Assembly (NCBI GenBank): GCA_964188305.1
Contig: OZ076886.1
From: Podarcis bocagei
Taxonomy: Eukaryota
Length of the DNA: 64,000 bases
Strand: one strand, 5' to 3'
Shown here: in pieces, positions 1 through 64,000 of the stretch
Layout of the letters: every line of letters starts with the position of its first letter
Numbering within the stretch: the first letter of the stretch is position 1
Made by a program: the position numbers and the translations under genes
Notes under the pieces: generated by a model
The model's database searches: none
What the model saw: the letters and a program-made list of their open reading frames with translations, nothing else
What the model was told of the DNA's origin: nothing

Positions 1-2509
1 CATGCAGTTACACAGTGGACATTATAAGTGTGTGATAACACAGTGGACAGTGTGGTTCTTGCAGCCAAATATATCCATGTACTGTAATAGGATTTATTTT
101 CTCTTCTGAAAAGAACCTAATTGCTGCATCTTCACTCTTTGTATGCATGTGCTTGCATGTGTGTTCCCAGAAGCTATAAGCCCATCCTTCTCCAACCCTC
201 CAAAAAGGCTGTTCCTCTAATTGGGATTTCAGTGGACATGCATGGTGGCAGTAGTGGAGGTGGCTCTGTGACACATACAATGGGGTGAAACCAGTTTGTT
301 AAAACTGCCATGCTCAGATCATGCAGGACAAACAAAGAATGATATTCATGCAGAGGGAAAGAGAGACAGGCAGGGGACCCACACCCATTTCCAGTTGGAA
401 ATATATGCCCACACAGACCATTAGGAATGGTGCCACACACCATTCTCTCTTTCCTATTAACCACCTGTATTCCAAAGTTCACTTCCTACATTACTTTTTA
501 AGCCTATTCTAAGGTCAATATCTTAAGTGGACAATCTTTCAGCCAACACATTTAGCTCTTTTGTTTAAACCAATATATATATTTCAGCTCTGCCCCTTGC
601 CTTTTGAATCTTATTCTAGGACACAATGATGCAGTGAAAGTAAACTATTTAACCGGTGGAAACCTGTGTCAGACTAGATCTAGAAACACCCCCCCCCCCA
701 GTTCCACTGTCTCTAGTCCTCCAAACCTCTTTTGCCTGCCCATTTCCTTTCAGACAAAATCCACAGTCCTAGCTCAGCTTTCTTCTTGTATCCTACTTTC
801 TTCAGTTCCATTCCATGTCTCCACCTACAAATTTTATTGCATTTTTTCAGTCCACTCTACTTTGCCCCACACTTTTTATTCATCCTGTCTCTTTTGGCTA
901 ACAGTCCTAGCACTCTCCTGCCCCAAACATACACCATACACCTGCATCTTGATCTTACACATTGTAGAATTTCTTCACTGCCGCCTCCTCCTTTTCTTTT
1001 TTGTCTCAACTCCCGTTGCTGCTTTTTCCTAGCTCACCTACCCTTCCTTCAGATTCCCTGCTTTCAGTCCATTTCCTACTCTGTACCATTCATTCTGCCT
1101 CCCTTCTTCTGAACACTTTATCACTAAGCTTCACTACAGGCCACTGTCAATTTACCCTCCCTCAGAAAAGCTGGACTTTAAGTAGCAATGTCCTTTCAGC
1201 AACTGAATATTTAGATCATTGTACCAAGTCAGCCAACCAGTATAGGAGGCATCACTGTGTCTGTGATGTGTGTCTGTTTCAATTTGATTTATATTTATTA
1301 TATATATGTCTGTTTCATTTTGAAGAAGTTTTCTCAACAGATTCCTCTTGAGATTTTGTTAAATATGTGAAACGGACGTACATGCAATCTTTCAAAATTA
1401 ATGTCTACCCTAATCTTAAGAGGAGTATCGGTGTGTGTTAGAAAAGTAAGACTGAAAGTGGCTCAGAGAAATAAAATTGAGGATTTCTCTTTGACTCACC
1501 GTCCACAACTGACTCTCAGGAAAAGGGATGTTAATATCCCTCTCAATACTCCTAAATGGGCTTGGGCTAATTTCCATAGTTATAATGATATTTTACTTCT
1601 TCTAAGGGATTGTTCTACCTCAACTGACCAAAGCAGAGATTGTCTGTGCAATGCTGAAAGTGTATGGAGAATCTTAATATCGCTGAGAGGACCTTAGGGT
1701 CAGTTCATGTGTGAGGAAATGTGTTTGCGTGTGTTGTGTTTAGGTGGTAAGTGGATACCCAGCTAAAGTTGTATGCATTAAGGGAAGGTTAAATGTGAAA
1801 AGTTTTGAGTGAATGGGCATGCCTGTGCATGCAGAATGAAGCTGGGGGTGCAGGGCTTTTCTGTACTTGTTCAGATAGCTATTGACAAGTGGGATTTTTA
1901 GGTCTTCTATTTGACTGCGCACACACTGCAAAAAGTATGTGCTTGGAGGTGATGCCAGATGATATGCAAAGTATCTGCAGTATTTCAACTGTGGTGGATG
2001 CTCCACCCATGCAAACTGTCATCAGGTATTGTATGTCATCAAGGAAGGCACTTGCATGTTGAATTCCCATCCCAAGTTTTCCCGCAGACAGGAACTGACA
2101 CTGGCCCTGGGTCAGAACCCAGCGACTTGCAGATACAGCTTTCTGTCTACCACCATATCCTTTTAGAAAGCCTATCCATACTGATGCAAGTCTTAGATTA
2201 AATGCAATCACCTCTTTAGAGATTGGCATCACCAAGGCTGCAGTATTACTATACCATATCCCTCAATCAATCAATGTTTATTATGGCAAACAGCCAGCAT
2301 ATATACCACATCCCTGCTATGGGGTTACTGGAAGCCACATGTGAATCTGAATAAAATAAGTGACACAATATGGGGTAAGTGGGGGGTCTAAAAGCGGAAG
2401 CTGCCCAGTAAACTGCAGGCATCTTTGGCTCAAAAGATCATGCAATGCGCCAAGAAGATGCTTTTGATTAATGTAAGGCACTTAGGCTTGAGAAAGTAAT
2501 CAAACCAAC

Positions 2510-2515
2510 CGGATC
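2510..2515 (-). CDS. CACNA1A: alternative microexon e31a orthologue (6 nt, GATCCG = Asp-Pro), IVS3-S4 linker
   Basis: ctctccatctcaatgtttgcatctag|GATCCG|gttggt, phase 0. It differs by one base from the mammalian NP exon as I recall it (AATCCG). UGC and YCAY motifs lie upstream. Confidence 0.8.
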
Positions 2516-2517
2516 CT

Positions 2518-2760
2518 AGATGCAAACATTGAGATGGAGAGGATCAGAGAAGGTCAGGGAAGGGTGGGTGTTTTAATACCGCAAGTTGAGTTCCAACCAG
2601 CAAACGGAGAAATGCAGAAGGCAGTGATTTCATTTTTGGTGATGGGAGAGGGATCAGGGCAGGGAAGTTCAGAAATATTCATTAGCATGGACACACAGAC
2701 CAGTTCATGGATGGACAGATGGATTTTTCATAGTGCATTTTGATTGGATGACATTTTCAG
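2518..2760 (-). promoter_or_regulatory. putative splicing-regulatory region upstream of e31a (NOVA YCAY cluster, UGC motif)
   Basis: Multiple CCAT/TCAT/TCAC motifs on the transcript strand (plus strand atggatggacagatgg, ggatga, gtgatgg) and a TGC just before the AG. Confidence 0.55.
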
Positions 2761-5451
2761 AGGGTGTTGCGCCAAAATAGAACAATATAAAGAGACAGCA
2801 TGGAAAGAAGACAAAAGACAAAGTCATTATATATCATACATAGCCCTGGGGAAGGAGACCCCTAGCCCACCCTTCTCCCACACTCACCCCTTTCACCTGT
2901 CTTTCTGGAATTTAGGGAATCCATGACTTTAGCATTCTGATCTTCCTAACCAAAATATCTACACGTTTGGCTTTACCTACAGGCTTCCAGCATAAACAAA
3001 ACTTTTGTTGACCCACCCATATTATTCTGGGAGGTAAGTGAGAGAGGGAAACTGAGGCACATATTGGAACAGGGACTTCCATGAGTCAGTGCTATTAATG
3101 AAAGTTACTTACCAACACAGTTCTTCAAAACCCATCTGTGAGGTCACTTCTTTGAGTCTGAGCACTATGTGTCCTTAGACTACCACCTTCTAAAATGTGA
3201 AACTTGTTGGAGTGACCTAATTTCCCCATCTTTCAGCGTGGTAAGTACTCAAAGAAATGCTATATGAACAAAGTTGCATAATACGAAGTTGCAGTGTTCA
3301 AAGAGTTTGGGCATTCAAAGCAAAGCCAGGTACAATTACAGGAAGGCCCCTTGTAATTCAAGCTACTTGTAGGTAACTTTCACTTGCTCTTAGAGCAGCC
3401 ATACAAATGGCCATCCAAGCATACTGGAAATGTGTGGAAGCCTAACTACTTGGAAAAGATCACCCATATACGAATAAGTGGCAGAACAAATGTACACCAC
3501 AGCTGTAGTAAAAAAGACAACCTAGCAACCACAGGGTTGAAATACCTACTGTGTTCTAAGCAGAACGTATGGGTTCATTTTAAATCTCCGTTGGGTGGTG
3601 GGAATTTAGATTGGGAATCCCACTTCCCATACAGGCCTTTCCCATATGGGACTGCTAATCTAATTATAAAAAAAACAACAACAGAAGCCTAAACTATGGA
3701 AGATCCTGATCATGAATCTCCTACATCAGGTCTAGCTTGGCCCCAAGATAAAAGACTGAAAAAAGGCATAATAACCCAAAATGGTATTGGTGGTTGTACA
3801 ACTTGCACTAAAGAAAGAGATCCATTCAGAATGTGGAGCACAATGAGGAGTTCATACCTATTTATACTGGAAGTTTTGCATTTTATCTCCTAACTGAAGT
3901 TCTGCCCTTGGATGGTGGTGGGAGATTTCCTGCACCTCTAGATGTCTTTTTATTGTGCATTTATGATTTGTACTCATGATTATGCTGGGGCAGCTACTCT
4001 GCTTTTGATACTGTTCACGCTTACAAAAAAATTGGGGCAGACATATTGCTTCGTTTCCAGTCTATCCATGTCCTGTAGTGTCTTGCCAAAATCCTGTAAC
4101 TTTTTATACCACAGCTGTTCAGGGGGTAGGGTGTTGGTCCCATTTTTGTTGTGTTATAGTGCAAGAGTGCCCCTCCAGAAAACACTGGGAAAGAATCGTA
4201 GAATAACTTTAAAAAAACAGAAGATGTGCGGCTGGTACAATATAAATCCACCACTAATGCACTATTAACGCATCAATGACATGTTGCAGAACACATATGC
4301 AACCCCCCCACCCACAGACTATTGGAGGGTAGGAACCGAGGCTGCTATGGAACCAAGTGGTTAGCGTCCTGAGCAGCAACACTCCACATTGCAACATTTT
4401 GCTTTGACAAGACACTTTGAAGGCCAGCACTAGCTTTTGCAATCCTCATTTGAAGTGTTCTCAGTACATAGCTAAACTGTTCAGTGTTTCCTGTGTAATG
4501 CCATTCCTTTGTCAAAGTAAATTTAAATAACCCTTTAGGTCAAACAGAAATGAATCACTATGCCATATTGAGAAATCTAGAAGAATGGGTGTTCTTTAAA
4601 CACCCTCATCACCTGTGAGGAAATGTGCATAAGCAATATATATGCTCCCTTGGTACACATACAGTGCACACACATGGGCATTTTGGAATAGTGTGCCATG
4701 CATGCATATTCTCTGGGAAAGACCTTTCCTGATAATTTTAGTAGTTCACATGTTTCTTGTTCTAGCCAAAGGCCATGACAGAATAATTTTAGTAAGAAAG
4801 AGTTTGCTGTGCTGTGTACTTCCCAAGACCAAGTATAAAGAAAATTATCACCATCAAAGCGTTCTGGACAAAATTGACAGAAGGATTTTGCAGTTACTGT
4901 AGGCAATTGGAAACAAGTCTCTCCATGCCTGGTTGTGCCATAAATACTTATGGAAGCTTTTCCAAGGTTAATGCCTCAGTTTCCCTGGTCTATTCCTGCT
5001 GGAAGCACATTGGCCTTTGAATGGGTGGGTTGTTCTGCCAATTCCCTGAATTTGTCATGGCTCTGTATCATTTCAGGATGTTCATTCAGATATCTTCCCC
5101 TGCTCCACATCTCACTGTGGGCTAAGCTACTTATGACATGGGAGATCTGTGATCAAATCTCCCTAAGCTCTTTTACTTTTCTTCAAAGCTACTTAAAGGG
5201 ACTCTTATTTTGACTAGGGAACCAGCATAAGGAAGCAATATTGGAGGAGAGAAATTCTCTCCATGCTGTTTCCTTGAGTGAAATTACCTCTCAGCTGGTT
5301 TTAGCCCAGCTGAGGCAAAAATACAAGTACAATATGGGCAATGTGCTTTTCCCAGTAGCTTAGAGGGAGAGACCTTTGTTTGAACAGGGAAACTTCACGG
5401 TGGTATGAAGGACTCACATGGAATTGATCCTTCAGTATGGCAGCACTGAGA

Positions 5452-5820
5452 GCCAGTGTAGTGAAGTGATTGGAGCAGCCTTTCTCAACCTTGGGTTCCC
5501 AGGTGTTGTTGGGCTACAACTTCCATCATTCCTAGCCAGCATGGTCAGGGGTCAGGGATGGTGGGAGTTGTAATTTAAGAACATCTGGGAACCCAAGGTT
5601 GATAAAGGCTGGGTCATTGTTGGACCAGGACCTGGGAGAACAGGGTTCAAATCTTCACTCGTCCATGAATTTCACTGGGTGACCCTGGGTCAGTTGCTGC
5701 CTCTTAACCTAGTCTACCTCACAGGATTGTTGAAGGGCATTAAATGAGGAAGGGGAAAATCATGTCTGCCAATTTGAGCTCCTTGGAGAAAAAGGTGGGA
5801 TAGAAATGCAATAAATAAAC
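5452..5820 (+). mobile_element. tRNA-derived SINE interrupted by a MITE
   Basis: A-box-like start, B-box-like ggttcaaatc, aataaataaa tail. Confidence 0.6.
5476..5611. mobile_element. palindromic hAT-like MITE
   Basis: TIRs cagcctttctcaaccttgggttccca and tgggaacccaaggttgataaaggctg; related copies near 11553-11643, 25510-25860, 46096-46235 and 62348-62480. Confidence 0.7.
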
Positions 5821-7136
5821 AACTTTCTGCCCATGAACATTAGGCAGGCACCTTTGTTGTATTTTTTTACTCTGCCTGCTAATAGCCTGTAATTTTAACA
5901 TGCAGCTTTCGCATGTAATTTTATTAAGGATTTTAAAATGGTTGATTTTATCTATATTTTGATTAAAAAAGTCAACTTGTTTGCTTTTATTGGCATTTTA
6001 AAATGATTTTTTTTGTAAGCTGCTTAGTGATTTTCTGCCAAGTGAATAATACATACATTTTGATAACTACATAAAGGTAAAAGAGGAATCCCCTTCATCT
6101 CAAATTAAAAACCCTCCCCACTCTCAGATGCAGCTTTGAAGAAAAAAGAGAGAAGATATTGGGAGATCTGGTCATGGGGCTTCCAAGTCATGCACAGTTT
6201 AGCCCCAAGGCATGCCTAGTATGTCCCTCTCCCAGCCACCTGTTACATTCTGAAGGCTGGATAAGGGTGAGAGGAAAAAATGAGGGAATGCTGATTGCAA
6301 GCCCCTTCTGCAGCTTGAATTCTGTTATAGAGGGATGTGCATGAGAAAAACTAATTCAGAGGATTTCTGCAGGGAGTTGGGCACCCCAGCTGCTGCCATG
6401 CCAAGCACAGCCTGCCAGCCCTTACACAATCTTCTTTGGAAGTCATGAGGACAAGCTCTGTTGTGTGATGGCATCTATTTGGATTAAGATTCACTCTCGT
6501 TGTTGCCTCTATAAAAAACTTCTGTAAAGTGGCTTTAGATTTGACCATGTATATCCCATTTTGGGCCACTCCACACATTACAGCAAAAGGAGGTACACAT
6601 TAAAGATTTACGGTGTACCTACTTTTAGTCTGATAAAATGCGTTTTACTTTCGACTGCAGTTACACTGAGAAAATCCAACATTTTGCAGATGATCATGGT
6701 TACCCTCTCCTTCCCCTGACACATATGTCTATGATATACACACAGGTGTAGACATGACCTAACATGCTATGGAATAGAAGTGAGTATATCAGTATTTCTA
6801 AATGTTTTAAAGGGGAGGTACACGTTTCTGAGTTAAAATGGGAAGTACACTGACTCATACACCCCTCATATGTTGAATTTTATTATGTGTAAGAGTAAAA
6901 ACTGCCTGCCTGCCTTCCTGCCAAGGAACCCGCCCTGTTGTGATCTCTGAGAGTCACTGTTTTGGCCAAGCTTCCTGACTGGAAGGAGAACAGCTTCCCA
7001 GAACAGTGACAAGTGCAGAGAGGTAACATGCAGCTTCCACCAAGGACATGTGTTTCTGCTGCATCTCTGCACTGAGGAGTGCTTGAATAATCCAATCACA
7101 CCAGATGGAGAGATGTGGTAGAATTATAGATTCTTA

Positions 7137-7336
7137 ACAGAAGCTGCTTGGAAAGAAGCAACACTGTTTGACAGTGGAACGGTCACCTTCAGGAGGTTGT
7201 GGACTCTCTCTCCCTGTAGGTTTTTAAGCAGAGGTTGGATGGCCATCTATCATGGATGCTCTAGTTGAGATTTCTGTATTGCAGGGGGTTGGACTAGATA
7301 ACCCTTGGGATCCCTTCCAAATCTATGATTCTATGA
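7137..7336 (+). mobile_element. CR1 LINE 3' fragment
   Basis: typical CR1 3' end with a tail of repeated ctatgatt. Confidence 0.75.
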
Positions 7337-8057
7337 ACACCTGAGTAATGAAGGATGGAGGGCTGAAGTGGGTAGCCTCCTCTGTTGTGGGCAGGAGCTT
7401 TGGGCTCACAGTAAGAAACTGAATCATTTCATTTCTGGAAGCATATCAGTGATACCCTTTTGGCACACTAGAATGCTCTGGCCCACTGGTTTGGAAATGA
7501 TTGTAGTAGTTACTAATTCTTTTAATTTGTGCATCCACACTGTAAAGTGCAAAGTGGCCCTTCGTACTCTATTGTTTCAGGTGATGGCAAATGCCATAAC
7601 GAAAGGATCCAGCATTTATAACTTATTACAAAGATTATGGGTTAATGCTGGTGTAAACAATACAATGGAGGGACTTTGGCATCTTTAAATCTGTAACTAT
7701 CTAATTTGAGAAATTCCCAATAAATACCAGTGTCAAGGCCTTAGAAGAAGCCTACACCTTTTGCTGAGCAACAGCAAGGATTGTCACATATTTTACTGAA
7801 GAGTTACTGAAAATGTGGGAGCGGCTGTTATGCACTTTTGAGAATCTGTTCTTGAAGAAGAAAGGGAACACTGCACTATGTTCATTGGCAGCCAATAAAT
7901 AATGTTTACTTGGGCCTTGTATTGCCATTCTCTGGATTCTCCTGCCCCTATCCTAGTTAAGGATGCAGTTCAATGGGATGAAAACCTCATGTTTCAGTTC
8001 TTGCTTCCCACTCCCTGCAGAATGCCTCCCACCCCCAGAATGCCATCCCCACCATCA

Positions 8058-8153
<96 letters not shown>

Positions 8154-9738
8154 CTATAAAGAAAGAACAAAACAAAGGACGAAAAGGAACAGCCACACAG
8201 CAGCAAACAGGTGACAACATTCAATCACGACGGAAGCAACAGCAACGAGAACAGAGAAATATCCACCTTTTCTATTCCCCCACCCTCCTGCCCCAGTCAG
8301 GTCCTGATTACCTTTTGGGTGCATTCCAGATCTTGTGATGGGGATTGCAAAACTAAACTAGCTAGGGGGCTTTTCTTTATGCATTTTGCCTCCTGAAATG
8401 GGGATAAAGTGGCAGGTCTTGTCGCCTTATGTCAGTGAAAACAGCTGAGCTCAAATTTTCAGAGGCCCATGGGATTTGTTTCCACTGGCCAGAAACAGAC
8501 CTCAGTGAGTGAGAGTAGGATGAGAGGGAAGGCTTGTTTTCTTTCAATATGCTCCCTGTGAATGCTTAAGGCAATGCAACTGCCCAGTGAGACCAAGGGC
8601 TGTGACACTCTCAAGCAAGGAGCAAGCAGTTGTACATCTTTCCCCTTCCTCAATTATTTGCATGGACAATCACAAGAACATCTATAAAAGTAAATACAAC
8701 ACACACAAGCCTCATAATAAGACTACACCTGGGGACTATTCCATTTTTCAGCTCGGCTTCTCTAAGGAGAGAATGCCAGTTGTCTCCAAAGCCTAACTAA
8801 GTAATGGCAGAGCTATTACTAAGCAAATTAATTCAGCTCATCAGTTACAGTGAATATCAAATAGTGTGGTTCAGGGTCAGGAATGAGTAAGTTCTTGAAA
8901 GAGTCCTTGCCAGCAATTTGGTCTAAATTGTTTTAATATTGTATTTTTATATTGTTGTAACTTGCCCTGGGACCTTGTGGTGAAGGGTGGGTAAATCTAA
9001 AATTGAATTAAATTAAAATTAAGACTATTATTTTTGGAGGGTCACTTTAAGATGAGTAGAGAACTTGGGAATGGCAGCTATCCATGGACCCTAAGCCCAG
9101 CACCTCAAAATGTTCTGCTACCCATTGCTATCTGCTACCATTCCATTGCTATAGACACTGGTCATTTAAACTCTTGTGTTTCCTCTGAGTTTAGCAACCA
9201 GGGATGCAGGCAGAGAGATTGCATGGCTTATTGGATTGTATTTGGCCCAAGTGTTGTCAGGTGCTGGCTTCTATGTTAGAAGAAAGCCTTCAGTAATCAG
9301 ATTTCCTAAAGCTGCTATTGTCACAATATTGCTTGTAACAATAAAACTTATTCACATGAACCTATGGTGTTTCTGTTTCCCTTTTAAGAGCGCTTAGAGA
9401 CCAACTTAGTTTCTGCTCTCAAGTTTGGCTGCTGAACATTAAAGTTTTCAAATGAGAGGTGAGATGTTTAGTTGGACCCCTTGGAATGGAACATTCATGT
9501 TGCAGAAGAAGCTAACAACTAACTGACCTTTGTATAGATTTATTGCTTTCTCACTCTCCTAGGAGGCCCCCTCTTTCTTTCTCTGACTACAACATTCAAG
9601 CCTGGACACTGCCCAAAAATACTCTTCTCTAAATCATGGGCGTAGCAAAAGTCAGAGTTTAACTAGAGTTGAATGTGAAGAATAAATAGCTTCCTGTACA
9701 GGAAGCCAAGAGTCCTAGCATGAGCAGCCCTGTTGCAA

Positions 9739-9814
9739 TGAAAAAAAACATCAAATTTAGACTTTAGCTTCTCTTGCAAGAGAAGCTAAAGTCTAAATTT
9801 GATGGTTTTTTTCA
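9739..9814. repeat. spacerless palindrome (perfect 28+28 bp at 9749-9804; 76 bp with one mismatch)
   Basis: catcaaatttagactttagcttctcttg|caagagaagctaaagtctaaatttgatg. Confidence 0.95.
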
Positions 9815-10148
9815 GACTCCTTTGTAAATGAGTCCGTTTATATCCATGGCCTCCAGCAGAAGTAGAGTTTGTTTCTGGAAGAGTGAGATGTTGTTACTTC
9901 CCATGCTTCCATAAGCAGTGTGATCTCTGAGGGCCCTGTGAGCTCTGTTAAGTCATGTAGAGGGACAGATGGGCAGGGTATAAATAATATTACTATCAAA
10001 TAAATTAAAATTTTCTTTAAAAACAACAACTAACCAAAGTGCAATATACGCCTTCCTGTTTCATGAGGAAGGGGGTCATATTCCTCCCACTCTGTAGTGG
10101 AGGCCTTCATGATTATTTCTCATGAAGTTTAGCAAGAGTGACACTTAC

Positions 10149-10259
10149 CAACAATCCAAAGGCGATGATTTTCAGAATGCACTCCAGTGAGAACAGGGAA
10201 GTGAAGACAATGTTGAACATCCTTAGTAGATGATCATATACAGGTGTGGCATTGTAGAA
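10149..10259 (-). CDS. CACNA1A: exon 30 (IVS2): [37 protein letters not shown]
   Basis: atag acceptor, gtaagt donor, 111 nt. Confidence 0.95.
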
Positions 10260-10602
10260 CTATTGAGGGGGTGGGATAGAGAGAGAAATAGAAAGAGAGA
10301 AAGCACAGTCATGAAGATGAATGTAGGGTTAGGATAGGGAAACTGGGGGAGCTGAAACAATGCTGCACTAGGCCAGGGTAAAAGTGAGACCCTCCCCAGT
10401 TAATACTATAAAAATCCAGATTAGTTGCTACTTCAGTGTCACAGCTATTCAACAGGGGTAATAACAGACCAATGAGATCAGCTCAATAGGAGCACAAATG
10501 ACTCTGAATAACAATGGGTTTGGACAATGTCCACTACGATGGTACTCAGACCTCTGTAGCTCAACTAGCTATACAGTATGCATCATACCCCCACGTTAGT
10601 CA

Positions 10603-11100
<498 letters not shown>

Positions 11101-12435
11101 TATATTCTTTCCTTCTGACTGGATCACTTTAGAGTCTGCTTTGACCAAAATGTTTGCTCTTCCCTCTAGTCCTTCCTTGTACTGACTCAAGACATTTAAT
11201 GTGGCCTTACTTTAGCACCAGTAGCAAAATGCCTGCTGTATATGACATTAATTTTGAAGGCAAGGTTGTGCACATCGGTATCTTAAGATGCCAGAAAACA
11301 TAATGTTGCAAGGTTGAAACACGCATCTATGTTGAAACATGCATCTAGGAAGATGCAAATACCCAATAAGTGCTTCTAAACCTAAGTCTCACCTAGGAAG
11401 CAGACGAATGTCTGCTTTCCTACATGAAGTTGGTCTAAGACATGAGTCTATGTACTCATGCCTTCAAAAAGCAATGTGGTAAATGGCCCTAAGGTTATTT
11501 CACTAAAATAAATGAAGCACAACTAATTATCACCTATGAAGTCTTCTGTCTGGCTGTCACCAACTTGGTCCTTCCCATGCTGGCTGGGGCTGATGGGAGT
11601 TGCAATCCAAAACATCTAGAGTGGGCCAGGCTGGTGAAGACTGCTTTAGTCCCATCCCAGCAGCATGACTTGGAAATCCTAACCTCAATGAGCTAAATAC
11701 TATTCAGTTCACCCAACCAGTTCAGTGAGGTCTGCTTTCTACAGGATCCTCAGAGGAATAATGATCATGCCTTACTTTAAAAATAAAAGAATCCCTCCCA
11801 ACTTCATTGGGGCTCTACCGTTGCATGGTGGAGCATCCGTCATAGGTTTCTGGGTTTTTTTGGGGTGGGGTATGTGGAATATTATGCTCAGTCATGGAAA
11901 ATTGTGACTGAATCAGGCTGAAGATAGGCGCTCCTACTTTCTTACTTCCTTGGGCTATTACTATTTGTAGAAGAAGGAAACAGAAAAAGGATTGTGCACC
12001 ACAAAACTAGGAGCAGAATCTAGTTCATGTTGCAAGGAGTGGAGGAAAAAACCAAATGATATCAAATGAACCTTAAACTATCACGAATTCCAGTTTCCTC
12101 CAACCTTATAGATGGCAGAAGTAGAGGATACATCAATAAAACTCTAAAGACTTCTAGTACATGGTGCATTGTCCCTTATGTGTACTTTTGTATGTGTGTG
12201 ATGGCGTTGCTTTTAAATCTCTGTGTTGGGTATTTTTAAAAGGATTTTCATGTTATTGTTAACTTCTTAGAATTTCTCAAGAGGAGGAGATGGATGCAGT
12301 TCAAAATGGGAATGAGCTTCTCGAGTATTCTATAACCAATCTGTTTTTGAAATCTGTTGACTTTTTGTCATTTAAGTTTCACTGCTACTAAACACAGATT
12401 CAGTTATCCACTGTCCCCACCCCCACCCCCTTTTA

Positions 12436-12972
<537 letters not shown>

Positions 12973-13519
12973 TCAGCTGTAATCACACCAAAGTGTCTGT
13001 AAAGTCTTTTGTAGCTTTTGAGATTCTCATCAGTGCGATGAATCTTACTAAGCTCAAGGTCTCAGATGGCAGCTGGCAAAATTCATAGCAAATGGGAAAG
13101 AGATGGATGGGAAGGCAGCACTTACCTCTTCCTCTTGGGTGCATAGAGGAAGAGGAAGATGCAGTCATTTGTTCTGGTTCTCTTTCCCATGTGGTTGTCA
13201 ATGCAAGCACTGGTACTTTTGAAATGGAGACACCTTCTAACAATTCTGTTTTTTTAATTAACAAAAATTATATTTACAAATCTGTAAGTCAACAAAACAA
13301 AACGTTAGACTTTCCAGAACCAGAGATTAGTCTGAAACATAAAACATTACATTCCAAACATTCTTCTGCAATTTCAAAACCATTTGTCTGTGCATGTATC
13401 TCTCAGAAATTCATGAACTCCATTTTGTTTGAAAATAGCTGGTATATGTATGCTTTGGGCTCTCTCATCTTAACATACTGTATTACCCCTACCATCCATC
13501 ACAGCAGTTCCCCAGATTG

Positions 13520-14600
13520 TTTTAAAAAAACAATTTTTATTAAATATTTTCTTAGTTTACAAAAGTACATTCATTGTCTCTTTTTTCAGGTTCTGTATTC
13601 TACAGATCAGATACGTTTGTTGTGAGACATTAGTGTTATATGCAGTAAGTTCCCCAGTTTGTTAATAGCCAGTTTTTAATCTTGGGGATTGCTGAATCTT
13701 TCCATTTTAAAGAAAGACCGGTCTTTGATGTAACTAATACATTGCCCACATTTTGTTCTTTGTAACAATTCTTCTAGGGCACTAGAAGCAACCCCTGCTA
13801 TTTGCACAATGCTGGATATAGGTGATTTTAAACTCTAGACGTTATCTTATGGAGGGGCAAGGCTTTTAGATGGTAACGTGTATTATTTCTCTGATTTTAA
13901 AATGTGGTTTAAAATATCTGGGGGCCCTTCTACTCATTCTTCTGAATTGAGCCCTGGACATCTGCCTCTAAATCTCGTACCAATGGCACTGCTATATTAA
14001 TGTGGGGTGTGGGCACTGGAGGTCTACGTTAAGCTGATCACAGTTATAGGTCACAAGAGAAATTGTTTCTCTGGCAAAGGGGTTATGTATAGGGCATTTT
14101 ACAGTGAATTTGATGCAACCTATGTTTTTAAGTTTTTCATGTTATCTACACATCATCATCCCAATGGCAGCCCCTCCCATTTAATTTGCATTTCCCAATC
14201 TATTGATAATGTAGTAATGGAGGTGGGAAATCTGGCATAAAATAGCATGTAACCCACTGAAGTGCATTGTGTGGCTGGTTTGTTGTTGTTTTAACATGGG
14301 TAAAGCTATTTTTCACAGTGCTATTTATTTCCACATCCCCTCTTCCCATTTGCTTGTTGTCTGAGTACAATCTAGCTATTTTATTTCAACAGTCCAAAGG
14401 AAAGGGAGCATGCCTAACTTCACCAGTTGTTGCTGGAGGCATGTCCACTTTAGTTTAATTTTCTAAAACAGCTGTTTTGTGTACAACCACTCTTGCACTA
14501 TTCCACAGACAAAACATTTTTTAAAATAAAAATGGGACTATGCACAGGTAAACAAATACCTATGTGCATGCCCACAATGGACCTTGGGTTTTCAGAAGGT
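13520..14600 (-). mobile_element. degraded L1/Tx1-like LINE 3' fragment
   Basis: T-rich start with tttatt and decayed coding-like sequence; judged by pattern recognition only. Confidence 0.35.
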
Positions 14601-14922
14601 AAAGTTCATGAATCACAAGCCCCAATCTTAATTACATTTTGCCTCATTTTTACATTCCTGTGCTTTCAGTGGCTTTTCATCAGCAGAAATAAAGAAACAT
14701 TTCATACAAATCCTTCTTCCCAGGATGGTGTTTTTATATGGCAAGGGCAAACTATGGCTGATAAGCCTGGACTTCTATGTGACAAAAGTGTCTTAGTGAT
14801 GAAGCTAATCCAAAAAGGCTAGACTAGTTATGTCTAGGGACCATTCTAGTTTCCAGCATCGGCCAACCAGATACCCAGCAGCCTAGCATAGTAACCGACA
14901 CTCATTTTCCTGAATCACTTAC

Positions 14923-15060
14923 TCTGGCCAGCCTTCTCCTGTAGATACAGTGAAAAGAGTAAGAAGCGCCCACAACACGTTGTCATAATGGAACTCATAT
15001 TTCTTCCATTCTCGTTTCTCAGCCTTCACGTCATCCTTCTCATAGACTAAGTACTCTCCC
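14923..15060 (-). CDS. CACNA1A: exon 27 (domain III pore, TGEGW): [45 protein letters not shown](D)
   Basis: atcag acceptor, gtaagt donor, 138 nt. Confidence 0.97.
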
Positions 15061-15693
15061 CTGATGGAGATCAAGAGAAACATTCAGGGACATGCTACAA
15101 CAATGAAGTGGGCAATTTGGCAGGATATGTTATGGTGCAAATAGTTGCTTTGCCAGTGATTGGAGCTTCAGTCTCTGTGTGAATATAAGGAGTGTCTGAA
15201 CCTTTTATTCATGTTATCACACAAAAGTTAATCCAGATAGTTAATGATCACACTTTAGCTGGTATAACAGCCTCATTTCAGGGTGCTTAAGTGGAGCTGA
15301 TTCACTTAGCTCCAACACAATAGCTCTTAATAGGTCTGATCTGTATAAACTACAGTTACTTCATTAACTTGACTGACACTGATGTACACCAGTTTAAGAT
15401 TTGGCTGTGTTATTAGTAAGATAATAACTGAGCTATGCTGTGATTACACTATGGATCTGGGTTATTTGTATTATTATTCTTGATTATATTTACTTAATGG
15501 TGAGATATAAAATCAGAATAACAAACAATACTAACAAGTACACAGCAAAATATAAACCAGGAACTACAGCATTAGAATTCATTTGCCTGCTCTGATGTAG
15601 TAGGGAACACAACATGAGAAATGCAACCTGCAAGCTCCAATCTAATTTGGGTTTTGAGTCTATAACTCTAGAGAAGAGACATAAAAGTTCTTA

Positions 15694-15930
<237 letters not shown>

Positions 15931-17448
15931 CTAGAAAGAACACAGGGTTCTGGTAAGGGTTTGCTAGATAACTTATTAGAATGTATATCCAGCCAACCGA
16001 AGTGGCTTAAAGAAAACTCCAAATCAGCTTGCAAAAAAAATGGACATACAACACCAAATATAAAATCAAGCTAAATTAACAATTGTACGCAGCACTAAAA
16101 TATCAGCACTAAACAAATGAATAAAAACTAGTTTAAGAGCTGCAGACCATAAAATTGCAGAACACAGCAATTCAATCTGATGTGAAACATTTATTAAAAT
16201 AAGTAAGTAGAAATATTCAAAAGCCCTTTAAAAACAGATAGAAATCCAGTGGATTCCCACAGAGGATACTCCACTATCTTGCTTCCACCACCTACCTCTC
16301 TTGCAGCTGCCTATATGAAAGCAGAGCCTCTCAAGGGCTGAGAAATCACTGTGGGAGCAGGCAACTTCTGAGGAAGCCAAGTCCCAAGCTGTCTGCATAA
16401 CCACAGAAGTACCTATTTCTTGAAAATCCTCAGCCCATCCAAAAATAATTTCAAGTTCCTCCAGAACAGAGCAATAACTTGTCCCCACAAAGAGGATTCC
16501 ATCCTTTTTGCTACTTATAGATAAAGCTGTGTTAGTCTATTGTAGCAAGAGGGAGTCTAGCTCTCTTATTTATTACATAAATCTTCATGGATTAGAGTCC
16601 ACTTAATCAGATGCATGAAATGTTATCCTCATTTTGCAGAATTATGGTTGGAAAACAGGCACAGCTATGCTTAGGTATAGATGGACCCATTAAAGTCTGG
16701 TCCATCCCAGTTCTCACAGGTGATGGGACTAAATTCATCCCATCCCATTTTCAGGCAGATTTTAAATGGAAAATTATTTAAAATGCACCTAGAAACACAC
16801 ATGTTAAAGTACTTATAAGGCAGTCTGATGGTTGCATACTCTCTCCAGTCCCCCCCCCCCCATTTTTCTATTTATAGCTTCAGGAATAGTGTATGCAACC
16901 ACCCGGAGCCTAAGCAGCTGGCATGGGGGGGGGGCTCCTTGCTTTCAATATGCATAGAGCAAGACTCCCTGAGAACAACAGTACTTGATATCATTCTGTC
17001 ACTCCCAGAAAGAACTGTATGAGGGGAAACGGCTGCCCCAATATTTACATGCATTTTAAAGGGAGGGAAGTTCAGAGAAGGGTTGGAGGCAGCACAGAGC
17101 CTGCAGATCCCCTCATAATGGAATTCACTGGACTGTGGATTCTGAAGATGATCCAGGTCATGCATGATCTGTCTGGATTGTGTAAGGGTAGGGTGGATTC
17201 TTCCTCCATCCCTAACTATGATCCAATTCAAAGGACACTGAGAGATGCTTATGGAGAGAAAATACAGAAACCCCTCCCTTTGTTTCACTAGATCTCATGC
17301 ATGAAAGCGTCTGAAGGCTGGGTCCAACCTTCTTCTCACTCTAACCACACCCACATTTTCTTTCTTAAACTGTTGATTTACATCCCCCCAAAACAACAAT
17401 GATTATATAGTTCCATCAATGTACATCTCCATCTTTTTTTTGCTGCTA

Positions 17449-17616
<168 letters not shown>

Positions 17617-18354
17617 TTACAATGTTCTAGACAGAGGACTGCCAAAGGGAGATATATACTCATGCTATCCGCTAACCTTTTTGTCATCCATACTACTTTT
17701 AAGGTTCTGTTGTAACAGTCGCATCTACCTTTTCCAGTTACCACTCCATTCTTGCCATTCCTTAAGCTGCTTTACCCTTTTTTATATGCTTTTGATTCCA
17801 CCCACCACTTCATCTGTATTGGTACCCTTTCAGCTCATACCCTTTCTGTTCACCAGCACCATAGGATTTAGATCCCTTGTGAAGAATTCCTCAAGGTGCT
17901 AAGAAGTTGGAATGCTCCGTCCCAAGGCATGTGCTCCTCAAAAAAGAAAATAGCCTGGTCTAGAAGTAACATTTTCAAAGGGGGTTCAAATATTGCTGGA
18001 TGTATTCTTTAACTGTTGTTACCAGATTCACTGAGAAAGCATAGAAGGTGCTGTGAGGTGTATTGGAGTGTTACAAGGCAATGGCACTCATTGATACCAG
18101 CTGATACACAGCACTAAAGTATTCAACAGCAGTCCTCAACTCAGTTTCAATTTCCTTTAAAGTTCAAACCTTGCCAGTCAAGTTATCCTGCCTGTTTTTA
18201 TGCTACCCTATATTAGTTTCGCCTCATCTCCTGTGCTACTAAAGTTGTCTTCTCCCAGTTTTGTAAAGTGCACACACATACAATGCCAAGAATCATTACA
18301 GCCTTACTAAGGTTTACATTTCTCAGATCATAACTGGCTATGCATTTGTGTGTA

Positions 18355-18718
18355 AGGTAAAGGTAAAAGGTAAAGGGACCCCTGACCATTAGGTCCAGTT
18401 GTGACCGACTCTGGGGTTGTGGGGCTCATCTCGCTTTATTGGCCGAGGAAGCCAGCGTACAGATTCCAGATCATGTGGCCAGCATGACTAAGCTGCTTCT
18501 GGTGAACCAGAGCAGCGCACGGAAACACCGTTTACCTTCCCGCCAGAGAAGGTCTACTTGCACTTATCTACTTGCACTTTGACATGCTTTCGAACTGCTA
18601 GGTGGGCAGGAGCAGGGACCGAGCAACGAGAGCTCACCCCGTCGCGGGGATTCGAACTACCGACCTTCTGATCAGCAAGTCCTAGGCTCTGTGGTTTAAC
18701 CCACAGCGCCACCCACAC
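18355..18718 (-). mobile_element. near full-length Sauria SINE (Podarcis POM-type)
   Basis: (ACCTTT)n tail, tRNA-like head GGTGGCGCTGTGGGTTAAACC...GTTCGAATCCCC, 8-bp TSD tgtgtgta at 18347-18354 and 18719-18726. Confidence 0.9.
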
Positions 18719-21070
18719 TGTGTGTACATCATATCAAATGAAGGGGGGCATTTAAAAACAGGATTCTCCTAAGAATGGGGAAAATAACAAAGGAAGAAGT
18801 TGCAGCCTGAATTAATGCTCTCACTGTGCTGCTTCAGGAACCCATGCCGAAGCGAAGCAGAATATGTTGATGCTGTTAGAAACATATACTAGCTTTATGC
18901 AGATAACTTATACAGAACCAACAGAACACAGAAATGTGGGAAGCCCCTTACAGACCTGCTACAAATTGAAAGAATACAAAGTACACCTACAGAATCTTTA
19001 TAGCCCTGAGGCATAAAAAAACACATATTCAAACATACTGGGTGCTTTGGTTGTTGTTGTTGTAGTAGTAGTTGTAGCTGTTATTATATCATGTAGTAAA
19101 GCCTTCCTGGGACTGTACTACTGTACTTCAGAATGCAGATGGGTGGCATGGCATATTTCATGACAAAAATTCTTGTATGTTGAAAGCCAGCACCCCAGTG
19201 AGAATGCTTGCACATCTATGAGAATTGTTCTAGCCTATCCTTCTCCATTACACATTAGTTTTCCAATCCCAGAGAATTTTTGGTATGGGGAGAATTAAAA
19301 GTTTATTCTGCAGTAGTCCCGTCGTTGGATGACTGTTCAATATGCTTTTCCTTAACCTATCCACTGGCTCACATTCTGTTTGCATCCAGATAACCTAGAA
19401 CCTTCTCTCCAGCAGTAAGATAGAATTCCATCTCTGCCTTCAGTGCACAACACACATGCAAAGGTGAGAGTAGCAATATGCTAAAGTTCTTCAGTCCCAT
19501 TTAGCTCCACCTTGTCAATTTTTCTTATTGGATGAAAAAGTGAAAAAGAAGACGACAAGGACATATTCCTGGAATCGATTCCTAGTTTGGAGAAATATAT
19601 AATCTCTTCTCATCTTCTACAAGAAGCCACTGAAAGCCAGCCCCACCGTTAGGCAGAGCAGGGAAGCTGATTTTGGAAATCATGAATATGCAGCAAATTG
19701 TTAGCTATTTAATTTATTAATGTTGTTGTATTTTTACCAGCTGGGGTGGTAAGAGAAACTTGTATATGCCTACAATAAAGCACTGCAAGTCCACTACAAC
19801 ACAGCTTTTCTAATAGCGGGTGTATTTGAGGCATATATATAATAAATTATAGTTATAATTTAAGGAAACATTTAAGCAACATGACTGTATTACAGGAGAG
19901 CTATTATAACTACAGCTGCTTCACAGGCCCTGCTATCTAACATACACTTCTGCGAGGAGCACTCTTTCTTTTACACTTCTGGTTCAACACATGTGAATAG
20001 CCTCATACTATAAAGAGAGTGGCAAAACCTTTTCTCAGAAATGCACTGCTGGAGAGATGGTTTTCAAACTTTTGAGTGAACATATATTCAATGGAGAGCC
20101 AACAAAGCCACTTGGAGAAGAGCTCCCGATTATAATCCTTCCAAAAGTCAGACACAAAGGGAAAGAGTTCTGACAGCTAGATAATCTCTCATGACACTTT
20201 TAATAAAATGACAGTTTTAGATGCCAGAAAATGCAAAACGGATGCCTAGTAGTGACATATTCCAGCTTGATCCTATTAGCACTCTCTGGCCATGACATTC
20301 CCAAACACTGTCATTTTCCAGCATAAATGTTTAACATTACTGAAAATAGCTAGCCTGCAGAACAAAGAGACAGAAGAATTGTCTGTTTGGGCATAACATA
20401 TTTCCATAGTTGTGAGAATGCCCTGCTTATTTGCGTTATATCTCTATTCACCAGAAGACTTTCCTTCGAACAACAGTGAGCCCCAGGCTTTACAGCCAAG
20501 CAAACTATGCTCTCCCACTCCCTCCTGGACAGAACAAAAGCACAAGGGAGGCTAGATTTTTTTATTAAAAAAACAACAACTCCCAAGCAGATGCCCCAGG
20601 GCCGTTTTTGTTGCTGTTGTGTGTAGATGACAACAGGCCTCTAGGAAGTAGCACCCTGTCCTATGACTGCTCAGTGCAGTTGGATGTTCCCAAAGTCTCT
20701 AGCACGTGGGGGCTTTCTTTTTAAAGCTGATGTTATTTCTAATCACCATCCTTGTCCTTCATCCTTGACAACATTAGCATATCATGAGTTCCTGGCACAA
20801 GTAGGATTTCAATACATTTCAAGCAGGTTGCAGTAGAATGTTCTGTTCAGTGCACATCATGGCCATTGCAGAGTCCCAGAGAGTGAAATCCTGACAGTAA
20901 AATACAGTGATCCCAACTCAGTGATGCAACCTACAACAGTACTAACTGAATGGCTGATGTTTGGAGAGACGAAAGGAGCTCTAAAATGTCTTCCCTTCCA
21001 GCCACATTAGCCAAAGTGATGCATAACCAAGATCACATAGATAAATAGAATGTGTACCAGAGAGTGAGTG

Positions 21071-21071
<1 letters not shown>

Positions 21072-21124
<53 letters not shown>
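21072..21124. repeat. (GAAA)n microsatellite
   Basis: read directly from sequence. Confidence 0.95.
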
Positions 21125-21125
<1 letters not shown>

Positions 21126-21151
21126 GAAAGAGACAGACAGAAAGACTTTAC

Positions 21152-21163
21152 CGTGTGCTGCTC
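21152..21163 (-). CDS. CACNA1A: alternative microexon e24a (12 nt, GAGCAGCACACG), inserts SSTR in the IIIS3-S4 linker
   Basis: Long pyrimidine tract ending cactgccacttcacaacag|GAGCAGCACACG|gtaaag. In phase 2 it gives T-SSTR-G, the peptide known for rodent Cav2.1 e24a. Confidence 0.92.
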
Positions 21164-24100
21164 CTGTTGTGAAGTGGCAGTGAAAGGGAAGAGACAAGGA
21201 AAGTGAGTAACATTAAGAAAGAGAACACACAACATAAACCCCAAACGAACCCAATACCACATGCTGGCTCTGTTCAGGGAGGTTTCTGAACCAAATAGGT
21301 TTTTCTTGCACCCTTCTTTGGCGGCTGCCTTGAAACACAGGGTAGTAATGTGCTACAACTGTTTAGCTACAGATCTTAGGCTAAACAAGATCAAAGCCTT
21401 GGTGTTGAGAAAATCCTTCATGCCAGCTCAGCTGGAAACCTGGGAAGTTTCCAGCATCACTGGAGAAAGCATTTCTTACAAAGAAAACAAACCTGTCTAC
21501 CCTTGCTCATCCAAAAACAAACAACAAACACAAAAAACCACCTGAGGGCAAAGGGCAGCAGCCAAAGGCGCTTCAAAAAATCTTATTCATGTCTTATGTG
21601 GAGCTTACTCACATTCAGATTGTACTTGTTTTTTATTCAAGGCTTAATCTTTACCCTAAATTTACATATCCTTATTCTTTAAAGCTTTTTGGTCTTTCAT
21701 TCAGCATCCATTTCTTGATGTGCTTACTTGGATTTATATACTAATTTCCACTGACATAAAAATCAAGGCATCAAATTCCAATGGTTACACAAATCCTGAC
21801 TAAGGAATGAAAATGAAGAGGAGTTTGATTGAAATATCAAGTCTTTATAACTAAGCACGCTTAGTAGGGACAAAGGCTGCAATCCTAACCCCACCTAACT
21901 GAGAGTAAGCAGCACTGAATTCAATAGGACATATTTTGTAGTAGGCATGGTTAGGATTTTAAGTGCGACTTGGTTCCAAATAAACATATGTGGGATCAGG
22001 TTGCATGCCTCACCACATGACATGGGAAGCTAATTAGGCTGTTTAGGTCTGGGACACTGTTTAACAATTCTCAGTTCAGTCCTTACTTCTAAGCTAGTAC
22101 AAATAAAAACTATTGTTTCATGAAGCTCTACTAACTTTCCCTATCAAGGTGATTATTCTTTTGTCCAAATACAGATAGCAATAGTGGTGGGGGAGGCCAA
22201 GCTCTCATCAGCACAAATTTTTTTGGACCTAGGTGGGGTAATAGCAATTATCTCGACACTCCTCCGGTGATCCGAAGTTCCAGTCTAGAACAGTGGCTAT
22301 GAAATGAGTTTACAATCCAGAATCTAGTTGCTTAACACACTGGTGTGGCTACTACTGATGCAATAGTATGAATAAACATAACGTAGTGGACTACAGAGCA
22401 GTTTATACAGTCAGATGACAGCAACACAGCTGAAAAACAATCCAGACCCTTGTACATTTAATTGAAGCTGGCATGATTGGCTCAAAAACATTTTCTATAT
22501 GCTGATGAAAATTTTAATGAAACTGATGAGAGATGAGAGAAGAACAAACCAGATCACCAGTGATATAGAATGCATAAGAAAGAGAGGAAAGGAAAAGTGC
22601 AGTAGAGGGTGGCAAGTTCCATCAGAGTAATAAATGACTGGGAAACACAACCACCAACAATGTCGCTGCAAAGTTGTTTGCACTGACTTTTTAAATGCCA
22701 GCTATGTCAGACATTAATCCTATTCCACCACTCTTCTATGGTGGCAATTGTGAGATTATAAAAGAAAATGAGACCCATTGTCTCCAGGAGCCCCAAATCT
22801 CTGATAAATCTGTCAGATACCCATCATCTCTACTAATGCACCCCATATACTCTTCCATAGCTCTTGCTGCCCTTATTGTTTTTGAAGCAGAAGCACTGTC
22901 CTAGTCAGATCTCCAAGGCTGAGTAGATAAGCATGTGCATGTTGGATCAGTAGAATAAATGCTAATCTATTGCAAGGTGAATTCACAGCTCCCATTCTTC
23001 AGTCCTGCAGGTACAGGATCAAGTTCCATTGTGTTAAGATATTTTAAAAAATAGGATATCTGGAAGAGTGAGCTACGGCAGGCCTTACAGACAATTACAC
23101 TTTCACCCTGCTACACAACCCAGGTACATAGGCTTGCCTTACAGGGACATAGGCTTGCCTTAGTCACAAGTTCACAACACTACTGGAGCTTGCCTTTCCA
23201 TGTGATGGCACTGGCTCAGTGCCACGTGCTGCATATGTGACACCTGATTAGAAACTTTAGTCACCATTCCAGGATTTCAGCCTCAGTTCTTCCCCAAGCT
23301 TGTTCTATGTCTGGCTACTTAAGAGATATGCTAGAACTGTAAGACTACCTTCACCTGAGACGGCTACAGAGGAACTCGCAGTACCATCATGACAACAAAT
23401 AATCATGAATAAAAAGGACATATGGAGGGGTTCGTAAGCGAAGCATTGCGGCCTCAGGTGAGAACTGAAGGTTTCAAATGTTCACTCTGTATTCAGGCTG
23501 CTTTGCCCATCGCCTCAGGACAAAAAAAAATAAAATGTAAGAATAACATGCTGTTAAAGGTGTGTGATCTGGGAAAAGAGGCTGAAACACCTCCAGATTA
23601 AATCTCGCCCGGGCATGACTGGAGACAGCAACCCTGAGACCCCAGTGCATGAGTGCAAGCACTTTTGAGGAGGCCATAGCACGTTCCTAGGTTCATGCAG
23701 AGAGCCAAAAACTATAGAAGAAAGTTGCAGATGCACGGAAGAGCTGGAAAATGGGTGCAAGGCATGCAGGTAGGGAGAAAATAAGGTGGCTATTCCAGGA
23801 GAAAGGCTGACTGCACTAATCTGGTAACCTTTGGGTTGCTGAGGAATCTCCTACCATCCTTGTGGTTTGTAGATAGAAAATATAAGATAAGGTTGCATTA
23901 ATAATTTTTTTCTCATGCATCACAAGAGCCTGATGCTGAATGATGGAGTGCAGAGCACCTCATAAAAACTGCCCATGAACTTCAAGATTTCTGGCTTTGA
24001 TGAATTTTGGGATAAAGACACTAGGCAACTAACTGTTCACTAGCAGAAGCCTGCACAAGGACAACCCCAACTACTACTGGGCTTTCCTCCTCTTCTCCTT

Positions 24101-24817
24101 CCACATAACCCCCAAATTGGCTTGGAGGGTGGGTACTGAGAGAACCCTCAGGACAGCACATGAGGGGAGGAGAGAGGACGTTCCATCAGGCAGCAATGCT
24201 TGCCCTGATGAAGCAATTTCCTTAGTGCTATGTTGCATTCCTTCCACTGCAAATGCATATGGAACTTCACCTGCTCGCATACTCAGAAAACCTTGTTACA
24301 CTTGCCTCCACTTCACCCCCCAACTCCCTGTTTTTCTAACCACAATTTAAATGGTAAACTCACTGGGGCTGAAGGATTGTTTTTTCTTCATGGGTTGCAG
24401 TGGCAGGGCTTAACCAAATGACATGGCCACCACCACATCCACACAGCCTCACCACTCACTCCAGCCAGGGCAGAAAGGGAGTGGGAAACAAAAAAATGCC
24501 CTAATGCTATGCCAGCTCCCAAGCTGGCATAGTGAAGAGGCCCAGATTGGGCCCATTGGCATCATGTGATATGACCTTTCCCTGTTATGGGGTTTACCCT
24601 GACTACATCCAGTGGTGATATTGCTGGTGGTAGCTTCTGCCTGACTGCCATTTATGCAGGCACATTGAGGTACAGTGGTGAAACATCTCTGCTGGCAGGG
24701 TTGGACAGAGGCTCACCTCTGCCTCATCCAACCTCCCTTCCAGCCAAGTGGACTGGATTGCAGCTTAGGGCTCATCTGCACTTCTGCTTGTCCTGTGCCT
24801 AGAAACAGGGTGAAACT

Positions 24818-25118
24818 AGGCTTTATTTCACCTGGGAGCCTCAATAGTGCCCCTTTCTGGAGCCTTTACCCAGTGCAAAAACCTGGCTAGCTCCCCTGTA
24901 GCTACGGCTCTGCCTAGAAAGCACAGGGCTGAGTGGTTTTCCGCTTGACCTGCTCTTTCTAGGAATGAGTCTGAGTGGTTTCCCCTTGACCCACTCCTTT
25001 CCAAGGGAACACCTGCTCTTTTGCAATAAACAGAACAAATGGCAATCTGGGGGAAATCTGCTAAAGAGCGGTTTCCCCATGAAGAAAACAGCAGGACAAG
25101 AGGAAGTGTGGATAAGCC
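24818..25118. mobile_element. non-autonomous DNA transposon-like element; related inverted copy near 31151-31395
   Basis: shared terminus ggaagtgtggataagcc / ggcttatccacacttcc and internal subrepeats. Confidence 0.45.
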
Positions 25119-26373
25119 TTTAGATTGCCATGCGTGTTAATAGAGCTATAACATGAACAAACAACAGAAGTTGCAACCTATTAGATTGTTCTTTCCTCTT
25201 CTACTACACCTTGGTCCAAGCTCCTAAAAATTATTTCTAGGAGGGAAAATGAATATAGATCTGCACCTTTAGGACTAGTTACCCTTGGAAGAAATTAAGA
25301 CATTCAAATCCTGTCCAGCGTGCTCTGAATCAATCAGCACTACACACTGTGTGCATCCAATTTTCAGCTGAACCGCAGACACATGACACAGGTGTGAGGT
25401 TCCCCAATACTAAGGAGTCTCTGCTTGTTTCTTCCCTTTGACTTCCTTGTTCCATGTGGGAGCAAAGGAAATCAGGAACTGGGACCAGTTCAGTCAAGCC
25501 CTATGATAGGGATAGCCAACCTGGTGACATTTCGGTGCTTATGACTCAAATTCCCATCAGTCCCAACATAGCAAACGGTCAGGGATGATGGGGGTTGTAG
25601 GTTACATTCACACCACACATTAAATGCACTCTTATACCACTTTAACAATCATGGATTTCCCCAAAGAATCCTTGGAATTATGGTTTGTTAAGGGTGCTTA
25701 GAGTTGTTGGCCATCCCTCACAGAGTTAGAATTCCTTAACAAACGACAGTTCCCAGGGTTTTTTTTTTTTTGGGGGGGGAGCCATGACTCTTCAAGTGAA
25801 CAGTGCTTTAACTGGTGTGGGTGTTACAGTGGTCCAGAAATCTGGACGGCACCAGGCTGGCCTCTCTGCCTTATGAAATGGACCAATTGCAGAGGCTGCT
25901 AAGCAGGAAAGTTCTTTTCCAGTATAGGACAGAAAGTTATTGATTCTAAATCACTGTAACTTCATTTATTGATAAAAGTTTGAGACTCAGTTCAGAACTC
26001 CAGACATGATGTATGATGCTTCTGAGAATTCAGGAAATTCCTACTTTTCTTTTCGTATGATGAATGAGATATCTCTGCATCAACCCACCCTCTTTTTTCA
26101 TTCCAGTAAGTTCTTCATTATCCCAGAATAAGCTCCTGTGGAATTCCTGTAAAAAAATTTCACCCCTCAAGATTGTATTCAATGGATATTTTGTCATAGT
26201 TTGAAAAAAGCTAGATTTGTCCAATTATAGCTTTATAGCCTACACCCAAACACAGTTATAATATTATTGGCATCCTAAGAAATTGTTGACAGAATCTTGA
26301 GGCAGCTCTGTGAGGTAATGAGGTACCCAGGCTTGTGGAAGGTCAGAAACAGTCTGACTTCTGCATCTAAATA

Positions 26374-26374
<1 letters not shown>

Positions 26375-26423
<49 letters not shown>
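26375..26423. repeat. (ATT)n microsatellite, tail of a minus-strand LINE 3' end
   Basis: read directly from sequence. Confidence 0.9.
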
Positions 26424-26425
<2 letters not shown>

Positions 26426-26481
26426 TCTACACTGCCCTTCATTCAAAGATCACAGGGCGGTTTACAATATAAAAACACAAA

Positions 26482-27822
26482 CCAGCTTCCGGTTTTCTGT
26501 CATGGCCGTTGGCTGCTTTCCCAGAACACTGGACCCCAATCGTTCAGGTTTTCAGGGTTAATATGGGGGTAATTGGCCCTGCCGATCCCCCCAAGGGTAG
26601 GGGGGACTGGCTGTCACCCGCAGTTCGTCCGATAACTGCTGCTCGCTACAGAATGCGGGGGCAGGGATGCTGGGTGCAAGCACTGCATGAGTTTGCAACT
26701 CTCCAAAGTCATCGCCATGAGCGGGAGATCCCTGTTTCCTAAAATCATTAAAATTCGGACTAAGAAACAGGCGTGTTCTGGAAAGGAGATAAAAAAGACC
26801 TGCTAAACAAAACAATCACTGGATGCCAAGGTGCGGACTTTCATCACTGCACTTTGATTTAAGAGGGGTGAGCGACTTTCTCTTTTATTTCTCATTTGCT
26901 ACTTTGGTGAACCTCACCAAGAAAGAATTACCGTAATTACTCAAAAGAAATGTGGGAGGAACTGTTAAATCAATTTGATATTTGGCTGCGTAGCCATCTG
27001 CGGAGAGCCCCAAGGCAAAAATAAAGATTTGATAAGAAGAAGGCTCGGGTTGAGAAATATGGCGGTGACTGTGGCGGTTGTGATGCAGAAGGAAAATAAA
27101 TGAACTCCCCTTAGGGAAGCAAAAGACATTCAATGGACTGGGAATATCTCACGCAAAAACTGCATTTTGCATGGACTATCTTTATACTTGGATGAATTTG
27201 TGAAGGTAAATTTGTGATTTGTGGCTCGCTCCCCTCCAGGGCCCAGGGGGAGCTGGCTTGGATCCCAGAGGAACAACAATCAACAAATAATTACTGAAAC
27301 TGTGAGATACAGCCTGCGGCATTGTTTTTCTACGGAAAATTTGTATTTCGAGCAACAACTGGTTAAAAGACCTGGAAGGTCACTGTGCCATAAATCTTAC
27401 TAATTAAATAAGAGTTGGAAGAGTGCTCAGAGCATTGGAAAACAAAGATAAAACTGGGATGAAGGAAGGGTCAATTGGGATGACTATGCTTAAATCATTT
27501 AAAGAAGAACAACACAGGGGAAATGCTTCGCATTCGAACAGACTTATGAATCGCGATAGAATCACACCAGTGATTGGAAGAAGATGTTAAGATCGGAATG
27601 GTGAAACTGGGGGAAATACAAGAGAGACGAACGTAGGAACAACTGAAAGAGACTTTCTCTAGACATCCAGAATATGGGAAGCTCCCTTGAATTTTTTATT
27701 TTTTATTTTGGATGTATAATTCACATTATGGTATGATGTGGCAAGATTTGATTTGATTTGTTACCAACTGGAATATTATTAATTGAAAATTAATAAAAAT
27801 GATTTACAAATATATATATATA
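26482..27822 (+). mobile_element. putative 1.3-kb non-autonomous L1-like retroelement nested in a LINE 3' end
   Basis: CpG-rich 5' part, decayed coding-like middle, aataaa plus A/TA-rich tail; the host element appears to resume after it with a possible cacaaa duplication. Confidence 0.45.
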
Positions 27823-28957
27823 TACACACCACAAAAATGCATAACAAAGTAACAAGCAGAAGAAAGTAGCAAATGGTGAATGGATAAATTTGAGCAAAAT
27901 CAGGTTCTTTTTCTTTCAAAGAAATGAGGGAAACTCTGATAATTTGAAGATGGAAGGGAAATGATCAAGGACGGTGGTATTTGTCCAAACTAAATGTAGG
28001 GTGTGTATTACCCCTTTAATGCATAAGGCTCTGTAAGAAGCATTAAGTTTCAAAATTTGCATAAGGTTCTGTGGGTGAAGGAGACAGGAGGCTGGAATTT
28101 GTAACAGATGTTTCCCTGCCACTGCCCAAGAGCACCAGATCATGTCTGCAGCCACTTTTATCTAAGTATCTCTAAAGAGCGTGGGATACCATCAGGTTAC
28201 CTGACAAAATTTTCAACTGAGCAGGGAGAGTTAACGCCATCTCTGGAGAACTGGGACCATCTCTATACATCCAGGAAAACTGAAGGATGTGAAGATCAGC
28301 TGGAAAGCTCTGGGCTGCTTGGATGTGACCTACAGTGGCAGGAATCCTACAATAACAGCTGGCTGTAAACCTTAGTTGCTACAAAGGCTGAGGCTTGGAG
28401 TAAAATATATATTGATTCCCTCTTCCTCTCCGGACTAAATAGCATTCGTGGTGGTTTGCTTATTTATAGTTTTTCTCTTCATTTTTGATACGGCAACCCT
28501 CCCTGGAATGCAAGTTTTATTTAAAAATATCAGAACAAGGCAGGATGGAAGAAATTGAAATATAAATGGAATTTAACAAAATTGGAACTGTGTGTGTGAG
28601 AGAAAGGAACTGAGAGGGAAGGGGGTGAGAAGAGCAAAATCCACCCTAACCTCCATTATCCACAAAGGAATGTGTTCAATATGAAGAATGCTGTTATTAT
28701 AGTGAGGCTGCTATTGGAATTATATTGGAAAATCAATAAAAATATTTTTTAAAATAAAAAGTATATCATTTGATATCAACCCTGCAAAACTGGTAGCGGG
28801 GGGGGGGGGGGAGTTGAAAATAAAAGGAAAGCAAAATATATCCCCTCCCTAATTTGAGCCAAAAGTAAACTATCAACTCAGGTTTTTGCTGATATTATTA
28901 GAAATATTGTTAAGAACATAACCTCATTTTCTTTGTTTTAGAGTAAATTAAACTTGA

Positions 28958-28974
28958 TAATAATAATAATAATA

Positions 28975-29036
<62 letters not shown>

Positions 29037-29172
29037 TTGTTATTTATACCCCGTCCATCTGGCTGGGTTTCCCCAGCCACTCTGGGTGGCTTCCAACAAA
29101 ATATTAAAATACAATAGTCTGTTAAACATTAAAAGCTTCCCTAAACAGGGCTGCCTTCAGATGTCTTCTAAA
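28958..29172 (-). mobile_element. L2-like LINE 3' fragment with (AAT)n microsatellite
   Basis: same family as 60100-60411, opposite orientation. Confidence 0.7.
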
Positions 29173-29970
29173 ATGTGTGAGTTCACATTTCTTTTCTAAA
29201 GTGTGTGAATACAGCATAAGGCACTTTAGAACTCAGGGCCTGAACCATATTTTATTCTTCTTTTTAAACCCAACCCATTTTGGTGCTATGCATCTCACAG
29301 CATCTGTATTGCAAATGTACAAGGGACAAATCAGAAAGAGCAGACCACATGAGCTTCTCACCCTATATTTTGATGACGAACTATGAACTGATGTTGACAC
29401 ACCCTAAATGTGGTATTGTAAATGTAGGTTGGTTTTACATTTAATCAGCTCTGTCTCTTAACTTGAACAGGAAATAGTGGAGCCTCTCTACAAATGATGT
29501 ATGCTTCTGTTATCACTGAGAAAAAAAATCTTAGCCATGCCAGCCTCTTGGCCTTTTTGCATCCTGATATATCCATTCAGTGCAACATAGGAGATCATTT
29601 TTCGGAATTTATGGCTCGGATTCCCACAACCTGAAACTTACAAGGAGTCTGAAAAGAAACAGGGGCAGTCTGCCATTCCTATAGTTGGCCCTTGGGGAAA
29701 ACTCCACATGCAAGGAGCATCCCAAGCCAAGGGGAGAGCACACAGATTTGGAGTGTCCATGCTCTAGGAAGGCTTATGGCAGCACCGGAAGAGGGATTGT
29801 GATGAGGGAATGGGCAGGAGGGCCAAGTTGCCTATGTGTTGACAACTGTTAACAGACCAATCATGCAGCAAGCTTCAACAAGAGTCTTTTCCAGGAGAAG
29901 GGAATGAGCTGTGCTTTCTGCAGAAAGAGGTAAAAGAAAGAAAGCACTATGGCTCCCTAAAGAAACTTAC

Positions 29971-30077
29971 GTGAAGGCAAACGCCACCAATGCTCCACTG
30001 ACCACAATGAAATCCAGGATGTTCCACAGGTCCCGGAAATAAGCGCCTCGATGAAGGATCAGTCCTAAGTCAATCAT
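29971..30077 (-). CDS. CACNA1A: exon 24 (IIIS3): [35 protein letters not shown](T)
   Basis: ttcag acceptor, gtaagt donor, 107 nt. Confidence 0.97.
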
Positions 30078-32555
30078 CTGAAGAATTAACCAAAGCAAAG
30101 AAACACAGGGTTCTTGAGGCACTATGCATGGTTTTGATTACTATAATTTTGAGATCCCCAGTCCCCTAGTGTCAATTACTATTGTTTCCATAATTCCACT
30201 CTAATGACGGAGGTCAGTCTTGCTGGGCTCATTTTACAAAGTAGGAGATCAAGGCAAAAAAAAAAAAAAAAAAGGAACTGACTTGCATGAAAATGAAAAT
30301 GCTAAGAACAGACCAGAGGTGCTGCTCTAGTATTCATGGGCAATGCAGAAAATAGCAAACAAAGGATACTTCATGCCCAGTTCAAAGACTAAATCTGGTT
30401 TTTATGACTCTTGAGAGCTGTGCTGGCACAACACAGTCTGAAACACTGATTGTTTTTCTGGATGTGTTGTACACACAATTTCCTCCATGACATAATCTCT
30501 TCCCACATGTTTAATGGTGCTGACTGGGCAGAGATGGGATGTATGCAATACTGGAGTTATCAAACCCCACATCACAGAATCCAGAGTGTATGAAAACATT
30601 CTGCAGCACACATACTGCTGCTTGTAGGCAAATCTTTCACTATGCCACTCTGTAAAGCATGCTTTAAATTCAGAGCCACTTCAAATGCTGCAGTAAAAAG
30701 ACATATAGCCTAGCATTTTTACTATGTACCAACCACACATTTTGTGTAATGTTAAAAGAGAAAAAATATATGCAGTCATGTGGGAAGCATGCACCTGGGT
30801 GCCTCAGAAGTGAATGCAGAGTGAGACCTTTCCCTTCTTGAACCCATTAAGCAGCTCACAAAGAACTGCTGAATGAAAAACAACTAATGCCTGGAAAAGC
30901 TCTTGCAGCCTAATGGAACATATAGAACATATGGAACTTATATTGGATCTGACCATTGGTCTATCTTGCTCAGTGTTATTGATAATGACTAACAAGGTTT
31001 CAGTAACTCACAGTCCTGTCTGGAAACACCAGGGACTGGATTTGGAGCATGCAATGCATGAGCTATGGCCCTTTCTCAGCTACAGCCTTCCCCTGTATGA
31101 TTCTAACCATGTTTACTCAAATAATTCCCATTGATTTTCAGCGAGACTTAGGGCTTATCCACACTTCCAATTGCCCTGCTGCTTTCTCCCAGGGAAACTT
31201 GTGATTTAGCACTGAATCATAAATCAGGCTTTCCATGGATAGCTGTTTGTTTCGATTTAGCGCTAAAGCTAAATCCAGGGGAAAGTGGAAGGGCAAAGGC
31301 AAAACCACTCTGACCTGTGCCTAGAAAGCATGGGGTGAGTGGAAAACCGCTCTGACCCATGCTTTATATTGGCATGGGACAAGTGGAAGCGAGGATGAAT
31401 TGTGGTGGAAGTTAACCTATAAGGCACTATGGTGTCATCTAGTGGTCCTCAGTCACAACTACAAGCAAATCCTCTGGCTTGAGAGAGTATATACAGAAAT
31501 GGGAAGCCAGAAGGGAAAAAAGTATGCTTAGGGCTGTCAACCAAATGAAATATATTCCCCTCAGTAAGAGACCTGGGAGTTACGATAAGGGCATGGAGCA
31601 ACCATTATGTCCGCAAACATGAAAGACAGTTGTAATAGACAGGTGAGTGGGAGAACAATTGACAGCAGGGGGATGTGATGGAATGCTAGCTAGAGTCAGA
31701 ATGAATGACAGGTCTAGCAGTGTCCGTTGTGATTGTGAATGGCAGCTGAAAGAGTGTGAGAAGTTGAGTAAAAATGCGGGAGGGAATTAGGTGTGTGAGT
31801 GTTAGAGAGGGAATGAATGAACGAACGAATAAACAAACAAACAAAGGTATAGGTAATAATATTAGGATAGTTCTAAAAGAGAGGGATTTAACCATTATGC
31901 CTGGTCAGGATAGAAAAAACTTATTTTTTATTCTTTATAAATTTACTAATTGTTCTGATACATTAAATACTTTTTGTAATTATTTTGTCATTTTTCATAC
32001 AGAATGGTTGACACAAGTACATACAAAATGCAGTTAAGAATGATGAGTGTAACAAATAGATATAGAAATAAAAAATGAGAATACAGAGGGGAGGGGAAAT
32101 TTAATTAATGAAGGTGTTCTGGTCTGGGTGGATTCTAGGAATACCTCATTTTAGGAATAGTTAATAGTATCTCATGCTACCTATTTGCACAAACCAGCTT
32201 TTAGTCCAGATCTTGCTCTGTCTTAGCACTCAACTGAGCAGATCTTAGTTCCCAAGTGAAGTGAAAAAAGCCTGTCACACAATCAATCCGCGGTAGCCTC
32301 AAGAGAAGCCAGCAGTGTGAACTACGGCACACTTTAGCTTGTAAAGCTGCAGCATGAAAACACAATATTCCTCACTATAATAACCACATTTGGGGAATAA
32401 TGCCTTGCTTTCTTAGGCGCAGTTCAGTGCCCTCAAGGAAATATGCTAGCACATTTGAAATTTTTGTAACTTTCTAGGAGGACACTTCACACAAATGGCT
32501 TCCAGGGTGAAAAGGTTTCAGTTTGGCTCTGCTTTCAAGTGGCTAACATATTATA

Positions 32556-32780
32556 CAGTGGTAACTCGGGTTACAAACTTAATTAGTTTAGGAGGTCCGT
32601 TCTTAACCTGAAACCATTCTTAACCTGAGGTACCACTTTAGCTAATGGGGCCTCCTGCTGCCGCCGTGCGATTTCTGTTCTCATCCTGGGGCAAAGTTCT
32701 TAACCCGAGGTACTACTTCTGGGTTAGCAGAGTTTGTAACACGAAGTGTTTGTAACCTGAGGTGTTTGTAACCCGAGGTA
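32556..32780. mobile_element. Tc1/mariner (Tigger/pogo-like) MITE, right TIR truncated
   Basis: ta|cagtggtaactcgggtta...taacccgaggta; homologous to 50768-51009. Confidence 0.8.
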
Positions 32781-33783
32781 TATGAATTAGGCCCTAGATA
32801 TCTGTCAGTGTCATCATGTCTGTACATTTCCTCACCAGTGAATCTAAACTTGTGTGCGTCTGTCTTAAGTGTTCAGTCAAGCCCCAGCAGAGATCTGCTC
32901 TAGGCTGTCTCTTGTTTTTCTTACAATTCTGGTCATGGGGGCAATTGTTATTGTGACTGCAGCATGCAGGAAGGGAAGGTTTATCCTTTCCCTTCCTAGC
33001 CACAACCTTCTCCCGAAAACTGCCCCCCTCCCCTGCTACGATGCTTTTATACTATGCTTTATAACTGTAGTGGGGACATTTTTTGCAGGGAGGGAGTTGT
33101 AGTTATGGAGGAAAGGGATAGATTTCCTCTCTGTGCATGGTGCGATCACATTAACAATCCACCCCTAGGGCTATAATTAATTTAAGACAAAGAGATGTAG
33201 CTGCACACCACACAATAATCATAGCATGTAGTTTAACTCTTAATTTGCTAGGGTTGCTGAAGAATTAGAGTGCTGGCTGTACAGGAGGCAGAGTGGCAGA
33301 GTTTAGTTTCTGAAAGCTCTGGTTTGAGGCACACATACCCTTACTTGTTCATAACTGTGTCCATGTACAACTGTTGTTGTTTTTTTCTGAGGGTAAGAAT
33401 GGTTTGGAAGTATTCAAATCCATATTGTATTTTGACAGAGTAGTTAATCGTAACTGCTTAGAGATTTTAGAAATATTAAGCAGTATATTCATTATAAGAA
33501 AGAAAGAAAGAAAGAGAATATCTTATTTCTGGAATTTTCACTCGACCTGGGCAAGCTAAGAAAGATATGTGTGCCTGTTGGACTACTAAATGGGAAAGGA
33601 GGTGTGAAAAGGCTCTTTTGAGCGATTCCCCCAAGGGACATTTGTTTCTCATGCTCCCCAAATACTGATTCACAAACCTTCAGCCCAGCTCTACTTCTGC
33701 CCTGCAGCTTCAAGTTCTCTGTTCCAAACACTACCAAAATGTCATGAGATCACAGGCTCAAGCCCAGTTCCCCAATTACTAAC

Positions 33784-33843
33784 CTTAACAACCATTTCAA
33801 AGGTGAAGACACCTGTGAAGACATAGTCAAAGTAACGGAGAAC
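33784..33843 (-). CDS. CACNA1A: exon 23 (IIIS2): [20 protein letters not shown]
   Basis: ttag acceptor, gttagt donor, 60 nt. Confidence 0.96.
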
Positions 33844-34983
33844 CTAAAGGGAGAAATGACATAAAGGAATTAAAAATATAGTTCAGGTCTCACCACATCT
33901 CTGAAGTCATAAATCCTAACCAAACTCGTGACCAAGGCAGACCTTGGCTTCCATTTTGTCTCTAAACACAATCTAGTCAGCAGCATGCAGGAGATAAGGT
34001 TCAAAGCAACAAAGGACAGATTAAAGACTATTATATTATCTAGAATCAATAAAGTAATCCATACTGCATTCTGGTCACTTCTCCATCTTTTATGAGATAC
34101 TACAGCCTTACTGATCTGTAATGAGGGTCAGAATTTCGAATTGTGTTTTACTCTACTACCACCTTATGGAGTTCCTATTGTAACCATTGTTATCTGTGGA
34201 AGATGCTAACGGAAACATAAAAAGCATCTGCATGTGTAACATCCTATCTCCATGGGAGTTACAGCTGTCCTTTGGCTTCTGATGTTGCTATTAGAAAAGG
34301 GCTGATTTATAGGGGCATATAGTTAGAGTAGCAAAAACAAGGTTCTGTGATTACATGCATAAACATTTTATAGCTTATAAAAATAGCAACTGGTGGGCTA
34401 ATGATTTGGAATTTGACATACACGATTTACCTGATGAGCTCTACAAAAGTGCCACATTTACACTGATCCCATACAACATATTGGAAAAACAAAAACAATA
34501 AACGCTAACAACAAACAAAACAACTCTCCTATCCCCTAAACATCAGATTAAAAAAAAAAAATCAACACTAACACATCCCTCCATGGCCCAAAGATCATTC
34601 ATATTAACTAGGCTGTATTTTGTTTTTGTTTAATCTCCCCACTCTGCCCAGAAACCTTGTGGCAAGGCCAGTTGATGTAAATCAATGTGTGTGGGGGAGG
34701 TGTCCTCCAGTGATAGTTCAGTATCTCTCCTCCATTTTTAGGGAGCAGCAGCAAATACAGAGCAAAAATTTGCCTCCTCTGCAGTTGTCCTGGCCGTTTA
34801 CTCCAATCCTGCTGTTGAGGAGGGAGCAGCCATTTTGCATTAGGCCACCACCCTGGCAGCAGCCATTTTGTGACTGGTGCCCTCAACACCTTCACAAAAT
34901 TCCAACTATGTCCCCAGATGCAAAGAACTTGATGACCGCTGAATTAAACAAACGTCATGTGTTTCACAAGATTACAAACCCTA

Positions 34984-35302
34984 CAAGTATCCCTATTTTC
35001 CAGGGACATCCCTGATTTAGAGAAGCTGTCCCGGTTTCTGATTTGTTCCTGGAATGTCCCACTTTTCATTAGGATATCCCTATTTTCACTGGAGGGTATG
35101 GAGTTATCCAACCCCCGAGCCGTCTGAAGGCAATCCTGTATAGATATTTTTTTTTTAATGTTTAATTATTATTTTTATATATGTTGGAAGCTGCCCAGAG
35201 TGGCTGGGGCAACCCAGTAGGATGTGTGGGGTACAAATGGTAAAATCATCATTATGGAATGGGACGTCCCTATTTTTATCGGAGAAATGTTGGAGGGTAT
35301 GA
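34984..35302. mobile_element. hAT-like non-autonomous element
   Basis: internal repeats tccctatttt / gggac and terminus atgttggagggtatg. Confidence 0.55.
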
Positions 35303-35566
35303 GATTACACTGCCACAGTTGCTATCTATAGGAGAGAAAGAGCATGGGGATGAGTTTTCTGATGGAGAGGAAAGGTGTGGCTCGGGAATCAATTGAACAG
35401 GAATTTATTGGAGGGGAATGGGGACAGGGGTCTCTTGGTGGTCATTTTGTGACTAGGCAGGCTCAGCTATGGCAGCCATGTTGTGCTGTTATTGATACAG
35501 GCTCCAAAATGTTGTTTTTGCTGAGAATTGGATTTTTTTTGGTGAATAGCCAGCAATAGTAAAAAA

Positions 35567-35572
<6 letters not shown>

Positions 35573-35623
<51 letters not shown>
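35573..35623. repeat. (TA)n microsatellite
   Basis: read directly from sequence. Confidence 0.95.
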
Positions 35624-35626
<3 letters not shown>

Positions 35627-35871
35627 TACAAAGTCCCTTCAGGCCAATGGAAGCTGTTTACCACAGAGGTCAAGCATGTCCAGCACTGTTCTCATGTGGG
35701 GGAGGGGCGGCAGTTAAGTGACAACTGAAGCAATATGGAGGTAATTTCTGAGGCCTTAGGGAGTTAGTTTGCCAGAAGGTAGGGAAGTAAAACAATGAGG
35801 TATACTGTAAGCCTGTGCAAGATCACTCAGAACAGCAAATCTTTCTAAACGTAGAAGAGGCACATCTATCC

Positions 35872-36136
35872 TGTTAAGTTGTGGGTGAACATATCAGATG
35901 ACACAGTGATTCTTCAGACAGCTCTTGTTTATTCACAGGCCAGAACAGAACTGAACCTGAAGGGTTCAGCCAACCTGCTTATAGAGAGCTCAACTACAAA
36001 GCAACAGTAACAACTTTCTGTAACTATCTAATCAGTGAACGTCACTTTCAATTCCTTATTTGCATATGCGGACCTGAGTGAAAACTATCTACAGTATCCC
36101 ACTGCTGGCCCAGGGTGAGAACTTCAGTATATAACA
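35872..36136 (-). mobile_element. solo LTR (265 bp)
   Basis: TGTTA...TAACA ends and exact 5-bp TSD tatcc. On the minus strand, octamer ATGCAAAT, TGACGT, TATAAG and AATAAA occur in LTR order. Confidence 0.85.
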
Positions 36137-37989
36137 TATCCATTTGCACACATTGCACAGTTAAAGATAAATATGGGTGTGGGTGGGAGAGAGAGAGAGT
36201 GTGTGTGTTTAACAGATCCTGAAAGAGCAGGAGCATAGACTATCCTGAGGGCAGCATGCCCCTGTCAATTGGTTTGTAGGTTTGACAGATCCAGGTCAGA
36301 TTTTTCTATGATAGCCTACTGAACATAATGGTACCTAAAGTCTTCATTTTCTTTCTTTTTTACTTTGAAAATAAGATGCCATGTGGTTAGCAGTTTAAAA
36401 TTGTCAGGCTCTAGACCAAGCTTTGTAACACTGCGAGTTGCATTTCAGTTTGCTAAATACCGGTACTGTACATTCTTCATAACAGGCTGCAGTGCAGTGT
36501 AAAGTTCAGAGTATGAATGAAAGTGCATAATGGAGAATTGCCAATTATATCCAACAATTAATAGTTACAAAACAACTACTTTTATGTTTAGCAGACTCCA
36601 GTATTTTAATACATTTTCTTTTTTAAAACCTGTGAAATTAAATCATAAAACCTGCTGGTTTCAGATTAGAGTTAGGGCTGGCTCGTGTTGACTCAAGCTC
36701 TGCAAAGCTGGGAAACTGGAAGCTAAGGCTGATGCCTTAACAGATGAACCTCATGATCAGGAATGATGTTGTGCGATGTACAAACTGCGCTTGCTTACAA
36801 CTTATTCCCCATGCACATACCCTTTTCCTTGGTCATTCAGGCCCAAATCCATATGGGGAGTTTGGAATTCCTGTGAACAGCAAAGATGCCTCATGCTGTC
36901 CTGTGGTGCCTTATGAAGCAACTGAATTCCCTCTTCCAGAACACAACTGCTTTGCTTCAGATTGCACCCTCTGAATATCACTTTGCAACAGAAAATATGC
37001 GTGGACTAAGATTTGTAAGCTCCCTTATCTAACTTGATCTTCTCTGTAAGTTCCCATGGGAGCTTTTTTAGAGGGGAAGAGGCACTGGCCTACATATGCA
37101 CTGAAATATAAATAATTAAGAAACCTGTTCCTTTTCTTGTTGCCTCTTTAAAATCTATGAAACGGCTGGATTATTTCCAAAACTTGCTTTACTGTTTTTG
37201 GTATAATCGTCCGTTGTAATGGTGCTAGGAAAGAGGTCTGCACACCCCATGCCCCAAGTCATTGGTAGCAGTACTGTACCAGTCTCACCCCTACCTAGTG
37301 CATCAGAGGATTCCCCACTCTGCTACTCTTTAACCCATCCTGCTAGCTATGATATAAGCCACAAACTGACATGAGTCCTCTAGCAATACATTAAGGGCCA
37401 TAGGCTTCATAAGGCAACACAGGACAAGGACAACATCTTAACTCTGATCTTAAACTAGCAGGGGTTTTTTAAATCACTGAATATTTGCCTATATGTAAAG
37501 CTTTTTTTAAATTTTGTGCAGGAAAATTCCTTTTCAGAATAGGAGCCACAAACAAAAATAAGCCAAAATTGTTTTGGTAACCACATTAGACAGTCTGAAA
37601 GAAAAGGGGGAAATCACCAGGGTGCATGGAGATGCCATGTAGTCAATAAGCTGCAGAGGTCACAGCTCATTAAACACAGGAAATGGGAATAAAAACAAAA
37701 TTCAACCATTAAGATATGTCCAAATCATGTTAATACCTCCCTTGACATGCCCTTTAACAGGTTTTACTCTTTGCTTTGGTAGTGAAGATGGCCTTCACTT
37801 CGGCCAGTTACACGCTATCTTACTGGGTATTAATAGTCCCAAATGTACATAGTTCAGTCTGTTCCTGGTCCATATCAATTTTTATTTGTTTTCATCCATA
37901 TCTGTTGACACATCTTTTGACCTGTTTCCACATTAATCAGTGATCTTTGAATCCACACTAGAAGTTGTATTTAAATACATAGTGGTATG

Positions 37990-38090
37990 GTATTCAACTA
38001 AGTTTTACTCAAGAGTAGACCCCCTGAAATTAATAGACATAACAGTCATGCTTATTTTATTTTAATGGGTCTACTTTGAGTAAAACTTAT
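37990..38090. mobile_element. short hairpin MITE-like element
   Basis: imperfect inverted repeat taagttttactcaagagtagaccc / gggtctactttgagtaaaactta. Confidence 0.6.
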
Positions 38091-39063
38091 TTTATGTCAA
38101 AATTACACGTTTATATGTACTTTACTCTAAAATGAACATTGTAATGCATTTTGGTGCATCATTGAGCCAAGAGCTACATTGCACTATTTGGAAAAGTGTG
38201 AAATTGTTTTAGTCCACACATTAGGCCTGCAGGTATGTATCAGGTCAGTTTGCACCAGAATGTACAGAAACTGAACTCCTTTAGCATCCAAAGATGTATG
38301 ACACTGGTGCTGGATGCCCACCCTGGGCCAGGTTATTCTTATGTTCAGCTAGCATAAAGCTGGGGGGGGGGGGTCCTTTGGTTATTGGGATGTATTCTAT
38401 TGATTTTATCCTCATCCCGGCACAAAGGTTTCTTATTACTGCATGAAACAGAGAAGCCCAGTAGAGGCCCTCCCTCCTGCCCATCCCTAGTGGAGATGCT
38501 GCTCTAATTATTTCACTCATTTTTCCGTAGGGATATCTCATGGGACCTGTCCAGCGAAGCTCTTGAAAAAGAAAGTGCAGTGTAAGCTGGTAGCAGAGCC
38601 AGGCTGTGATTTATCTCTTTCTCTCCCTTTATACCACTGCACCTCCCTCCTAACCTATTTAAATCCCAGCTGCTTTTCTCAGAAAGTCAGATACTGGAAG
38701 AGGGATTTTTGCTTTTCACATATAATGTTATAAGATCAGTAGTGTTAATAACAATCCCACCCCAAATATAATTTTTTACAATATTCTCAAAGGACTGGCT
38801 AATACCAGACATAAGGCTTCTATATGCATGACAATTTCCCGATATGAAAATCACCTCAGTGTAGAAAAAACTGTACACCATCACGTGCAACCAACTCACA
38901 TGTGTCTATTTGGCTGCATGCACACATTGAAATTGACATCTGAACCCTTGTGTGATATGAGGATAAACAAGATTTTGCCTACAAAGAGCAATATCCATGT
39001 AGAAAAATCATTAATGTATGAAGCTGTCCATAAGGTCTTGGAAAACATAAGGCAAAGGGTTTC

Positions 39064-39454
39064 TGTCAGATGCTGCTGGTGGTTGCTCGTGAGTAACCAG
39101 GCAGGACTCCAACCTGTCTTTTACAGGTTTTATTGTACAAACTATTTACAGTGCAGATCTACAAAGTTCATGTCCATCTTAGTCACTTGCAGAATACGAG
39201 AGTGGCCCCTTCCGGCTTCTCCCTCAACATAAGAACTTCGGCACCCCAAGCCTCTTCCTCCCCTCCTTGCGTTTCACCCCCCTGCGCAATCTGGGCAACG
39301 GAACTGGCGTGCGTCCCTCCTGGCCAGCTCTCCACTGGAGGTGTGGCTTTTCCCACCACTGGAAGAGGAACTGCTCCTCGGGCGTTTCGGAGGCTCTCTG
39401 TATTCTAACGGCCCCCCTGCCTCCCTCCCCTGTTCCAATGGCAGTCCCCTGACA
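39064..39454 (-). mobile_element. solo LTR (391 bp)
   Basis: TGTCAG...CTGACA ends, exact 6-bp TSD ggtttc, CpG-rich, minus-strand AATAAA at 39129-39134. Confidence 0.85.
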
Positions 39455-40790
39455 GGTTTCTCTCTCAAAGGCCCATCACCAACATTTCACTCACTGGGGC
39501 CAGTGAATTATGAATTTGACAGCTGACATGACACTGGTAAGTCACCCTAGTATGGTTGTCTATCAGATTATCTCAATCAGTTAGAAAGCTGGACAGCGGC
39601 AGGAAGGACAGAAAATAAGCAAGATGCACCTAAGTTCCAGTACGATCTTGAGCTCTAGTTCCCATTCCTTCCTTCCAAGCTCTATCCATATTCAGTCAAA
39701 GTTTGGAATGTATGGTAAAGTGATCACAAAGCCATGCAATCATATGCTGAGTTCTACGTGGCTCTACTGAAAACCATACTAATTGGATCATGGGTTCGGA
39801 CAGTCAGTACAGCTCCTAGGTGGTCACCAATCCCAGATGTAGACAAAACATGCAGCAGGCTAATACAATATGGATCTTACAAGGGCACTGGTATGAGGTG
39901 CTATATAGCTGAGGACCATCTGACATCTCTACACATACCAAGAACTCCCATATAAAATGTGGAATTAAGGGAGCAACAGTAGGTAGGCAACCCAGTCAGA
40001 TGAGCAGGGTACAAATAATAAAATTCGTATTTCTATTACTAAAGGAGGAGAGACAGAGCTGCAGGTTGGACCAGCAGAGATGTGGAAGGTACTTATGCTA
40101 ACTGACCAGGAGTTCCTTTTATTCCACCAGACCTCCCTGGTTTACTTTTTGATGGAACTCCTGTACAGCAGCCTCCCAAATGTCCTTACTGGGTCACTGT
40201 CCAGATTTGCTCCTGGCCAGTCCCATCAAACTAGACAACGGTGAGGAATCACACACACTTCCATTCAGGCAAGAAAGAAAGAAAGGGGAACCACAGTCCA
40301 AGTACACATACCAGCCAGGCAAAAGCCTGGTCTATTGTGGTCTATTCCAACTCTATGATTCTATTATTCTAAAAGCATTTGAGGAGGGAGTGCAGCCAGT
40401 GAGTGGGGAGGCCTACAGAGTGGGCATGGCCTAGGGAGGGTCCCAAAGGCCAACTACAGAGGCCTGGAGGACCACATTCAGCCCCAAGCTTGAGATTCCC
40501 TGCTCATGAACTCGATTTTGTAGCAAACCATGGCTACAACATCCAATGATAAGGAGAATACTTGTTTCTATAGCAAGATGTCTCACTGCCTAGAGACTTT
40601 TCGATCAGGCCATAGTCGTACCCATCAAGGCTAACTAAGAGACATAGTCTTCCCCATCTAAACAGTGGGCCTTCCAGAGCTGGCCACATATCTATTTTGG
40701 TATCCTATGATTCATCTTCAAAGTCAGAGGAGAGCAGGAGCTGCAATGGAGATTCACAGATAAAAGTAAAGGAACGCAGGAAGGACTTAC

Positions 40791-40920
40791 ATTGTTACGG
40801 GGAGCACTTGGCTGCACAGGATCTTCAGCAGCCAAAGCAATGCTGCTCATGGCAATCACCATCAGGATGCAGATTTCAAAGTAGCGCAGGTTGACAATGT
40901 AATGACAGAGCCGCCGAAAC
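40791..40920 (-). CDS. CACNA1A: exon 22 (IIIS1): [43 protein letters not shown]
   Basis: ctag acceptor, gtaagt donor, 130 nt. Confidence 0.97.
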
Positions 40921-41559
40921 CTAGTACCAATAGGCAAAAGCATATTCTGTGGAAGGGTGTCACAAGTGCTGAGCAAATGGCTACATTTCTCCTACTGAAT
41001 TAGATAAAATATTTATTTTGGAGCTGAGTGAGAATTACTCGGAATATATATTTTTTAGAAAATTTCCCACTGTATTTTTTTATTGCTGGAAAAAGACCAC
41101 TTTCTCCCCCAGAGAAATTCAGTGAAAAATAGTGATGCCCATTTCACTGCCACTCAAGTTCTCCACAAGCTGGAGTGGAGACTTTTGAGAGGGCATTTGT
41201 CTTCAGCTCTGATTTATTTATTTATTTATATTTTGAAAATAGTCAAAGCCACCAATATATATTAGGTTCTGGTGCATAAGCCAACCTTAATATCTCTGAG
41301 CCTAGTTGTGGATCAGTCTCATGAATCCAGCCAGCATGATCCTTCTCATTCTCTGTCCGTGTTCACAAAAATTGACATATTCAACCTAAATCAGAGCCCC
41401 AAAGACTCAGTCTCTGCAAATAAGCAGTCCTCCTTCATCCTCTGAATGAATCCTCTGCATAATCCAGCCAAGTATCCAATTTTCACACACTCTAACCATT
41501 TGTGAACTATGGTATCAGGTTCCCAGCTATCTTTCAGTCCATAATGGAGCAATACTTAC

Positions 41560-41698
41560 GGGTTAGTGGTTGAGAGAATGAACATAGAGCTGTATGGTGG
41601 CATAGGCTTGGGTCCCTCCCCTCCATCATCTTCTTCCTCCTCCTCCTTTTTTTCTTCCTCCTTCTTGGGCAGAGGTTCAGGGTTGGCATTCTTATTGA
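41560..41698 (-). CDS. CACNA1A: exon 21: (V)[45 protein letters not shown](P)
   Basis: ccag acceptor, gtaagt donor, 139 nt. Confidence 0.96.
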
Positions 41699-42859
41699 CT
41701 GGTGAATAGGTGGAGAAAAATAAAAGTGATCAGTCTTGATATGTTCCCTCTCTCAGTCCTCCCAGTACCGTTTTAGCAAAAGTTGATCCAGTCAGTTCTG
41801 CATATGCAGAAACTTATGGTGAGTAGTCTTTTGGGGGAGTTGGGGAGCAAGTTAAGGACAAATATGGAGACCAGGATGTTGGATACTCTACATATAGAAA
41901 CAGGTTTTGGTTTTGGTTTTTTACTGGTGCACTGCATATGCCTACAGAAAACACGAAGTGTACAAAGTAGATATTGACATCCAATTCTGGGATGCAAAAA
42001 TATCTGCACAAAGGTTTGCAGGACTCAGACAGATGCATGACAACTTGTGTATGGAAATGCTCCAACACAGTCAGAAAGACAAAGCCTCTTGAACCATAGC
42101 ACACACCGACCTGGACAATATGTGTAGCAGGCCAGCAGTATCCCCAATATTTTATTCTTTTATTTACTCAATTTACCATGTCATAAATATTTAAGATAAT
42201 TTACAACTAAAAGCCCTTGATATATACAGATGCAACAGATTTTTTAAAAAAATCTTTCCCAGGTGTAAAGTGTGTACATTCTGCTCTGTGCAATGAAGTC
42301 CTCAGCAATTCAGAATATGGTGGCTTGTCATACTTATCATGTAACAGTTGCTGTAGTCTTAGTTTCCTCTGACAGGTTTATATACACTCAGCATAAAAGA
42401 GACAACAAATCTTCAGGATATCCAAGGCAACACAGATACAGACACACAGAAATTCAGCAGCTAAGAGGCACATGCAGATGCATGTCAGTACAACTGTGAC
42501 AGGAACAGAGCCAACTCACACTCAGAACATCAGTCCACTTACATAGCCATTGGGCTAGACACAAACATAACCTGGAGTAACATAGCTGATGGCACAGCCA
42601 TTACACTAATACAAGAAAATAGGTAGAACTAACCGCAAACACCATTATGTGAGTGTTCTACAAATTCATTTTGTCTCTTTTATTGCCTGTGATGGTTACT
42701 TCCTCCTGCCTTCCACACAAGCAAAACAAAGCCTTCTCTATCCTGTCCTCTCATGAAATTCCATCCAACTTGCATCTCAAACATGTGCCTATAATTCTTC
42801 TGCCTCATATCCACGTTGTCTGGCTCTAGCCCTACAGACACAGTGCACCCAGTGCTCAC

Positions 42860-43326
42860 CTTGCATGATAGCGTTGTTGATTGGTGGTGGAAAGGTGGGT
42901 GGGATTTCCACCACAGTGTGCTCTGTTTTCTTGGCAGTTTTGGGTGGATTGTTCTGGGTGGTGGGATTAGTGACAATGAGGCTGTTCTCTGGGTTTTTAG
43001 GGGGTCCAGGGCTGGATGGATTGCCAGGATTATTGGGAGTCCGGCGACTGGTAGAGTTCTGAGAGTTGGGGAGTGGTTGGTCCAAGGGAACAGGTGGGTT
43101 TGGGGGCAGGTGGCTTGGTGTGGAATTTGAGTGGCTGCCTCCTTTGGTAGGATTCTGAGAGTGGCTGATGGGATGTTGGTTTGAGGTCTCATTGGTTGCC
43201 AGCTTATTGTTCTTCATGTTGTCAATATCCTCAGCCACTGGGGGCTCCAAACGCCCCATATCCTGTTGGATTGGCCGTGTGGTGGATAGGTTTGGTCCAG
43301 GTGGAAGGCCAGAGCCTTGGTTCTCT
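42860..43326 (-). CDS. CACNA1A: exon 20 (II-III loop): [44 protein letters not shown]...[10 protein letters not shown]
   Basis: tacag acceptor, gtgagc donor, 467 nt; matches ORF 42789..43259. Confidence 0.95.
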
Positions 43327-43992
43327 CTGTATAATTAAAAAGAAAAAGTTTGATCACAGGTTGAAACGTTTATATCAATGGGTCACTGAAATGCAACTAG
43401 CACAATAGCAAGTGGGGTTTGAAACTGCCTGCTCATGTGACAATTGCTTCATTCTAGCACAAGCATTACCTACACTCTCCACTTCTAAAGCTGCATCATC
43501 ATTACCCACATGACATTGCCTTAACCCACCAGAGCCAGACTATCTTCCTATGTGCACATGATGCAGCTGTATTAGTCAAACTGTCTATCATTTCAGCTAT
43601 TAATCTTACCCCAGCTTAACTGCCTTCAGTCCAGCTTCAACCAAGTTCCCTGGTGGCTATTGGCTCAATACAGCAATAGGCCAGCAGGATGGCAGGTTTA
43701 GCAAAAGAGCCTTGCTTATTTTGACCATATCCACACATATACTAAACTAAACTTTCTTTCCAGAGGGGCAGATGACCTAGTCACTAATAATTTCCTCACT
43801 AGATAGCCTTGTGGGTTCTGAGCTGGTCTTGCTTCAGCAACATGAGCATCTGAATGTGAGGTTCCTAACTGTATACTGATCTCAAACAGCCTAGTAATAT
43901 TTAAAGGCAAATTGGTGTTCTGAGGGGAATGGGTGCTATGAGGGAACCAGGCTCCATTGCTTCTGAGGAGTCTCCTTTCTATCCCTACTTAC

Positions 43993-44802
43993 TTCCTGCG
44001 CCGGTGCCGTCGCTCCTTGCCATCAGCTTCATAGGTGGACTGTGCAGTATGTCGGTGCCGTCGGCGCCTTTCTCCATCAGGCTGCTCCCCATCCACATCA
44101 CCGCGTGCAGGCCTGCTCCCTTCACGATGCCGAGGCCTGCGCTCAGCTTTGCTTGTCTCCTCCCCCCCTCCCTCATCTGGTGCCCGGCGGTGAGGCCGAT
44201 GCCGCCGGTGCTCCCGGTCACCATCGCCTGTACGCGGTGATCCACTTCGGCTCTCTTTGCTGCCTCGGTGCCGGCGGTGGGGGTCCAAGGCCTTGATTCG
44301 CTGTGAGTCACAGTCACCACGGTAACCACGCTCAAGGATGGCATTGTGCTCCTTGCTAGAATAGTCAATCTCATGGTATCCACTTTCCTGGTTGAAATCA
44401 ATTTCCTTGCTGCTGCTCCGTGGGCGTCGTGGCTCCATGCTCCCTGAGTCAGGGCGCTCATATATGTGGGGGTCTCGGGGGTGCTCATGGTAGCGAGGTG
44501 GCTTTCTCAGGAACTCTTCAGGCCGCTGCTGTCCAAAGTGGGGGTCCAAGGGTGGCTCACTGGGACGTGTCTTGTTGGTGTTGTTATTTCGATTCTCCTG
44601 AGGATCTACCACTAGTGGCCGGTCTAGGTGGGTTTTCATATCTGGTCGCATTTGGCGGGCAAATGTGACCTTCCAGCGATCCTCAGGGTCCAGTTCATTG
44701 TATAGTGCCTCCCGGCTTGCCAACAAGTTTTGCTTCCGCATCTCACTTGTCCGTTGCTCCCACACTGATTTAGCGCCCTTCTGGTTCTTTTGCTGCTCTT
44801 TC
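43993..44802 (-). CDS. CACNA1A: exon 19 (II-III loop, synprint): [34 protein letters not shown]...ERRHRRR(K)
   Basis: ttcag acceptor, gtaagt donor, 810 nt; matches ORF 43989..44765. Confidence 0.96.
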
Positions 44803-45765
44803 CTGAAGACAAAACAGAAACAGTTTCTTGAAATGCACCCTTAGCTTCAGCACTCCTGCCTAAACCAAGACCATCTCACGCCACATCCTCAAGGACGCCA
44901 ATTTTCCTGCTCTGGTTCTGACTTTCTGGTGTTCCTATTAAATCAATCTGTATCCAGCCAATTAATCATTCTTTTCAGATGTGGTCAGGCTATGCCTGCA
45001 GAGCATAATGCAATCCAAAGAACTGTGAAGTTGCAAAAGATCCTAGAGTAAAGCTCTCCACTTATACGTGCTGTTGGCAATGCTGGAAGCAGCATGGAAG
45101 CCCAAAGGAAGAATTTGGTTTACATGCTGCTTCTGGCATGGACAGGAATGAATGTTGCACATTAATCCAGATGTGTGCAGACATAACTTGGCTTGGCCCA
45201 GCTGCTGACACTAAAGCTCTTCTTCCTGATTCAGCAAACGGCAGGTTAAAACAGAACAGCAACTGTGGTTGAACATCTTTCCTAGCACTTGCTTTGGCCA
45301 TTTACTCTTCCCTAGCTATTCTATCACCACCACAGATGCCATATTGATTCCTCTCTAGGAAATGTTGGAAGGTCAGGTTGGACTTAGGCAGCTATTCATT
45401 ATTCATACAGACTTTACTCCTACTACTTTTACTTGCAAAAACCCCTATTAGAAGATGCACAAACTAGAGTAATTTGGGTCACAGTTTGTATTCCTGCCTC
45501 ATTTCTCTTTATAGTGTTCTCTTTGGACATGCAAGAAGCCAGCACTTTCTGATAGAAGGCTAAGGGCTGGTGAGGGCCAACTTCTCCTTCCATAAGCAAG
45601 TGTTCCTCACAGTTTACAGGACCCAAACTGTTCCTACTCGCCCCCCCCCCCCAGTGGGAACCTTTTACTGAGATCCAGAGCTACAAGTAAGCCTGCCCTG
45701 CTTTGCATTTGTGAGACAGAAACCCAGGGGTCATGTGGGGCTGAGGTAAATCAAGACAACACTTA

Positions 45766-45918
<153 letters not shown>

Positions 45919-46568
45919 TTAGTGCCCATATCTATGTGTCTGAGCAGGGGAGGGGGGCACTTAATGTTCATGAGGAAATGCCAGTGCCACTAAGCTAACC
46001 GTAACAGCTGCTTTCACAACTGTCCTGTGATTCCTTTCCCAATCACAGAAAGGGCTGAATTGCCTCTTTCATGACAGAAATGCGATTCCAACAGAGCAAG
46101 GATGGCAAACCTGTGGCCCTCCAGGTGTTGTTGAATTAACTGCTCCCATCATGCCTAGCCATTGGCTGTGCTGGCTGGGAGGCTAATGGGAATTTGAGTC
46201 CACAATATCTGGAGGGCCACTGATTAGCTACCCTGGCAGTAACAGGACAGAGCCAGTGTCCTGTTCATGAAAGAAAGAGGTTCAAAATATAATTTTAGGC
46301 ATAATTACACAAGAGTTAGGATGCATCCAGACATCTGTAGGAAGAAGGATCAGCTAGCACCAGGTTTTAACACAATTAGTCATTGGTTTAGACTATCACC
46401 TGTGCCAACCCTTGGACTGACAGAAATCAGAAAATGAAGCAGAGGGAAGCCATTCACCTACACAATCCTGTTTTCAGTATACAGGAAACCCAGCCCTGTA
46501 ATCACCCCATTCAATAAGCATGTCTCCCCGTAGCCCCAGTTTTCCCAGTGGTGGAGAAGTAATCCCAC

Positions 46569-46636
46569 CTTGGTGAGCTCCTGAGCGTTGGCAAGATTAT
46601 CCACTGCGATAGCCAAGAATACATTGAGCAAAGTGT
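46569..46636 (-). CDS. CACNA1A: exon 17 (end of IIS6): (Y)TLLNVFLAIAVDNLANAQELTK
   Basis: ttcag acceptor, gtggga donor, 68 nt. Confidence 0.96.
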
Positions 46637-47162
46637 CTGAATGTTGAGAGTCAAGGCAAAACCAAAAGCAGTTCTAGTTTCATTTTCACTTGACTACCTG
46701 AAGAGTTGTCAAATGCTTGGTTTCCCTTGCAGGGTTTCCCCAAAATGGTTACCCAGACTGCAGAGTTAACGGAATTAGTCACCCACACCTAATGCCTATT
46801 TCAGCACCAGAGGTTCATCTTATTCCACAACTCCCTTCGGAAGGAGTGTTCCAAATGAGTGTAATTTCAAGATTTATAAAGGGGACCTTTTATTTTAGCA
46901 TGTAAAGTACTGACTTTACCATTTCTCGGTCCCAGTACTGACAGACTGGAATTTCTCCATTATTTTAAACAGAAGGAAACAAGTTCAACTGAGGATGTAT
47001 TTCCCCAACCATGCAACACATTCAACAGTAAAGATGGAAGAACCACCAAAGAATCCTCGTTCCCAGACATCTCCTGCTTTTATAACCAGTAGTTATTGCC
47101 TCAGAGTTCATAATCTAGTCCCATAAACATTTGAGAACTATATATTTCTCAACAAAGGATAC
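46637..47162 (-). other. CACNA1A: U12-type (minor spliceosome) GT-AG intron 16
   Basis: 5' splice site GTATCCTTT; branch-like GCCTTGAC ends 12 nt before the exon; no strong polypyrimidine tract. Confidence 0.92.
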
Positions 47163-47280
47163 AGTTACCAAACAAAGTCAGTACAATGAAATAGAATGAG
47201 AACATCATTCCTTTATCGACACCGCCCTGAGCTTGGATACCATCATACATTACTTCGTTCCAGTCTTCACCAGTCAAGAT
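47163..47280 (-). CDS. CACNA1A: exon 16 (domain II pore, filter Glu in TGEDW): [39 protein letters not shown]
   Basis: ttcag acceptor, U12-type donor gtatccttt, 118 nt. Confidence 0.96.
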
Positions 47281-48137
47281 CTGAAATATGCAATATATAA
47301 CTAGAAATTCCAGATGAAATTGATAGATTCCTCAGCTGAGTCAATGGTAGTATTGGAAAGGGAATTAATTATTGATCAAACAGGGTCAGAACTTAAATAG
47401 AAGATTCTGCAGAGGTTTTTAATGTAATCTACTACTTTCTAATGTAAGTGTTTTATTCTGTGTTATGATGCTGAATAGTGCTCTGTTTCACTAGTTTCTT
47501 CTATTTGAAATGTTTTTATCTACCAGACTTCTAGAATGGTTTTTCAACAGAACTCAAGGCAATTAAATAAATCAAGACATGCAATATTCAAATTAATTCA
47601 GCGGCACAAACTAAAAGGAATGCAGGAAGGAACAATTGGTCACTTGCTTCTTGTTTATAGAAAAAAAAGTAAAAGAGTGGCAAGAATTCTCAGGTTTAAA
47701 ACAAAGATATTCTAATGATGCAAACCTACATACAATTATCCAAGATATATTTCTATGAATAATCCTGATTACTCCAATGCACATACAAAAACAAAAGAAC
47801 ACAAAGAGTAGCAATAAATACACTTCTGAAAGTATGAGCACCCCAATCCTAAGGGGCTGATTCAGCAGTTCTACAACCCAAGTCTCTAAAATTCAACTAT
47901 CACCCCAACTCCAGGCTGCCAGATTTTGTGACATTTTTGTTGCTACATCACTATCCAATTTAATGTGAATAATAATCTATGACAACTAAGAGAAGAGAAG
48001 AACTGGTGCTATGTGGACTTTTTGAACATATCAACATATAATCCCAGCTCAGGGGTCACCCTACATGAGACTCATTCTAGGGACAGAAAGACAAACAGGA
48101 CAGGGAATGCAGCCTCCTTCCCATTCCCCCTGCATAC

Positions 48138-48210
48138 CTGAAATACTGTCATTATTGCTGCTGGGAAAGTGTCAAAGTTGGTCGGAGGGGTTCCATCGTC
48201 AAAATTGAAC
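48138..48210 (-). CDS. CACNA1A: exon 15: [24 protein letters not shown]
   Basis: tcag acceptor, gtatgc donor, 73 nt. Confidence 0.96.
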
Positions 48211-48373
48211 CTGAGCAAGAGAAACACCAATCCAACAGAAACAGAGATGTTAGTTACAGATCCTAAGGTACTTCAGCTCTTTCCATCTTAGTCAGCTCGC
48301 ATCCAAATCCTGGCTTTATCTGCTAAAGGAACTGCAGATACCACAGAAATGTGGGCAGTTGTGTGAATCTTGA

Positions 48374-48375
<2 letters not shown>

Positions 48376-48425
<50 letters not shown>

Positions 48426-48448
48426 AGAGAGAGAAAGAGCGAGAGAGA
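48376..48448. repeat. compound (GT)n(AG)n microsatellite
   Basis: read directly from sequence. Confidence 0.95.
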
Positions 48449-49203
48449 CATCACAGACTCTCCAAGTCTAGCAAAAACATTGTAGCTGTGGGCAGAGATG
48501 AGTATCTAGCATCAGGGTCCCTAGAAGAAACTGGAGAGGAACCCTAGCTTATTGATTCCCTATTTGATTTCTCCATTCTAAAGCTGATCAAAAGCAGGAG
48601 CTTTCTAGAAAGACCGTAGAGATTCTGGCTATGTGTGTATGTGCATGCATGGATGTGTGGAATACTTCTATATTACTACAGATATGAGTATCTGCGTACT
48701 CCAGCTCTTCCTATTACCAAAATGAGTTGTGATGAGTTAGTGTGATGCCCAAGTGGAACAATGCCCAAGACTTGGGATGGGTTCAGACACCACAATCCTC
48801 ATCTGATAGACCATAGTTTATGCAAGCTGTAGCAAGCTTTGTGCCTGTGCTTTCCCCATTCCCCCTTGAGTATTAGTGCTTACAGCATGGCTTGTTAAAC
48901 CACAGTTTCTTGTGACATGTGAACCAGTCAACTGTGGTTTAAGCACTGCCTACAAAGTAGGCTATGAAATCAGGATCTGATATCATGAGTGACATCATGA
49001 AAAAAGGTAGTTTAACAAGTCAGGATATTAACATCAAAGAGGATACAGAAAGCAGGGAGGCAAGGGGCAGGAGGGAGTGTGCAGGTACAAACCTTAACCA
49101 TGGTTTCAAAGGCCATTATTGTGACATCCGAACAGGGCCCAAGTATTCACTCTAAGGATGTTGTAGGAAATGTCAACCCCCCCCCGGCTTTTCCCATTAC
49201 TCA

Positions 49204-49380
<177 letters not shown>

Positions 49381-49723
49381 CTAGGGCCACACATCATAAA
49401 GCAAACATTCATTCCAGGGGTCACATGAGAGAAAGGATATTTCCACTCAGGCCTGGTGAAGGCTGTCAGGATGCAAGATCATAATTTAGCTAGCTTCAGC
49501 TGCTACAAACAATATATGTGTAATCCACAATAATTAATACAAAATAACATTTTCTTGCATATTGTTGGTAATTTGGATATGTCGACGACCTGCAACTGCA
49601 ACTCTTGATAAGATAGAGGTTTTGTCTTGTTTTGTTTTACTACTGAACCACTTGTTCTGACCTGTTTTGGGTACTGGCAGTAACTAAAGGGGGACTAGAT
49701 TCAGGTAGGGATATCTGAAGAAG

Positions 49724-49812
49724 AAGAATCTGTAGATATCTGAAGAAGTGTGCATGCACACAAAAGCTTATACCCAGAACAAACTTAGTTGGTCTCTAAG
49801 GTGCTACTGGAC
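49724..49812 (+). mobile_element. Penelope-like element terminal fragment
   Basis: ctgaagaagtgtgcatgcacacaaaagctt...ttagttggtctctaaggtgctactgga resembles squamate Penelope ends. Confidence 0.55.
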
Positions 49813-50767
49813 AATTTTTAATTTTTTTAAAAGGTGGACTAGTGCTTTATTTATTTCATGACATTTTTACCTTACCCTTCCTCCAAGTAGCTTGGGGCAA
49901 CGTATATGGTTCTCTCTCTTCCATTTTATCCTTACAAAAACCTTCCGAAGTAGGTCAGGTGAGGAGACAAAGACTAACTCAAAGACATCCAGAGAACTAC
50001 ATGGCAGAGAGGGGATCCGAACCTGAGTTTCTCTGGTGCCAGTCCAATGTTCTAAGCACTGCTCCTCTGAAACATTTTCTCTGCCTTTTCTATTGCAAAC
50101 AATTCAAATTCAATATTATTTCCTAAATTCTTTTCATTCAATAAGACTTCTGCCAGTTCTAACTTATAGTGACATCCTTTGCTTCATCTCCATGCTTTGG
50201 GTAACCCAGCAATGGTATATTTACAGCAAATTTTTATATGCCAGATTTTACAGGGAAATGCAACTGTGGTCATCTTGTAAAGTCATCTTTACTGTTAGAG
50301 AAATTAATGACTATATACAAAGGCAGCGATCTCCTGATCCATATACAGATGGCTTCCACCAAGCACGTTAATGCTTCCTGGTTTTTCTTAAACTGATGTA
50401 CACTCCAGTGGTATTTAGCTTCTGCTGCCTGCTAGCTGAAGATTCCTTTTTAGATAGGCTGAAGCAAACCATCAAAAAAAGGGATTGTTTATTTTATTTG
50501 TTTGATGTTTCGCTTCCATCCAAATGCCTCTCCCTTTGGACACAGAGGACGTGGCAGTTTCAGCAGTGAAAGGAACATTCTGCAGATCGCAGTTTCATTG
50601 TAAATATATGCAGAAAGTTGTTCTTATAGATGCAGCAGGACGAAGAAATCTTCTTAAGCTAAATTTAGATATTTCAATTGCTCTAAATAATTATTTGTTT
50701 TTGACAATGTAAAATATATGCTTGCAGAACAAATTGCAGATTTCCAGTGTGTAAGAACATATACATA

Positions 50768-51009
50768 CAGTGGTACCTCGGGTTAAGTACTTAATTTGTT
50801 CCGGAGGTCCATTCTTAACCTGAAACTGTTCTTAACCTGAAGCACCACTTTAGCTAATGGGGCTTCCTGCTGCCGCTGCGCCACTGGAGCACGATTTCTG
50901 TCCTCATCCTGAAGCAAAGTTCTTAACCCGAGGTACTATTTTTGGGTTAGCGGAGTCTGTAACCTGAAGCGTATTTAACCTGAAGCGTATGTAACCCGAG
51001 GTACCACTG
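50768..51009. mobile_element. complete Tc1/mariner (Tigger/pogo-like) MITE
   Basis: perfect 18-bp TIRs cagtggtacctcgggtta / taacccgaggtaccactg with TA target duplication. Confidence 0.9.
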
Positions 51010-51158
51010 TATTTGTATGCAACACTGTGTACACACACACAACTGCACAAGTAAGCACATGTTGGGACACGAACAAACAGCACACTCAGTCTTCCTGCCA
51101 ATTAATTCATGCACATACACTTAGGGCACTGATATAAAACAACAACAACAACAACTTA

Positions 51159-51272
<114 letters not shown>

Positions 51273-52108
51273 CTACCAAAAACCAAGTCAATGAGTTTAG
51301 TAACACACTATTATAGGCTATGCTTTAGACAATTTTTGCCAGCATTCATGGACACAGACACACACAGAGGATTACTCATCCATCTACTTAAGCCTGTATA
51401 CTCCATATGCATAGGGAGAGTGCCTATAGCACATGCCTTATGTGTAGAAGACCACAGGCTCAGTCCCTGGCACCTCCAGGCAAAAGGATTGGCTGTCTGG
51501 TGATGGATGAGACCTATGCCTGAAACCCTAGAGAGCTGCTGCCAGTTAGAAGAGACAGCACTGGACTAGATGGGCAAATATCAAGATTTGAAAAATAAGA
51601 ACAGCATGAAGCTGTGGCATTTAAAAATGCATGATCTTGCTAAAATCCTGGACATCTGGTAATCCTAACTCCGGCTCATAAACATGCAGCAAACACAAAG
51701 CTTTCTGCAGCTGTCATATAATAATAACACATTGCATCTGCTCACTCCACAATTAGACTTAGGATCGCTAAGCATAAAAGTTCAAAACATATGTCAGACA
51801 TACCTAATCATAATAGACATACCTAATCATAATATTGGCTGTGAGCAGGAAGTTGCTTTTTGTTACTGTTTCTTGAACACCTGGTGTCTTGGCTGGCAGG
51901 GTTCAAACAGTAATCAAGCTGTTCAAGCTCAAGTTTTGAGAATGGACAAACCTGGCTTCAATGTGAGAGCACATCCAGTTTGTAAATATATCATGATGCA
52001 AGATGCAGCCTCCAGTCATATATATAACCAAAGCAAAAGGTGATTTTGCTACCCAAGTAGGTCAAGAAGCAGGGACAGTAAATCCTAGATTTGTTAGGAA
52101 CCATCTGA

Positions 52109-52109
<1 letters not shown>

Positions 52110-52154
<45 letters not shown>

Positions 52155-52170
52155 ATCTATCATCTATCTA
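52110..52170. repeat. (TCTA)n microsatellite
   Basis: read directly from sequence. Confidence 0.95.
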
Positions 52171-52569
52171 TTTTATCTAATTTTTTTATTTATTGCACTT
52201 CTATACTGTTATTCATTGCTAAAAGCAATTCAAGATTGATATCCATTAAAAGTAGAGTTCATAATGCACAATTCACCCTGATGTTAAAACTCCAACTGGC
52301 AACAAAAGCACAACAATGGTGTCAGTAGTACAGTACTTCATGGTGGACTTGGCTACACCTGGGACCATTCCACAGGGACAGGTTTATGTTTTGTGGGTAT
52401 GGGATACTTCCCAATAACATCTGGAGCAAAGATGTTCATGAGAGAGCTTGCTCATCTGCATGCTAGTGTGCCTTCACCTACGTAGCTGAGCGCATGATCT
52501 AAGAGAGTGGTTGTAGTCTGATACTAGAGCAGGCAACAAGAGAAGTCCTGTCATGTCAGAGAGACTTAC

Positions 52570-52682
52570 AGCACAGTCGAAGCAGTTGAAGGATGAGTGA
52601 AAGTAAGGCCGCGTTCCGAGCCCATACATTTTTATAAACATTTCGGACATAAAGAGCCCTAAGAAAATGAATTCTGCATAGT
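52570..52682 (-). CDS. CACNA1A: exon 12 (IIS2): [38 protein letters not shown]
   Basis: ttcag acceptor, gtaagt donor, 113 nt. Confidence 0.97.
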
Positions 52683-52944
52683 CTGAAACAAACAGAGAAA
52701 TAGGGAGAGGTACAGGGTCAGAGCCAAGCTCTTCCATATGACAAAATGACCCCCCCATCTGTTTCCACAGCACGAACCACCCCTCACTCAACCTTTAATG
52801 ATCCCCCACTTAATTAAACAGAAGCAGCCTCTCTTGGTGTCCCTAGATGAAAGAAGCCAAAATACATAGTAGTTATTGTTTGAAAAACTGCTAACACCTA
52901 CTAGAGGCCTAGAAGGATCCTATGGAGAACCTAAGCGCAATAGA

Positions 52945-53238
52945 CCAGGGGTGGGAAACTGCAAGCTCAGGGCCCAAAGCTGGCCTCTCTTTCTGGCCCT
53001 TGGGGTTTTTGCTTGGATGCAATGCATCCTTGAACTCTGATAATGCCTCTTGCTCACCTGAATGGAGAAGACAGAGAGGTGTTTGAGGGTGTATGGAAAC
53101 TAGCCTACTGTAGAAAGGTAAAAATTACATTTATTACTCCCTCCTTCCTGGCCCTGCCCACCACTGGCATGTGGTCCTTGGAAGGATGCCCAGATTGCAG
53201 TGGGCAGCCTTCAGGCTGAAAAAGGTTCACCACCCCTG
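52945..53238. mobile_element. hAT-like non-autonomous element; related copy near 55607-55950
   Basis: TIR-like caggggtgggaaac / gttcaccacccctg. Confidence 0.55.
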
Positions 53239-54210
53239 CTCTAGAACATGAAAGGTCCCTTACAGCACAATCCTATACAGGCTTACTGAAAAGTAAGTCC
53301 TGTTGAGCTCAATGAGACGTACTCCCAAGTAAGCATGCATAGCATAGGAGACTTTGTTGACAATTTCCTTGCATCACAACAAGCTTAGATTTCTTTCTCA
53401 TGAACTGAGAAACATCAGCAATTATCATCTGCTGTAGCAATAAGTGCTGAGATAAAGAAATAGACCCCCATCAGAATTATGATGCTCTTCCAGCCCAGCA
53501 CAGGAAAGGACTCCTGGGGCGACAGGGTAGTGGCACACAACCTAGAAGGCATAAATGGTCTTAAAATAGTGATCAAACAGCAATCTTCCTGTCAGAATTA
53601 AAAAATATAATCCAGAAGTCATACATCTTCATGACCTAGTTCTCATTGAGGTTGGTAAATTTGGGACTGGGCTGTATTCCTTCAGACTGCAGGTGGGAGT
53701 CACATGACTGAATGCTCCTCCATACCAAAATTAAAATAAAGTAAAATCCTGTGAACGGAAGACTAAAAATGGGTTGTTTCCGCACTAATGCTCTTTATTG
53801 CTGCTGAGCATTGCTTTTCTTCAGTCTGTTGGTAAAGGTGGAACCAGATTTAAAAGAGAGGTTCAACATAATATGGTGATGTATTATACAGCAATTTCCT
53901 TCCCATAGCAGAGATCAAAGGATACCTTCTGAATTAAAATATATTTGAGTATAAATAAAAATAAATAAAACTAAACAACAATATCCAGGTGTTGAAGTTA
54001 ATACAGATGCTAACTTTAAAAGAGAGTTTAATCACACGGACCTCATACAGAACCCATTATCACTGTCTTGTAACTGGCTATGCCTCTGATAAATGTCCAT
54101 GGCTAAAGGAGGATGGGCCTATTATAGTAAAAACTGAACAAGCTTCCCTAACTCCCACTAGACAAGGATCAGGAGGGCTCCCCATGTAAAATGAAAGTAC
54201 AGGGGCTCTA

Positions 54211-54465
<255 letters not shown>

Positions 54466-55373
54466 TTAGGGCATTTAACCTACCCAAACTGGCTCAACCC
54501 TGTGGTCTATCCAACCCAGTATCCTTTCTGTGACAATGACAGCACATAATGTACCACAGGAAAGTCTCTGGCCCTGCACTAGGTAGATGTAGAATATATC
54601 TCATTGCCAGTAAGGTCTCATCTCGATCCTCAATAGGCATAACCAACTATAGCCCTCTATTAGGAAGAAGTCTTCTTATCTTTACAGAGCGTGGCCTCAT
54701 CAGCTACATTTGTCCTGAAGAGGATCACCAGGTGCGCCTTCTTTGCTGCTCACAAGATATTTGATGCTGGTCATAGCCAAAGAACTTCTATTAAGCATGA
54801 CAGCAAAGGCCTCCCTGGCCTGGTATGCTGCCGCCAACAACAGCCACACTTCTGAAGTAAATATTGTACAAGAAGCAATATGGTGGCCTGTCATTCACTG
54901 TCTGCCTTCCAAGCACTGTCCTATGCAATAGAAAGACTGACAAGATTCCACAGAAGGTGCTAGTGGTTGCAGACTTGCAATTAAGAATGCCAATTGGTAC
55001 AGTAACTGCTGCTTGTTATAAGGAGCAGCACTAGAAACGTGATCGGGTCTCTGACAGAGCAACAGCACTTGCATGTGCCCAAACACACATTTGTTGCAGT
55101 CTGCTAACATTTATATTTACTTAGTTATGTATTTTAATCCTCCTCCTAGGGAATGGCCCTCACACTGTTCTTCTGCTAGTGGACCAAGACTTGCTACGGG
55201 GCCATGCCCTGATCTTGGGTAAGTAGCAACAAAGATGAGCATCATACACATAGATGGTAACGAATTAGTAAGTAGGTCCCCAAATGTATGTCTGGATGAA
55301 TGGTAGGCACCGAGTCTGAAACGGTAGGTGACTCTTGCACCTCACCCTACCCCATCATGCCTATTTGACCTAC

Positions 55374-55463
55374 CCACTGAGGAGATGTCAGCCAGCGGGT
55401 CATCTGCTTCCTCTGGGTTCAGCAGATCTGTCTTGCTTTTCTTGATTGTGGCCCTCCGAAGAG
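55374..55463 (-). CDS. CACNA1A: exon 10: (A)[29 protein letters not shown]; alternative starts at 55466 (+G) and 55469 (+VG)
   Basis: acceptor context cctattg|ttg|gag|CT, gtaggt donor. Confidence 0.93.
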
Positions 55464-57855
55464 CTCCAACAATAGGAACATCGCAAGAAAAACAGACATT
55501 ATCCTCAAGGTCCCTTGATTAGACTCATCAGAATCAAAAGATATTTATTTATTTTTACTTACTTTGTTTTAAGAATTTATAAACCACCTAATATAGAGTA
55601 CCTAAGCCAGGGTGGTGATATTCAGGCCCAGAGGCTGTCTATGGCTCTCTAGCCCTCTCTATCTGACCCTTGGGAATCTCCACATGCTGCACCAATCACC
55701 AGTCCTGCTTTGCCTCCTCCTCAAGCCCTTTTCCCTACCTGGAAAATGTCTTCATGGCTCTTGCTTGCTTGGAGGATGGAAAAATAGGGAGGAGGTATAG
55801 AAACCTCTGCTGTTGCATGTGGCTGGAATAAACTCTACTGTATAAAAAGAAGAGGCTCACTTATTGCGCCACCTACCCCTGGCATTTGGCTGACACGGCT
55901 GCCCGTGAAGAAATGCAACCAACAGGTTGAGAAATGTTTCCCACTCCTGATCTAAGCAGTGAAAAGGGCAAAGAGATCACCACAGGCTACCTCAGGCTAC
56001 CAACATTTTTGGGCCTGTTAACACAATTGGAGTTTTGACAGAGTGCTGTGGGGACCAACCCCTCTGGTTATTTCTTTCCCACCTCCCTCTCTTGGTAAAT
56101 CTCCATCCCCAGATGTGTGCATGTAGGCAGACTTTACTTTTCCATGAGATCTGGAAAAAAGTCAGATCCATTAGAATTAAAACAGACCTTCCTGAAATTG
56201 TATGGTTTTACATGGGGTCCCCAAATAACCCATTATCAAACTAAAGCTTAGATTGGTGGTCTGCACAGTAAAAATCACAGAAACACTGATCCAGGACACA
56301 GATCCTCATGGACCCTCGTGATTTTTACATAGGATGACACCAAGACTACTAACAAATCACAGAACACATTTTGGAACACAGGTGTGGCCTATGATTTGAT
56401 GGCAGTTTTGAGGTAATTACAATCAGGTGATGTACAATTTTTATGAAATATATACATACATTTAAAAATATGCTTGTCCATAACATTTAATGTATTGGAT
56501 CCAGGTATCTTTGTGCCATGACACAGCTGGAAAGAACTGTATCCATTATTTTTATGGTTCAGCCAATGAAGCAGACCTGATCTGTGACTTGATAGTGGCT
56601 TTAAGGAGGGGAACCTATCAGGAAAGTATGCAGTTCCAGGAAGACCCGTTTTATTGGATCCAGTGTGTGTGTGTGCACACTCATAAGCGAGCACACATGC
56701 CTTCTCTCTCTCTCTTCTCCCCTCCCTGTCTAGCAACTTGATTTTCCTCTCCCCAGTCTTCCAATTTGTTCCCCTTTCCCTTCTGCCCTCTCCCTCTACA
56801 TTTTGGCTTAATCTGCTTTCTGTTCAGCAACCAGGCTCTGAACTGAACCTTGAACAAGCACTTCAAACTGAAAAAGAAAGGGGGAAAGAACAATAGCCTT
56901 CCTGCTCCCCCCTTCAGCTACCAGTATATGTTCTTCTCAAGGATGGAAAAGGTAATCCCTCTCTCCACCTCATGGTGAAGGAGATATGGAGCGAGAGCAG
57001 GTGAGATCTCAGAGGCTTTGTGGACACCAGCAAAATTTCAAGGGCCTGTAGGCACCACATTGGTGACCCCATAGTTCATGCTCTTTCCCCACTCACCTAA
57101 TTGGGAGCAAATGGAAGCAAAGTAGACTGAACCACTTTCGATTCCCTGCTCACCTACTGAGGACCAACCTAGATGCTGCGTGTTAACATCCTTTTTAAAA
57201 ACCCTGACAGTCCTTTGTTTGTGGAAAAGCATATTTGAAAGGCAGTAATTCAGAGAGGTAAAAGCAAGGAGAGGAAGTTTAAACCATTTTTACGCACAAT
57301 TTCCCCCTCCAAATCACCCGCAACTATACCCTTAAGGAACTTTACATCCTGAAGGGTTAAAGATATACAAGGGTAAACAAGCATCTGGAGTGGGAAAATA
57401 GCAAGTAAGGAGAGAATTAACATTTATCCACACCTTCCCACCTGTAATTGCTCCTTCTTGAACCTGCTTTACCATAAATAAAGCAGTCACAAAGATTTAC
57501 AAACACACACTTGCAAGTAACATTTGGCCCTAATTTCATGACTGATCTAAGGTACGGACCTAGGTCTCCAAGCCCTTTAGTCTATCCACTTTACCACACC
57601 AGCAGAAAAAACAAGTCCCTCTACTAGGGTAGAAGATCTTTCTACAATGATACCACCTGTTGGGATAAGCCATGATTTTCAGCTATTGTTTTCAGGCTCA
57701 TGGCCCAGTTAACCACAGTTGCTGTATTTCCATTGCTTGAATGTAACAATCCTTATACAGTCCATAATCAAAGTAGATCAAGCCCACATCCCAATGTGAC
57801 TGCTAGTTTGCTGCTTCCCTCCTGCTCCCGCATAAAATAGAAGACGGTGGCTTAC

Positions 57856-57912
57856 CATCAAAGGGGTGACGAGGCTCTCCTTCTATATCATCTTCAGCCA
57901 GGATCACTTCTT
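57856..57912 (-). CDS. CACNA1A: exon 9: (E)EVILAEDDIEGEPRHPFD
   Basis: cttag acceptor, gtaagc donor, 57 nt. Confidence 0.95.
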
Positions 57913-59606
57913 CTAAGACAAATGTGCGAAATTAAACTATGGGCGGCATTAAGCTTTGCAGGAGGCAAGTGAGGCAAATGCATCAAAGAAGAGATGGGTA
58001 GCTCCAGAACATGTTTGGGCAGACAGTTGCCCTAAGAAACCCACCTCTCATGCAATGAAAAGGGAAGCCAAGTGAACAAACTAACTTGGGCAGGAACCTG
58101 TGAAAGGAAGGGCACCTTTCTTATTTGGCCTTGGGGATGTTTTTACATACACCCGAATATGCATCACAGGAATTCTCAAAATGTCTCCCTATCATACACA
58201 TATTGTTATATATTTTTAATACCACTCATGAAACTAAGGGGTGACCACCCATACGCTGTGCTGGTCAGTGCAAGGCAAATGGCAAGGGGTTACGTACATT
58301 GACATCACTTCTCCATCTGTGCTGTGCTGTGAACAGTGCACACAACCTGAGATTTCTTAGATCTGCTGTGCAGAGACAAGAATTCTGCTGCAAGTTGTAT
58401 ATGGATAACTATGCACCCCTGACCCAAACAAAATCCTAGGAAGACATGTCATTTGATGTCCACATTCAGTGCCCATCAGCACCCATCCTAGTGTGACATG
58501 CACCATGGTCGCTGATTCTGTCACTAGACTCACAAAGTAGAAGCTCAGCTCAGTGCATTATATGCAGGTCACACTAGACACAAATAAGGAGATCAGTGAT
58601 CAGGGTAACAATGTGAGGCTATGAATTTGATTGGCGAAGTACTGTTGTATAGGTAGTTTTCAACCCTTTTCTCCCACACCATTTCCATTCTTTAAATAAC
58701 ATCTTCAACTCTAGTGCAGCTATTAGCTACACAGAGGTGTACAGAAACACAGGCACAGATACTAAGCATGTCTCCCCGAACTTTGGAAGCCAAGAACAGC
58801 TTGGGGGAAGAATTTAGTTTGGGGAAGGGTGTGGGAGGAAAGGGTTAAACACTCCCTTCTTCAAGTGCTTTCCCCCTGATTGAATTAGCAGCTCCAGACA
58901 AGTAAAAAACAAACACATTAAAAAGAGAAGATCCAGATCATGGACAATCACATCACAAATAGTCTGGCCCTTATTAGGGTTCATGAAGTCCTCTGATTCA
59001 TCCACAATTACAGCAGTGATTAAAAGATACATAAAATTTGGCTTCTGTTTTCAGAGGCTTTCTGAACCAGATACTTCCAAGTCAAAATATTTATACTGAA
59101 TTTATTTCTGTTTTACCCTTATAACTAGTACATAATATTATAAGCAGTAAGTAATCATTATAAGCAATAAGTAATCATTATAAGCAACAAGCAGCAAGTT
59201 AAACTGATTTTATTAATTCACTGAAATTGAAATATTCAGCTGAAAGAGTCAAATATATTTTTCTCAGAACAAAACTTCAACAAACAACTCTTCAAGTTCA
59301 CCCTCTAAGATCCCAAAAGCAAAATTACAAAACTGAGATGTTTCTTAAATGCTGGAAACTTTTCATGTATTGGACAAAATTACAATTTTATCTAACAAAA
59401 GCCTCATTCAGTGAAATAAGTAAATAGCAACTATTAACACAAAATCTCTCCCCCACTTGTTTTTTATGGTAGGTCTGAAGCACTTTTTGATAAACTTCAT
59501 GTTCACATGTTCACAGCTCAGAGCCTGGCTTAACACACCAGTCAGTCTCTGCTACAGAGACAGGCAAGATTGTGGGAGTTTCCCATAAGGCAAAGCTGAG
59601 AAATCA

Positions 59607-59978
<372 letters not shown>

Positions 59979-60099
59979 TCACAAGAGGAATAAGAAGAGA
60001 TAAGAAGAACCCTTCTGGATCAGACCAAAGGCCTATGTAGTCTCGACTTCTTTTCCCACAATGGCCAATCAGATGCATACCTGAAGAAATAGCTCCACT

Positions 60100-60411
60100 C
60101 CACATTGTACAGCTCAGACACTGAGATCCAGCTCAAAGGGCCTTCTGGCGGTTCCCTCACTGCGAGAAGTGAAGTTACAGGGAACCAGGCAGAAGGCCTT
60201 CTCGGTAGTGGCACCCACCTTGTGGAATGCCATCCCATCAGATGTCAAGGAGATAAATAACTATGCAATTTTTGGAAGACATCTGAAGGCTGTCCTGTAT
60301 AGGGAAGCTTTTAATGTTTGGTGTTTTATTATGTTTTATATCTGTTGGAAGCCAACCAGAGTGACTTGGGCAACCCTGTCAGATGGGCAGGGTACAAATA
60401 TAACAACAACA
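60100..60411 (+). mobile_element. L2-like LINE 3' fragment nested in an older CR1-like fragment
   Basis: decayed ORF2 end (AFSVVAPTLWNAIP) and short (AAC)n tail. Confidence 0.75.
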
Positions 60412-60775
60412 ATGCCTCTGGGAAGTCCACAAGCAAGATGTTTGTGCAACAGCACTCTCTTGTTTGTGATCCTCAGCAACTGGTATTCAGAGACATATTG
60501 CCTTTGTTACTGGAAGTAGTACACTGTCATTATGACTACTAGCCACTGATAGCCTTATTCTCTGTAAAGAATGGCACAGAAGAGAAACAAAATCAAGAAA
60601 TCAAGACACAGAGCTACACAAAATCAAGACACAGAGCTACACAGTGAGTGTTTGAAGATCAAAGGTAGAAATGAACCCTGTCATGGTGTTCAGTTGCTGC
60701 TAAACTTCATTTCATTTGCAGGGCTGAGAAAGGCAATTTCAAGCTCTGTCTAGGACAGGTGTGCTACATACTTAC

Positions 60776-60879
60776 CCAGAAAGCACCCCCAACACAAGGT
60801 TGAGCATAAAAAAGGATCCAATGATGATGAGGGGGATGAAGTATAGCCAGTTCCAAGCGCTCCCTGAGGCATCGTTACT
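60776..60879 (-). CDS. CACNA1A: exon 7 (IS6): [34 protein letters not shown](G)
   Basis: ctgcag acceptor, gtaagt donor, 104 nt. Confidence 0.96.
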
Positions 60880-62347
60880 CTGCAGGAGGAAGACAGAAAG
60901 GGTGAAGTTATAAGATGGTAACATAAAGGAACACATTTTGCATGGAAACCATTCAGAATAGGCCTTAAAGCAAGGCTCCTAAATCAATGCTTGGAAGGTA
61001 GCCTCATAATAAGTTGGCCCAACAACACAGGAATGGGCAAGCTGAACCAAGTATGTGGTGTAAGAACAATCCACCTTGATGCCTCCTGAATTCTTAGGTA
61101 CAGGAATCCCTCAGATGTGATCACAAGGAAATCTGGCTCATTCACAACGACTACAACTGTCACTCTAACTACCAATACTACCTCTAACTACCTCAACTGA
61201 TAGTGAGGTTGTTATTCAATAAACCTGTATCTTTGCAGATGAGCTAAATGGCCACTCTCCTCCCTGAGTACCTGTGCACTCACATGTACACATTAAACCA
61301 GAGTTTGACATAGTGTAACATGAGAACCAGGCCACTAAGTCAGACCTTTGATCCATCAAGGTCAGTATTGTCTGCACTAACTGGCAGAAGCTCTTGGGGG
61401 TTTCACGTAGGTGTCCTTCCTAGGCTTACCTGGCGATTTAACCTGGGGCTTTCTGCTCTTCCATTGAGATACTTCCCTTCCCCCTGGATTTACGTGTGAG
61501 TATAAGACGTAGGTTACAAGAAGCAGCCTTAAAATGAGGTAGTCCAGTGGTTGACCTACAGCAGAGTTGTCAGCAATCAATGGTCTCAGGTTGAGGTATT
61601 TAGAGATGCTAGGATTGAAGCTGGCCCCTCATACACAAACAGCACATACCTCAGCACTGATGTTGGAAGATAGGGTTCATAGCTCAATGACAAAGCATAT
61701 GCTTTTCCTGTGATATGTCCCAGGCATTTCCATTTGAAGCTTCTCCAATAGCTGGGCTAGGATATATCTATGCTTGAGTCTTTGGAGTGTGGCTGGCTAA
61801 GCTAAACTAGTAGGCACTTAAATAGATTGTAGGTTGTTATGCATATTGTTTTTTCTTCACTAATTATAGGAGCAATTCTCACTGTAAAGACAACCTGCGG
61901 TGGAAGGGGATTATCTCTCCACTTCCCACTAAGATTGAAATAAAGATTCCATGCCATACTGTTGCCACTAATTGTGGGACTAGGAGCTTTAGGGGTGTGG
62001 GGAGGGGGAATCATTGGTGCAAATGGACTTTTCCCTAGTCCTTTAAGATACAATATATTTGGGGGAGGGAGAGGCAATGATCTCCATTCCAATCCCAGTA
62101 GTCGGGTGCAGATATAAGACTTCATTTCTCATGAACTGCCTTTACAGTAAGAATTGGGTCTCCCTTGCCCTTGTCCTTACTTAAGAAAACAAAATAAGCT
62201 ACAGTCTACCATATGTTAAGTGCACATCTAGTCTGGCCTTCAGAGTAGGCAGTAGAGACTAGTTGGACCAATGGTCTGATTCTGTATGAGACAATTTGTA
62301 TGTCAAGAGATATTGCTTCTAGGCCCATTGCTCGGTTTCCATTAGAA

Positions 62348-62480
62348 CAGGGTTTCCCAAAGTTGGGTCTGCAGCTGTTGGGTCTACAGCTCCCATTTCC
62401 CTAGCTACCACGGCCAGTGGTCAGGGATGATGGGAGTTGTAGTCTAACAACAGCTGGAGACCCAACTTGGGAAAGCTCTG
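62348..62480. mobile_element. palindromic hAT-like MITE
   Basis: TIRs and near-perfect 8-bp TSD cattagaa / cattagac. Confidence 0.75.
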
Positions 62481-64000
62481 CATTAGACCATTGGGTTGTT
62501 ACATTTCATGAGTATGTAGAAGACTGCAGCAGCAAAGATGATGGAAACAGGAAACTGGTGAACTTCTTGCAAAGGTGAACAACCCACTTTTACATCTCAA
62601 CTGAACTGGTAGCCCATAAAACATGTACTTTAAGTTAAGGTCTGTGCTAGAAAGTTCTTCCCTGTAACAACTGTAACCGGAATCTGGAAGTCATGGCTTT
62701 CTGAGGTTTTTTGTCCTAGTTCCTAAACAAGACAACTTCCAGAACCAGGATTCTTCTTTCATCTGTTAAGGCAAGTACAGAAATGAGTCTTCTTTGGTCC
62801 TTCTCTGTCTTACTGACACCATCAACAGAAACTACCGTATTTGGTCCTTGCTCCATGCCTTGCTATCAAATGCCTCCTGCAATAGAATTCTAACCATGCT
62901 TTGCTTGTATGCAGATAGTTCTCCAACAGAAAGTAGCTTGCCTCTCCTCTGTACCTTGAAAGCCAACATTAGCAACGGGTCACAGGTTTGCCCCAAGGAA
63001 TGTGCTAATGGAACGGACCCTTTTGTGAAGCCTGGCTACTCGGCAGTGGCTGTAGGGCACTAGAAGTAGGAGCTTTGTATGGATTGCATATATGTGAGCC
63101 ACTAACAACTCCTTGTCCCCATTTCTCCCTTCTAACTATAGGTTGAGAAACAAAAAGATATTGTGCAACTGTGGCAGCTGGTGAACCCCAGCCTTCAAGA
63201 GCGCACTGAACAGCCAGGTGACTTAGCACATAAAGGACTCCACAGTCACTTGAGAGGCTTCTATGTCTAACCATATTCTTCCCACACAAATATCTGACAC
63301 AATTGTTGACTCACGACAGGTGCAAGAACAATCTAAACCTCACACAGTTTCTACCTCATCACTTATACTGGAGCTCTCTGAGGTGAACGGTGTTAAAAAT
63401 AGTAAGATTTAGCATTTATTTAGGGCTTCTGAGAATCCCAAGCACACTATATTTCTTATCTTAGTTATCTGGGGCGGATGGGGGGGGGGGCGGACGTGAA
63501 AGAAAGCTCAGTATTATCCTCATAACTGCAAATGGGTGGGTGGGTAAGGAGTAGGACTGAGACGTCAAGAAGTCATGTGGATCATGCGCACAGTGAAAAC
63601 TCAGTTCACACCCTGGGCTTATTTGCATGGTCAAGAACTAAAGGTTGTTATCTCAAGGGTTGCTATTTCGAGGTTATTCATACCCTCTTGTTGCTGATTA
63701 TCTTGCATCATTCATAGGCCTCTGCTTTCTTTTTTAAAAAAGTGAAACTGTGAACTTCACATCTGCCATAATCCACCCAGCTATTGTTTACATGACAACT
63801 TGTCCTGGGATGAAAGAATAACTTGTTGATGCATATGATAGTATCAGGTTACAGAGCAAGTTTAGGGCAGTTTTGGAGTTTTGGAGCCCCAGCTAGCATA
63901 GCTATTTAAAAGGTATGATAGGAGTTATAATCTAAAACATTTGAATAGCCCAAGGTTGGGAAAAGCTGGTTTAGGGGGTTATCTATCGGGATATTTCTAT

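Follow-up and report, generated by a model that had tools for sequence, protein, structure and literature searches.

A candidate six-nucleotide microexon in CACNA1A

The window, that is, the whole 64,000-nt stretch of DNA analysed here, carries part of CACNA1A on its minus strand (Table 1). In the intron separating exons 31 and 32 of this gene, the hexamer GATCCG is preceded by catctag and followed by gttggttt, and it encodes Asp-Pro in frame, in phase 0-0. Exon 31 ends in phase 0 with the residues TEFG and matches human Cav2.1 (PDB 8x90_A) at 28 of 28 residues. Exon 32 maps outside the window, past its low end (G000:C2:88844542-88844426), which defines a phase 0 intron of 9,527 nt in which the hexamer is located 5,554 nt from exon 31 and 3,967 nt ahead of exon 32. 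The correspondence of exon 31 with 8x90_A and the close match between the exons in the window and those of Lacerta CACNA1A identify the host gene as CACNA1A and not a paralogue; the paralogue loci are separate, on C20 and C5. A preliminary description of this DNA had placed tag-GATCCG-gttggt in intron 31 in phase 0, and this is borne out by both the minus-strand readout (2515-2510) and the mapping of exons 31 and 32.

Table 1. Features of the candidate e31a microexon and of the preceding exon of CACNA1A, in window positions.
Feature	Position	Strand	Basis or remark
Candidate CACNA1A microexon e31a, GATCCG, Asp-Pro	2510..2515	-	Same insert in RefSeq models P0365, P0380, P0490
CACNA1A exon 31 (IVS3); contains the Glu that corresponds to agatoxin-receptor Glu1658	8070..8153	-	Splice-signal scan; role of Glu as reported in PMC2229484
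5' splice site GTTGGT, identical to the donor of the paralogous CACNA1B microexon	2504..2509	-	
3' splice site TAG	2516..2518	-	
UGC motif at -9, putative SRRM3/4 enhancer	2522..2524	-	Motif role as reported in bioRxiv 10.1101/2024.09.17.613571
Two branch-point-like pentamers, CTGAC/CTGAT, at -42/-32, in a pyrimidine-rich tract	2543..2557	-	Pattern match
Stretch devoid of AG, 330 nt from one AG to the next	2518..2845	-	
Pyrimidine- and YCAY-rich element resembling one upstream of the CACNA1B microexon; putative Nova site	2710..2828	-	Local alignment

Across the whole intron, including the part outside the window, 50 hexamers presented the AG-N6-GT arrangement expected of a microexon of this length. 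Only three of them encode an x-Pro dipeptide (DP, WP and VP), with DP encoded once and Asn-Pro not at all (0/50). The possibility that a true AATCCG orthologue lies elsewhere in intron 31, inside the window or beyond it, was explored, and no such sequence was found among the 50 candidates.

The same intron of placental CACNA1A harbors e31a, the Asn-Pro splice site associated with P- versus Q-type channels, a 6-nt micro-exon reported to undergo alternative splicing in the human brain (PMC4317164). The lizard hexamer is like placental e31a in gene, intron, length (6 nt), phase (0) and the identity of its second residue (Pro), and differs from it in the first residue, which is Asp instead of Asn, one base apart. 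In the human protein NP_000059.3, NP sits between flanks that are identical to those of the lizard. Taken together, its position and frame, its splice signals, its uniqueness in the intron, the presence of a twin in CACNA1B and the occurrence of DP in annotated squamate and marsupial proteins make it very likely that GATCCG represents the CACNA1A cassette microexon e31a in this lizard. Its inclusion in the transcript would extend the outer S3-S4 loop of the fourth Cav2.1 voltage sensor by Asp-Pro. The earlier proposal of an e31a orthologue encoding Asp-Pro in the IVS3-S4 linker is thereby upheld at the level of sequence comparison. For the complete reading, which encompasses an e31a orthologue, an old DP state and a DP insert acting much like NP, we estimate a probability of roughly 80%.

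A search for RNA data sets covering the exon 31-32 stretch listed none. Four of 16 RNA or RNA-guess runs were checked on exon 31 and all four returned 0 records, so that they are silent on splicing. The exon itself is already known and DP is already present in public RefSeq models, and the finding is in this respect not surprising. A literature search returned no paper on the DP form, which unread supplements and subscription papers may hold, and no e31a entry was present in the supplements of two zebrafish microexon papers, or, for PMC12626420, in the part of the supplement that was searched.

Splice signals and upstream elements

The pyrimidine tract preceding GATCCG ranks second among the 50 AG-N6-GT candidates of the intron, and both this tract and the upstream UGC, located at -9, confirm what the preliminary description had reported. 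The 330-nt AG-free stretch is the longest of 4,510 such stretches on the minus strand of the window, where the next one spans 151 nt, and ranks second within 124 kb of CACNA1A. The donor is non-consensus at +3/+4, and RNA folding of the acceptor region (z = 0.43) was no better than that of shuffled sequences. A length of 3n, a UGC between putative branch point and AG, and a long AG-free upstream region are features common to the lizard candidate and to neural microexons of the SRRM3/4 type, from which mammalian e31a departs in being reported as Nova-repressed.

The enrichment of YCAY motifs upstream of GATCCG is modest. The 300 nt upstream contain 11 of these motifs, a number reached by 3% of intron windows, and the 200 nt upstream contain 8, reached by 5.7% of windows. 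The earlier mention of YCAY motifs hence stands for this broader region, but not for the nearest 100 nt, in which 2 motifs are found, as many as 52% of windows reach, and no enrichment is apparent.

A matching microexon in CACNA1B

The use of exon 31 as a query against the same genome (G000) yielded 4 matches, CACNA1B on C20 among them. The e31a microexon of CACNA1B was identified as tag-GACACG-gttggtt (L009 2990-3400, minus strand; G000:C20:9397812-9397807), encoding Asp-Thr, which is the dipeptide found in squamate CACNA1B models. Out of 1,750 possible cross-intron pairs of AG-N6-GT hexamers, the pair formed by CACNA1A GATCCG and CACNA1B GACACG is the best, agreeing at 10 of 12 free letters, and the next best pair agrees at 8. 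The CACNA1B e31a, which encodes Glu-Thr in placentals and Asp-Thr in most other tetrapods, is like the CACNA1A hexamer in its position, its tag-GA..CG-gttggtt frame, its acidic first residue and its upstream element. It differs in belonging to a paralogous gene, in having Thr and not Pro as second residue, and in the lack of a UGC near the AG, the closest being at -35. Its AG-free stretch spans 246 nt and is only the second longest in its own intron.

Regions of approximately 120 nt upstream of the CACNA1A and CACNA1B microexons align locally with a score of 49, a value attained in 1 of 598 pairings of random windows and in none of 1,200 shuffles; this match involves in part low-complexity pyrimidine sequence, and global alignment does not line up the two exons. 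The long AG-free stretch, the absence of an Asn-Pro rival among the candidates of the intron and the matching CACNA1B microexon thus support the identification of GATCCG as the e31a orthologue. The matching intron of CACNA1E (L011; G000:C5 near 94673250-94672940) spans only about 300 nt and contains 2 AG-N6-GT candidates, neither of which is e31a-like.

The dipeptide in annotated vertebrate proteins

The residues present at the e31a position were scored in 443 proteins containing both flanking exons, out of 550 collected (107 were dropped). This is a non-random set, made up of the best 120 of about 2,000-4,000 matches per search and with isoforms repeated, and one of the search queries carried DP so that inserts would rank first. 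RefSeq models are in addition predictions, and some of their microexons may stem from the alignment of human proteins and not from RNA.

Among the matches listed, 292 of the 443 scorable proteins present no insert. NP was observed in 57 of the rows listed, all of them placental, with tenrec and sloth included. DP was observed in 5 of the 443 scorable rows among these matches, corresponding to Gekko japonicus (XP_015274358.1), Lacerta agilis (XP_032995645.1) and three isoforms of Sarcophilus harrisii. Two of the Sarcophilus proteins, XP_031803527.1 and XP_031803528.1, differ solely in DP, which is present in 3 of 14 cluster members listed and in 0 of 8 Monodelphis rows; as judged from these models, marsupial Asp-Pro has a single species behind it. 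The contrast originally drawn between lizard Asp-Pro and "mammalian" Asn-Pro hence holds for the lizard Asp, but its mammalian side must be narrowed to placentals, as seen among the listed matches, given that the marsupial Sarcophilus has DP. We infer that the DP of gecko, Lacerta and devil is encoded by the orthologous hexamer.

Among the matches listed, no two-residue insert was found in bird, turtle, crocodilian or amphibian CACNA1A, most squamate rows are likewise without one, and no CACNA1A row from a monotreme was recorded. The insert-free reptile, bird and amphibian rows may reflect under-annotation or real loss. In a 50%-representative protein library, no DP or NP row was present in the 31 scorable of 150 proteins listed.

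Other dipeptides were observed among the matches listed. For CACNA1A, these comprise SP in coelacanth and NL (7 rows), NA (11 rows) and QP in teleosts. For CACNA1B, DT was found in 10 rows (platypus, four squamates, two crocodilians, a bird, a frog and Chelonia), ET in 14 rows (placentals and two turtles) and DL in coelacanth. Among these matches the first residue is labile: coelacanth has Ser, teleosts have Asn or Gln, and CACNA1B has Asp or Glu. We infer that residue one of the insert is a tolerant position.

Several additional inserts were recorded. A single Met occupies the e31a position in 19 of the teleost Cav2.1 rows listed (P0024, P0160-P0182 and others), which suggests that one teleost copy has a microexon of 3 nt. 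Five of the listed rows, all from Pipistrellus kuhlii (P0433-P0435, P0447, P0448), present NS, with loss of the otherwise constant placental Pro. The VS inserts seen in 10 protein rows were rejected as real exons, since they fit a putative read-through of a GTAAGT donor, such as the one present in the lizard. The 1 match to a degenerate microexon pattern in a metagenome contig (L008), which shows no wider similarity and no channel exons, was attributed to chance.

Age and polarity of the first residue

A state shared by a gecko and a lacertid is placed by the tree near the squamate root, and the presence of DP in both therefore places it there. On the evidence of these protein models, DP is at least as old as squamates and certainly predates this lizard lineage, and it is thus not special to this lizard.

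Parsimony analysis restricted to amniotes requires 1 step with ancestral Asp and 2 with ancestral Asn. The inclusion of teleost Asn and coelacanth Ser results in a tie (3 v 3), and the further inclusion of the CACNA1B paralogue yields 4 v 5 in favour of Asp under unit costs and 5 v 5 under codon costs. Over 10 settings, Asp was favoured in 4, a tie was obtained in 6 and Asn was favoured in none (0/10). These reconstructions lead us to lean towards DP as the ancestral state of amniotes and NP as the state of placentals.

The main competing interpretation accepts the same exon but takes Asn as ancestral, with Asp gained twice, in squamates and in marsupials, through one A-to-G transition each. 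This history is somewhat less probable, yet credible. It is in agreement with the Asn that begins the NL (7) and NA (11) teleost rows among the matches listed, with the coelacanth Ser, which is one base off Asn and two off Asp, and with the ties in 6 of 10 parsimony settings, but it demands 2 steps instead of 1 within amniotes and is at odds with the paralogue CACNA1B, which starts with Asp from coelacanth to platypus and the inclusion of which makes unit-cost parsimony favour Asp.

Predicted effects on gating and toxin binding

NP insertion in the mammalian channel has been reported to cut omega-Aga-IVA affinity about 10-fold (PMC2229484, PMC2311392). The NP site adjoins Glu1658, and replacement of this Glu by Lys has been reported to raise the Kd for omega-Aga-IVA from 160 nM to 33 uM (PMC2229484). 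The mammalian background invoked in the preliminary description, regarding the effects of the 6-nt NP exon on agatoxin affinity and gating, is in agreement with these reports. The ET insert of Cav2.2 has been described to slow both activation and gating-charge movement (PMC2311404), and Nova2 is reported to favour e31a skipping in Cav2.1 and Cav2.2 (PMC5633781 and the text of PMC12149502, although the table in the latter gives exon 31 as "+", at odds with its own text).

By extension from mammals, e31a inclusion would be neuron-type-specific, with Nova repressing it through upstream YCAY clusters and SRRM3/4 perhaps aiding it through the UGC. A longer, proline-bearing S3-S4 loop would be predicted to slow or shift sensor movement and to disturb the site for gating-modifier toxins, and DP would lengthen and kink this loop like NP. 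Asp, like Asn, promotes turns ahead of Pro, so DP would probably behave similarly to NP. The available forms (no insert, NP, DP and SP) constitute a natural one-residue series, in which loop length and proline can be weighed against side-chain charge as the cause of the P/Q difference.

Regarding charge, omega-Aga-IVA is reported to bind via an arginine-rich patch (PMC12737659), and an added Asp beside the toxin-binding Glu is therefore expected to help, and not hinder, a cationic toxin. On this logic, the added charge points away from toxin resistance. Zebrafish Cav2.1 has moreover been reported to be relatively insensitive to omega-Aga-IVA (PMC7939481), so that mammalian pharmacology need not apply and a baseline lizard sensitivity is not to be assumed. 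Caution is warranted in extending P-/Q-type toxin pharmacology to reptiles or marsupials.

A more far-reaching scenario, which we consider unlikely, would have NP as a placental invention and DP as the ancestral form retained by reptiles and marsupials, with one more acidic residue next to the Glu that binds the toxin. Inclusion of the exon would in that case weaken agatoxin block much less than NP, or strengthen it, and the Nova-type element would have been kept in CACNA1A and CACNA1B since their duplication.

There is very little to commend the proposal that Asp is a lizard adaptation altering sensitivity to dietary spider gating-modifier toxins. The location of the insert directly after the Glu discussed above, the magnitude of the effect of NP on toxin affinity and the presence of DP in two lizard lineages would be in line with it. 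Nonetheless, the view of Asp as a trait of an arthropod-eating lizard is not supported: DP is shared by gecko, Lacerta and the Tasmanian devil, many insect-eating placentals, such as Myotis, Rhinolophus, Echinops and Manis, retain NP, the additional negative charge would be predicted to promote toxin binding, and zebrafish Cav2.1 is already relatively insensitive. Hardest of all to sustain is the interpretation of the hexamer as a chance intronic match or as a relic no longer spliced in this species, which the abundance of AG-N6-GT hexamers in the intron, the weak donor and the lack of an insert in most squamate models among the matches listed would allow, but against which stand the 330-nt AG-free stretch, the CACNA1B twin with its identical donor and common upstream element, and the DP of a Lacerta model whose exons closely match this genome.

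Other CACNA1A splice features

A 12-nt candidate microexon, cag-GAGCAGCACACG-gtaaagt, was observed at positions 21163-21152 of the window (minus strand). It encodes SSTR in frame and corresponds to the e24a cassette in the IIIS3-S4 linker, the counterpart of which reads SSSR in Lacerta and STAR in devil. The longest AG-free stretch in the 124 kb, spanning 365 nt, ends at tag-ggcag-tag (L006 about 5590, minus strand; G000:C2 near 88791590), a site that presumably resembles the alternative 3' splice site of the final CACNA1A exon, which sets C-terminal length.
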